64,000 nucleotides of DNA from the NCBI GenBank assembly GCA_951406725.2, contig OX597827.1, positions 20,646,001 to 20,710,000 of the forward strand, in the 5' to 3' direction. Positions 1-64,000 of the stretch are shown here, piece after piece (position 1 is the stretch's first letter; each line of letters opens with the position of its first letter). The DNA comes from Octopus vulgaris. Lineage: Eukaryota. Made by a program: the position numbers and the translations under genes. The notes beneath the pieces were generated by a model. That model did no database searches and was not told the DNA's origin. It was given only the letters and a program-made list of their open reading frames with translations.

Positions 1-579
1 ATAAGTATTCACATTACCTCCTTGCAAGCACACATGCATATGAAGTAAAGTCTTGCTGGTCTCAGTACACCCTCTTAAAACTAATAATTTTATGAACAAA
101 TGAGGGAGCCTCTGTGTTGTTTGAACTCCTATAAATAGTAGCCAAGTTTTCCTCAAATGATAACATTGTCCTAGATACACTCTGTTTCATAAAACTGGAT
201 ATGTATGGCTAAAAGTAAGCTGGATCACAAATGACCAACGGCTAAATAACAATAACTTATAACCATTTAAACTTATAAACCTGAATTTCATTCATGATTT
301 TACCTGAATAAAGTTTGTCTTTTCCACAGTTCCAATTTTCTTGTTAATACTTCAATACAGAAAATATAAATGACTAAAGATTAACCAAATAGTCAACAAT
401 TTTGACTATCATTAGTCATGTCAAATACCCAGAATTCCTAATGATGAGAAAAGGTACAATAATTTCCTCTCTATTTCCTAAATCTTATCAAAATGTGAAT
501 TGTTTAGCAAATGTAACATTAGAATAATAATAATGATAATAATGTCTGTCTCACCGAAATGATAGTGCTGTATTGTTAC

Positions 580-731
580 CTGATTTTGTCATTTCAAGTA
601 AAACATTATGGCATTGATGTATGCGATGCAATCATCATCATTGCATTTGAAATTGCTTAACAGTTGATTTCTGAAAACTTTCAGACAACGTTTCCCATCC
701 TCTGTATCTACTGATTTTGCTTTGTACACTA
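580..731 (-). CDS. Possible downstream (stop-containing) exon of the same minus-strand gene
   Basis: TAGTAG tandem acceptor at 733-729. The phase-1 frame VYKAKSVDTEDGKRCLKVFRNQLLSNFKCNDDDCIAYINAIMFYLK* is compatible with the phase-1 end of exon 20711-20895. CAG|GTAACA donor at 580/579. The polypyrimidine tract is weak. Confidence 0.25.
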
Positions 732-1129
732 CTATTAATAATAATAAATAGTTAATCTTATAGTCTTTGGTGGTTTGTATATAGGATGGTGGTGTTGTCA
801 ACTAAGGTTTTCATTTTCTATGTAGTTTCATTTCATTATATGTTCTGTAATAGCTGCTGGCTGTAATTGCATGCTAGTGGAGCCACATGTGCTTCTGATC
901 AGCCTAAAGTTAAAACACTGCTATCTCTATTCCACAACACTCCTAGCTATAAACAACCACGGAACTGAGTTATGGTTCACTGTTACAAATTCACAAGTAT
1001 TTCATTAGGGTATCCTACTAAACCTAATCTCTTTTCTAACCGCAAAATGCTTTGCTACTTCAAACTGATTTGCTTAGCAAGAATTACACATCAATAACAA
1101 CCATCTGACCTAATGTGTTATTGGATTTG

Positions 1130-1566
1130 TACGTGTGTGTAACAAGAGTCATGTGCAGTATGTGTATGTGTGTGTGTACTGTGTGTGTTTGTGCTTTGTG
1201 TATAGTGTGTGTGTGCTGTATTGTGTGTGTGTGTGCTTTGTGTATAGTGTGTGTGTGTATGTGTGCCGTATTGTGTACTGTGTGTGTGTGCATGCTGTAT
1301 TGTGTGTATGTGTGCTGTATGTGAGTGTGCTGTATTATGTGTGTGTGTGTGTGCTGTATATGTGTGTACTGTGTGCGTATGTGATTTATGTGAGTGTGTA
1401 CTGTGTGTGTATGTGTGTTTGTGTGCATGTGGTGTGTGTGTGTGTGTGCATGTGGTGTGTGTGTGCATGTGGTGTGTGTGTGTGCTGTGTGTGTGTGTGT
1501 ATGCATGTGGTGTGTATGTGTATGTATGCATGTGGTGTGTGTGTGTGTGTGTGTATGTATGCATGT

Positions 1567-1598
<32 letters not shown>
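1130..1598. repeat. Compound (TG)n microsatellite
   Basis: Directly visible. Confidence 0.95.
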
Positions 1599-1601
<3 letters not shown>

Positions 1602-3699
1602 AGTCCAAAATCTAAAAAATGCCTTTCTTTGAACCGCTGAAGACAAATTTGTTAAACACGGAATGCGGAATTCTCACCCCCACCCCTCCCCACCAATTGG
1701 TTTATGATATTTCTTAAATTTGTTGACCTTATTTCAGGTGCTCACACCTGTGGCTCACACCTGCCTTACCAACAGAGAAGAACATTTCTGTTGTCGACTT
1801 TATTTCAACGATGACCACCACCCCTACTGCCATTCCCAAAACTCCACTAGTCAGACAGTAGTCACATTGAGGTTTTAATGATCTTGAAAGACCAAACTTC
1901 TTTAAATTCATGGCCAATGAAATGCCTTTGAGGAAACCGTTGCAACTGAATTGAGTTGCCATGGTTACGAGGTGGGTTTGTATCTGTTTATTTGATGTAA
2001 CAACAAGTAATTCAAACAGTCCACCGAACCAAAGATAAACAGACTGTCCATCCATAAGCATACTTTTGTCATAAATATTGGTCGTGAAAGAAAACATGGC
2101 ATTGAAGAGCAATAAACTGCAACTATGAATGTAATGTGTGGCACTTTATAGATCATGCGACCAGCTTCTGATGTTGAGTTTAGGATTAAAACCTTTCAAC
2201 AGTTATTTGTCAGTTCTTGCAACCAACTTGATGATGGTTACAATTGCAATAATAAACTCAGTCTGTGCAAAATGTTTAAGTATGGATTAGCCAAACACAC
2301 AAATGTAAATGCGTGTGTGTGTGTGTGTAGATGCATATTTTCACACAAGATGACAGAGTAAGATTGGTTTACTTTTTCTATCTACAAGTTTTGTTAATGC
2401 AAATCCTGGATTCTGTTTACACACACACACACACAATATCCAGATTCCAAGATTGGGGGTGCTGGTTATAGTAGCCACAACACTTTAAGAAATAATGACC
2501 CCTAAAGCCTGTAGAAATGAAGGCTCCAAAGCCAGTCCTTTCTTGCTGACCAATGGATTATAAAACCATCCTAACCATATGCACCCCTGTTTCTGTTTTT
2601 TTCTCTCCCAAGCACAATGTATCTGGGACTACATTGTTTAATGTGTCAATCCTTTTTGATGGCAATGATTATGATTTCCATCAGATTTCTGCAGAGGCGC
2701 AATCACATGGCTTTATGTTCAGTCTCCTTGCACACCACTTTGGGGAATTGTGTTTTGCTGCAACCCCAAACAGACCAATGCCTTGTGAGTGCATCTGACA
2801 GAGAGAAACTGTACAAAGAGCATCACACACACACACACCTAAACAAACACAGATGTATACTCAGTATACACATACTCACCTAAACCAGCATAAACATCAT
2901 CATCATCTACCGTCCATTGTCCATGCTGGCATGGGCTGGACATAGACACACACACACAAAGGCCTTCTGATTGAATTTGGAAGGCAGAAGTTCCTGTTGT
3001 GTGTGTACATGTGTGTGAAAGTGTTGATGCCTCCTAACAGAGAGGAGGGGTTATATATATATATATGCACACACACATATACATCTAGACATCTAAATGC
3101 CAAGCAACAGAGAGGCAGACATTATTTTTATGATACGCAGTACCAGACATGTCTGCTCAAAACAGATTGAAGCAGATACGTGAACACCCACTCCCATTTC
3201 CTCACACACACACACACACACATTTTAAATTAAAAAGTAAAGAGCAACCGTTCAAAGGCAAATGTGACATGGACCCTTCATTACCAATTCTTTCATCTTT
3301 TTATTGATTTCAGGGACTGGCCATGCTGCAGTACTGCCTGTGAGGTTTTGCAGTCAGCCACATCTAGTGCCAATACTCATTTTATCAAGTGGTCAACATA
3401 ATTTCTTTGATAGAAATGTCAAACACATAAGCACTAATACAGACCCACACATGCATGTAAGGGCAGGGTTGGCCTCTTCTAGATTGCCCATGGGAAAGGG
3501 ATGGCAGTACAAACGCTTCTGGGGGTAGGGTGGCAATGAAGTCATGGGTGGAGTAGACATAACCTTAGCAGAGAAATGGGTTGATGAAAAGATAGAGGTG
3601 GAGAGTGTGAAATGAGTGATACGATTAATGGTAGATGCTAGAGGCTGGACTGGCAGATGGACAGAAGGAAGTGTTCCTCTGAGGCTCGTCTGCAATTTA

Positions 3700-4440
3700 T
3701 CTTGACGATGGATGATAATGACATTCTCATCGCTGATGACTTCAACAGATATGGTGGACAGGACTCCAGTGGATTTCAAAATATTCATACAGGTTATGGC
3801 TTTGCTACTAGAAATGAGGAGTGAACAAGGTTGCTGGAGTTCTGGAATGAAAATGAATTGTCGATATCCGACACTAACTGAGGAAACCTGCTAGCCACCT
3901 GGTCACCTATTGATCTGGTGGGCACACAAACTACATTGACTACATTCTCACCAGAAATAGCAATAGGCCGATGCTGGTGAATGCAAAGTCCTCCTTTTCT
4001 AGTGAAGAATATACTTCCTAACATAGGTTGATAGTGAACTGGAAGGATTCAGAGAGAATCCAATTTAGAAAAGGAAGATATGGAAACTTAAAGATCCATG
4101 AAACAGAGATTTAATGGTATTCTAATTAAGGAATTCGATAAGAAGGAAGAGGAGACAGAGATCTGTGATGTAGAGGACAACTGGAGCGTCTTATGGGACA
4201 ACCTACTGAGGGTCACAGAACAAACCCGTGGCTTGTGCAAAGTTGCAGCAGATCAAAGGTTAGATGATGGTGGAACAGAGAAGTAGACAGAACCATAAAA
4301 GCAAAGAAGAAGGTTTGGAAGTTTTTGAAGAATGTGGGTAACAAAGAACTCTACTATGTACCTAGGGGAGAAGCTAGAAGATAAGGTTTATTAAGTAAGG
4401 GGAAAAGCAGAAAGGAAGAGGTTTGTCAATATTCTACCTA
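3700..4440 (+). mobile_element. Decayed RTE-type LINE fragment (AP endonuclease C-terminus and linker)
   Basis: Degenerate GDFN(R)YGG, R(S)EQG..LEF and IDYILTR motifs, followed by ..HRLIV.. and VEDNWSVLWDNLLRVTEQTRG.. Many frameshifts. Confidence 0.65.
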
Positions 4441-5028
4441 ATTAGTGTGGTGGTGGTGGGTCAATGTGTATGTATCTATGAGTCTAATTCAATAGAAGAA
4501 TTTCATATATATAAAAAAAACCTTATTTGTTTCAACATGAGTTGATGAATTTCTTTCAAATGCAAAAAATAACTTCCTAGCCACAAACTCTATTCAGGGT
4601 GTATCGTGTTTATTTCTTGTAAAGGTGCCTACTTCTGGTTTCCATTGGATACTACATTTCTTTTTAGTTCTATTATGTGAGGATCTATTATGTGCTGCTT
4701 CCGTGTTATCAATGTATTCTATGAAGCAGACATCTAAACTGTTGTTGACAGACCAATAGAGTGAGTTTTGTTAACACATCACTGTTACACTGCAGCAGAA
4801 TAATATTACAGGTAGATTCTGTGTGCAGTTTCATTTCATTGAAACAACTTTTAAAGCTTTTACATTCTTCTTTTACCAAATTCTAAATAATTTTAATAAC
4901 ATCAAGTGATGGTTTGTTGCCAACTTAATGTTGCAGTGCCAGGAAAGGGAATTATGCTACTGCTATTTGGCCCCAGGAAACATCATTTCCAGTTGACTGT
5001 GTGATACAAGCAATCTGTGTCCTTATCA

Positions 5029-5490
5029 GTGAGGAGGGTGCTTGTTGGACACCGTGCAGGACGTAAAATAAGACCTGTCAAAGAGCAGAAGGACTCAAGA
5101 GCAGTCAATGGCTATCCAACAATATGTGTACATGTATATGCATGCGTGAAAATACCTGGGTTAGTGTCCAGGCACACGGTTGGCCCACTGGGAGTGGGAG
5201 GACTCTCTATTATTGTCATAACATTTGTCAAGGAGAGGAAAACTCGGAGAAAACCTGTGACACTGACAATATCCGATGATGTAGACTAGTTCTTCTGTTC
5301 GAGTTTATTTTGTCCATGTTCAGGGAGTGGGATTGGCTTTGTGAAAATCCTCTCCCCTCTATAAAAAAATCATTATACACAGGTATCATTTGAAGAAAGA
5401 AAAAAAACCTATCACAAAGATGGCTGGTCATAGCCCTCGCATGTGTGGGACTTTCGATCAGGTGATGGAAATACTCAAACAAGCTTGCAA

Positions 5491-5527
<37 letters not shown>

Positions 5528-5535
5528 TACACACA
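5029..5535. repeat. Non-transposase flank duplicated in inverted orientation at 16245-16707
   Basis: GTGAGGAGGGTGCTTGTTGGACACCGTGCAGGACG... matches the reverse complement of 16245-16707 continuously up to the maT TIR. Confidence 0.85.
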
Positions 5536-6830
5536 CTGGGTGCAATGGACAAATTGTTGCCATCTTACATTTTTAATTTTGCGTATGTGTATTGTTTTTG
5601 ATTTTTCAAGTACACAGTATAGTAGGGTCAGTTGAGCACCGTCTGTGAAAAAGACACAGCACCATGATGCAGTTCTCTCTGCCAGAAATTTGGAAATGAC
5701 ATGCTGTACTGCTTGACATTCATGCCGGAAGCTCCAATGCGAACATTTAAGAGTGTTTGGGTGTCAATCTGAGGACAGTGCAGAGAATTCAGATAGAGTT
5801 GGATGAATGTAATGGTGATTATGAAGGTATGGCAGCTTGGAAAACTCACTCTGATCATTCCGATAAGAAAAGAACTCCTGAATCTGTTGGTGAGATCCAG
5901 GCCGTAATGGACAACAAACCCTCTAAGTCAGTCAGGCCCATCGCCAGGGACATGGGAGTGTCTGAGTTTCTTATCACGCAGGTAATGCATGAAGACGTTC
6001 AGTATTCCTCATACAAGATGAGAAAGGGCCAATTTTTAACCCGAGACATCAAGGACAAGAGGAAAGACCATGCTACGAAGCTTTTGAACAAATGCAAGCA
6101 TCCCCTCCAACCAAACATGCTTTGGCTTTACAAGAAAAATCTCTGCCAAGATCAGGCAGTGAACATACAGAACAGCCGTTGGCTTACCATGTCCCCAAAA
6201 CATGTATAGAAACTGATAGAAATCAAACATCCAGTCAACATCATGGTGTTTGGAGTGATCACTAGTGATGACGGCGTTATGCCTTCATTCATCTTCCCAC
6301 ACAGCTTCAGACTCGACATGGAGGCCTACATAAAGTGCCTGGAGGAGGTAGTGCTGCCCTGGATCAAGAGGGTGGCTGCTGGAAGACCCTATGTCTGGCA
6401 ACAGGACTCTGTACTATGCCGCACAAGCAGGTGAAACCAAGTTATAGCTGTCAGACAATTTCTGCAACCACATCACCCCTAACATCAGACCACCTAACTC
6501 CCGACACTGCAACTGCCTTGATTATTATGTGTGGGGTGCAGTTGACCAAGAGACCAACAAAACTCTGTGTAACGCCAAAGATGAACTGAAGGCAAGGATT
6601 ATGGCAGCATTCACCAGCTTAAACAAGGAAACCGTCCAGAAGAGTTGCAGGAGATTCCGAAATCGTCTGGAGACCCTGGTTGAACCCAATGGCAATTTTA
6701 TGGAATAAATGTACTCTTTAGTATTTCAAGATATTTTAATGTAATTTTGGTAAACATATCTGTTAAAATGAGATGTCATGTCATTTTCAGTTTTGCATAA
6801 TTTAGATGACAGCTTATTCACTGCACCCTG
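5536..6830 (+). mobile_element. Tc1/mariner maT-type (DD37D) transposon, decayed, copy 1
   Basis: TIRs C(T)GGGTGCAATGGA / TTCACTGCACCCTG-TA. Transposase fragments (MRKGQFL, IMVFGVITSDG, YVWQQDS) with frameshifts. A consensus built from the three copies gives QQD-x37-D (WPPNSPDCNPLDYYVW). Confidence 0.9.
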
Positions 6831-6857
6831 TATATGTTATATATATATATATATATA

Positions 6858-8111
6858 CAGGGCTTGGACAAAATAATGGCATCATAGCATCATAATTTTG
6901 AAATATCTATAAAACTGTCAAAAGCTTGTTTAATTTTATGTTTTTTGATTTATTATTAGTGTTGCTTTATATGTTTTGCTAAAATTGCTGTTTCTTTTGA
7001 GATATCATCAGAAAAAGGTAATTAAAATTTATTAAAATGCCAGATCTGTCGGACTTTCAAAGAGGTCACATTGTTGGTGCTCGTAAGGCAGGCACTAGCA
7101 TAACAGAAACAGCCAAAATGTTTGGTGTATCAAGAAGTACTGTCTCGAAAGTAATGACAGCCTTTGAGAAAGAGTGAAAAACCTCCTCGTTGAAACAAAA
7201 CACCGGAAGAATACCAAAACTTTCAGATAGGAACTGTCAGACTCTTACACGAATTGTTAGAAAGGATCACAAAAGTACAGCTCCCAAAATTACTGTAGAG
7301 AACCTCGAGAACCCATTTTACACAAAAATTGTTTGCTGGGAACTGCACAAAGCCAGATTTCACAGGTGGGCTGCAATCAGAAAACCACTACTTTCAAAAA
7401 CAAACGTTGCAAAGCATTTAGAGTGGAGTAAAAACTTACAGAATTGGTCCCTAGAGCAGTGGAAGAATGTTATTTTCTTAGATGAGTCATCCTTTACCCT
7501 ATTTACGACCTCCGGCTGAGTATACATGTGGAGACAGCTAAAAGAAGCATTTGACCCAGACTGCTTTCTTCCAACTGTTAAACATGGAGGAGGATCTGTG
7601 ATGATCTAGGGGGCTATATCTTGGAAATCTGCCAGCCTAGTAGTTTCTCTTCATGGCAGAATAAATACTCAAGACTATTTAAGCATTTTATCTGATCAAA
7701 TTCATCCTATGGTTGCGGAACTGTTTCCGGAGGGAAACACAATCTTTGAGGATGATAATGCACCAATTCACACAGCTAAAGTTGTTACTGAATGGTAGAA
7801 GGAACATTCTAGTGAAGTTAAACATCTTATCTGGCCGCCACAGTCCCCAGCTCTCAATATTATTGAACATTTATGGTGCATTTTAGAAAAACAAGTAAGG
7901 AGTCGATATCCTCCACCATCATCACTACAAGAACTGGAGACTGTTTTAGCTGAAGAATGGACAAGAATTCTTTTGGAAACAATTCAAACTTTGTACGAGT
8001 CCATACCTTGTAGAATTCAAGCTGTAATTACTGCCAAAGGTGGTCCTACCATATATTAAAATAAATTTGTCTGAAATTTTAAGGTGTTTCCATTATTTTG
8101 TCTAACCCCTG
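6858..8111 (+). mobile_element. Tc1-like transposon with DD36E spacing, full length, transposase pseudogene ~7037-8059
   Basis: TIRs CAGGGCTTGGACAAAATAATGG / CCATTATTTTGTCTAACCCCTG with TA flanks. Protein MPDLSDFQRGHIVGAR...WKNVIFLDESSF...VKHGGGSVMI*G...FEDDNAPIH...WPPQSPALNIIEHLW with several in-frame stops. Confidence 0.92.
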
Positions 8112-8160
<49 letters not shown>

Positions 8161-8545
8161 ATCTAGTATGGGTAGATGGAGAACACCAGTTTGACTGAAT
8201 TTTATTGGTCAACAGCAGTTGGATGGATGGATACATCATCATCTTAGCAGAGAGTGTTGGGAGTGGGTGGGGTAAGATCTGGCGATTTGGCAGAAAATGA
8301 CATGGATGAGTGACACTTGCAGCTGATTGACCTTTTCACAAGGGAGGTTACTGGGATTGGACTGAAAAATAAATCCATAACAAATATTTGATAGCAAAAA
8401 GATAAAGTCTTAAATCTGTTATTCTCCAGTCTTGTTAGTTGGGTCATAATGTGTAATTTTTCTGATAAACATGAAGAGTATCATCATACTCCCTCTCTTT
8501 ATCTATCTATCTATCCATCCATCCATACATACATACATACACACT

Positions 8546-8582
<37 letters not shown>

Positions 8583-9035
8583 GTGTGTATGTGTGTGAGA
8601 AAGAAAGACAAGCAGATAGGCAGAGAAAACAACAGGGATAGAGATAATGAAGCTAGACTGTTTAGCTGTGCATTTTAATGGAAACACACTTTAAGTATTA
8701 AATAAACAGGAACAGCAACAACAGCATCAGCCACACTAAAACCTGGAAATGCCTACAGTTAGAGCTGAATGAAAAATGAAGATGAACAACAAGAGAAGCA
8801 GCAGATCGAAACAACAACAACAACAACAACAACAACAAAAACAGCGGAAAATAGCACCAAGAAGAGCAGCGAAAGGAAGGAGGTGTAAGATTGAAGGAAA
8901 ATGGAAGTATAAAAGAAGACGCTGACAAAAACAGATGAAAATGCCGTCAGACCGATCAAAGAAGCTCAGAACATCTACTTAAAACCAATCAAAACCAAAC
9001 ATCTCATCATCAGGCTTAAAACATGTTTTGTATGC

Positions 9036-9155
<120 letters not shown>

Positions 9156-9410
9156 CTGCATTTCCTTCCTTTTTCAAACTCGCTCACTCTCTCCATCAAC
9201 GTTTATGTAATCTTCTCTTATTTGTGGCTCATTTTTCTCTCTGCACCTCTTTCTATGTCATAAACTACCTCTTTACTTGTTAGTCTATCATCCTCTCTAA
9301 CAATACAATTACCTACCTCTGTATCTAAATATATATATATATATATATATTAACCAATCTCTATTGATCTATCAACCATGCTACACCTCTCTTTCTCTTT
9401 TTCCCTCTCT

Positions 9411-9449
<39 letters not shown>

Positions 9450-11111
9450 CATACATACATACATATATATATGTGTATATCACTCACTATATTGATATTC
9501 TCTCCACTGCTCTCTCCCTCTCTCTCTCTCTCTTCTATCTACTTCGTTTCATGCACACTCTCCCTGCACCCAATTATACACATATCGATCAGTGTGTCTT
9601 GCTTATGCAGTCTTTCTCCAATCTTTTGCATTTCCTCAATGAACTTAAACCAAAGTATAACAGGAGAAAAAGGAAAAAAAAATATAACAAACAACAACAA
9701 CAACAAAAAAAACAACAACCAATCAAGAAAATAAAATAAATTACAAATGTGAATAGGAAAATAAATCAATAAATTATGATAGGAGGGGGGGGGGGAGAAG
9801 TTTAATGAAGAGAAATAAAAATTGAAAATGAAAAACTGATAAGGAAAAACAAAACTAAAATGCTGCTATTATGTTCACGGCCAACCCCCAAAACTGTTCA
9901 ATGTTCAATAGAAGACAAAATAAATAATTTATTGATTGTGTTGTTGTTTTTAATGTGTTTTTGTTGCAGTTTTAAATTCAAATTTAAAACAAAAGAATTT
10001 TTAATCCCTCAACAGTGCTTCAAGAGGAATGGAAAGATTAAACTTTGACAGACCCCAAATGTCACCAGGGCAGCTCCGACCCTTTTCAGTTTTCCGTACC
10101 TTTTGCAAACAAAAGTTTGCTTTTAATGATCATCCTTTGAAACAGAAATTCTTTCGGATACTTGTCATGCCACCCTCTTTCACCTTCTCGCTTAATTCCT
10201 TCTCCAATTTCATTCTTTGTTGTTCTTTATATATATTGTTTCATTTATTGTTTTCTGTTGCTTATTTCCCCTTCCCACCTCTCTCTCTTCCTCCTCTCTT
10301 TTACACCATTTCCAATTCATTTCTGTCCAAGTATGTTTCCCTGTTCTGTTTCCTATTTTCTTCTCTATTTTCTTTAAATATTTACCATTTTCCATTTATC
10401 TAATACTTTCTCCACACACACACCATTTATCAAAACCATTTTCTCTCAATGTTTGCCCTACCCCCCACCTCCTCAGCTTCTCTTTCTGTTCCTCTTGTCT
10501 CCCTCTATCTCTCACACTCCCCTTTCTCTCTCTCCCTTTCTTTATTTTCTCTCTCATATTCCTCTCCCCTTACCTCTCTCCACTTTCGGTCCATTTCAGG
10601 TTTTACTCTTTGCCTTCTTAATTCTTTCTCATTTACAATCTTCTCCTTTTTCTCCCCAATTTCCTCTTACACTCAACACCTCTTTCTCTCTCTCCCCCTC
10701 CCTCTGTTTCCTCTCGCCCATTTTTCCTCCAACTCCACTCCCACTCAGGCCCCACACAAACCACCATGTCAAATCCTTTCTTCTCTGGACAGAATATCAA
10801 CCCTCTGGAATCCCTTCCCACAACTGCTCACTTTTTAATTTTTTACTTGTTTCAGGCATTGGACTGTGACCATGCTGAGGCACCACTTTGAAGGGTGTGT
10901 ATATATATATATATATAGGCTATATTAAATCTCTGAGTGAGATATAAACAGTAGCAATACGGAATTGTAACATATAATTGCCAACCAAGTGTGGTGTCCT
11001 ATACAGGACAGTGCTACTGACATTTATAGCCCCAGGAAGACATCTCTTCCAGCTGGCTGACACACATTCTGTGTCCGATTAATATACTTGGTTGCCAAAA
11101 ATCAAATTCGC

Positions 11112-11650
11112 TGACTGGCATCCGTGCTAGCGGGGTGCAAAGAGCACCATACGAGTGTGATCGTTGACAGAGCAGCTAACCGGCTTCCATGCCAGTGGCA
11201 CATAAAAGGCACCATTCGAGTGTGATCGTTACAAGTGTTGCCTTACTGGCACTTGTGCCCGTGCTAGTAGGGTGCTAAGAGCACCATCCGAGCCTGATCG
11301 TTGCCAGAGCGGCTAACTGGCTTCCGTACTGGTGGCATGTAAAAGGCACCATTCGAGCGTGATCATCACCAGCGTTGCCTTGCTGGCACCTGTGCTGGTG
11401 GCATGTGTAAAAAGATTCGAGCGAGGTCATTGCGAGTACCACCTGACTGGCCCCCGTGCCGGTGGCATGTAAAAAGCACCCACTACACTCTTGGAGTGGT
11501 TGGCGTTAGGAAGGGCATCCAGCTGTAGAAACTCTGCCAGATCAAGATTGGAGCCTGGTGCTGCCATCTGGTTCGCTAACCCTCAGTCAAATCGTCCAAC
11601 CCATGCTAGCATGGAAAGCGGACGTTAAACAATGATGATGATGATGATGA
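11112..11650 (+). mobile_element. SINE-like family A ((GAT)n tail, internal ~60-bp tandem units)
   Basis: Conserved GAGTGGTTGGCGTTAGGAAGGGCATCCAGCTGTAGAAAC...CATGCTAGCATGGAAAGCGGACGTTAAAC(GAT)n, found more than 12 times in the window. Confidence 0.85.
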
Positions 11651-11668
11651 TATATATATATATATAGA

Positions 11669-12052
11669 TATAGACATCACTAAGATAAATATGGGTGCTA
11701 GTCAGCACCAGCATTGATAGAAATATGAATATAGTTTAGCCATGGGGAAGAACTTATCTAATGACTGACAAGGGAGACAAGCTCCCTACAGCAAGCAAGA
11801 CAGAGCCAGATCATCGATGATTTCGGATTTGATTAATCCTCATCAGTGATTCTCACCCAGTTGCTGAGGGTTAAAGCTAACTCACTTTGTCAGTTTATAG
11901 GAGTCAGAGGCTGATTCCATAAATGGTAAAAGTGAAAATTGTAAATTATTAAAGTAGTTTATTTGCAATTCACAAGCAAAAGGCACAAGTATAGATGTCA
12001 CTAAGGCGACCAAGGGTGCTAGTCAGCGCCAGCATTGCTAGAAATAAGAGAA
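11669..12052 (-). mobile_element. Retrozyme-like element (321-nt monomer plus ~60-bp terminal redundancy)
   Basis: Imperfect direct repeat TATAGA..TCACTAAG...GGGTGCTAGTCAGC.CCAGCATTG.TAGAAATA, with GGGTGCTAG at 11693 and 12014, brackets the hammerhead at 11802-11853. Confidence 0.65.
11802..11853 (-). ncRNA. Type I hammerhead ribozyme
   Basis: Minus strand reads AGAATCA-CTGATGA-GGATT-aatca-AATCC-GAAA-TCATCGATGA-TC-TGGCTCT. The core is intact, stem II is 5 bp starting with G-C, stem III is palindromic, the triplet is AUC, and stem I pairs at 6 of 7 positions. Confidence 0.8.
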
Positions 12053-12058
12053 CAACAA

Positions 12059-13278
12059 TTAGGTTGGCAAGAAAGTAATTTCGGTTTTTTAATGTGAAGT
12101 AAAAGTCATTTTTTCATACAAAGAATGAACTTGAATCAATTATATATTTTCCATTTTGTTCGATGATCTTTTGCCATCATTCTAACAACATCATGATTCT
12201 GCACTCATTGACCTTCTGACCCTTATCAGCCAAAAACTGAAGCAAGTGTGATTTTAGGTCGTCATCATTATTAAAAGTTTAACCTTTCAAAGAATTTTGC
12301 AAACTTCAAAATAAATGGTAATCTGAAAGTGACATCACTTCCCAACCAAGCTCCAATGATTTTTCGCAAGTTAGCAAAGACATGTGTGGTCTAGCGTTAT
12401 AATTGTGGAACATGATTCCTTTATGATTTGCTGATTCTAGCTGTTTTTCTTTTATTGCTTCCTCCAGTTTCATTAGTTGTTGACAGTAAACATCTGAATT
12501 GATTGCTTGGTTCCTTAGAAGCAGCTCAAAATACACAACACCTTTGTAATCTTACCAAATTGACAGCATGGCCTCTTTTGATGCAGTTCAGCTTTTGATG
12601 TGGTTTGTGCTGTTATTGTAGACAATCCATTTTTCATCACCAATGATGATTCGTTTAAAAAAATAGGTTGATTCCATTGTGTTTGAGATGCATATTGCAA
12701 ATATTGATTCGTTGTGTTAAGTGAATCTCTTTCAGTTTATGTGGAACTCAAATATCGAGCTTCTTAATGAGTCAAAGTCATTTTAAGTGATTTTCAATTG
12801 TTATGTGTGATACATTTAACCTCTCTGCAATCTCTCGCACAGTTATATGACAATCAGATTCAATTATGGCTTTGATTTGGTCATCATCAACTTCGGGAGG
12901 TTGACCAAAATATTAGTCATCATTGAGTGAAAAATTTCCAGAAGGGAATTTTTTAAAACCATTTCTGACATGAGCATTCTGTTCAGCAATCAACATCATA
13001 AACTTCACATATCACTTTGTGAGGCTCAGCACCTTTCTTGCCTTAACAGAAATAAAAAAAAAAGAAGCAAAATATGGCGAAAATGTTTGTTTTTGCATTC
13101 CATGTTAAAATTGGCACTGAACTAACAGCTGTAAACAAAATTACGTACAATTTGCTTTTAAAGTAAGCTAAAAGTAATGACCATCAAATGTCAAGAGGAA
13201 AAATCATAACATTGACAAAAGTAATTTAAAAAATCGTAACTATCTACTTGCGAAAAACGAAATTAGTTTCTTGCCAAC

Positions 13279-13282
<4 letters not shown>
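12059..13282 (-). mobile_element. mariner transposon, decayed
   Basis: TIRs TTAGGTTGGCAAGAAAGTAATTTCG / CGAAATTAGTTTCTTGCCAACCCAA. Fragment YFELLLRNQAINSDVYCQQLMKL...HNYNARPH...LGWEVM..SDYHLF. Confidence 0.9.
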
Positions 13283-13333
<51 letters not shown>

Positions 13334-13334
<1 letters not shown>

Positions 13335-13507
13335 TACACTCGCGGAGTGGTTGGCGTTAGGAAGGGCATCCAGGTGTAGAAACACTGCTAGATCAGACTG
13401 GAGCCTGGTGCAGCCTCCTGGCTTCCCAGACCCCGATCGAACCGTCTAACCCGTGCTAGCGCAGAAAACGGACATTAAACGATGATGATGATGATGATGA
13501 TGATGAT
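13334..13507 (+). mobile_element. SINE-like family A, 5'-truncated
   Basis: Same 3' body and (GAT)n tail. Confidence 0.85.
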
Positions 13508-13530
13508 ATATATATATATATATATTTATA

Positions 13531-15045
<1,515 letters not shown>

Positions 15046-15047
15046 TG

Positions 15048-16244
15048 ACATCTCATTTTAAAAGATATATTTACCAAAATTACATAAAAATATCGTGAAA
15101 TACTAAAGAGTACATTGGCTTCAACCAGGGCCTCCAGACGATTTCGGAATCTCCTGCAACTCTTCTGGACGGTCTCCTTGTTTAAGTTGGTGAATGCTGC
15201 CATAATCCTTGCCTTCAGTTCATCTTTGGTTTTACAAGGACTTTTTTTGGTCTAACACTCAACTGCGCCCCACACATAATAATCAAGAGAGCTGCAGTGT
15301 GGGGAGTTAAGTGGTCTGATGTTAGAGTGATGTGGTCGCAGAAATTGTTTAACAGTTATAACTGGGTTCTCCTGCTTGTGTGGCATGGTGCAGAGTCCTG
15401 TTGCTAGACATAGGGTCTTCCAGCAGTCACCCTCATGATCCAGGGCAACACTACCTCCTTCAGGCACTTGATGTAGGTCTCTGTGTCGAGTTTGAGGCCA
15501 TGTGGGAATACGAATGGAGGCATAATGTCGCCATCACTAGTGATCACTCTAAACACTATGATATTGACTGGATGTTTGATTTTTATCACTTTTGGTACAT
15601 GTTTTGGGGACATGGCAAGCCAACGGTTGTTCTGGCAGAGATTTTTCTTGTAAAGCCAAAGCATGTTTTGTTGGAGGGGATGCTTGCATTTGTTCAAAAG
15701 CTTCGTAGCATGGTCTTTCCTCTTGTCCTTGATGGCTTGGGATAAAAATTGGCCCTTTCTCATCTTGTATGAGGAATACTGAACGTCTTCATGCATTACC
15801 TGCGTGATAAGAAACTCAGACACTGCAATGTTCCTGGCGATGGGCCTGACTGACTTGGAGGGATTGTTGTCCATCATGGCCTGGATCTCACCAACAGATT
15901 CAGGAGTTCTTTTCTTATCGGAATGATCAGAGTGAGTTTTCCCAGCTGCCATACCTTCATAATCACCATTAGATTCATCCAACTCTATCTGAATTCTCTG
16001 CACTGTACTCAGATTGACACCCAAACACTCTGAAATGTTCGCATTGGAGCTTCCGGCATGAATGTCAAGCAGTACAGCATGTCATTTCCAAATTTCTGGC
16101 AGAGAGAACTGCATCATGGTGCTGTTTTTTTTCACAGATGGTGCCCAACTGACCCTACTATACTGTGTAGTTGAAAAATCAAAAACAATGCACATATGCA
16201 AAATTAAAAATGTAAGATGGCAACAATTTGTCCATCGCACCCAG
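15048..16244 (-). mobile_element. maT-type (DD37D) transposon, decayed, copy 2 (3' TIR lost)
   Basis: The 206-aa ORF 15404-16024 is near-identical to the copy 1 protein. The 5' TIR ends at 16244 and the 3' end abuts a SINE-like repeat at 15045. Confidence 0.9.
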
Positions 16245-16805
16245 TGTGTGTGTGTGATTGCAAGCTTGTGTTTGAGTATTTCCATCACCTGATCGAAAGT
16301 CTCACACATGCAAGGGCTACGACCAGCCATCTTTGTGCTAGGTCTTTTTTTCTTTCTTCAAATGATACCTGTGCATAATGATTTTTTATAGAGGGAAAAG
16401 GATTTTCACAAAGCCAATCCCACTCCCTGAACATGGACAAAATAAACTCAAAAAGAAGAACTAGTCTACATCAACGGTTATTGTCAGTGTCGCAGGTTTT
16501 CTCAGAGTTTTCCTCTCCTTGACAAATGTTATGACAAGAAGAGAGAGTCCTCCCACTTCCGGTGGGCCAACCATGTGCCTGGACACTAACCCAGGTATTT
16601 TCACACATGCATATTGTTGGATAGCCATTGACTGCTCTTGAGCCCTTCTCCCCTTTGACAGGTCTTATTTTTCGTCCTGCACGGTGTCCAACAAGTACCC
16701 TCCTCACCAATCAAGCTTGATAGGGTTGCCAATTTAGTCACCGATGACCCAACCATGCAGCAGGTTGTACTGGGTTACATATTACCAGTAGCATTCAAGA
16801 GCGAC

Positions 16806-17255
16806 ATCATCATCATCATCATCATCATCATTTAACGTCCGTTCTCCATGCTAGCATGGGTTGGACGGTTCGACCCGGGATCTGGGAAGCCAGAAGGCTG
16901 CACCAGGCTCCAGTCTTTTCTGGCAATGTTTCTACAGCTGGATGCCCTTCCTAACGCCAACCACTCCATGAGTGTAGTGGGTGCTTTTTACGTGCCACCT
17001 GCACTGGAGCCAGGCGAGGCTGGCATCGGCCATGGTTGGATTGGTGCATTTTACGTGCCACCTGCACGGAAGCCAGTCGAGGCAGCACTGGCTTCGGCCA
17101 CGATTCGGATGGTGCTTTTGATGTGCCACCTACACGGAAGCCAGTCGAGGCGGCGCTGGCATCGGCCACGATTCGGATAGTGCTTTTTACGTACCACCAG
17201 TCCAGGGGTCCTGGCATCTGCCAGGTGCCAGTCATAGGATTGGTTCAATTTCGAT
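16806..17255 (-). mobile_element. SINE-like family A (variant subfamily) with internal tandem units
   Basis: Reverse-complement body plus repeated GGAAGCCAGTCGAGGC...CGGCCACGATTCGGAT units. Confidence 0.85.
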
Positions 17256-18589
17256 TCCCATTTCGACCTGACATAATATATATGTATATATATATGAAGA
17301 AGGGAACATTGAATTTTTGGAATAATAGATCTATGGACCCTACTTAGTCAGTAGTGCCGCTTCCTATGTGTTGTAAGTTCTACTCAATCAGAATTACACA
17401 CCAACAACTACCAGAATATTTTTTTTTACTTGTTATATTCTTATCAGGATTATGGAATCAGTCCACTAAAACCTTAAACTCTGGCTCATCATTTGATGGT
17501 ACTACCAACTCCATCTCCTCTAATTGGTAATTAGATTAATTACATACTTGTTACATTGCTTGGAAACACACAACATACCTAGCGAAATTGAATCATCAGA
17601 CTCCCTAATCTGTTAGAAATATGAGTTGAAAAGTTGCAGCTCTGCTGATGACACTTCTTCTTAGATTATTTATGGAAGGACTTTTAAAATAATTAAATAA
17701 AAGAAAGAACTTGCAAAATTGAAGAAAAAAAAATTATGAAAAAAATCTGTAAATAAGAATTATTTTGCAAAGGATTGGTAAGATGATCCCTCAAACTTGA
17801 CTCACATCATGTTTTTAGATAAATTTCTAATATATCCTCGTTCGTCGATGCCCAAAATCTAATTTGATTACTTTCACTGCTACAAACAATCAAATCAAAA
17901 TCAAGGAAATTGGAAATTTTAATGCTTTACATTAGGATTTACATTTCAACAACAACAAGAGCAACAATCCAAAAGAAAGGAAGAAAATTTGGTCTTCTTA
18001 CTGGTTTCGGCAAAACTTTGAGCGTCAACTGGGCATTTTCCAACTGGTGATTGCTCTGTGTCAGTAACTGTACACCTACAAGAGAATGGTTAGATCTGAG
18101 AGTGTTGGTTGGTAGTATTAGTGCTAAGATTTGTTTCAAATTTTTGCACAAGGTCAGTTGTTTTGGAAGAAGGCTCAACTGGTACTTTTTTTATCAACCC
18201 CCAAATGGACAAACGGCAAAAACAGCTTCAGGAGAATTTGAACTCTGAACATGAAAATGGACAAAATGCTGCTAGGCATTTCATCTGGCATGCTAACGGT
18301 CTTGCCAGTTTGCTGCTTACTGCAATGGTGATTATATTACTCTAGTGAGATGAGATTTGCATGGATGGTTGGATGGAGATGTGAAGTTCAGTTGGAGGTG
18401 TGGGTCAGAAAGGATTTTTTTATCCCTGTTAAAATGGCAAAAATTGATAAAGGGTCAAGGTAATAATGGTCAGCAAGTTTAGGACACTGAAGAGGTTTTC
18501 TCTGTTGACTCATTTAAAAAAAATATTTTTTAATATTTTTATGAAGAAAAGTACTGACACCACAAAAAAGGCACCCAATACACTCAGTA

Positions 18590-18850
18590 AAGTTGTTGGC
18601 ATGAGGAAGAGAACCCTGCTGCAGGGACCATACAAAAGCTACAGACATGCAGCTCAGGTCAGGAAAAACAAGCGTTATGAGATGCCACTCGAAGACTGTA
18701 AAGAATCTGGCTGGAGTGCAGTACACTTTCCTGTAGAAGTTGGATGGAGGGGTTTTATTGGAACCAGATTGAGACAGTGCCTGCTGTCATTTGGGTGTCA
18801 AACATTGGTGAGCAAATGCCACCTTGAAATAGATCCAGAGAGGAGATGAT
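18590..18850 (+). mobile_element. Fragment of the restriction-like endonuclease domain of an RLE-type (HERO/NeSL/R2-like) non-LTR retrotransposon
   Basis: RKNKRYEMPLEDCKESGWSAVHFPVEVGWRGFIG matches the K..RY..L...C...GW.....PVEVG.RGF motif of the RLE C-terminus. Confidence 0.75.
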
Positions 18851-19955
18851 CCTGAAATGGACTTAAGATTGAATACTAGTCAGTCAAACCAGTAAGTGGG
18901 GCCTCCATGAGCATGGGGCAATCAGTGTGTTGTAAAACTTTTGAGAGGAAAGTCCTCCCTACTGGTATTTAATATGCAAAGTTTTCGACTGACTATGTCT
19001 GCACAAGCAAACCGTTTCCAAGTCTCTCCATGTTGCTATGGATATTTATTTGTTCATTTGTTTTTGATCCATTTCCCCACACAAGCATGGGTTAGAGGAA
19101 TATATTACTGAGGCTTTAATTTGCAGCCAGATGTCCTTGCTGTTGCTGGCTCTTGTCTGTATTTTCAAGTGAGGGATCTCCTATGTCACATATCCTCAAA
19201 GGTATTAAATGAGTGGATTTGTTGACAGAAGTGACAGCATCTGTATTGTTTGTAATTTGTGACTTAAATACACTGCAAATGTAAACACACACATAAACCC
19301 CTACACACAAACACAAACTCACACACACACACACACAGATGCATTAAGTGATCAAATGGCAGAGTCATTTGAGCTGAGCAGAGGTTGTTTTGCAATAATT
19401 TTTCTGGCTTTCTGTATTCTGAGCATCCCATCAAGGTTAACTTTGCCTTTCATCCTTTGGGAATTGAAAAATAGAGTACTTCTCATGTACTGGGATCAAT
19501 TCTCTCTCTTTCCCTTTCTGGAAAAAAATCAGCTGTGTTCAGACATAGTGAAGAGTAGGTCTGCCAGATCTGAAGAGGAAAAGAAGGAAGGCAAAAACAT
19601 GCTGTGTGTCACAGTGGCCTACTAGCAACTCCACATGGAGTTGTGGGCCTAAAGCAGGGTGATGTGTGTGTGTGTGTGTGTATTCTGTAAATAATAATTT
19701 TTAAGCTTAAAGCTTGTAAGTGAATACCATATTTTGGCTAAAAAAATTTATCTAATATTGGTGCATAAATGCCCTCGATGTTAAAAATGTGGGTTGCATC
19801 AAGGGCTTCTATGCCCCAATATTTGACTATTTTTTTTAGCCAATTTACGGTAATCACTTATAAGCTTAAAGCTTATAATTATTATTTACACAACTGTCAT
19901 TCATCATCACTTCTCCATTTAGTGCAGAAAATGCATGTGTATGTATGTATGTATA

Positions 19956-19987
<32 letters not shown>

Positions 19988-20051
19988 CACACACACACAC
20001 CAACTACAAATATAGTTTCTTGGTGTTATTTGTTCTAAATTAACTATCATA

Positions 20052-20525
20052 CTCTTTTACTTGTTTCAGTTGTTTGACTGCGGCCATGCTGGAGCACCGC
20101 CTTTAGTCGAGCAAATCGACCCCAGGGCTTATTCTTTGTAAGCCTAGTACTTATTCTATTGGTCTCTTTTGTCAAATCGCTAAGTTACGGGGACGCAAAC
20201 ATACCAGCATCGGTTGTCAAGTGATGTTGGGGGGACAAACACAGGAACACAGGCATACACACACACATATATATATACACACATACATATATACGACGAG
20301 CTACTTTCAGTGTGTGTGTGTGTTCTTGTGTGTCTGTTTGTACCCACCCAGCATTGCTTGACAACCGATGCTGGTGTGTTTACGTCCCCGCAACTTAGCG
20401 GTTCAGCAAAAGAGACTGATAGAATAAGTACTAGGCTTACAAAGAATAAGTCCTGGGGTCGATTCACTCGACTAAAGGCGGTGCTCCAGCATGGCCACGG
20501 TTAAATGACTGAAACAATTAAAAGG
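20052..20525. mobile_element. Two family B SINE 3' halves in inverted orientation
   Basis: 20052-~20220 is the near-perfect reverse complement of ~20358-20522. Confidence 0.85.
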
Positions 20526-20710
20526 GTTAACCAACAATAAGATCCATATCAGAATTTTAATAAAAAAAAAGTTAAGAGTTTGAAACCAGCTGTTCCCTGA
20601 AATATATTGGTGAAAACACAACTTAATTGTAAAACTGACATTTCAGGCAGAAGGGAAGACACAAAATAGGTGAGGTGATCACTGCTGTGTGAAAGTGAAA
20701 ACAAACTCAC

Positions 20711-20895
20711 CTTTATGATGTTTATAAAGAAGTACAGCCTCATTGTTACGCAGCGGGTAGGCTATATCCGTTATGTAACTGCCCCCATGTTCCTGACCAT
20801 TGAAGTACTCCAGAAGTTGACTCTTGTCGAAGTTCTCTGGAATGTTTGATACATGCACCTCCATACCTCCACATACACTGCACATTTTGCAGCCA
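20711..20895 (-). CDS. Exon of a host gene encoding an RRM-like domain (PARP14/PARP10/NMI-IFI35-type N-terminal domain)
   Basis: Acceptor TTTTCTCATTGCAG| at 20896 and a perfect donor AAAG|GTGAGT at 20710. Open frame (G)CKMCSVCGGMEVHVSNIPENFDKSQLLEYFNGQEHGGSYITDIAYPLRNNEAVLLYKHHK resembles the 'V.VSNIP....L..YF....GG.....A.V.F' pattern of PARP14/NID RRM-like domains. The ATG at 20885 has AAAATG context and may be the start codon. Confidence 0.7.
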
Positions 20896-21418
20896 CTGCA
20901 ATGAGAAAACAGAGAAAAGGTGTAAGTTGGAGAGAGAGAGAGAGCAAGATAGAGAGAGAGCGAGAGAGAGAGAGAGCGAGAGAGAGAGAGAGATGGTAAA
21001 AGAAATCAAATAAACCCAACAAGAAATTACACACACACACACATGATAACATATGATTAATACCACTGACCAGCATCTTGGCCATTTATTTTTTTTCTTT
21101 CTTTAGCCTCCAGTTGACCAACAGTCTGTGTATGGTATTTGATATCAGAAATGTGTGTGTGTGTGGTCATCCCTCAGAGTTGAAGATGATTGTTCATCAG
21201 GTTTAACTTCTCTTGCACCTATATAGCACAGACCAATGTAAGATCCACAAGTCTAGTGCTGGATCAGGTATTTGTTGTCTGTGAGGTTCCTTCATATTGC
21301 TTTCTACACAAACATTTATCAGTGAACCTTTGGGTTTGTTGACCTCCATCACAAACACTTCACCTACACTAGTTTTGGTTATTCTCAATTGTGGGAAACA
21401 CTGAGGATACAATTTTAT

Positions 21419-21807
21419 TATGGGACTGTCACATTGAGTTGACAGTATATGACCACTATATCGCTCCACCACCGCTCATGTCTCTCTGAGACATTTAGAA
21501 ATTCAATATTTCTCATTTTGGTGATCAGTAAATAAATTTTACTGAAAATAGCATATATTTGCGAAGGGGTTGCAGTCATCTCAGCGAGCGAGACAGGCTA
21601 CCCTGAACTGACGACGAGCAATAGACTCAGAAACATATGTCTTCAGGTGCTTAGTCCCAGCTGGCAGGGGTGATTGCCTCCCCATTGCAAATATAAGGAC
21701 ACAGAAAATGTGTCAAAGCCGACAGGAGATGTTTCCTAGGGCTAAATGGCGGTGTTGTAATTCCCTTACTGGACTGTCATATTGAGCTGACAGTATGCGA
21801 CCACTAT
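21419..21807 (+). mobile_element. Retrozyme-like / Penelope-related non-autonomous retroelement (348-nt monomer plus ~38-bp terminal redundancy)
   Basis: Direct repeat GGACTGTCA(C/T)ATTGAG(T/C)TGACAGTAT..GACCACTATA at 21423 and 21771. Central hammerhead. Flanking ACTGAGGATACA(A/G)TTT(T/C)AT duplication at 21400-21418 and 21808-21826 splits an RTE fragment. Confidence 0.7.
21602..21647 (+). ncRNA. Type I (minimal) hammerhead ribozyme
   Basis: Stem I CCTGAA(21602-07)/TTCAGG(21642-47) is a perfect 6 bp. Core CTGACGA, stem II C-GAG-caataga-CTC-A (imperfect first pair), GAAA, palindromic stem III CATATG, cleavage triplet GTC (after 21641). Confidence 0.75.
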
Positions 21808-22146
21808 ACTGAGGATACAGTTTCATAAGTTACCTTCAAGTATGTCTTTACACTATTTTCTCTGTCCTCTTGATTTGGCTTTTATTCAAACTGATATTGT
21901 GGAAATGATGCCTTCGTAACATGAGATATTCTTTCCTCTATTCTGTCACTGAATGGATGTGATTTTTCTCAGACATCTCTGCTGATATATTCCCAGTTTA
22001 TGGAGATGTTGTCTAGACCTTGTCCAAATTTCAAAACCATGAATGAGGACACAGCAGTAACTCTATACACCACACACTTAGTTGTATCATGTCATCATTT
22101 TTATACATCATTTTATGCACCCATCTTCTTGGAAATATATATTGAT

Positions 22147-22190
<44 letters not shown>

Positions 22191-22419
22191 ACACACACAC
22201 ACACAAAGAGACATTGATATACAAACATATATTAATGTTTAATTATATCATTCCTTGTTTTAAATCCATAAATCATTGCCAAAGGAATTAGACATAAATT
22301 TCCAACAGAATTCTTTAGAATAATGACAACTTGACAGTGAACATTTTGGAGAGTTTTACCTAATTTACCAGAATTCTACCCTAAGAAAAAGTAAAACACT
22401 AAATTCATAGTTTTCAGAC

Positions 22420-22505
22420 ACTGTGCCACAGTGCACTGATGTTTCACAGTGTGCTGATGTGCCTCAGTGTGCTGATATGTCACAGTGTACAAATGTGCCA
22501 CAAGG
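22420..22505. repeat. Degenerate 19-bp tandem repeat
   Basis: CACAGTGTGCTGATGTGC(C/T)-like unit, about 4 copies. Confidence 0.65.
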
Positions 22506-22661
22506 ACATGTAGCTAGACTTCAAATTTTTTAAAATATAATTTAAGATTTTTGAAAATCTATATAAATGAATTTATATAATTCTTTTCTAAAATTTTAAC
22601 TGTAAAATAGTATTTTTAAAAATCTTTCCACGTGGACCAGTGAAGTATTTTTTTCATCTCT

Positions 22662-22938
22662 TGGTGTGCAAGGTGACACGTAAAAAACAAACAAAAAAAC
22701 ATGATTTTTTCATGACTGTTGCCAGTACCGCCTGACTGACCCTCGTGCCGGTGGCACGTAAAAGCACCCACTACACTTTCGGAGTGGTTGGCGTTAGGAA
22801 GGGCATCCAGCCATAGAAACTCTGCCAGATCATGATTGGAGCCTGGTGCAGCCATCTGGTTCGCCAGTCCTCAGTCAAATCGTCCAACCCATGCTAGCAT
22901 GGAAAGCGGATGTTAAACGATGATGATGATGATGATGA
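22662..22938 (+). mobile_element. SINE-like family A
   Basis: Same body and tail. Confidence 0.85.
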
Positions 22939-24859
22939 TTTCCACCACAAACTCAGATTGGCGGCCATTGCACTAAACTCAAAAAACTTCACTGAAAATT
23001 GTTAATATTGAGTTATATTTCATTATGATATATGTACGTATACACATATAGATTTACATGTACACCTGTACATTTACATATAAGAGACCAAAGTGTACGT
23101 ATGCCGCTATATTTCTATGAAAAGGAATACCAAAATTGAGACAAGAACGCAAAATAGACAGATGATACAAAAAAGGGACAACAAAATATCCAGACAGATG
23201 ATACAAAAAAAGAAGGATGAGTCATTTGGAGTTTTCTTTCCTCAGTCAAGTTCCAGATTATCTTTGTAATTTCGGCTAGTTATACTCGAAACTGCTCCAA
23301 TCTGGCCAGCCCCAAGGATAAACTAAGGTAAGAGCACTAGATTCCTTGGAAGAAAGCAGTGAATGTATACGAAAACAAGGATGGAAAAAATGGAGAAATG
23401 GTACACAAATACAAATGCAAATAAAGGACATTAACAACAGGTGACTTTCGACTAAGGATGAATTAAATTAAGCTGGTGTGTGTGAGAGTGAAACCTTACA
23501 GCAGGGACATAAGAGATGACAGGCATGGGGGGGGGGGGGATATAGATGTTGCACAGATTGTAGTTGAACCAAGAAAGAAAGGTCAGGATTGGCCAAACAC
23601 CGATCACTTGAAGAGAGATGAGAGAGGTAGATGCAGAGGGATAGAAGAATTAGGGAGGGACACATGCATATATTCACATGTACATATCATCATCATCATC
23701 ATACACACACACATATATATTTACTTATCCATGTATATATTTACATACACATATATATTTACATATAGACATATATTTACATATGCATGCACACACATAT
23801 ATCTGTACACACCAACTAATGGAAGAAGGACATCCAGCACGGAAGACAGGCATTAAATAATGAAGCTATCCATGCTAATATTTAAAGGAAATCATCTCAA
23901 TAAATCCATGCTTCCTCTTCCTCCTCCTACAAACATTGAAATTTCATTGGATGCATGGATGCACACCTGAATGCACAATCAACTTAATCTACTGTCTCAC
24001 GCATGTATACACACACACACACACACACACACACCAGTAATAAGAACACAAGATTAGGTCTTTAGTCTATTCTTGTGTATCTGTTTTACTGATTGTTTTT
24101 AATTCTTGCAGTATTTTCTATGCATGCATTTTTTTCCCCACCCCCAACACAGACTTGCACACATCTGCAACATGCACAATCAATTCTGCAAAATACATGT
24201 TTATTCACCTCAAATTAATTGTAATGAAAATTGATGAAGCAGTAAATTGCTATTTGTAAATCCCCATTCTTGCATCTGTGTGATTTATTCACTTCAACAC
24301 AAATCTATCATTAAAACACAAGAGACCTGTTTGGTGGTGTTGCCGTTGTTATTGAGGCATGGAGAATGAGTTACATAACATTTTGGGTAGAATTCATTAT
24401 ACTTATCAGGAATGGTATCTCTTGAATAATAAACTCACAACAAACAAACGTTCGATGTATGTTGATCTGCCCAAGCAGATATTTCTTTTCCTTACAACAA
24501 ACATATCTGCAGATCTCATTAACATGTTTACCATATTGACACTCAAAGATGGAATTAGATTAAATGGATTAAGCTTCAATCCTATAACCAACAGTGTATT
24601 GTAAGTATGGCCAAGGCACTGGATCTAGAACTGTAAAAAACTAACTACAAAGTAAGACCCCAGCTGCCTCCAATAGTCAGAGTCTTGTAAAATTGATGAG
24701 TGGTTCATAAACTTGTGATTATTTCAATTCCACTTTGGAATAAAACTCAGAGGGGGGCATGGATTCCATCAGGTTGATTTTCCCAATTTAAACAATATCT
24801 GTAGTAGGGACCCACCAATCTTTTTGTTTAAGGGTTTTGTCAATATTGTCCACACATTT

Positions 24860-25080
24860 TCTCACATATGCCCCTACAGATTCAACTGTGAGAACTAGAT
24901 CATCAGCATAAAGGAGTTCTCATAGACAGCCAGTCTGAAACTCCCCAGTGATGACTTATAAGACTATGATGAATAGGAAGGTGCTGAGGACTGAGTCTTG
25001 ATGGAATCGAAGACTCAGTTGTTGAGTCTCACTTCACCTACTACATCTTGCACAGCTCTCACAAGCCATTCATCAATGCC
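24860..25080 (-). mobile_element. RTE-type LINE reverse transcriptase fragment
   Basis: Minus strand gives EFQTGCL*ELLYADDLVL (YADD box), preceded by HQDSVLSTFLFIIV. Confidence 0.75.
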
Positions 25081-28000
25081 TTCAAGTTGTCTTCCAATGT
25101 GTTCTTTGATCCTATCTATTAAGTATAGTATTTCACTTTGTTGTGAATTTACCGTTTATTTTAACTAGATCAGATTTTCTTTTGATCTCAATGAATATTT
25201 AAGTAGCTGAACAAATCAAATTGATTGTTAAGCATAATATCTTTCAATCTTTTTTGCTGATTATATTCTGAATATATAATTTTAGTCTGGAAACTGATAT
25301 TTAAACCCCAGAACGATTTTAATTTATGCAGTAATGAAATTCTTGGTCTACAAGAAAAGTTGTAAAGTTGTCATTTTTGAGTGTTTCTTGATGGCATAAA
25401 ATAGTGTAAGATAGCGCTTAATTACAATAGAATCAAGTATGTAATTCTAGTCAGAGAAAATTGGTCACGCAATGAGAAATGAAAACTAGACATTTCTATT
25501 AATAATACATGAAATTTAGAAACCACTTTCATATATAAATCTGTATAAACAGATGAAATATCTTTCTGGAATTTTTGGCCATTCTTATAAAATGGCACCT
25601 CTCAAGAATGGCCATTGTTTTTATCTCTTAATACTCAATGTATCTATGCATGCATATACACACATATATGTACACACAAACACACACACATATATATATA
25701 CACACACACAGATATATGAACAACTGCAACTACATACACACACACCACTCTCTCTCTCTCCCTTCTTCCTTTTGTACCTGTCCTCCTCATTAGCCCCGAA
25801 ATTTCCACCTCTTTTTCCTTTTAAAGCTTATACTCAAACTATTGATTCCATATCTATCTCTGATCTACAACCAATCACTTTCCCAACATATTCGAAGAAA
25901 TTAAGAATGAAATGCTTAGAGAGTCAATAAACACTTCCCAGACTTGATCCTGATCACCCCCACCCCCACCCCCACCCCCACCGACCCTCCCCCCACCCAC
26001 TTAGACATTTTTAAAGGTGTTCAGCTTCTCTTTTTTCACTCCCGTCTATATTATTGATATATAATTACCATAGCCTGTCTTTTGGCTGCCCTATGGCACC
26101 CATTATACTTATAAACCATTTACAGATAAACTATCAACACATACAACATTGATTCCCCAACCCAATCTGGCCTCCCCTCCCAGAAAAAAAAACGCCACAA
26201 GCTACACCACCATTCAATAATCGACACCTTATAACACACTTGATAACTGATCAGGAAATTTATTTGATACTGTTTTTTTTTTTTTTATTTTTGCATTTCA
26301 TTCAGTTTCTCATATTATAAATCTGTGATTACAATGTTTCTGAGGTGAGCTGCAGGCAATTGGCTTTCACTTCCTGGTTACAGCCGTTTCACTTCACTTA
26401 CTAATACCCTTTGGTTATGAAGAAAGGAAATCTTACTATTTCCCACTCCCCATTGACTCTATCTCAATCTATCTATCTATCTGTCTGTCTGTCTGTCTGT
26501 CTCTTTTCTTCTTTTTATTTATTTATTAGACTTCTTCCAAGAATGAAGCATCAAGTTTTTAACAAATAAACAAAGCTCAATCATTAAAATCTGATAAAAA
26601 CATTGAAAATTGTTACATTGAACTTTAGCTAAGTCTCAGATATTTTTACTGTTCCACTTAGAGATTGTATCAGTAAAGTGCATGTAAACTGGTCTTTTTC
26701 TTTGCTACAAGTTCTAACGTTACCACATTCTCGTATCTGCAAGGCAACTAACATCTATGATTATACATGATTTGTCTGATTTACCTAGATAACTATGTCA
26801 GGCCTGCTGTGTTTACTGTTGGTAACGTGAATGTTCCAGCAATATTTTTTTTGTTGATATGCATTGACGTATGTGTATATATGTAACCCACGATAGCTAA
26901 AATGAGGAGACAACTATTATCTAGGCCCTCTAGTGAAAGATATAGTAACTAGAATTGGCAAGGCTTGAACTGCACTAGGGGAAAATGGATACATTGTGGA
27001 AAAGGGACCTCACCTTGCAACCCCCCCCCAAAAAAAAATACCGAGCTTTCAAATCAGCCTTAAAAACACTATTTCTCTGTGGAGTGTCATATTGGACTCT
27101 CACTCTCACTAGAGAAGTAACAAACATGATGAAGAGCAAACCTCACAATAAACAACTAAATGGTAACATCTTCAAGGTTACTAAAATTCTAATTTAGTCT
27201 AAAGTTGGACACTCATGTTTAGCTCCCTTTTAGCCCTGATTCAAGAGACCTATGTTGAAAAGGTATTCTAGCTGGGACAGTCTTGTCTTACTTCCAGGTA
27301 TAGTTTATCTAGGAGTACATTAAGAAGGTAGGCTGTGGTGTGAGGAGGGAGATTGGGCTTCTGTTATTAGCGGATTGAGTGGCATAAAAGTAGAATAGTG
27401 GCCCCAGGTCAGCTCTAATTAAGTAACCGTAAGATCAAAGGCACTTCAACCATGACCATCCCATCTTCCTATGTACAAGGAACTTACGATTCAATGTGTA
27501 CCTTTTTAAGTTGTTAGGGTATGATACTAAGGAGATTTGTCTGCTATTTCTTGCAGGTTGAATGGTCATGTGGAGGCATCCATATTAGCTTCAGCTGAGT
27601 AGAGTGTGAGAGGTCAGTTTGGTTAGTTCAGTTGGGAAACAATTACCATATTTTGATGGTCAAATAAGGAAACCACTTATATGAGAGAGAGAGAGACTTG
27701 AGCTTGCTACACCTCTGCCCAGTGACATATATCCACTCATCTACACACACACACAGAGTGTTCAAAACAAGGTGGTTATAATTAAGTTAGCTTTTATAGA
27801 GATGAACTACTTTTAATATGGAAAGCTAGGACGACAACAACAACAACAACGGCAACTCTCCTATAAACGTGAAACCACGTGCTGAGGTGGGAGAGAAAAT
27901 AATCAATACGAAACCATTTTGTCTGCCTGTTTCTGTTAGTCTTTGATTCTCACTTGTTACCATTTCACTTCACTTTTAGTGTAAACATCCCTTGGGAAAG

Positions 28001-29336
28001 GCATGAACATCATACACTCTTGTTCATCTTCCACTGAAATTTATTATCTTAATGCTTATGTAATTAATATTGATTCACTCTGAGTGTGTGTGTGTGTGTG
28101 TGAGACAGAGAGAGGGAGGAGGAAAGATGGAGAGGAGAGAGGGTGAAAGACAGAAGAAGAAAAAGGAGAGGGAGTACGTATTCCTGTCATCACACAACAA
28201 AAGATGGTATTGATGAAGGAAAGAAGGAAAGAGAGGAAGAATAGAGATGTATGGTTTCATGTGTGTGTACATACATACACACACACACACACACATGCAT
28301 ATACACACACACACACTCTTTCACTCACCCACACATGAAGCCTCAGTGTATAAATATACACAGTGCTCTATTTACCCAGTGAGATTAAATGTGTGGAAAC
28401 ATGTAAATTTATTTACAAACTTTCCTGCAAACAAGCTATTCCATAGTGGTAATTAGTGTGTGTGTGTGTGTACATGCGTTTGTGCATGTGTGTGTGCGTG
28501 CATGTATGTGTGTATGTGCATTTGCATTTATGTGAGTGTGTGTGTGTGTGTGTGTGTGCACATATACAGAAGAATTAGGAAAGAGAAGGTACAAAAATGA
28601 GATGAAAAGAAAGGGATGATGGAATATGTTGAAAGATAGATGCATGTGTGTGTAATTGGAGAGAGAGAGAGAGAAAGAGAGAAAGTGAGAGAGAGAGAAG
28701 GAGAGTGAGAGAGAGAGAAGGAGAGTGAGAGAGAGAGAGAGAGATAATAAGACCTAAAAATGGGAGGAAATTGGCAGAATTTTTGAAAGAAATCTATCAT
28801 TAGTTCAGATGCATTGGTGGCCATTTGACCATTGATGTGTGTGTGTGTGTTGTGTAAGTGTGTGTGCCTGAAAAAGAACACACACATGCACATTTGAACT
28901 GCAGATAGATAACATGTATATATTGTAGCACGGCCAATACAATTGATTAGCTTTGTATAAAAAAAAAAACACTCCTATCTTTTTGCCTTTACAACTTTAC
29001 TCCTGTGCTGCTAATATTCAAATGCATTCCATTAATTTAAGTTTTACAAAGATGCAAATTTATTGCTCACAGCCTTTATATACAGCAACAGGCTTTAAAA
29101 ATTATCCAAGACATAAGTTTTTCTGAAATAACAATATATTTAATATTCTAGAATTGTCAGAAAATCCAGGATAACCCAATACGGTATTGATTCTCTGATC
29201 TTTTGCCCTTGGTCACTTTTGCTCTCTCCTGATGGAAGGATCACAGCACTGCCATTCAGGTGGATGCTCTACCTGTCATTGCTGTAAGCTGTAACCCTGG
29301 TGTCTTCATAGATCCGACAGATCCACTTATATAGAA

Positions 29337-29756
29337 GCCATCCGAGCGAAGAGCACCATCCGAGTGAAAAGCACCACCCAAGCGTGAAAGAGCACCATCC
29401 AAGCGTGATCATTGCCAGAGCGGCTAACTGGCTCCCGTGCCAGTGACATGTAAAAGGCACCATTTGAGCATGATCGTTACCAGCGTTGCCTTACTTGCAC
29501 CTGTGCCGGTGGCAAGTGTAAAAAGATTCAAGTGAGGTCGTTGCTAGTACCACCTGACTGGCCCCCATGTGGCACGTAAAAGCACCCACTACACTCTCGG
29601 AGTGGTTGGCGTTAGGAAGAGCATCCAACTGTAGAAACTCTGCTAGATCAAGATTGGAGCCTGGTGTAGCCATCTGGTTTGCCAGCTCTCAGTCAAATCG
29701 TCCAAACCATGCTAGCATGGAAAACGGACGTTAAACGATGATGATGATGATGATGT
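29337..29756 (+). mobile_element. SINE-like family A
   Basis: Same body and tail, with short GAGCACCATCCGAG repeats at the 5' end. Confidence 0.85.
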
Positions 29757-30351
29757 AGCCAAAGGATAGGGAAGTCTTGGTAGAACATAAGCATCACATA
29801 GTTCTTAGCTGGTTTTGGTTTGCCATCATGGCCAGACCATTTCACCTCATTGTTGCATATGGCATAAATATAAATGGTGTAGATTGCCAGGTCTTGTCAC
29901 CCAGCATGTAAAAGATCACACAAGACGGTCTTCAAACTAGAACATGCTGGAGTTTGGAACTGAGAGGAGTATAGTATTAAATGGATTAGAAAACAAGATG
30001 GACCTCATCAACAACTGCAGCACTTAGAAGACAAACAAATGGTATTTGGAACAGGTAGGATATCTGTCAGTAATTCAATTCTAACCTGTACAACACTCTT
30101 ATTTTCCAAATTACAGCTAACATTTCAGAAGCATGGACCTTCAAATTTGAGGCTACATTCCAGCTAAGTTTTGAAATGCAGTGCCTAGGGGCTAAACAAG
30201 GAATAACAATATGAGACAGGTGGAGGAATAGTACCATAAGAAAAGATCTTCAAATGATGCATATATAAACACACACACACACACACAGAGCTACAAACAC
30301 ACAAACACCTCCCCACTTTACACTAAAGGACCATAAGCTGGATTTCTTTAA

Positions 30352-30572
30352 CCCTTTCGTTACTGTATATATTTTGAGATGCTCTGTGTTTCTTCCAATT
30401 ATTTTAAATATAAGAAAGAATTTAGTAAAATAACATCGTTATCATTGAGCTAGTGTTAGGAACATAAATTGTGACTAAAATTTGGTGGAAATTTTGAATT
30501 CAAAACTTATGAAAACAAGACATTTATACTAAAGAGCCAGAGCTGGTTTCAGCCGGGTTGGTAACAAAAGGG
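30352..30572. mobile_element. piggyBac-type MITE (221 bp)
   Basis: TTAA-CCCTTTCGTTAC ... GTAACAAAAGGG-TTAA: TTAA TSD and CCC/GGG TIRs. Confidence 0.85.
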
Positions 30573-31639
30573 TTAATAAACCTCTCATCAGACTTATTTC
30601 CCCCACGAAATCTGATGATGTTTTGGTAAATGTATTCTTGATAGGAGTATCCCTATCATAAAAGCTGAGCACAAGAGATGTGATCACTTGGTTCCACATT
30701 TTCCTAACCAAAGCTAAAACTTCTTCTCTCTGGGTTGATATCTCTAAACTCTTATTCCTGTCTTTCTCCCCATTCTTGTAAACAAAACCTGAAAGATTTG
30801 CTAAGAACCTCTCACCTTTATCTCACTCAGACATTGATGTTATTTCGATATGGCACAAAACTCCCTTTTAGCATTTAACAATAAATGATAGTCCTGAACG
30901 GCCACTAATGACTAGCTTCAGAACGACCAGTAACTTGGTAGGTGGAAACTGTGTCGAAGCCTATGGGTTTGTTTATTTATCTGTGTAAAACTAGTTTTCT
31001 GTCAAAAAAGTATAACTTATTAATTTGATAATTATACATGAATAATGAGGTGAACATGACTGAGTAAAAACTCTTGAATGCAGTGCTCCAGCATGGCCAA
31101 AGTTCAATAACCGAAACCAGTAAAAGAATAAAAGAATGTGTGTCTGTGTTATTGTATCTAATGATAAACTAAGTGAATCTAGGTTGGTTTTGAAAAGTAT
31201 GCGATGGAGGAGGAGGAGGAAGAGCAAAGTGGAAACATCCTAGAACAAAGCGGAAAAGAATGGTAAGGGTGGAGTAGGAGGAAAGATGGTGGAGGAAGTT
31301 GTGATAGAAACTGGCAAAGTAATTCTTCTTTATTGATGATGATGGTGCTGCTGCTGCTGCTGATCCACCTACTTTCTTTGAACAATAATATTGATGCACC
31401 ACCATCACCACCACCACCACCACCATCACCACCACCACCACCACCACCACCACAAAAATTGTCATCACCATCACTGCCACCACTATTATTTTCAGCCTCA
31501 CTACAAGCTACACTAACAGTGCCAATGAAGGAACCTCTACATGGTCATGCTGTATGCTAGAAATAACAACCAGATCTCTTTCATATCACACATTGCTGGT
31601 TTAAGTGAAAAGATATGTCAGAACATGCATGTGGTACAC

Positions 31640-31700
<61 letters not shown>

Positions 31701-32134
31701 AAACATGGTGATCATATTTTAATGTCTTTGATTGTAGATCCACTTCAACAGGGTTGGCCTTGGGTTAAGCAGTTGTCAGTTATGGATGGTTGCTATTATA
31801 ACATTGGGGCTGAAGTGTTCTTGGGATAAAACCATTCCCGTGACCCAGTTTCAATTTCCATTGAAACTGTTTCGCTTTTCTGTTTTTTGCTGCTACAAAT
31901 ATGGTGTCGGCTCCTCTAAATTACCATTTCTTATCTGACTTCCATTAAAGCTTCGTCAAGTCACCAACCAATCTTATTCTTATTCCTTAAACTGAGTCAA
32001 TCAGGAAACCTTGAAATAGTTGCTAAACCTGCTAGAAAGAGCAGTCAATTTCTTCAAATCCTACCCTGCCATTTTACAAAGTCACCAATCTCTTCCCCAC
32101 TACTCCCTTCTCCCACATGAGGAGGGTCTTTGCC

Positions 32135-32355
32135 TTGCAAGTTACTTGGTGACCCTGTTAGCGTTGGTGCCACATAAAAAGCATCCATTACACTATGTAA
32201 AGTGGTTGGTGTAAGGAAGGGCATCCAGCTGTAGAAATCCTGCTAAAACAGACAATGGGACCTGGTGTGGCTCCCTGCCTTACCAGCTTCCTGTCAAACC
32301 GTCCAACCCATACCAGCATGAAAAACAAACGTTAAGTGATAATGCTGATGATGAT
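32135..32355 (+). mobile_element. SINE-like family A, older copy
   Basis: Diverged AGTGGTTGGTGTAAGGAAGGGCATCCAGCTGTAGAAA body. Confidence 0.75.
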
Positions 32356-33551
32356 AATTTCCTCACTCCCTCTCCCTGCCAAAAAAGGGTAGGGGGTCCT
32401 ACCCAAAATGTTAAACTCATCTTCCTTTACAACAGAATAGGAAAAATCTCAAGAGTTTCCACATATTCTACCCTTTCCCTTTCAAGATGAAGAATGTCTT
32501 GTAATTTCTCCATTTTTGTTGGCAGAGGACTTGTCCTTCGCACTTTCGACACACCTTTAGTTTATTGTAGTCACATATTTATGAAAATTTTTAGATTTTT
32601 ATCAAGTATTTCAGAAGTAAAAATACAATGTTTTTGTGACCCTTTTAGAAGTTGAGAATTGCTGATGTAGAGGGCTCCCTCATTGACTGATCCAGATGGT
32701 TCCCTCACAGGTTGGTACAAACAGCTCCCTCATTGGGTAACAAAGAGGCTTCTCTCATTGGCTGATAAGGATATCCCTGTTAACAAATCTAAAATTCTTT
32801 CCTATTATAATTCTATTTTCATCTTAGAATGTCTTCGTTTCAAATTTTGGCACAAGGCCAGTAATTTGGGGGGAGTGGGGTAAGTCGATTACGTCAACCC
32901 CAGAGCATAACTGGTCCTTATTTTATTGACCCTGAAAGGATGAAATACCACTAAGCATTTTGCCTTGCGTGGTAACAATTCAGCCATCTTGCTGTCTTAT
33001 TGTGTAGAAATATTAAATTGACCCCACGACTTTACTGTGCTTTATTTCCGTTAGAGTTTGATCTCAGAATGTAAACAGCCATAACTAAATAGCACAACCA
33101 TTTTGTCCTTGGTTCTAATGATTCAGCCAATCTTACTAATTTTACTATTGACCAATTTTGAACTTGCAAACACTCTACTGGTTGTTTGCTCCCTTACTGA
33201 CAAAGCCATCTTGTTTATTGAATGATATAGCCCCGAGATCAGCCTAGCTCTAGAATCAGGCCTATGGTCAAACTCAGGCAAAGATTGATGATCAAAGACT
33301 GTGTCCTTCTCTTTAAAAGATGGTAAGGTATGATTTAACTACTATTTCTACAAATACTGTAGTCCCGTAAAACTCCTTTGCTGGCTTGTTGTTTAACCGA
33401 AAGTGAACCCTAATTGAACAGATGATGACTTACAAAGAGATTCCAGTTTTGTTCATCCTGTTTTACTTACAGTGAGTATTTACAGTTACAACAATAACCA
33501 CCACCACCACAACAACAACAACAATCATCATTGTCAATATTATTTTAGATC

Positions 33552-33858
33552 TTACTAGCACTTGTGCTGGTGGCACGTGAAACATTCGAGCGAGGTCGTC
33601 GCCAGTGCCGCTGGACTTGCTCCTGTGCAGGTGGCACATAAAAAGCACCATTTGGGCCTGGCCATTGCCAGTACCACCAAACTGGCCCTCATGCCAGTGG
33701 CACTTAAAAGCACCCACTACACTCTCAGTGGTTGGCGTTAGGAAGGGCATCCAGCTGTAGAAACTCTGCCAGATCAGATTGGAGTCTGGTTCGCCAGACC
33801 TCAGTCAAATCCTCCAACCCACGCTAGCATGGAAAGCGGACGTTAAATGATGATGATG
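33552..33858 (+). mobile_element. SINE-like family A
   Basis: Same body and tail. Confidence 0.85.
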
Positions 33859-34189
33859 GTGAATCCACTTCGCTATGTTAGTGTGGCATCTGGCAGAATT
33901 TGTTGAGGCAGATTTTCTATGGCCAGAAACCCTTTCAGTTGCTAACTTGCACCTTTTTCCAAGAAAAGGTAAGTAAGAATTTGGTAAAGTGTAACCAATT
34001 TAAAATATGAGTGGGGTACAAGTAATGTAGTAAGGGTGACAGGCTAGCAGAGAAGGATTTTGTGTGCTGCAGACACACAAGAGGTAAAGCTGCCATTAAA
34101 TAACTTCCTTGAAATAGCTGAAAGACTCTCAATAAGTAATTGATTAGAGTTGAGTTAATTGAGTTTCAAGAATGTAAGCAATTAGAGAT

Positions 34190-34600
34190 GGAGTCATTAG
34201 CACGGATGTACTTTATGAGGCTTGAGTACAAAAGGAGCTGGTACTTGGAAGTGAACGATAAGCTTTGAAACTGAGAGGTGTACACAAATTGGAAAGACAT
34301 CAGGTGAATCTGATCTGTTTGATGTTTAATGTTTGTGTAAATGAATAATGGAGCAGAGATGAGCTGAGAGAAAAATTGGAAATAAGAGAAAATTCTTGTA
34401 ATATTGTGAGAGAGAGAGAGAGGGCTGCCCTGTAGAAAGATATGACATGTATGGAGGATAAGGGTTTTGGTGAAGAAATGTCAAGTAAAAGGAAAGTGCA
34501 GAAGGAGAAAAGTGAAGAAGTGGAAAGAAGCGGAGAAGGTGAGACTAGAGACCGGAATAAATTTTGAGTCATCGGATTGGAGAAGGGCTGTCCAGTTCAG
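34190..34600 (+). mobile_element. Very old RTE LINE 3' fragment
   Basis: SRDELREKLEIR and neighbouring residues are a degenerate match to the RTE C-terminal piece at 55410-55715. Confidence 0.4.
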
Positions 34601-35831
34601 ACAAGTATGGAAATACAGCAGATGTAAAACAACCATCACCAGCACCAGTACTACCTCCACCACCACCACTGCCACCACCACAACCATCACTGTAAATGTT
34701 CTTTCTTTATATCTATTGCTACCACCATCACAATTATTATTCATACTACTACCATTGTCACCACTACTGCCACTACTACTAATAGTCTCACAATTTCCAC
34801 TGTTATTATTTACTCTTATTCCCCCCACCATTTCTAGTATCACTCTCACTAATATTATTGCTACCACTCCCACAATGTTGTCTAGTAATATCTACATCTC
34901 CCTCCCACACCACCACCACCACCACCACCACCACTGGTGGGTGCACAACACAAGCAGCAACAACTGTACAAAGAATTGGTTCTCCACATGCAAGTGAACA
35001 TGCAACAATGCACACACTGCAGCAGTTATGGGGAGAGAGAGAGAGAGAGATGGAGATAAAAACAGACAGAGAGAAAGCCACCACCCCCTTCTTGCCATAC
35101 CTTCACCCCCTCCCCCTCACCACTATTACTGGTATGATGTCTTCCAACAGCACCCTGTGAAGCTACCACTTCCAAGTCCCTCATATCAGAAATGACCAAC
35201 ACCACCACCAACCAGGTGGCCCCTGTGTAGTCACTTGATCTTCCTGGAAATAGCAATCAAATCTTCAAATATCTCATCAATTAAAAATACGACACGAAAT
35301 GATGCAGTCGTAGACATCCTCTCAAGACGTTGGGAAAGTCACATGTGGAACGTCTTTGATCATAAATAACTCTGCTGAATGACGGGGGTTTGATGATAAC
35401 ATGCTGAACTACTAAAACTGCCACACTGCCATCTACTACCATCACCACACTGCAACACTACCAATACATCAGCCGATTCCTGTGACCACAAGACAACATC
35501 TAACGATACCACCACCGCCACCAACACCACTACTACACCCCCACCCCCACTGCTGTCTCCTCACTACTGCCGCTACCAAGATAAAACTGAAGAAAAACTG
35601 TAAACTGTTGCATGGAGATCAATAAATCAAAGCTATCTATCAGTATCAGTGCACTAGATATTGAAACTACTGCATGTGCAGCTGGTGCACAATAAAGTGC
35701 AACAGAAACGTTATCAGCCATTGCCTTGTGTTGTTATCAAACAGCAGTGAAATATGTCTTCCTAAGGGACATCAGTGTTTCCTTATATGGACACCGTGAG
35801 ACACTATAGTCAATGTGACAGTTCTATAACC

Positions 35832-36130
35832 TGCAGCATATAGGGGGCATATATATGAAAATTAGACTTGTTGGAACTCAAGAATTAAATTCGGAATTAA
35901 AAAGGTTAAACAGTTTAGGGGTGAAAGAAACCAACAAAGTATAAGTTGTTTTAGTGTTTTAAATTTGTTTCTGCATAGTTTTAATTGTCAGTTTGTTAGT
36001 TTTTTGTCTGTGAGGCAGACAGAGAAATGGCACTGGAGTTTGATAGAGATTGAACTCTTGAGCAGGTCACCCATTATCAACCAAAAAATTATTGGTTGAG
36101 TGCAACAAACTTCTGTTTCAGGTTTACACA
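35832..36130 (+). repeat. ~299-bp direct repeat, copy 1
   Basis: Near-identical to 37047-37344. Confidence 0.92.
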
Positions 36131-37046
36131 GGTTTGTTTTGTGATAAGGTTGTTTTAGGTTCAATTCCATTGCATGGCACCTCAAATATATTGTTACTGT
36201 AGCCCAAAGTCAAGCAAAATCCTGTGAGTGGAAATTTAGTAAATCGAAATCTATGAGGAACTTTGTTGCAGAGACTTGGCTGTTATTGGCTGGTAGAGCC
36301 AGACTGTGGCCTGGACTAACCTCAACATCTTAATGGTGGTTTCCTTTAGCCAATCCCACTCAGTGGAGGTAATTGTTCTTCCCACCAGTCCCTTCTTGGT
36401 AACAGCAGGGGTTATTGTCCTTCTTCATGTAGATCAAGTCAATGTCTCTGCTACAGGAGCTATCCCATTGAGATGGACAGTGAGAAACTATAGTGGACAT
36501 TGTCCAGCAATATCAAAGTCACTGGCCAGTTGCAACATGGTGGTAGTAACAGCTGTAATATATTTGTGTCACTGTGTAACATAATGAATAGGAAACTGCA
36601 GTCTATGTGGCTGTCAATGGGTAACATGATTTAGTTCATCTTGCAGCTCTAAGGAAACAAAATAAATCGACAGTGTTTTTAGGGGGTTGGGTTTATTCTT
36701 CCTTCCCATCTATTTTGGGGTTCCCTATAAAAAGGTCAAAAGGTCAAGGATACTGCTTTGCTTCTGTGAACTGACTCACAAATATAAAATAAAAACAAGA
36801 GACAGTTCTCTATTAAACCTCCTTCACTCAGGAATTTCATCAGAGTGATGGGCAGAAGACTGAGATTAAGAAGTTTAAACCAGAAAAAAATTAGAGAAAA
36901 GTCAAAAATCAGAAAGAAGAAGATCCTTTAAAGAAAGAAAAAAAAAGACTGTCATTTTTAAAGACACAGTTTTGCTAATAAAACAATTAGTTTGTCATTT
37001 TTAATTACACAGCTTAATTAGCTATTTTGAATATTTTCTGGTCATT

Positions 37047-37344
37047 TGCAGCATATAGGGGGCATATATATTAAAATTAGACTTGTTGGAACTCAAGAAT
37101 TAAATTCAGAATTAAAAAGGTTAAACAGTTTAGGGGTGAAAGAAACCAACAAAGTATAAGTTGTTTTAGTGTTTTAAATTTGTTTCTGCATAGTTTTAAT
37201 TGTCAGTTTGTTAGTTTTTTTGTCTGTGATGCAGACAGAGAAATGGCACTGGAGTTTGATAGAGATTGAACTCTTGAGCAGGTCACCCATTATCAACCAC
37301 GGAATTATTGGTTGAGTGCAACAAACTTGTTTCAGGTTTACACA
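37047..37344 (+). repeat. ~298-bp direct repeat, copy 2
   Basis: Near-identical to 35832-36130. Confidence 0.92.
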
Positions 37345-38704
37345 AATGCTTCTCTTTCTTATATTTCTTAAAGTATTTTGTATGTTAAAACTTATTTCAT
37401 ACTTCACTTATCACAAGATAAGTTGTAATCATGGGATTAGAAGATTTAAAGGGTTCTAGAGAATTATAGACTTGGTGAAGTACTGGACAAATGTCTTCCA
37501 ATATTTGGTTAAGGCTTTTTTCAATCTGTGTTCCAATCCTGCAAAGCCCTACATTGCTTTTTATTCTTCTGGAGTTGATAGAAATAAAGTACCAGTAAAG
37601 TAACCGGGTAGATTTTTATTTAGCAGCTGCACAATAAAAGATTATAAAGATTAACTGGGATTAGAAATGTGATTGGTTGATGAACTTTGGCCAGTCAGCT
37701 GAGTGATTCTTCGATAACGATGATGGAGCAATAATGAGCTGGTTTTCAATATTTGATTGGTTAGAACCCTTGATGCCAAGGATCAGATGTAGCTGATCTG
37801 ACTAAGGGTAGGTTATGCAACAACAACAACATTACCAACATTAATAATCAACAACAACAACAACAATAGCTACAAAAGAAGTGGTAATAAAAATGGAAAT
37901 TGAAAATTGTGGAAGAGGAAATGGGATTCAATGTGTTGATGAGAGAAGAATGGGGTGTGAGGTGGGGGTGGGGATATTTAGAGTGTGGGGGGAGGGAATA
38001 AGGAGCATGTGGGGTGTCAGAATAAGAGAATGGTGGGCAAGAATAAATAAAAGAAATAATTAATAAAGTGGATGGCCGAGAGAGAGAGAGAGAGAGAGGT
38101 TGTAAGGAAATGAAACATTGCTAAACATAGAGATGTGTAAACACACAGAGAAGCAAACATATGTAGAAAAAGCAAACGAAGCGCACACAATGGGGCCCCT
38201 CATGGATTGGGTCCTTCTATAGAAGTTATAAATAATAAACATATTCAATGCTTGCACTTGATGAATTTTTTTTTCTATTGTTGTTGTTGTTGTTGCTATT
38301 GTCACTGAATCGACATCAATGCTGCTATAATTATTTTCAATGATGTGCCATAGAATTTCTGGCAACTCTCTTACTGGTTTCAGCCAGTGGACAGTGGCCA
38401 TGCTGGACTAAGGCTCAAACTGCAATAGGATTTTGATTTCAAGTTGCGGTGAAAATGGTTGAAAAATTACTAGTTTTGATAATTTCTGCTCTGGGTTTAA
38501 ATCTCACAGTTTCCATTGTAATTAGTGGTCAAATTAAATTTATGTTCTGATGCTAATGCAAGGAATTATCACAACCACCAGCACTTCCATCATCATCACC
38601 ATTATCATCCTTGCCAAAATTAAATGGCAGTGAAACACAGGGGTCAGTGTAATCACTCCCACCAAATTTCATGTGCCTTTAGTAGAAAGGATTGTTGTTG
38701 TTGT

Positions 38705-38897
38705 TGTTAGCATACTGAGCAAAATGCTTAGTGGCGTTTTGTCTGCTTTTACGTTCTGTGTTCAAATGCTGCCGTGGTTGACTTTGCCTTTCATCCTATT
38801 GGGGATTGGTGAAATAAGTACCAGTTGAATACTGGGGTTGATCTAATTGACTCATTCCCTCTCCCCTGAAATTGCTGGCCTTCTGCCAAAATTTCAA
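38705..38897 (+). mobile_element. SINE family C, 5'-truncated
   Basis: Same core sequence. Confidence 0.75.
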
Positions 38898-38922
38898 ATC
38901 ATCATCATCATTATTATTATGT

Positions 38923-39243
38923 GAAGGCGCATGACTCAGTGGTTAGAGCATCGAGCTTACAATCATGAGGTTGTAAGTTCAATTCCCAGATCGGGCTGTG
39001 TTATGTTCTTGAGCAAGACACTTTATTTCATGTTGCTCCAGTTCATTCAGCTGTAGAAATGAGTTGCAATGTCACTGGGGCCAAGCTGTATCGGCCCCTT
39101 TGCCTTTCCCTTGGATAACCTCAGTGGTGGGGAAGAGGGGAGGCAACTGCTGGTCTTCCATAAAACAACCTTGGCTGGCCTCAGAGGATAACTTTCTAGG
39201 TGCAATCCCATGGGCATTCATGACTGAAGGGGGTCACCACCCT
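38923..39243 (+). mobile_element. tRNA-derived SINE family D
   Basis: A-box TGACTCAGTGG, B-box GTTCAATTCCC, then TTGAGCAAGACACTT..GTTGCTCCAGT.CA.TCAGCT core. Confidence 0.75.
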
Positions 39244-39519
39244 CTATCATTATTATTATTATTATTTGACATTTGATAGCTTCAGGCAAACTTCTACTGC
39301 ATCACCTGTTACACCTCTATATTGCTGAGGTGTATGCATGTGTTGTTGTTGGTGGGGGGGGGGGACAAGAGAGTACAGACACCAAGGGGTTAGGCTGCAG
39401 TCTTTTATTAGATAAGTGTTTGTATTGTATGTCGTGTGTGCAATGCAAACTGTGTTCTTCAGTTGAGAACATGTTCTAGTGGCTGTTTATTTTATTGGAT
39501 ATTTATTGTATACAGTGTG

Positions 39520-39680
39520 GTGCAGGTATAGCTGTGTGGTAAGAAGCTTACTTCCCAACCACATAGTTCTGAGTTCAGTCCCACTGTGTGGCACCTTGGG
39601 TAAGTATCTTCTATTATAGCCTTGGGCTGACCAAAGCCTTATGACTGGATTTGGTAGATGGAAACTGAAAGAAGATTATC

Positions 39681-39683
<3 letters not shown>
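39520..39683 (+). mobile_element. SINE family B 5' half
   Basis: tRNA-like head homologous to 53288-53450. Confidence 0.8.
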
Positions 39684-39736
<53 letters not shown>

Positions 39737-40099
39737 ATATAAGGATAAGATCCAGTGATCCAAGAAAGAAGTTTGTAAGCTTCAAGCAGTCCATAGTAAG
39801 AATAGAAAACAAAAAGTGGACAGCGTACAATCACGAATAATAATAGTTTATTGGCATCGAGGGTAACACACACTTCTTTCCCATATCAAATGTACAAGGA
39901 AATTCAATAAGCTGCAAATTACTGTTTAGCTCACACTTAGCAACTAGAGTTGCTATGAATGCAAATAAAATCTAAATTGAGGGTGTGAAATGGGTAAAAT
40001 GCAGGCTACATATGTATTTTAGCTAGCAGATCCTCAACAAGGGTACTCAGCTAAGCTATTCATCAGGCCAAGGATATCTTAATTACAGATATTTAACAA

Positions 40100-40393
40100 A
40101 GCATTCGAGTGAGGTCATTGCCAGTGCTGCTGGACTGACTCCTGTGCAGGTGGCACGTAAAAAACACCATTTGAGCATGGCTGTTGCCAGTACTGCCAGA
40201 CTGGCCCTCATGCTGGTGGCACATAAAAGCACCTACTACACTCTCGGAGTGGTTGGCATTAAGAAGGGCATCCAGCTGTAGAAACTCTGCCAAATCAAGA
40301 TTGGAGCCTGGTGCAGCCATCTGGTTCGCCAGTCCTCAGTCAAATCGTCCGAACCATGCTAGCATGGAAAGCGGATGTTAAATGATGATGATG
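40100..40393 (+). mobile_element. SINE-like family A, inserted in the centre of the foldback element
   Basis: Same body and tail. Confidence 0.85.
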
Positions 40394-40616
40394 AAAGTTA
40401 CATTGTTGTTTGGGAATCCCAAGTTAACTCATCTTAGATGTTTCATTTCAATTCACAACTGTGTTGAGTTAACTTTGAAATTCCAAGAGACAATATAATC
40501 TTCATTTAATTAAGGTATTCTCAGCTTGATGATTAGCTAAGTTGAATACTCCTCATTAAGAAATTATTACATCAGAAGATCAGCTAGCAAAGAAACCTAT
40601 GCAGCTTGGATTTTAC

Positions 40617-40752
40617 CATTATTTACATTTGACAGATATTTATCCTCATCTTGTTTGTTGTTAACATATATCCATCATCTTATTTGTTGTTGACAAATAT
40701 CTGTCAAATGTAAATAATGTACATAATTCCTCATCTCTTAAATATAGAACTG
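40617..40752. mobile_element. Small hairpin insertion with ~12-bp TSD
   Basis: Perfect 25-bp inverted repeat at 40617-41 and 40695-719. TGGATTTTACCA is duplicated at ~40607 and ~40753. Confidence 0.7.
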
Positions 40753-40986
40753 TGGATTTTACCAGTTCCACTCCCTCAATTTGGATTTTTATTCAGATCT
40801 GTAACAACTCTAGTTGCCAACCGTGAGTTATACTGATACTTTCAGTGTATTAAATTTCCTCATAACTTCAATATGGGAAAAAGTGTTATTGTTCCTGACC
40901 ATACACTGTCCACTTGTTGTTTTCTATACTTGCTATGAACTGCTTGAAGCTTACAAACTTCCTACACTTGGATCTCTGGGTTTTAC

Positions 40987-41040
<54 letters not shown>

Positions 41041-41254
41041 ATATATATACACACAAAAAGTATAGGGTTTAGTTCACAGGTGATCTAAACGATTAGGTAC
41101 ACTAGGTAAGTGCTGGAACAAATTGCCAGGGCTCCAAGGTTATAGCTATGATGGTAGTTATGGTGCCATTGTAGATTTCCGATATCCGATATAGCAGAGA
41201 TATAATTGTTAAAGAGAACAACAAACGTTAAGGCAAGACAAACATCTCAAGCAA

Positions 41255-41518
41255 TATACATTATTATTATAGGAAGAAATTCAAAGTCTTACAGCTGTTT
41301 CTGTGATATTGCAGAGTATGCTTATTTTTTTCTTCTCCTTCTTCATCCCCTTATTCCTTTTCTCTTGTCCACCATGTCATCATTTTATTAATCTATACCC
41401 TTCTCATTTTTCCTATTTGTTTACAGTGACAGAATATCTCATAATTTGGGATATCCCAGAAACAGCTGTAAGACTTCGAATTTTTCTAATAATAATAATA
41501 ATAACAACAACGTATATA
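41255..41518. repeat. Hairpin element with ~55-bp inverted arms containing GAAACAGCTGTAAG
   Basis: AAATTCAAAGTCTTACAGCTGTTTCTG pairs with CAGAAACAGCTGTAAGACTTCGAATTT. Confidence 0.75.
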
Positions 41519-41560
41519 ACCTGAGGTGTTTCTCTTGCCTTAATGTTTGTTGTCCTTTGC

Positions 41561-41746
41561 ACCCGTGCCAGTGGCATGCAAAAAGCACCCACTACACTCT
41601 CGGAGTGGTTGGTGTTAGGAAGGGTATCCAGCTGTAGAAACCTTGCCAGACCAGATTGGCGCTTGGTGCAGCCTACTGGCTTGCCAGCCTTCAGTCAAAC
41701 CATTCAACGCAGCATGGAAAACGGACGTGAAACGATGATGATGATG
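41561..41746 (+). mobile_element. SINE-like family A, truncated
   Basis: Same body and tail. Confidence 0.8.
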
Positions 41747-41764
41747 AAGATATATATATATATA

Positions 41765-42338
41765 TAGGGAGAGTTTACGAAAAAAACAAAAGACGAAGAC
41801 AGGTAGTGTACAAAACAAATAGATGTATTAGTATAACGCTCAGGAATAGAAAAAGTCTTTTATGTTTCAAGCCTATGCTCTTCTACAGAAAGGGACACAG
41901 AAAAAAACAAGGAGAGAAGAAAAAAATGTGTGTAGTGGCTAACGATCTATCATGGCAATCTATCATATCTATATGCATTACCCCATCTTCACCCAACCAT
42001 CCCAACTCTCCTCCCCACACCTCTGCACCCCCTCTTCCTGACCCCAGTCATCCTACCACCCTGCTTCCTCGCACTGTTGTCACTACACCCCCCTATCTCC
42101 CCCTCTCCGCTGCCGAGCACTCTCTCCCTTTCAAAATGTGACCTCTTGTGTACCGTTGGCGATTTTTTTCCCTCTGTCTTCCCTTCTCTGGATCTTTCCT
42201 TCTCCTATGTTTCCGACGAAGAGCTCTGCTCGAAATGTTAAACCCTCCTTCTTTCCTTCTTTCCTGAGCATTCAATAATACTGTATTTGTTCCACGTCCT
42301 CGCGTTGTTGTGTTTTTTTTGTGCTTTCTTGTTTGGAT

Positions 42339-42342
<4 letters not shown>
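41765..42342. mobile_element. Penelope-like remnant: two diverged, oppositely oriented pLTR-like segments with decayed hammerheads
   Basis: Minus strand CTGTAGAA-GAGC-atag-GCTT-GAAAC (~41862-41887) and plus strand CCGACGAA-GAGC-tct-GCTC-GAAAT (~42213-42236). Both are followed by TTCCTGAGC..AATAC..TATTTGTT and a T-rich tail. (TA)n flanks. Confidence 0.5.
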
Positions 42343-42379
<37 letters not shown>

Positions 42380-42474
42380 TAACTTTACTGTCAGCACATG
42401 GTGGCTTGAAATTCAGTCATTTTTAAACATTTTTGCATTGAATGCATTGATGATTTAATCTGTAAGTAACAGAA

Positions 42475-42695
42475 GGTGGTGAGCTGGCAGAAGTGTTAGC
42501 ATGCCAGGCAGAATGCTTAGCGGTATTTCATCTGTCTTTATGTTCTGAGTTCAAATTCCACCGAGATCGACTTTGCCTTTCATCCTTTCAGGGTCGATAA
42601 ATTAAGTGCCAGTTGCATACTGGGGTCAATTTAATCGAGTGCACCTCTCCCCCTCCCCCAAAATTTCTGGCCTTGTGCTTAGAGTGGAAAAGAAT
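42475..42695 (+). mobile_element. tRNA-derived SINE family C
   Basis: Homologous to 43697-43915. Confidence 0.8.
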
Positions 42696-43696
42696 CTATA
42701 AGAACAGGTAAGATGACCTAAAATGACAAAGTAAGTGTTCAGATCAGATTAACTACCTAACCTAACGTGTGTGTGTGTGTGTGTCTGTCTGTCCGTCTAT
42801 AATTGGTATTTTGTCTTTTATTTCTGCCTCACCACACCTTCTGGTAATAGAATTCTTCTTAAACACGCCTCCAGCTTACATAGACATCCAGACATGATCA
42901 CAATGCACAGCGCACCTTCTACACACCTCCCATACACTGAACACACCTCCTCACTTAACAAACCACATGTTTAGAAGTCAACACAATGTCAGTCCTTAAT
43001 GATAAACATGATGGAGGATGGTGATGGTGGTGGTGGTGGCGGCGGCGGCGGTGGAAGGTGGGGACTAAGCCACAGGACAGATGGACCATCTAATGAACAG
43101 ACAGACTAAGAGATCATGGAGAAGCAAACACGGAGAAAGGGAGGGAGGAAGAGAGTAGTTTGGTAAAGGACCACTTCACAATGGCAGCCTGCCATTTGCA
43201 GAACCAAAATAGTGTAGAGGGGGGATGGTGGTGGTGATAGGGGGTGTTGTTGTTGGTTGTGGTGGTGGTGGTAGTGGTGGTGATGGTGGCAGTGGTGGTG
43301 GTGGTGGCAGTGGTGGTGGTGGTAGTGGTGGTGATTGTATCTGTGGCCAATGTTCTGGCAATTTACAGCTTTGCTAATGAAAAAGTAATTCAATCCAGTG
43401 ATTTCAGCAACAACAACAACAATCATCTCATTAGTTAAAAACCACTGAGAGACCCCACCCCTTATTGGGTAAAATCTTCTTAACCCCACCAAATATCTAC
43501 ATGGTTACTTGACTTGCAAGAAACAAGAGCAAAACCTTCTCCAAATTACTCTACACTCTTTTTCAAAATGACACATTGATTAATGTACTTCTAGATACAC
43601 TGTGTCTGAATAAAATACAGGAAGGCCTGATTTTTAGGGGAGGAGGTAAGTTGATTACATTGACCTCAGTACATAACTGGTATTTATTTTATTTAT

Positions 43697-43915
43697 GGTG
43701 GTGAGTTGGCAGAATCGTTATCACGCCGGGTGAAATGCTTAGGGGTATTTCGTCTGATGCTACGTTCTGAGTTCAAATTCCGCCGAGGTTGACTTTGCCT
43801 TTCATCCTTTCGGGGTTGATTAAATAAGTACCAGTTACGCACTGAGGTCGATATAATCGACTTAATCTGTTTGTCTGTCCTTGTTTGTCCTCTCTGTGTT
43901 TAGCCCCTTGTGGGC
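43697..43915 (+). mobile_element. tRNA-derived SINE family C
   Basis: TGAGTTGGCAGAATCGTT...GAGTTCAAATTCC B-box and GACTTTGCCTTTCATCCTTTCGGGG core. Related copies at 42475, 38705, ~19350, ~32840 (-) and ~44700 (-). Confidence 0.8.
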
Positions 43916-44250
43916 ATTCCCGAAAGGATGAAAGGCAGAATTTGAACACAGAACATAAAAACAGACAAAATGTCGCTAAGCGTCTTGTCCATTTTTGTAA
44001 TAAAAGTAATAACAATTACAATAAAAGTCCTTTCATTTTTTTATGCATTACATCCCAACATCTGTGGCCATGCTGGGGCATTGCCAATGTCATTACTTTT
44101 CCAATGGCCATTCCTATATGTGCTTTATTGATAGTAATGTATTTCAGCCAGACTCCACCTAAATTTCAATTAAAGCTCAGCTAATTGCAATGTTTTAAGA
44201 TATTCCAGGAGCTAACTCAACACATTAACAAGCCAATGCTATCTTGTATC

Positions 44251-44292
<42 letters not shown>

Positions 44293-44971
44293 CCGAAATT
44301 TTAAAACAAACTTATAAATATTTTTATGTTTTGACAGGCACTCTCTAAAATGATACTTTATGCAAAACCAAGTATATGGTACCCTAGTCATAACACTAAC
44401 TTGAACATCTAACTTGTTGTCTCTTGAGGTCTCTGGGTGAGACCTGGAGTCAACTTGTACAAATACAAAGCAGAAGTCAAACATGGTAATAATAACAGGA
44501 GCACTTTTACATTTTGAGCCTTCGCTTTTCAACAGAAAGGAACAAGAGGTCATATAGGGAGAGTGCTGGAGAAAGGATCACATGCACAGGACCTGCCCAA
44601 GGGCAAATAACCTCCAGATGCCTATACATCCACATATGTTGTTGCGTGGATGCTGTTGTGGTCGTTATAACACATAGAAACAGTGGAATTTGAACTCATA
44701 ACATAGAGACAGAAGAAATGCTGTAAAGAATTTTGTCCGGGCAGTTCTGCCACTTCACTGCCTTAATGATGATGATGATGATGATATAAGCCTGTGAGCA
44801 TAAATGTTGTGGGGGTAGGGGGTGGAGTACAGACAGACTACCCCCAGGATATTGCTGGAAAAGAAAAACAAAATCGATCCTAATTTGAGTTGAATTTAGG
44901 AGATTAATTAATAACAGCAACAACTTCTTTGGAGTGACAGAAGGGCATTTTTTTCACTGTTTAAGTAAAAA

Positions 44972-45293
44972 AACGCCCTCCGTCGCTTATGACGATGAGG
45001 GTTCGAGTTGATCTAATCAAGAGAACAACCTACTTGTGAAATTAACGTGCAAGTGGTTGAGTACTCCACAGACACTCATATCCTTTACATAATTCTCAGG
45101 GAGATTCAGCAGGATACAAAGTGTGACAAAGTTGGCTCTTTGAGTTGAGATACAACTCATTATTGCAAGCTGAGTGGACTGGAGCAACGTGATGTGAAGT
45201 GTCTTGCTCAAGGACACAACACATTGCCATGAATCGAACTCACAACCTTATGATCGTGAGCCGAATGCCCTGACCACTAAACCACATGCCTTC
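44972..45293 (-). mobile_element. tRNA-derived SINE family D-related copy
   Basis: Reverse-complement head GAAGGCATGTGGTTTAGTGGTCAGGGCATTCGGCTCACGATC...GTTCGATTC and the same core. Confidence 0.75.
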
Positions 45294-45565
45294 ATACTGT
45301 TTCTGTAGAGAGGGAAAATATTGAATGCATTTGGGAGGGAGAGAGAGAAAGAGGAGGGGGAATGTGTGTGTGTGTGTGATTAATGAGCAAATTAATAGCA
45401 AGTTATAAGTAATAGTAAAGAGGGAACTAATTAACATTATGCAGTGAAGCAACACTGATGAGGAAAAGTATTATCTTAACGATTAATTCTGGCTTAGAAA
45501 GGCAAGGGATGTCTATGGAATGTAACATTGGGCTCAGTTTTTGTCAGTTCTTCAGAAATCTCGTG

Positions 45566-45655
45566 CATCACATCAAGCTATCATTGGGAGGAAAAGTAGT
45601 AACAGTTTGACATCACATCAAGCTATCATTGGGAGGAAAAGTAGTAACAGTTTGA
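45566..45655. repeat. Tandem duplication, 2 x ~45 bp
   Basis: CATCACATCAAGCTATCATTGGGAGGAAAAGTAGTAACAGTTTGA twice. Confidence 0.9.
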
Positions 45656-47040
45656 ATAATATAACCTCGGATATACAAATAGATGGAATGGTCATGGCTG
45701 GAAAGACTTTGATCTATCATGGGGTTAAGTGAACAATAACAACAACTTTACTATTGAAGGGGTCTCTATATAGCCTTTTGATCTGTTGCAAATGGCAGCT
45801 AAATCTCCTTTAAATCATATCATCTCTACCAAGAACATTCTCCACAATGAGGTCTTTGATGTGCAAAAAGGAGGGATGGTCACTAACTGTACAACTGGAA
45901 TGTCTTTTGCTCATAAACTTGAGGGCTGACCTGGGGTTAAATCTACAACAACAACTTCATAAATGTGTTGCTAAATTAGAAACAACAATTGAAGCAAGTT
46001 GGATCCTGAGCTGATGCCCACCCACAACCATCCCCTCTCCCCCACCCCCACACCAACTTCTCTTTCAATGGAATCTGATGGTGGGGGTGGGGGTGGGGGT
46101 GTCTTTATTATTTGGCTTTCACCCCCCCACCACTGCCACCTGGAAAATCAATAACTTGTCAAATAATGCGAGCCATTGATTGGTTGATTGGTCAGCAGGC
46201 TGAGATTCAATAAGATACCAGTGCTATCTGATTGAACAAAGGTGATTGGCTGAGAATGAGAGGGTGGGATGTAGGGGGAGGGGGTCAAACAATAGAATTC
46301 TGTTGGATTAAACAAAGGGGGTATGGAGAGGAATTGGTTTGGGTTCTTTATTACTCAACATGTGTCTAAGAGAGGTGGAGGAACAGGGAGAAAAAAGGAG
46401 TGGGAGAGAAGAAAGAGAGAGAGAGAGATAGAGAGAGAGAGAGACTACACCTGTGTTTGTCAAAACTGGTCAGTCTTCTCTCTCACACCATTCTTCTGTC
46501 TACCTAATTTTTGATTCACACTTTTTTTCCTTTGTCTTTTTAACACCCTGTACCAATGCATGCACGCACACACACACCTGCACACACACACACCAGGAGT
46601 ACCCACACCTACCCCTCTCCTTTCTACACACATACAACTAAATTTTCATTTATTTATACACAGTCATCCAGAACTGCATACAGATAATACATGCACACCC
46701 TCCTCCCCCACTACCCATATATACACTCACACATACAGACATATACACACTTCAATGGTGTTTAGACAACGCACACACACACGCACGCACACACACACGC
46801 ACGCACACATACACACAGTCATTCATATCCTTGTATTTTCTGTTCAGTTTTTGGTTGTTTAAATATGCTGATTACATCCCAACCCTACTGCAAAGATTAA
46901 TACTACCATGACCACCACTACTGACATAAACAAGATATTCACTGTTTCTGGTATAAACATCAGACCACTGCCACCACCACCACCACCATCAACTCTGGCT
47001 TTCTTAAACATTGTACTGGATCACTTTTCAATTATTGATT

Positions 47041-47077
<37 letters not shown>

Positions 47078-47086
<9 letters not shown>

Positions 47087-47370
47087 CCATATATATCCAT
47101 ATCTATCTATATCTATATATATCCATATCTATCTATATCTATATATATCCATATCTATCTATATCTATATATATCCATATCTATCAATATCTATATATAT
47201 CCATATCTATCTATATCTATATATATCCATATCTATCTATATCTATATATATCCATATCTATCTATATCTATATATATCCATATCTATCTATATCTATAT
47301 ATATCCATATCTATCTATATCTATATATATCCATATCTATCTATCTATATATATCTATATATATATATAT
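47078..47370. repeat. 26-bp minisatellite derived from TA/TCTA microsatellite
   Basis: CCATATCTATCTATATCTATATATAT repeated about 10 times. Confidence 0.9.
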
Positions 47371-48010
47371 AGTCCAGCCTATGCCAGCATAGAAGACAAA
47401 TGTTAAACGATGATGACATATATATCATCGTATATATATATATATATATGTATGTATGTTCACATACACACACACAACATGTTTGTGCATGTATGCACAT
47501 GCAGCGCCACAAGCTATCTATACATACATATTGCAAGGCATCTAGAAAAGCCTTGGAAAGACAGAGATAATAAGAGAGAGAGGATGAAAGAGTGGCTATC
47601 TTCAACATGCAATCTCTTTGATGTGGCTGCAACATGCAACATGTAGCGGGTGCTGTTTCTCATCATTATTAGTCAGAGATACGCGTGAGTGAGTGGAGCG
47701 AAAATGAATGGCTGTGTATATCTAAGTAGGTATGAGTGTATGTATGTACATATGTTCCTCTCTCACTAATATATATACATATGTGTGAGTGTGAGTGTGT
47801 GTGTGTATGGTGGTGAGAAAGTGTCCTCTGGGTGTGCATGTATTTTTTTATTAGTTTTACACTATGGACCATGGCCATGCTGGAGTATTGTCTTCGGGGG
47901 GTCTTACTTCGCCTGGTGCTAATTTTAAAGATCTTGATATAGTGAATGGCTAGGTCTACCTTGGATTAAAAGGATATAACTTAGTCATGACAAATACTGC
48001 AAGATATTTT

Positions 48011-48394
48011 AGATCTTTTCGGTTTGAACGGCAGTTTTTTCTAGTGGTGTCATATGAAATTGTCACCCATAATTATGACCCTAGTATCGATCTATTGCAT
48101 TTCAATCTATTTTAGGGTTAGGGTGAGGGGAAGGGTATCTTTTTTTCTTCACAAATGTAAATAAACCCAATCTGTTTCTTAAATGAGGGACATATTCATA
48201 CGGCACAGAATGTTTTCACCTCAATAGACGGTCATCGATTGGTTGAAATTGCCGAAATGCAAGAAATTAAAGACCAAATATCTTACAAACTATAGAATTT
48301 TCTCAATAAAGCCAAGAGAAAAAGATATTTTATAAACACATTCTACCAGTATATGAAGTTTAAAATTTTTTTAGTTACCTAACCAAAAAGATCC
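48011..48394. mobile_element. MITE with 8-bp TSD
   Basis: GATATTTT at 48003-10 and 48395-402 flank TIRs AGATCTTTTCGGTT / AACCAAAAAGATCC. Internal TTAGGGTTAGGG. Confidence 0.8.
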
Positions 48395-48489
48395 GATATT
48401 TTGTTCAACATACAAGTTTAAAAGCAATCCTCTAACATTAATACACACACACACAGAATAATTAAAGTTTGACTAGTGACAAGCTACAC

Positions 48490-49260
48490 CTAAATACTAC
48501 ATGTGCCTCCCTACCGAGGGTTGGCAGCTGATGAAGAGAAGGACTGCTTTTAATGAGGCTCTTCTGTAAACTCAAAGCCAGTTGATGATGGTGACTTCTC
48601 TAACGTAGCTGTTGATTTGGACAGACATGTGGGACAGCAGCACAATGGATTCTTCAGAGGTTGTAACAAGAAGGCTGTGTGTTCGAATTATGTTGGGGTC
48701 ACCAATTGTAACAAGATGAGAGTTTTAGGAACACTTGAGGGGTGTTTGGTCTTATCTTGTTACATACAATAGTCGAAGAAAAGGAACCAAAAATCTGGCT
48801 GTCTTCAATAACAACAAATAACACTTTATTCTTCGGGTTCACAGGTAAAATATATACATATATATTTCTTAAGGGCGAACCGGCAGCCAAGTCCACAGGA
48901 CTGTTTACAAATGTTCACTCGGCTGAGCCAAGAAGATACGGTCTCCGTTCCCGTTTCGAAGAGAGCTCCTCTATGCGTAGGGTTTTCCCTGAGAGAAGTT
49001 TTAGTCATGTCCGTTCGTTAGGGCTGCTCTTCCAAAAAAGGACAGATTTAGCGGAGACGCCTTCAGGTTGCAGTTCCTGCGCATGCGCATGAGGGAACTT
49101 CTGGCGGCCTACCGGAAGTAATCCAATTCTGCGCATGCGCACTGAAACTTCCACAGTAGCGTCACTACAAGGTCATGGGGGACGAGTAATGTGTATGGTA
49201 CAAAAAACAAAACAAAACAAAAAGAGAAAGGATCAACACTCGAGGACTTCTTTTATGCAA
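48490..49260 (+). mobile_element. RTE endonuclease fragment split by a solo LTR
   Basis: EEKDCF...DLDRHVGQQHNGFFR|GHGG; the frame rejoins across the AGGT duplication. Confidence 0.5.
48662..49169 (-). mobile_element. Solo LTR (508 bp), probably Gypsy-type
   Basis: TGTA...TACA termini with a 4-bp TSD AGGT (48658-61 and 49170-73). CpG-rich relative to its flanks. Minus-strand order of TGCGCATGCGCA motifs, TATA-like tract, then AATAAA. Confidence 0.8.
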
Positions 49261-50129
49261 TGGAAAGCCAAGTTCCTTAGCAATGTAGAGACACTGGTAC
49301 AATGAAAGCAAATGTACATTGGTTGGAAAGTCCAAAGAATGGGGAGAAGTCGAAGAATTCTTCCAGTCACAGTTGTTTAATGGTTCAAGAAATTAAGATT
49401 GACCATGACTGCAATACAAGAGTTCAGCTGAAATTAACAGGAAGAGACCAAACATCAATATCAGCAAATGCCGATTGAAAGAGATCAATTCTTGCCCAAC
49501 TTATGATACAAGATTTTTTGCCCATGGACAGTCATTGATGTGTATTGACCAGCTCTGATATGTTGGTGTGAGAAATGGCATTTGACAAGCTTGAAAGACA
49601 ACCTGCACATCCATGCATCACACACACACACACACACACACATGTCCCTGTGAGTGTGTGTCCCCTTGTGAAATTGATTTTAAAGGAAGGAAGAAGATTT
49701 ATAAGAATATTGGATTGGAAAACGAAAGAGGCCTTCATTGCTAATTTGGAACCCCTTTTGGCTGATAGTCTCCTATGGGTGGCTGTATTTCCTCCAGACA
49801 CAAAATGATCACAGTACAGTGAGTCACCATTTTAGAAAAGAAAGCAAAATTCCCTCAAACTGTACCTTATTGTTTTTAATAAATAAGGACGCATTGAATA
49901 ATGTAATTCTGGACACTGTCTGAAAATAAATGAGGAGGTCATGGAAGGAATACTTGGATCACAGAGCTAAATAACAACACAAACACATATATAGAAATCT
50001 GACTGATGAGGTAGCAGACCAATTATACTTGGTGCAAGGGAAGGACAAGCCAATAACTTTAACTACATAAGAATCTGTGTTTCTCCATGTTGAGAAAAAT
50101 TCAGAAGGTATTGGAACTTATATGACAGT

Positions 50130-50277
50130 GTTAGGCTTTAATCCTTTGGAAACCTACACACTGGAGACTGTTCCCTAGTTAGGCTTTAATCCTTTGGAAA
50201 CCTACACACTGGAGCCTGCCCCTAGTTAGGCTTTAATCCTTTGGCAACATACAACACTGGAGACTGGCCCCTAGTTA
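50130..50277. repeat. Minisatellite, 3 x ~48 bp
   Basis: GTTAGGCTTTAATCCTTTGGAAACCTACACACTGGAG..TG..CCCTA repeated three times. Confidence 0.9.
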
Positions 50278-51239
50278 ACTGCTTTAAAGTGCTCCAATTC
50301 AAAACTTTTTATTAAAAGTTCATTTTAATTAAGGTTTTAACATCGTAATTAACATTAGAATAATCATTGTCAAATATATTGGTGTCAGAATATCAGAATG
50401 TCTTTGTGCATTTTGAGTTCAGATACTGTCAAAATCAACTTTGGCATTCATCTTGTTAGGATAGGGGTAGACCTTGCCCCTACCTCTTTCCAACCAACAG
50501 TAAAATATTTTACCACCTTCAGATTACGTCTTCAAAAAAAAAGTAAAATATGAAAAAAAACAACTTAGTAAAAAAAAAAATTTAAACAATAAAATGAAAC
50601 GCCTTCAAACTAAGCTGCAGGTCTCTGAGATGATTCAAGGAAAATGTCAAGTTTTAGCCACAGGCATAAAGTAGGACCAGTAGAGAGATAGACCTTGGAC
50701 CTGTCCCTCCATCCACCCTACCAGCCATCAAACATAGTTGTGTCTCCATGACCGTTGTTGTTTAGAGATAAGTCAAACCAACACCTCAAGGCATTCACGA
50801 CCATCCCATCTTCTTGGCTTCTCTGTATTGGTTCACCATGGAGTATATTATCCAATGTGTCCTGTGTATAAGGTGTTGTTTGAGAGAAATCTGGCTGCTA
50901 TTTCTAATAGGTCCATCAACCACATAGAGTTTCTCTCACTGGCTCATCTGCACATGTGTGTATGCATGTGTGCATGAGGTGTACTGTATGTGTGTGTGTG
51001 TGTGTGTGTGTCTAATGAGAGAAAAGTGAACAAGGAGAGGCTTATCTTGAAATGTAAATTCTCTTGCTTCATGAGAAACAACAACAAGATTTATACAAAA
51101 GACAGGAGTAGGACAGTGTTGTCATCAAGCTCGATGTTGTTGTTGTTGTTGGAATGGTGCCATAAGCTCACAAGAGTTGAATTATTGTTGGGAAGGATAT
51201 GGTGAGAGAAAGAGAGAGAGAAAGGCAGAAAAACAGTAA

Positions 51240-51240
<1 letters not shown>

Positions 51241-51300
<60 letters not shown>

Positions 51301-51709
51301 CATATATATATATACATATATATATACATACACATACATATATATATACATACACATACATATATATATATATACATACACATACATACATATATATACA
51401 TACACATACATACATATATATATATACATACACATACATACATATATATATATACATACACATACATACATATATATATATACATACACATACATACATA
51501 TATATATATACATACACATACATACATACATATATATACATGCACATACATACATACATATATATATATACATACACATACATACATACATATATATATA
51601 TACATACACATACATACATACATATATATACATGCACATACATACATATATATATACATACACATACATATATATACATACACATACATACATAAATATA
51701 TATACATGC

Positions 51710-51766
<57 letters not shown>

Positions 51767-51894
51767 CACATACAAACATATATATATATATACATACACA
51801 TACAAACATATATATATACATACACATACATACATACATATATATATATATACACATACACACATATATATATACACATACATATATATATACA
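51241..51894. repeat. Compound (TA)/(TACA) microsatellite
   Basis: Directly visible; source of the longest spurious ORFs. Confidence 0.95.
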
Positions 51895-52454
51895 TCTGCT
51901 TGAAGAAATGGAAAGCTGTTAAGGAGAAAAAAGGTCTGTGCATGTGCATGCATATAGGTGTGTGCGTGTGTGTGTGTGTGTGAGTGTGTGTGTGTGCATA
52001 TGTGTTTGCGTAAAGTGAAGAAAAGATGAAAGATTAAATTAGACAAAATGACTGGGTAGATGTTGAGGGTGGGGTGGAAAAAGAGAAAGCAAAGATAGAG
52101 ACAGAGAAAGAGAGGGAGGAGTGAGTGAGAGGTAAAGAATGAGCTTGATGATGTTAGGTGTGACGGAAATCAATAATTTTGAAAAATATAGAAACGCTGG
52201 AAGTAAATCTGGCTTAGAAGATGGTTAGAATGCATTGGAGGGAAACTGTGATGTACATTCACACAAGTCTCTAGGTGGGTGTATATACATATACGCACTT
52301 ACGTTTTATATACACAGACATGTACAAAATCACGCAGGCACACCTGAACTTACGCATACATATATTTATTGATGCACACATACACACAAAAATGTGTGTG
52401 TGTGTGTATGTATATATATATATATATATATATATACATACATATGTATATGCG

Positions 52455-52495
<41 letters not shown>

Positions 52496-52656
52496 GTATA
52501 TGTATATGCATAATATATATATATATATATATATACATTTATATATATATATATATACATAGACATACATATATATACATACACATACATATATATACAT
52601 ATATATACATACATACATATATATACATACATATATACATATATATACATACATAT

Positions 52657-52734
<78 letters not shown>

Positions 52735-52779
52735 CATCATCATCATCGTTTAGCGTTCGCTTTCCATGCTGGCATGGGT

Positions 52780-52816
<37 letters not shown>

Positions 52817-52900
52817 TATATATATATATCATCATCATCATCGTTTAGCGTCCGCTTTCCATGCTGGCATGGGTTGATATATATATATATATATATATAT

Positions 52901-53242
52901 TACCAGTGTCACCTTACTGGCACTTGTGCTGGTGGCACATGAAAAACATTTGAGCGAGGTCGTCGCCAGTGTCACTGGACTGGCTCCTGTGCAGGTAGCA
53001 CGTAAAAAGCACCACTTGAGTCTGGCCGTTGCCAGTGCCGCCTGATAGGACCTCGTGCAGGTGGCATGTCAAAGCACCCACTACACTCTCAGAGTGGTTG
53101 GCATTAGGAAGGGCATCCAGCTGTAGAAACTCTGCCAGATCAAGATTGGAACCTGGTTCAGCCATCTGGTTCGCCAGTCCTCAGTCCAATCGTCCAACTC
53201 ATGCTAGCATGGAAAGCGGACGTTAAACGATGATGATGATGA

Positions 53243-53245
<3 letters not shown>
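52901..53245 (+). mobile_element. SINE-like family A
   Basis: Same body and tail. Confidence 0.85.
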
Positions 53246-53287
<42 letters not shown>

Positions 53288-53289
<2 letters not shown>

Positions 53290-53695
53290 TGCAGGAGTGG
53301 GTGTGTGGTAAGTAGCTTGCTAACCAGCCACATGGTTTCGGGTTCAGTCCCACTGCATGGCATCTTGGGCAAGTGTCTTCTGCTATAGCCCTGGGCCGAC
53401 CAATGCCTTGTGAGTGGATTTGGTAGACGGAAACTGAAAGAAGCCTGTCGTATATATGTATGTGTGTGTTTGTGTTTGTCCCCCTAGCATTGCTTGACAA
53501 CCGATGCTGGTGTGTTTACGTCCCCGTCACTTAGCGGTTCGGCAAAAGAGACCGATAGAACAAGTACTGGGCTTACAAAGAATAAGTCCCGGGGTCAATT
53601 TGCTCGACTAAAGGTGGTGCTCCAGCATGGCCGCAGTCAAATGACTGAAACAAGTAAAAGAGTAAAAAAAGAGTAAAAGGAGAGAGTAAAAGAGT
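53288..53695 (+). mobile_element. tRNA-derived SINE family B, full length
   Basis: tRNA-like head with A-box-like GTGTGTGGT and B-box-like GGTTCAGTCCC, a central microsatellite, and a 3' end CCAGCATGGCCGCAGTCAAATGACTGAAACAAGTAAAAGAG. Confidence 0.85.
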
Positions 53696-53720
53696 ATATA
53701 TATATATATGTATATATATA

Positions 53721-53888
53721 TTAAGAAAAAGGAGGTAGTGAGGATTTGGATAAGAATTATTTATTTAGCACTTTTTTCCCTTTCATTGGGATTCAGCATG
53801 AGGAATTATTCATGATGTATCCATCCAAGGAACAAAAGCACAAAAAAGAAAGTTCTTATCCAAATTCTGACCACCTCCCTTTTATTAA
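53721..53888. repeat. Hairpin/MITE-like element
   Basis: AAAAGGAGGTAGTGAGGATTTGGATAAGAA pairs with TTCTTATCCAAATTCTGACCACCTCCCTTT. Confidence 0.65.
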
Positions 53889-54796
53889 TATATAAAATCT
53901 GGAAACCACCTCAAACAATATACACCACACACACACACACATAAGTGACATGCCTACTTCTACATTTAATCCGCACACAATTTTCACAAATGGAAAAATG
54001 AAAAATTACTAAAACCTTTGAAAAGCTGAATATCAGTGCAAACCAGATCCTGGTAAGTTAAATATCACTGCTTTCTTCTATGACAAAACCTCATTTAGCT
54101 CGAACACACACAAAAATGTCTACACTGAAACCTTTTCCTATACAAAAGACGCAATTAACATGAAATCCCCTTTTTTCCTTCTCTCCTTTTTACTTGTGTT
54201 ACATGTCACACTTATCTTATGTAGAAGCGCACCAATAGATTTTCAGTTAAATATGAGTGCATTTATTCTGTGAAAAATGTGTTTTTCTATTTTTTGTTTT
54301 CAGACATAGAGATACTTAGAATAAAACTATTTCTCTCTATATTAAAAAGCAAAACATGCTTTCATTACAAAAAAAAAAAATGTATATAAAAATTCAATGT
54401 ATTTTTAAACTTTTCTCAATATATTTATATATGAAGAGAGAGAGAGAGAGAGAGAGAGATAATGATGCAAATATATACAATCGAGTTATATATATATATA
54501 TATATATATTACTGAAACCTGTTTATAGGGTTATCCTGGGTTTCTCTATATGGCATATCATACATACTCACACAACAGACCTATAAACAAGCCTTCACCA
54601 GTAATTAATATAGACTGCTCTACTTCTTAGAGAGTGCTTCTTCTCCATTTTTATATTTTTCTAAATATATATATATATATATAATGTATATATACATGTG
54701 TGTGTGTGTGTGTGTATAATATACATACATATATATACATGTAGGGATATATTGAGAGAGAGAAACAAAGGCTGAAAATATTCGAATGATGATAAG

Positions 54797-55103
54797 TGCT
54801 TTCTGCTATAGCTTTGACCTCTAACCAAAGCCCTGTCAGTAGATTTATTAGATAGAAACTGTAAGAAGCATGTCATATATATGTGTGTGTGTGTGCATGT
54901 AAGTTTGTGTCTGCTCCACACCAGCACTTGACAACCAGTGTTGGTTTGTTTACATCCCTATAACCCAGCAGTTTAGCAAAAGAGATTGAGGGAATAAGCA
55001 CTAGGATTTTAAAATAAATACTGGGGTCAATTCCTTTGATTGAAACCCTTTAAAGTCATGTCCCAGCATGGCTGCAGTCCAATGACTGAAGCAAGTAAAA
55101 GAT
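54797..55103 (+). mobile_element. SINE family B, older 5'-truncated copy
   Basis: Diverged body and 3' end. Confidence 0.75.
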
Positions 55104-55124
55104 ACACACACACCCCTCATTTGA

Positions 55125-55339
55125 GGGGTGTTTCTTGTGAGTCACTTGGTGACCTCACCAGTGCTGGTGCCACATAAAAGTACTCAATTACTGACCAATG
55201 TTTGGCATTAGGAAGGGCATCCAGCTGTAGGCACCTTGCCAAAGCTGCTATTATAACTTGAAGTAGACCTGTGGCTTGCCAGAGCTTGTCAAACCATCCA
55301 GCCTATGCCAGCAGGAAAAAACAGATGTCAAATGATGAT
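55125..55339 (+). mobile_element. SINE-like family A, older copy
   Basis: TTGGCATTAGGAAGGGCATCCAGCTGTAG core. Confidence 0.7.
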
Positions 55340-55409
55340 ACACATACTTGTATATATATGTGTGTATATAATAATAAATACACACACACACGTGTGTGTG
55401 TGTGTGTGT

Positions 55410-55715
55410 GCCAAGTTCAGAGAGATTCTACCTTTGTTGGCAACAAAGAGCCTCTCCCTCAGAGGGAAAGGCAGATTCTTTGATACATGTGTGCAAACAG
55501 CTATGCTACATGGCAGTGAAACATGAGCTGTGACTGCCAAGGACAAGTGTAGGCTTGAAAGAAATGAAGCCAGTATGCTTCACTGGATGTACAATGTCAG
55601 TGTGCACATTCAACAAAGTGTAAGCATCTTGAGAGAAAAGTTGGGCATAAGAGGCATCAAATGTGATGTGCAAGAGAGATGACTGCACTGGTATGGTCAT
55701 GCGATGCATATGGAC
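55410..55715 (+). mobile_element. RTE (BovB-like) LINE 3' ORF fragment
   Basis: KFREILPLLATKSLSLRGKGRFFDTCVQTAMLHGSET*AVT...RLERNEASMLHWM...LREKLGIRGI...LHWYGHAMHMD. Confidence 0.85.
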
Positions 55716-56425
55716 GGATCAGCCGGAACCCTCATCGTCGTAACCGATGGAGTGCTTCCAAAAGATATGTTCCAACTAAGATTGCTTGGCATGCTGAGGC
55801 TACATTTAAATGAAATGGCTCAATTAAATGTTACAACTGAACCAGGTGGGGACATGAGAATCTGCATATTATAGAGGGACATCATGTTAATTTTCCAGAA
55901 ATTACAGCATGATGTGGCTTATCATCAATAATTCTTTCCATCATTTCCTGAACTTTGAAAATGATGAATACCTGTAATACACTGAGATCAATTTGGTCCA
56001 CTATATCCTGTTTCCTTTGCAATGATTGGCTGCAAGCCAAGTCAAAAGGAACCATTATTAATTTTAACTGTTTACTGCTGTTGTTGCCGTTACTACCCTG
56101 GCTATTGTCATTGCTGTTATTGCTCTTGTTGCAACTGGTGTCATTGTCTAATACTGTTGTTGTTGTTGTTGCTGCTGTTATTGTCACTGTTGTTACAGTT
56201 CCTGCTTTTGCTCCCGTGGCTATTGTTGTTGCAGCAGCAGTCGTCATTAGCAGCGATGAAAGGCAGCAACATGTGTTTCATTATAATTTCATTGGGACTC
56301 TTTGAAAGACGCCTGACATTCATCGAAGCAAAACTAATTGACCAACATAATTGGAATTAGTCAGCCAGAAAAGAAATAAAAAAAAATAACAAAAAAAAAT
56401 ATGATGTGTCTATCACCTGTGTGTA

Positions 56426-56471
<46 letters not shown>

Positions 56472-56623
56472 TTATACAATATATAATAAACACAAAATAA
56501 AATACACAAAATATCCTCCTAGACAGAAATATGAACAGGTATCTGCAAATATAACATTCATGTATTCTTCATACATGCAGAAGACACAAATGCACACACA
56601 CACACACACACACACACAAATAC

Positions 56624-56671
<48 letters not shown>

Positions 56672-56794
56672 CCTATTAAGCTTAGCAATTAGATTTCTTC
56701 ATCCTCCAAGCTAGGTTGTTTCCTCTTAAATCTCATTATTATTACATTTCGTGTGTGTGTGTGTATATATATGTATACATACATTCACACACAT

Positions 56795-56838
<44 letters not shown>

Positions 56839-57374
56839 ACATATACACACAAATATTTGATAAAATGCTCAAGTTTACAAGAACAGAGTCCAGGTAACAA
56901 AGGAATTATCTAATTAGTAGGGTTAATAAGTTATTTTTTAAAATTTGTTTTCATCTCATTCAACTGACCCCTGCTCCCAACTTTATATCCCTACCAGCAG
57001 AGCACATCTCCCTTATCCATCACTTGTAAACGAGCAATGTTTATGAAATGTTTACTGTAGGTTTTTTTTTTATGTTTATTAAATTTGTTTACTGTGTTTT
57101 TATTATGTGTTTAGTGTATGTTTATTAGATGCCTATTTTATGTTTCTTGTATGTTATAACTAGTGGATATATAAAAACATCAAATGCTTGGAGACTCCTG
57201 AAGTTGGAGAAGAGACTGTCTCTGGCAGCACATGGTCTTCTCTTACTCATCTCTTGTACATGATGAAGGGATGGCTGAATGAATGGATCAATAGGTAGAC
57301 AGGTGGATGTGTGCGTGTACGTGCACCTATCCATTTATCCATCCATCCCTATACACATATTTATCTATATACAT

Positions 57375-57677
57375 AAATGTATGTATGTATGACTGTATGT
57401 ATGTATGACTGCATGACTGTAAGTATGTATGACTGCATGACTGTAAGTATGTATGTATGTATGACTGTTTGAATGTATGTATGACTGTATGTATGTATGT
57501 ATGTATGTATGTATGTATAACTGTATGTATGTATGTATGACTGTATGTATGTATGTATGACTGTATGTATGTATGACTGTATGTATGACTGTATGTATGT
57601 ATGTATGTGTGTGTGTATGTGTGTATGTATGTGTGTATGTATGTGTGTATGACTATGTATGTGTGTATGTATGTACA
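57375..57677. repeat. (TATG)n compound microsatellite
   Basis: Directly visible. Confidence 0.95.
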
Positions 57678-58343
57678 TATCATCATTCCATACCTACTCC
57701 CTACAAAGGAATGGCTGTAAAATGTCTTCCGCTCTGGCTCGCTTGTCCCTTCCATTTACAGCATGTTTTCGGTTTTGATGTCCTTCCTAACACCAACCCC
57801 TTTTGCTGTCCACTGAATCTATTTCATTACGGTAGCAACATTAGGAGGGGTTGTCATGTCCTTTGGCCAGATGAAAGGATTCCCTTCAAACACAAGTTGT
57901 CCCTATTTGTTTGTCAGCCACTTCACAGAATATGTTTTATAACTGAACCAGCTCCTGGAAGGTTCAGGAGTATTTACTACACAACAGTATCTCCATTTAT
58001 TTAAGATACGGTGACCTCAAGGGTGAATACAAGAGCGGGAGAGAGAGAAAGAGAGAAATGACAGAAGGGGCCAAACATATGATGGGAGAAGCAGAATGAT
58101 TAGGGGTGAGAGTAATGGTTGTGCAACAATACTGGAAGAGAAGTGAAGGAGAAGAGAGAACAATGATAGGGAAGGAACACTTACTGGCACAAATTTGAAC
58201 TGCATTTCATCTAGGCTAATTCCCTTCCTCATCACTTGTGATAAAACTAAAGTCACTAAGCATTTTGTCTGATGTTCTAATGACTCTGTCAATTAATTAT
58301 CATTTCTCTCTCCCTCTGCCCCTAAGAGAGAAGGTGAGTAAGG

Positions 58344-58379
<36 letters not shown>

Positions 58380-58812
58380 ACTGCAGTTTGTTTGAAGTAG
58401 TATGAACTATGTAGATAAAATCAGTGTGTTATAGAAAGCAACAACAACACACGCAATATTTTAATTATTCTTAAAAAATAAGCATACTGAAAATATTGAA
58501 CTGTTACCTAAGAAATATTTGATTTGTGCTAATATTTCAGGTTAAGAACTTTGTTATAAAAGCTTTGAAGAACAAGAGAGAGAGAAGGAAATCTATATTA
58601 CGAGTCCGTTCTATTGGTGTGTTGACAGATTTGAGATGATGACAGAATGGGCATATAATTTATATCTGTTTTGTTCTTGAAAGTTTTTGTAAAGGGGTTT
58701 TTAACCTGAAAGGTCGGAACTAATTAAATATTTCAATATCTTTGTTATTTAATGTTTTATCTGCATTGCTCTCAGCTTCTTTTATACACTGATTTATGGC
58801 TAGACTAAATCG

Positions 58813-59064
<252 letters not shown>

Positions 59065-59596
59065 TAAAAAGACAAGTAGTGAGACATAGATTGTTAGACA
59101 TATTTTGCACATCTTGATGAGTTACAAAACTTCCTTGTTAAGTACATCATCAGCTCTATTGACTGACAGACAAATAAATTGAAAAAGGCAAAAAAAGTAA
59201 AGACAGCTGACCAAATTCACAAATTTATCAGTATCAGTTTGACAGACGAAAGATTTAAGATGTCAATTCAACACAAGACATCTCTACACTGACAAATATG
59301 TGTAGAGATCTGTTTTGTAGATACTGACTAGTTTCATAAAAGTTCTGGAGATTTTAGTAGATTTTTGCAGTAGAATTGTTGTCAGTGACCTGGTTGCAGT
59401 TGTTCAATGAAAATGTTGATTGCTCAAGAAATAATTCAAAAGTTCTGAAGACAGCGGTGAAACAGAATGGTTCTGTTGATAACTATATATTACATATAGC
59501 CTGTAATTAGCAGCGATTAGTAAGATTCACAAATTGTAAATCAAACAGAGAGAATAGGCATTAAAGAGGTCCTAAAATACTTTAGCTCTCACAATA

Positions 59597-59995
59597 CTCT
59601 CTTTTACTCTTTTACTTGTTTCAGTCATTTGACTGTGGCCATGCTGGAGCACTGCCTTTAGTTGAGCAAATCGACCCCAGGACTTATTCTTTGGATGCCT
59701 AGTATTTATTCTATTGGTCTCTTTTGCCGAACCGTTAAATTATGGGTACGTAAACACACCACCATCGGTTGTCAAGCGATGCTGGGGGAACAAACACAGA
59801 CACACAAACATATACATGCACATACATATATATACATATATATGACAGGCTTCTTTCAGTTTCCATCTACCAAATCCACTCACAAGGCTTTGGTCGGCCC
59901 GAGGCTATAGTAGAAGACACTTGCCCAAGGTGCCACGCAGTGGGACTGAACCCGGAACCATGTGGTTGGTAAGCAAGCTACTTACCACACAGCCA
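59597..59995 (-). mobile_element. tRNA-derived SINE family B, full length
   Basis: Reverse complement of 53288-53695. Confidence 0.85.
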
Positions 59996-61030
59996 TCCAT
60001 TTGCAAAGCTGAAGTGTGACTCACAACGGTATTTTGATTTCCTTATCTAGGATGGTGCTGCTACTGCTGCTGCTACATAAATAGATGGCATCCCCCAATT
60101 AAAAAAAAAAGGGACACACAGGTGAGTGTATGGAGTCAGACATTAACATACTCCCAACTGTAACCCACAGATGAGCAGTCACTTCACTCTGTTGCAACTT
60201 AATGAGGTCCTTACTCCTAGGAGCTGGTTGGACCCATGTCCCCTCTACATGAATCACCTGTCTTGCCCATCTCCCTTCTCCTCATGTCTACCCCAGAAGG
60301 CCCCCACATTGATCTATATGCTCAATTCTTCCTCTTCTGAAGGTGTCTAGATGTTGACTAAATAGACAGAGATTATGTGATCCTATTTCACATAAGGATT
60401 ATTAGCCAGACCATTACAAGAGACAGCCTTCCCATATGTTACACGCATAAGCTTGTTACATAGAAATTATCAATAAGTGCCTGCGATCCACATATGACCA
60501 GTCAAAGTTTGTTTGATGAGCTATATGCCCTATACAGGAGTTAGGCACAATAACCATAAAAGTTTGTAACACACAAATGTTTACTCTATAGACACACAAT
60601 GTATATGAAATATACCACAGTGGTAATTACAACATATTAATGTTAACTAGTTAAATAAATAAAAAATAAAAATTTAAACGTCAACTAATTACAATATATT
60701 CTTGTAATATTGAAAACAAAATATGCACAAACACAGAGAGAGAGAGAGACAGAGAGAGAGAGAGAGGCATATCTGTATATTAGATAGGTCTTAATACTGT
60801 TGCTGACGGTTAAAATCTAACAGATAAGACATGAGTCAATGTGAAGCTTCAGCAGAAGACATTGTCCTAAGGTGCCATGCAATAGGATTGAACCCAGAAC
60901 CATATCCTCCTCACAAAACAAACTGGTTAACAACACAGCCATGTCTGTGAGTATGTGCATGCATGCATTTCTATGGCCTGTAAAATTTTGTTTGATAAGC
61001 TCTCTCTCTCTCTCTCCATACAAAAATATA

Positions 61031-62204
61031 CAGGGTGCAGTGAATATATTGTTGTCTTAAGTTATGCAAAAATGAAAATAACACTGAGATCTCATTTTAA
61101 CAGATATATTTACCAAAATTACATAACAAATATCTTGAAATACTAAATAAATTTATTCAATGAAATCACCATTGGCTTCAACCATGGCCTCCAAACAACT
61201 TCAGAATCTCCTGCAACTCTTCTGGACAGTCTCCTTGTTTAAGTTGGTGAATGCTGCCATAACCCTTGCCTTCAGTTCATCTTTTGTGTTAGGAGGAGTT
61301 TTGTTGGTCTCTCACTCAACTGCGCCCCACACATAATAATCAAGGGAGTTGCAGTCTGGGGAGTTAGGTAGCCAAATGTTAGGGGTGATGTGGTTGCAGA
61401 AATTGTCTGACAGCTATAACTGGGTTCTCCTGCTTGTGTGGCATGGTACAGAGTCCTGTTGCCAGGCAGCCTTCCAGCAGTCACCCTCTTGACCCAGGGC
61501 AGCACTACTTCCTCCAGTCACTTGATGTAGGCCTCCATGTTGAGTTTGAGGCCGAATGGGAAGATGAATGGAGGCATAGCATTGCCATCACTAGTGATCA
61601 CACCAAACACCATGATGTTGACTGGATGTTTGATGTTTATCACTCTTGGTACATGTTTTGGGGACATGGCAAGCTAACGGTTGGTCTGTCTGTTCTCTGT
61701 CTGATCCTGACAGAAATTTTTCTTGTCTGAGAAAAACCGAAGCATGTTCGGTTGGAGGGGATGCTTGCATTTGTTGAAAAGCTTCTTCCTCTCATCCTTG
61801 ATGCTTAAGATAAAAATTGGCCCTTTCTCATCTTGTATGAGGTATACCAAATGTCTTCATGCACTACTTGCCTGATAAGAAACTCAGACACTCTCATGTC
61901 CTTGGTGACAGACCTGGTTGACTTGGAGGGATTGTTGTCAATCAAGATTCGGATCTCACCAAAAAATTCAGGAGTTCTTTTCTTATCAGAATGATCAGAG
62001 TGAGTTTTCTGAGCTGGCATATCTTCATAATCACTATTAGACTCATCCAACTCTTTCTGAATCCTCTCTGCTGTCCTCAGATTGAAATGTTCATACTGGA
62101 GCTTCAGCGTTCAAGTTTCTGACAGAGTGAATTGAGTAATGGTGCTATTCTTCTCACAGATGGTGCCCAACTGACCCTACTATACTGTTACTCATCGCAC
62201 CCTG
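61031..62204 (-). mobile_element. maT-type (DD37D) transposon, decayed, copy 3
   Basis: TA-CAGGGTGCAGTGAATA ... CATCGCACCCTG TIRs. ORF fragments 61805-62050 and 61272-61505 are homologous to copies 1 and 2. Confidence 0.9.
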
Positions 62205-62231
62205 TGTATATGTATTATATATATATATATA

Positions 62232-62285
<54 letters not shown>

Positions 62286-62286
<1 letters not shown>

Positions 62287-62447
62287 AGAAAAAGAGATGA
62301 TGTAAGAAAAATAATGATTATGTTATGGTCTTCATTAGCTTACAGCTGTTTCTGCAACAAAATGCAGTGGGCTCATTGAGTGCCTGAACAACAGCTAATG
62401 AAGTTCATAACATAACCATCGTTTTTCCTGTGTGATCTCCTTTTCTT
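62286..62447. repeat. Hairpin element with ~55-bp inverted arms and GAAACAGCTGTAAG on the minus strand
   Basis: TTATGTTATGGTCTTCATTAGCT pairs with AGCTAATGAAGTTCATAACATAA. Adjacent to (TA)n. Confidence 0.7.
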
Positions 62448-62721
62448 TTTACCACTCTGCACTCATCTAACACTTTTTTCTGAAATATATGTCTATGGAG
62501 CTTTACACCCGGTTATCAGCCTAGCAATGTCTAAGCAAAATATATATATATGCACACATGCACAAACACATACAGCTTGTGAAAAGGGTGTAAACAACTA
62601 ACGTTACCCCAGAAGATCACTCTCAAGTCATCTCTTTACGATCTTATTGCTCATCTCTCAAACACTCTCTCCTCCTCCTCCTCCTCTTCTCTCAATCTGA
62701 CAAAGTTTCATAAGAGTTTGA

Positions 62722-62960
62722 TTCATCATCCTTTAACATCCGTTTTCCAAGCAGGCATAGGTTGGACAGTTTGACCAGAGCTGGCAAGGCTGGAGAGCTG
62801 CACCAGGTTCCAGTCTGATTTTTGCTTGGTTTCTATGGCCAGATGCCCTTCTTAACACCAACCACTTTACTGAGTGTGCTGGGTGCTTTTTATGTGGACT
62901 GGCATGGAAGGGTGCTGTTTACATGAGCTGGCACAGATGCTTTTTATGTGGACTGGCACA
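62722..62960 (-). mobile_element. SINE-like family A, older copy
   Basis: Diverged reverse-complement body. Confidence 0.75.
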
Positions 62961-64000
62961 AGGGCACTTGTAAGGCAAAAACCCCTTCAGCTGGGGGTGG
63001 GGGTATTAACAATTCTGCTGTGGTAGTCGGGTTTTTGGGGGTACATCGAAACACCAGTTAAAATTCTTTGAATCAGAAATCTTATCTTTAAATTAAATCT
63101 TTTTCTTATAATTTATTTTCTCCCCTTAAAAGTTCTAAAATACATTAAGATATTGGCTACAAAGTGTTAAATTATAACGATTTCCTTAAAATAACTATTT
63201 AACCATTAAACTTAGATAACGAAGCTCATTTGAATAATTAATGATGCTGATTCCATTATAAGCTGAATAAAACTTCACAAAATCTATTATTTTTTTCTCT
63301 CATTATTAAATAGAAAATCGTATTTAACCCTGTAATTATAGACGATGCTTAATTTCCAGTCGTGAGCTTATTTGAAATACTGGTTACATGTATGAAGAAA
63401 TTCAACATCAGAAGGTATTAAACCTAAATTGCATCAGTCTAAAAAGATGTTGTGATGTTAATGCTGAAACATGAAGGATGCAACTAAAATTAAGTCATCA
63501 GGAGATTCTCAATCAGTCAGTTTTCTTTTGGTTACAAAAATTTTAATAGAATATAAACTAACACCATGACTATTGTAATCAAACTTATTACATCAAATTT
63601 AGATAACAACTATTTAAATGTTAATCTGCATTAATTAGTTTACCTAATTAAATATTTTCACAATCCCCTGTAAGCTTGCATATTTGATTTGGTCAATTTG
63701 AATGTTCTTTCTATAGTTTTAGAAATATATATTTTATTTGATCTATCTTTGAAAATTTTCTAACATACTACAAAAATAGCAGGGTAATTTAATTAATGCG
63801 CTTTTTAATTAATACTGGCACCTACATGGAAATATTTAAAGCTTCAAGAAATATTCTTTCCCTCTTTCTTTTCTCTGTCTGAAATAAATTCAAATTACAT
63901 TCCATATATGGAAATATGGTGTGATAATAGTTTTTGGTGGCTACAATGATAATTTTCTATTTTCTATCTTCTTTGGGCTCTTATGAAACTGCAGCCTCAT

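What the first reader, a model, noticed from the sequence alone, without database searches (positions are those of the whole stretch)
11669..12052. Second hammerhead element: 321-nt monomer with an intact minus-strand ribozyme
Seen: the minus strand has all hammerhead core nucleotides (CUGAUGA, G-C-closed 5-bp stem II, GAAA, palindrome UCAUCGAUGA, AUC site, 6/7-bp stem I). It lies between ~60-bp imperfect direct repeats 321 nt apart. The sequence differs from the 21.4-kb element but the layout is the same, so at least two families appear to coexist. Inference: the 10-nt palindrome favours dimeric cleavage. It would be transcribed in sense within an intron if the minus-strand gene extends this far.
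Basis: partly seen in the sequence, partly recalled or inferred. Interest (0 to 1): 0.8.

Follow-up and report, generated by a model that had tools for sequence, protein, structure and literature searches.

The report
Decayed hammerhead retrozyme copy in octopus
A 388-base non-coding insert in octopus DNA carries a complete hammerhead self-cutting RNA motif and belongs to a many-copy repeat family; it is likely an aged single copy of a retrozyme, a known kind of small mobile element, and is predicted to cut itself poorly.

Summary
A type I hammerhead lies on the minus strand (11853-11802) between 60-bp direct repeats (82% alike, 321 nt apart). My strict descriptor finds it once here and in 0 of 300 simulated windows. 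The host is Octopus bimaculoides or a very close relative. The element probably lies in sense in intron 2 of a macro-domain gene, between a (TA)n run and a mariner-like transposon. Contigs from three large runs (523-729 each, 80% alike or more) show a multi-copy family with a unit of about 340 nt; this copy differs from the majority at about 7% of sites. Its stem I A-C mismatch is a G-C pair in 74-93% of contig depth, so 'intact' holds for the core only. With one ribozyme it cannot release a 321-nt circle. Folding predicts an inactive rod for the monomer (core paired with the palindrome); in the family-majority state the double hammerhead becomes the best dimer fold. Best reading: an old dispersed 1.2-unit copy of a non-LTR retrozyme, probably moved by a Penelope-like enzyme. 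Cleavage, expression and circles are untested. New member of a known kind.

The parts
11669..12056 (-). Whole element: 388 nt, 1.21 units of 321 nt, GC 39%, no reading frame over 46 codons
11990..12049 (-). 5' terminal repeat in RNA sense (the extra 0.2 unit); weak likeness to relatives may run on to about 12056
   Evidence: loose ends at 12050
11669..11728 (-). 3' terminal repeat in RNA sense, with a hairpin, ending in CTATA against the (TA)n run
11847..11853 (-). Hammerhead stem I, 5' arm; 11850 is the mismatched base that most relatives have as a G-C pair
11840..11846 (-). Catalytic core CUGAUGA
11825..11839 (-). Stem II, 5 bp with loop AAUCA (3' A as in the loop 1-loop 2 contact motif)
   Evidence: PMC2632901 abstract
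11821..11824 (-). Catalytic core GAAA
11810..11821 (-). 12-nt palindrome: 4-bp stem III in a monomer, 12-bp duplex (-15.5 kcal/mol) in a dimer; its 5' arm can instead pair with the core
11808..11809 (-). Predicted cleavage site after AUC (C17 = 11809)
   Evidence: hammerhead numbering from established knowledge
11802..11808 (-). Hammerhead stem I, 3' arm
11764..11894 (-). Predicted long imperfect stem that encloses the hammerhead (includes helix 11861-11866 with 11789-11794)
11650..11666 (.). (TA)n run after the (GAT)n tail of a SINE-like repeat: likely insertion target; no target-site duplication found
12058..13283 (-). Neighbouring mariner-like transposon (terminal inverted repeats, Transposase_1 remnant at 12309-12551); not part of the element
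18002..18075 (-). Coding exon 2 of the host gene; its GT donor opens the intron inferred to hold the element
20711..20885 (-). Coding exon 1 of the host gene; the 51 aa searched are 100% identical to O. bimaculoides XP_014782569.1

Best explanation
This is one dispersed, decayed copy of a multi-copy octopus repeat of about 340 nt carrying a type I hammerhead motif, likely a non-LTR retrozyme copied into a (TA)n run by a Penelope-like reverse transcriptase. Shown: motif, repeats, family, unit length, divergence, flanks. Inferred from the published retrozyme model: tandem source copies are transcribed, cut at successive hammerheads into unit RNAs and circularised. A Penelope-like enzyme nicks AT-rich DNA, starts at a fixed point near the 3' hairpin and copies the circle or a tandem transcript for more than one unit. 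That leaves one unit plus about 60 nt, which explains the terminal direct repeats. Predicted by folding: the family ribozyme is off as a monomer (core paired with the palindrome) and on as a dimer. This copy has since lost a stem I pair and about 19 nt net, has a single ribozyme, and is probably an inert passenger in an intron.
For: Complete type I core, 1 real hit against 0 of 300 simulated windows. 713, 729 and 523 contigs at 80% or more in three large runs, with near-unit-length copies about 85% identical. In relatives the sequence beyond 12050 runs back into the unit's own 11730-11760 region (36, 50 and 35 loose ends; go-back joints 12048 to 11736 and 12050 to 11752 in all three runs), so no foreign sequence is seen upstream among the rows listed. 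Unit = 321 + about 13 + about 6. The 3 listed variants that fall on scored helix pairs all keep or restore pairing; none of 29 listed variant sites in 11736-12018 falls in the 43-nt core, P about 0.006 if uniform. Both repeats carry G at 12005/11684 where 74-79% of depth has A, as expected from one template. (TA)n flank and 5 strand-switch joints among 15 listed fit Penelope-type insertions (PMC8557442 passages). Size, GC 39% and no ORF fit non-LTR retrozymes (PMC7229834), and dispersed monomers are described (10.64898/2026.07.22.740005). Penelope-like elements are present in octopus genomes. Double hammerhead equals the dimer minimum (-38.7 kcal/mol) in the majority state while the monomer stays 5.4 above the rod.
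Against: No contig listed proves a body-repeat-body tandem of two or more units (longest short side 52-53 nt, within one repeat). No Rfam hammerhead match. No partner reverse transcriptase or GIY-YIG hit in 150 of 204 window frames scanned, and no genome was available to look further. No target-site duplication. A fixed 3' end for this family was not seen among the 24 loose-end rows listed of 636. The variant table shows 40 of 142 rows and contigs were chosen for likeness, which inflates apparent core conservation. The three runs share several rare joints, so they may hold the same loci and are not independent. Energies come from a nearest-neighbour model without tertiary contacts and without a known active ribozyme as control.
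Confidence: 0.78

Rival explanations
1. It is the 5'-truncated end of an autonomous Penelope-like element (pseudo-LTR plus tail), with no circular RNA stage of its own.
For: Hammerheads sit in Penelope pseudo-LTRs (PMC4209133). Such elements leave partial tandems, inverted truncated copies, 30-40 bp tails and favour (TA)n (PMC8557442). Retrozymes and pseudo-LTRs are related. Tandem arrays were not proved.
Against: The best-supported loose ends at the element's upstream edge lead back into the unit, not into other sequence. The ribozyme has canonical stem I and II sizes and a full stem III, unlike the minimal forms typical of animal Penelope elements. No ORF in or beside it except mariner.
Confidence: 0.12
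2. The host has kept this copy as an active intronic ribozyme that cuts the pre-mRNA of the macro-domain gene.
For: Likely sense orientation in intron 2. None of 19 sites where most relatives differ from this copy falls in the 43-nt core, P about 0.04.
Against: Stem I carries a mismatch that most relatives lack. The monomer fold is predicted 11-12 kcal/mol above an inactive rod. The P value is weak and rests on a cut table. The intron holds many ordinary repeats.
Confidence: 0.04
3. It is a satellite-DNA monomer spread at the DNA level, or an integrated copy of an infectious viroid-like RNA.
For: Hammerhead repeats were first known as satellites (PMC7229834). The 321-nt unit folded as a circle is moderately stable (z -2.4 and -3.1 for the two registers; 3 and 0 of 60 shuffles as stable).
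Against: Single dispersed copy of 1.2 units in a microsatellite. The sister family shows 5'-truncated copies with a roughly common 3' end and a 19-nt target duplication, marks of retrotransposition. No opposite-strand ribozyme in the window. No exact core pattern match in viral contigs.
Confidence: 0.04
4. The motif is chance and the two repeats are independent insertions of a short element.
For: The repeats differ at 11 of 60 sites. A loose descriptor gives 0.15 hits per random window. No Rfam match.
Against: Strict motif 0 of 300. Contigs cover repeat and body as one unit across 285-305 nt. Both repeats share a minority base, and differ at one site as CA against TG, as from decay of one CpG.
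Confidence: 0.02

Closest known systems
Metazoan non-LTR retrozymes (Cervera and de la Pena 2020, PMC7229834; read: abstract, results parts 1-2 of 3, discussion; supplement not readable), closest example the mussel Mytilus galloprovincialis 350-390 bp repeat
   Same: Type I hammerhead in a non-coding unit of a few hundred bases, GC under 50%, many genomic copies, predicted self-paired RNA, mollusc host.
   Different: This locus is a 1.2-unit single copy, not a tandem; circles and cleavage are untested. Stem III is longer (4 bp, 12-nt palindrome) than the 1-2 bp typical of animals. The monomer is predicted self-blocked, whereas that paper predicts most animal retrozyme circles leave the ribozyme free.
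Dispersed retrozyme monomers and their Penelope origin (Li, Clavereau and Pollet 2026, 10.64898/2026.07.22.740005; read parts 1-3 of 5)
   Same: Solo monomers spread along chromosomes, over 40% intronic in Xenopus, read as offspring that cannot transpose; 8 of 9 tested dimers did not cleave.
   Different: No cephalopod is mentioned in the parts read. By that paper's rule (two consecutive units with ribozymes) this copy is not an active retrozyme.
Penelope-like element pseudo-LTRs with hammerheads (PMC4209133 parts 1-2 of 4; PMC8557442 passages; PMC11167929 parts 1-2 of 4)
   Same: Type I hammerhead, palindromic stem III, AT-rich or (TA)n target, terminal extension, inverted neighbours, internal start of reverse transcription downstream of the ribozyme.
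   Different: No RT-endonuclease ORF here. The duplicated end is about 60 nt against a 30-40 bp tail. The ribozyme is canonical in size, not minimal.
Rfam Hammerhead_1 hits in the giant squid genome (235 loci; PMC6962438 passage)
   Same: Type I hammerheads in a cephalopod genome.
   Different: Only a count in the passage seen, not described as elements; this motif is not matched by any Rfam model.

Membership tests
Type I hammerhead ribozyme | Core CUGANGA, GAAA, NUH with three helices, open at stem I | tested here: met
Type I hammerhead ribozyme | Match to a curated Rfam hammerhead model | tested here: not met
   No hammerhead family listed at E up to 10 or up to 1
Type I hammerhead ribozyme | Helices kept across homologous copies | tested here: inconclusive
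   3 of 3 listed variants on scored helix pairs keep or restore pairing, all one-sided; none listed in stem II; 40 of 142 rows shown
Type I hammerhead ribozyme | Self-cleavage at the NUH site | not testable with these tools
   Only contigs were available; folding predicts weak activity for this copy
Non-LTR retrozyme | Non-coding unit of about 150-450 bp, GC under 50%, holding a type I hammerhead | tested here: met
   321 nt here, about 340 in family; GC 0.39; longest stop-free frame 46 codons
Non-LTR retrozyme | Multi-copy family | tested here: met
Non-LTR retrozyme | Head-to-tail tandem copies with two or more ribozymes | tested here: inconclusive
   Not met at this locus (1.21 units, one ribozyme). 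In the family, go-back joints exist but none listed proves more than 1.2 units
Non-LTR retrozyme | Expressed as unit-length linear and circular RNA | not testable with these tools
   Contigs cannot show ends, strand or circles
Non-LTR retrozyme | Target-site duplication longer than 4 bp when present | tested here: inconclusive
   None at this copy, which abuts (TA)n and a mariner end; 19 nt at the 21.4-kb element
Autonomous Penelope-like element | ORF with reverse transcriptase and GIY-YIG endonuclease between pseudo-LTRs | tested here: not met
   No ORF in the element; no such Pfam hit in 150 of 204 window frames
Autonomous Penelope-like element | Sequence homology of the unit to a pseudo-LTR of an octopus Penelope family | not testable with these tools
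   No genome held; no Repbase or Dfam
Plant-type LTR retrozyme | Type III hammerhead inside two 300-400 bp LTRs, 4-bp target duplication | tested here: not met
   Type I motif, lying between and not inside 60-bp repeats; definition from PMC5680766 passages

The most novel reading that the evidence does not exclude
Octopus retrozymes carry a built-in safety catch: a 12-nt stem III palindrome whose 5' arm locks the catalytic core in single copies and circles and is released only when two units pair. Only 10 of 1024 possible palindromes give as large a predicted block. In addition, two families with unrelated sequences both end in a hairpin followed by CTATA, which could be a shared handle for the partner Penelope enzyme; a 2020 review (PMC7761336) says animal retrozymes show no such conserved motif. 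This would explain how retrozyme circles escape self-cleavage and how such copies are tolerated in introns.
Probability: 0.2. Interest if true: 0.55.

Novelty: new member of a known kind. Interest (0 to 1): 0.27.

Why it matters
As it stands it extends non-LTR retrozymes to octopus, where my searches found no description, and shows a family that Rfam misses. That is a modest addition. It would matter more if the predicted monomer-off, dimer-on switch is real, because how animal retrozyme circles avoid cutting themselves is stated as open in PMC7229834, and if the shared 3' end identifies the mobilising Penelope family, which is also open. Both are cheap to test with a genome and a transcription assay.

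Tried and rejected
Whole genome: none held, so copy number, tandem arrays, 3' end alignment and a partner element could not be examined directly. Rfam: three scans, no hammerhead hit. RNA evidence: no RNA holder listed; the one run guessed to be RNA gave 17 contigs and may contain DNA; neither is evidence for or against expression. Summed contig depth is not a copy number and is not used as one. Viral contigs: 0 exact matches to a gapped core pattern. tRNA module: none in 10500-13600. Other copies of this family in the window: none by BLAST or nhmmer. Homology between this element and the 21.4-kb one: not significant. The idea that the mariner split the element: no continuation beyond 13283, only (TA)n and a SINE-like repeat. 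Strict palindrome conservation: a sister subfamily keeps the outer stem III pairs and swaps pair 5 from U-A to C-G in the consensus lines of three runs, but the central two bases are palindromic in 1 of 3 lines and agreement is 0.53-0.58, so this is a hint only. Earlier scan notes: nothing for this place or sequence. The supplement of PMC7229834 could not be read and may list cephalopod examples.

Full report
Observation. The minus strand of 11853-11802 reads as a type I hammerhead: stem I 5' arm, CUGAUGA, a 5-bp stem II closed by G-C with loop AAUCA, GAAA, a 12-nt palindrome ending in AU, C17 at 11809, and the stem I 3' arm. My descriptor found this one site on both strands of the window. In 300 simulated windows a loose form gave 44 hits and a strict form, set after seeing the motif, gave 0. 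The repeats at 11669-11728 and 11990-12049 are 49 of 60 identical and 321 nt apart. No Rfam hammerhead model matched in three scans. The element spans about 388 nt (1.21 units), GC 39%, with no stop-free frame over 46 codons.

Host and setting. A 51-aa exon translation is 100% identical to a protein labelled Octopus bimaculoides XP_014782569.1 (1530 aa; Pfam PF23085, PF01661, PF18102; the macro and Deltex names for the last two are recalled); 3 hits among 5 candidates. Its first two coding exons map to 20885-20711 and 18075-18002 on the minus strand with proper splice sites, and residues 85 onward have no match in the window. The element is therefore likely in sense in intron 2, if the gene continues on this scaffold. 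On one side lie a SINE-like repeat, its (GAT)n tail and (TA)n. On the other lies a mariner-like element, 12058-13283, with inverted ends and a transposase remnant. No target-site duplication was found. No reverse transcriptase or GIY-YIG family was hit in 150 of 204 non-repetitive frames of 62 codons or more.

Family. No genome was held. Twenty public runs under six organism labels hold part of the stretch, none half or more of its words. I laid 4 of them at 80% likeness: 713, 729, 523 and 17 contigs fitted. Two contigs cover 285 and 305 nt of the unit at about 85% identity. One contig of organism C crosses the element-mariner junction with one difference, so that organism holds this locus. 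Beyond 12050, 36, 50 and 35 contigs continue into sequence like 11730-11760. Relatives have 11-13 more bases near 11901 (6 of 7 records checked; one is 19 shorter) and 4-6 more near 11730 (10 of 11 joints checked; one is 12 shorter), so the family unit is about 340 nt. Of 15 joints listed (75 not shown), 4 go back, 5 switch strand and 6 skip. None proves more than 1.2 units in tandem. The three large runs share several rare joints and may hold the same loci.

Conservation and age. The tool listed 40 of 142 variant rows. I set aside the 11 rows at 11692-11735, which rest on 1-4 contigs, and used 29 sites in 11736-12018. None lies in 11807-11849 (P about 0.006 if uniform; biased by the cut table and by selection for likeness). 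Three variants fall on scored helix pairs and all keep pairing: the stem I A-C mismatch is G-C in 74, 93 and 82% of depth; the U.G pair is U-A in 24-36%; an outer A-U becomes G.U. Two more fall on a mismatch and stay mismatched. All are one-sided. At 19 of 283 sites (6.7%) most relatives differ from this copy. The two repeats share G at 12005/11684 where 74-79% of depth has A, and differ at one site as CA against TG. This fits one template followed by separate decay, not two insertions.

Folding. The 91-nt region folds more stably than all 200 shuffles (z -3.4), but as a rod in which the core's UGAUGA pairs with the palindrome's 5' arm. The hammerhead fold is 11-12 kcal/mol above it in all contexts tried. 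Among 1024 possible palindromes the median gap is 4.9 and only 10 reach 11.9. As a double hammerhead this copy is still 3.8-4.9 kcal/mol per ribozyme above inactive folds. With the majority base at 11850 the monomer gap is 5.4 and the double hammerhead equals the dimer minimum, -38.7 kcal/mol. The model omits tertiary contacts and I had no active ribozyme as control; a gap of 5.4 is close to the null median, so 'off as monomer' is much weaker for the family than for this copy. A sister subfamily with a different palindrome centre is visible in loose ends at 11793, so the block may not be general.

Mechanism. Shown: motif, repeats, family, unit size, flanks, divergence. Inferred from PMC7229834 (results parts 1-2 of 3 and discussion) and PMC7761336 (passages): tandem copies are transcribed, cut into units, circularised by a host ligase and reverse-transcribed for more than one unit. 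A Penelope-like enzyme is the likely helper. Such enzymes nick AT-rich DNA and start inside their RNA (PMC11167929), leave inverted truncated neighbours and favour (TA)n (PMC8557442), and occur in octopus genomes (PMC13282606 and PMC8967140 passages). The 21.4-kb family supports this route in the same window: a 19-nt target duplication and two 5'-truncated fragments that end near the same 3' point. A fixed 3' end for the present family was not visible in the 24 loose-end rows shown of 636. With one ribozyme this locus cannot release a circle, and it is probably inert.

Comparison and novelty. It works like a non-LTR retrozyme and meets the sequence criteria. Tandem organisation is not met at this locus and is unresolved in the family; cleavage and circles were not testable. 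Dispersed monomers, many of them intronic, are described (10.64898/2026.07.22.740005), and dimer-dependent palindromic hammerheads are the rule in animals (PMC4209133). Searches for hammerhead ribozyme plus octopus (5 papers, 4 listed), cephalopod plus Penelope plus hammerhead (3 papers, 2 listed) and retrozyme plus octopus (3 papers, 2 listed) showed no description of an octopus family; I judged most of these from the listing. A giant squid paper counts 235 Rfam hammerhead hits. Repbase, Dfam and the supplement of PMC7229834 were not seen. Two earlier scan notes on similar elements in other genomes agree with this reading but were not checked.

Verdict. Real feature, correctly described; an aged copy of a retrozyme-type repeat in a host group where I found none described. 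New member of a known kind, interest 0.27. The predicted core-locking palindrome and the shared 3' end are the parts worth testing.

Noticed in passing
window 21400-21826 (+): The other hammerhead element: 348-nt unit, type I core with a damaged stem II, 8-nt palindrome, and a 19-nt target-site duplication (21400-21418 and 21808-21826, 17 of 19 identical). Like the present element it ends 3' in a hairpin followed by CTATA.
   Followed up: partly
window about 4902-5035 (-) and about 10970-11076 (-): Two degraded 5'-truncated fragments of the 21.4-kb family that end near the same 3' point, as expected for target-primed retrotransposition.
   Followed up: partly
loose ends behind 11793: A sister subfamily shares the unit but has a different stem I arm and a different centre of the stem III palindrome; pair 5 appears as C-G instead of U-A in three noisy consensus lines.
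   Followed up: partly
window 20885-20711 and 18075-18002 (-): First two coding exons of a 1530-aa octopus protein with a PARP14-type RRM and, by recalled Pfam names, macro and Deltex C-terminal domains; intron 2 would be at least 18 kb.
   Followed up: partly
window 12058-13283, 13531-14758, 5029-6838, 15040-16707, 61023-62192, 7178-8056: Several decayed Tc1/mariner-like transposons; three copies of one family are 80-88% identical. Bounds are approximate.
   Followed up: no
window 11110-11650 and about a dozen other places: A very common SINE-like repeat with a (GAT)n(TA)n tail and tandemly repeated internal modules; its identity with the published octopus SINE is recalled, not tested.
   Followed up: no
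window 35832-36130 and 37047-37344: A 300-bp direct duplication at 97% identity, 1.2 kb apart.
   Followed up: no
window 18451-18849 (+): A 132-aa frame that looks by eye like the end of a restriction-like-endonuclease LINE protein; no Pfam hit, resemblance recalled.
   Followed up: no

Follow-up and report, generated by a model that had tools for sequence, protein, structure and literature searches.

The locus raises the question of what the small hammerhead-bearing insertion at 21400..21826 is a copy of, and what enzyme placed it there. The window, i.e. the whole 64,000-nt stretch of Octopus vulgaris DNA analysed here, holds this element as one dispersed copy of a small non-coding repeat with hundreds of family members. 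We read the family, at a probability of about 0.7, as a non-LTR retrozyme, a 5'-truncated ~354-nt hammerhead repeat inserted by a Penelope-like (PLE) RT-endonuclease, probably around a circular RNA. The passages of PMC7229834 and 10.64898/2026.07.22.740005 on animal retrozymes already propose a link with PLEs and state as open which enzyme moves them.

The window copy and its family

The window copy and its surroundings comprise the following features.

21400..21418, plus strand: left TSD, 19 nt, 17/19 identical to 21808-21826; its final base doubles as the element start
21419..21807, plus strand: retrozyme insertion of ~1.1 units, 5'-truncated at family position ~350, with its 3' end at the first fixed site, family position 38-39
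21418..21460, plus strand: upstream copy of the terminal redundancy, 37/43 identical to 21766-21808
21461..21516, plus strand: optional 55-nt tail between the family's two fixed 3' ends (39 and ~94), in this copy only within the first unit
21578..21610, plus strand: site where relatives carry an ORF1-only cassette, just 5' of the hammerhead core; empty in the window copy
21602..21647, plus strand: type I hammerhead, predicted from sequence, covariation over 20 motifs and fold energies; predicted cut at 21641/21642
21766..21808, plus strand: downstream copy of the terminal redundancy, 37/43 identical to 21418-21460, ending at the presumed reverse-transcription start site
21808..21826, plus strand: right TSD, 17/19 identical to 21400-21418
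21928..22047, minus strand: decayed C-terminal piece of a LINE RT ORF in the host flank (tblastn E 1.6e-8, 42% over 40 aa against RT ORFs of the same genome)

The direct repeat that the first-pass annotation took for a TSD is indeed there, and from this duplication we call it a putative TSD. It is the clearest non-simple-repeat TSD candidate among the 90 non-inverted insertions of the family. The reported terminal repeat is likewise in place (21423-21460 and 21771-21808, 34/38 identical, spacing 348) and grows from 38 to 43 nt upon alignment to the family. The 348-nt monomer holds as the spacing within this copy but not as the family unit, which is ~354 nt, the window copy having a private 6-bp deletion near 21727. 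No frame longer than 60 codons lies inside the element, in line with the claimed lack of coding capacity. As to the proposed splitting of an old RTE fragment, the right flank is a minus-strand C-terminal remnant of an RT ORF, which by its motif we take to be RTE-type, and the left flank has a 47-nt match to a relative.

Two older remnants of related retrozyme subfamilies lie elsewhere in the window, at 5029-4900 and 11085-10915, both on the minus strand. They have in common a conserved block before the 3' end, and the one at 11085-10915 ends in a TA run. The flanking region also contains, at 20400-20520 and 22730-22900, what are presumably abundant octopus SINE-like repeats.

A genome search with the element brought up 2638 first-look candidates; 40 of them were scored, and the full-length family matches are 88-94% identical. 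The family unit is 354 nt with a GC content of 44% and is non-coding. Exact 23-mers from the hammerhead and from the 3' end occur 97 and 142 times, respectively, and their reversed controls 0 times. With the subfamily diverging from its majority sequence by ~4.4%, these exact counts suggest roughly 300-400 copies of the window subfamily. Hence the multi-copy non-coding retroelement with more-than-unit copies, as first proposed, is borne out as a family of hundreds.

For mapping, 170 loci (30 best matches, 60 pattern loci and 80 further pattern matches) were reduced to 147 distinct rows, a few of which stand for the two ends of a single composite insertion (L073/L102 and L081/L082). The copies are dispersed and span 0.1-2.1 units, the longest direct tandem being ~2.1 units (L005). 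Around the 97 exact hammerhead matches there are two direct dimers and no long array, where diverged arrays could escape exact matching.

At the level of sequence, the family is a non-LTR retrozyme as described in the relevant passages of PMC7229834. It shares with the metazoan ones (Mytilus, 350-390 nt; axolotl Rtz_353) a type I hammerhead with a short palindromic stem III, a non-coding unit of 150-450 nt with GC below 50%, a strongly self-paired circle as predicted here, and a TSD of more than 4 bp when present, 19 nt in the window copy. It differs in its dispersed copies of 0.1-2.1 units, where non-LTR retrozymes come as tandem dimers to multimers, and in a stem II closed by C.A or U-A. Moreover, circular RNA and cleavage are demonstrated in those passages, whereas for the octopus family both are predicted. 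In the literature searched we found no description of a cephalopod retrozyme, which agrees with the earlier suggestion of an uncharacterised cephalopod family, although a repeat-library entry may exist.

Insertion ends and the mobilising enzyme

On the hammerhead strand, the 3' ends of 66 of the 147 rows lie at positions 35-40 and of 64 at 90-97, with 17 elsewhere, so that 130/147 insertions end at two fixed points 55 nt apart. The same holds for a subset selected by the hammerhead and blind to the end, where 49/59 end at the two sites. The 5' ends are scattered among the 147 rows. An inverted upstream piece is present in 57/147; in 44 of these 57 its outer end, too, falls at one of the two fixed sites. 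As to the targets, 80/147 insertions run into a TA repeat, and a non-simple TSD candidate of variable length is found in 17 of the 90 non-inverted insertions.

These ends bear on three points of the first-pass annotation. Circular permutation with variable start points is contradicted by the two fixed 3' sites, and the end mapping rules out random permutation. Fixed ends at both sides, as in an ordinary LTR element or TRIM, are not found either: only the 3' ends are fixed, and the variable 5' ends, the variable TSDs and the type I motif exclude an LTR retrozyme or TRIM, for which a short TSD of constant length and a type III hammerhead would be expected. Target-primed insertion agrees with the fixed 3' ends, the variable 5' ends and the TSD of the window copy. 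The copies are not freely permuted, and so the 38-43 nt redundancy of the window copy reflects priming at a fixed Penelope-type site together with a 5' end truncated shortly beyond one unit.

Such ends are familiar from PLEs. Section 6 of PMC8557442 lists as their traits partial tandems, inverted 5' copies, an optional tail and a (TA)n bias. In PMC11167929, a purified PLE enzyme cleaves the two strands of an AT-rich target, extends both of them and starts copying at a pair of internal RNA sites on either side of the tail. Compared with these two accounts, the octopus family agrees in its pair of fixed internal 3' ends, in the optional tail and the 5' truncation, in partial tandems and inverted 5' copies, in AT-rich or (TA)n targets and in a type I hammerhead upstream of the end. 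It differs in that the unit has no RT or endonuclease, the tail is 55 nt instead of 30-40 nt and the unit has no DNA in common with the PLEs sampled.

We thus infer the enzyme class from the insertion anatomy matching the PLE pattern, and not from a partner sharing DNA. Penelope-type mobilisation of the hammerhead family is, in our judgement, highly probable. The family works like a non-autonomous Penelope element and gives unusually clear genomic evidence for this route, as it shows, copy after copy, the insertion anatomy made in vitro by the only purified Penelope enzyme. In comparison, an ordinary LINE (RTE, CR1 or Tx1) moving a SINE-like element, or a small LTR element (TRIM), is a barely credible source. 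The clean 19-bp TSD of the window copy is as in LINE insertions, but the ends have no poly(A) or common LINE tail, non-simple TSD candidates are confined to the 17/90, the 5' ends vary, and there are two internal 3' ends with inverted twins whose outer ends both lie at them.

The Xenopus retrozymes, with monomer, dimer and multimer copies, have been given the same proposed relation to PLEs in 10.64898/2026.07.22.740005, whose species in the passages concerned are vertebrates, insects and a coral. That study, as far as those passages go, argues from co-occurrence and pseudo-LTR homology and leaves the mechanism open, whereas the octopus case is made by insertion anatomy and has no homologous parent.

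The Xenopus match between retrozymes and PLE pseudo-LTRs, reported in the same passages, would also fit another source, in that the octopus unit could be the pseudo-LTR of 5'-truncated copies from an unsampled autonomous Penelope element. Our PLE sample leaves some room for such a parent, with 47 loci taken from thousands of candidates and one family dominating them. However, these 47 GIY-YIG or PLE-bearing loci gave only chance-level matches of 29 bp or less to the unit, and tblastn of the PLE protein against the fetched retrozyme loci found no PLE ORF directly upstream. In those loci the unit runs back into itself and not into an RT ORF, and upstream of units we found no coding sequence other than an ORF1-only cassette, which brings its own polyadenylation signal and TSD. 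A pseudo-LTR origin is therefore very improbable.

For the preferred reading, mobilisation by a Penelope-type enzyme acting in trans on a retrozyme RNA, the steps would be these. A rare two-hammerhead copy would be transcribed, cut as a dimer via the palindromic stem III and ligated to a circle. An enzyme of Neptune/Nematis type would nick AT-rich DNA and copy the retrozyme RNA, priming at one of the two fixed internal sites and copying back a little over one unit.

A candidate driver exists in the genome, which holds a young intact family with RT and GIY-YIG in 781 aa, TA-run ends and a Neptune/Nematis-type cysteine linker. This family itself carries a minimal hammerhead variant of U3-A8 type, and it has no DNA in common with the retrozyme unit. 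Its copies at L063-L070 (e.g. G000:C16:20.836-20.840 Mb) have an upstream ~400-aa frame, dozens of copies are intact, and the family is probably active. The presence of a young intact Penelope family in the same genome makes a direct test of the retrozyme driver possible.

Two further loci place hammerheads near PLEs. At L023:1050-1980 on the minus strand, a 1.2-unit retrozyme is followed by 8 nt of TA and then by a truncated copy of the 781-aa family; co-insertion is possible in this one case, and a shared TA target explains it equally well. At L303:104-137 and 586-619, also on the minus strand, two hammerhead-like motifs 482 nt apart lie near a second PLE family and are unrelated to the unit.

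Hammerhead and template RNA

The type I hammerhead has its parts as first annotated. Stem I is formed by 21602-07 and 21642-47, the core by 21608-14 and 21630-33, stem II by 21616-18 and 21626-28 and the palindromic stem III by 21634-39. The base of stem II is closed by a C.A mismatch, which is non-canonical and the same in most family units (C.A in 67/101, U-A in 30/101). The proposed check against Rfam hammerhead models gave no match at E<=10, and the 46-nt motif by itself is no more stable than its shuffles (z -0.96), while its 111-nt context is (z -2.7).

Since neither Rfam nor the fold of the motif separates it from chance, support for the hammerhead comes from covariation. In an alignment of 20 motifs taken from several subfamilies, pairing holds in 88.6% of cells and 35 cells have two-sided changes, with 0/500 shuffles as high; these motifs were picked by a core-demanding pattern, and two of the rows are shifted by two columns. 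In the same alignment, pairs with changes on both sides are no more numerous than in shuffles (236/500). The stems covary: compensatory change preserves them between subfamilies that are no more than 69-82% alike. This implies selection on the fold of the ribozyme and upholds the structurally conserved type I hammerhead of the first-pass annotation.

The active fold is weak. It has -3.8 kcal/mol against -7.2 kcal/mol for the best monomer fold, being 3.4 kcal/mol less stable, and self-pairing of the stem III palindrome reaches -7.0. This self-pairing resembles the hammerheads that act as dimers in the pertinent passages of PMC4209133. Any ribozyme activity is probably slow and would depend on dimers or on protein. 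In the part of 10.64898/2026.07.22.740005 on cleavage assays, 8/9 Xenopus retrozyme dimers showed no cleavage in vitro. With its single hammerhead, the window copy would be unable to release an RNA of unit length and is probably a dead end.

What RNA is copied can be approached from the 5' ends. Of 54 copies selected by the tail, 2 stop within 6 nt of the predicted cut, 25 fall short of it and 27 cross it; moreover, 4/26 long copies cross two cut sites. The template is thus a circle or an uncut multimer, because the cDNAs run through the predicted cut. No 5' ends pile up at the cut, by which the cleaved linear monomer was rejected as a template.

Repeated stretches differ by 6.2% within an insertion and by 7.6% between insertions among 30 more-than-unit insertions. 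The duplicated stretches of these insertions have 10 rare non-CpG variants in common, against 1.7 expected (4124 site pairs), as expected if one RNA stretch is copied twice. As a circle, the unit has a compact fold (z -6.8). Fixed differences between unit 1 and unit 2, as a single tandem master would leave, do not stand out: the top recurrent ones are CpG sites or occur at most 4 times.

Template switching or recombination also builds tandems, as indicated by subfamily-marker sites that disagree between units of one insertion (9/54, 4 of them in the mosaic L011) and by the loose linkage of these markers (phi ~0.5). Furthermore, read-through needs no circle, because the purified anole PLE prefers uncut RNA and its hammerhead is dispensable in vitro (PMC11167929). 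The earlier idea of a copy of a circular RNA is thus a plausible reading, but an uncut tandem transcript fits nearly as well.

In this alternative, the enzyme is still of the Penelope type and copies a linear, uncut transcript from tandem or partial-tandem loci. Tandems would be rebuilt through switching of the template or when a new copy inserts into an old one, and the hammerhead would be slow or serve another role. Uncut RNA as the dominant substrate of the anole PLE, mosaic units such as L011, the weak active fold with its C.A closure and a longest direct tandem of only ~2.1 units all speak for it. Against it, a linear source gives only shorter copies while more-than-unit copies are common (49/128 among copies with a fixed end; the sample was selected partly by length), the repeats within an insertion mostly share rare variants and the stems are kept by compensatory change across the diverged subfamilies. 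We consider the linear template unlikely on balance, and lean to the circle as the main template at somewhat better than even odds.

Sequence databases add little to this choice. Among the sequence sets listed as holding the unit, none is recorded as RNA. Four presumed-RNA contig sets have mostly related subfamilies, and their joints leading back 348 nt also arise from genomic tandems. Reads across 21641/21642, suggested as a mark of the circle, are uninformative because a ligated circle restores the uncut genomic sequence.

ORF1-only cassettes in relatives

Several relatives carry a ~1.65-kb insert, with the unit cut just before the hammerhead core and resuming there after the insert. The cassette encodes one ~460-aa protein with CCHC knuckle, RRM and ZCCHC3-like RNA-binding domains, ends in a polyadenylation signal and has its own TSD. 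Many cassette ORFs are intact. A homolog search restricted to near-length proteins gave one Octopus bimaculoides protein, and no long ORF2-like frame was found as a partner in 32 loci. In one locus (L235), a short stretch just 5' of the cassette appears to resemble the 5' end of U1 snRNA.

For one cassette, the 30 best copies include 19 with a hammerhead core 20-32 nt after the polyadenylation signal, and many copies have TSD candidates of 9-22 nt. In a wider set, 25/60 cassette ends adjoin the core and most others are tandem cassettes or lie at other fixed targets. Cassette similarity between retrozyme subfamilies is 89-96%, against 69-76% for the flanks, and the trees conflict, so insertion was recurrent. 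The head-to-head composites L311 and L312 end at the retrozyme's two fixed sites, which shows that the cassette then travels with the retrozyme.

Target-specific Tx1 elements insert repeatedly at one site, as the cassettes do. The cassettes are likewise comparable to HAL1, the L1 derivatives with ORF1 only (passages of PMC5753468). Unlike both, they target a ribozyme repeat, after which the composite moves by the probable Penelope-type route. No ORF1-only element targeting a retrozyme is described in the literature searched, although a repeat-library entry may exist.

A tentative and rather doubtful extension is that the retrozyme is a vector. A Penelope-driven RNA circle would capture ORF1-only cassettes 5' of the hammerhead and become a ~2-kb protein-coding circle that spreads as a unit, its protein possibly chaperoning the weak dimer ribozyme. 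This is drawn from the 19/30 cassettes adjoining the core, the 89-96% similarity, L311 and L312, the intact ORFs and the arrays at L271 and L272. A ribozyme joined with a Gag-like RNA-binding protein would be a deltavirus-like layout. The cargo-carrying relatives suggest that retrozyme-type RNAs can also carry genes.

Cassettes occur in further arrangements. At L271, L272, L275 and L284-L286, a variant-core subfamily whose second core base is C alternates with ORF1 cassettes, with one hammerhead per ~2-kb unit. L273, L274, L278, L280-L282 and L287 (e.g. G000:C4:70.04-70.05 Mb) hold very young cassettes with intact 457-aa frames, in head-to-tail arrays at a different fixed target, an AT-rich repeat that they share. 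The cassettes at L270, L283 and L288-L290 lie at a third target.
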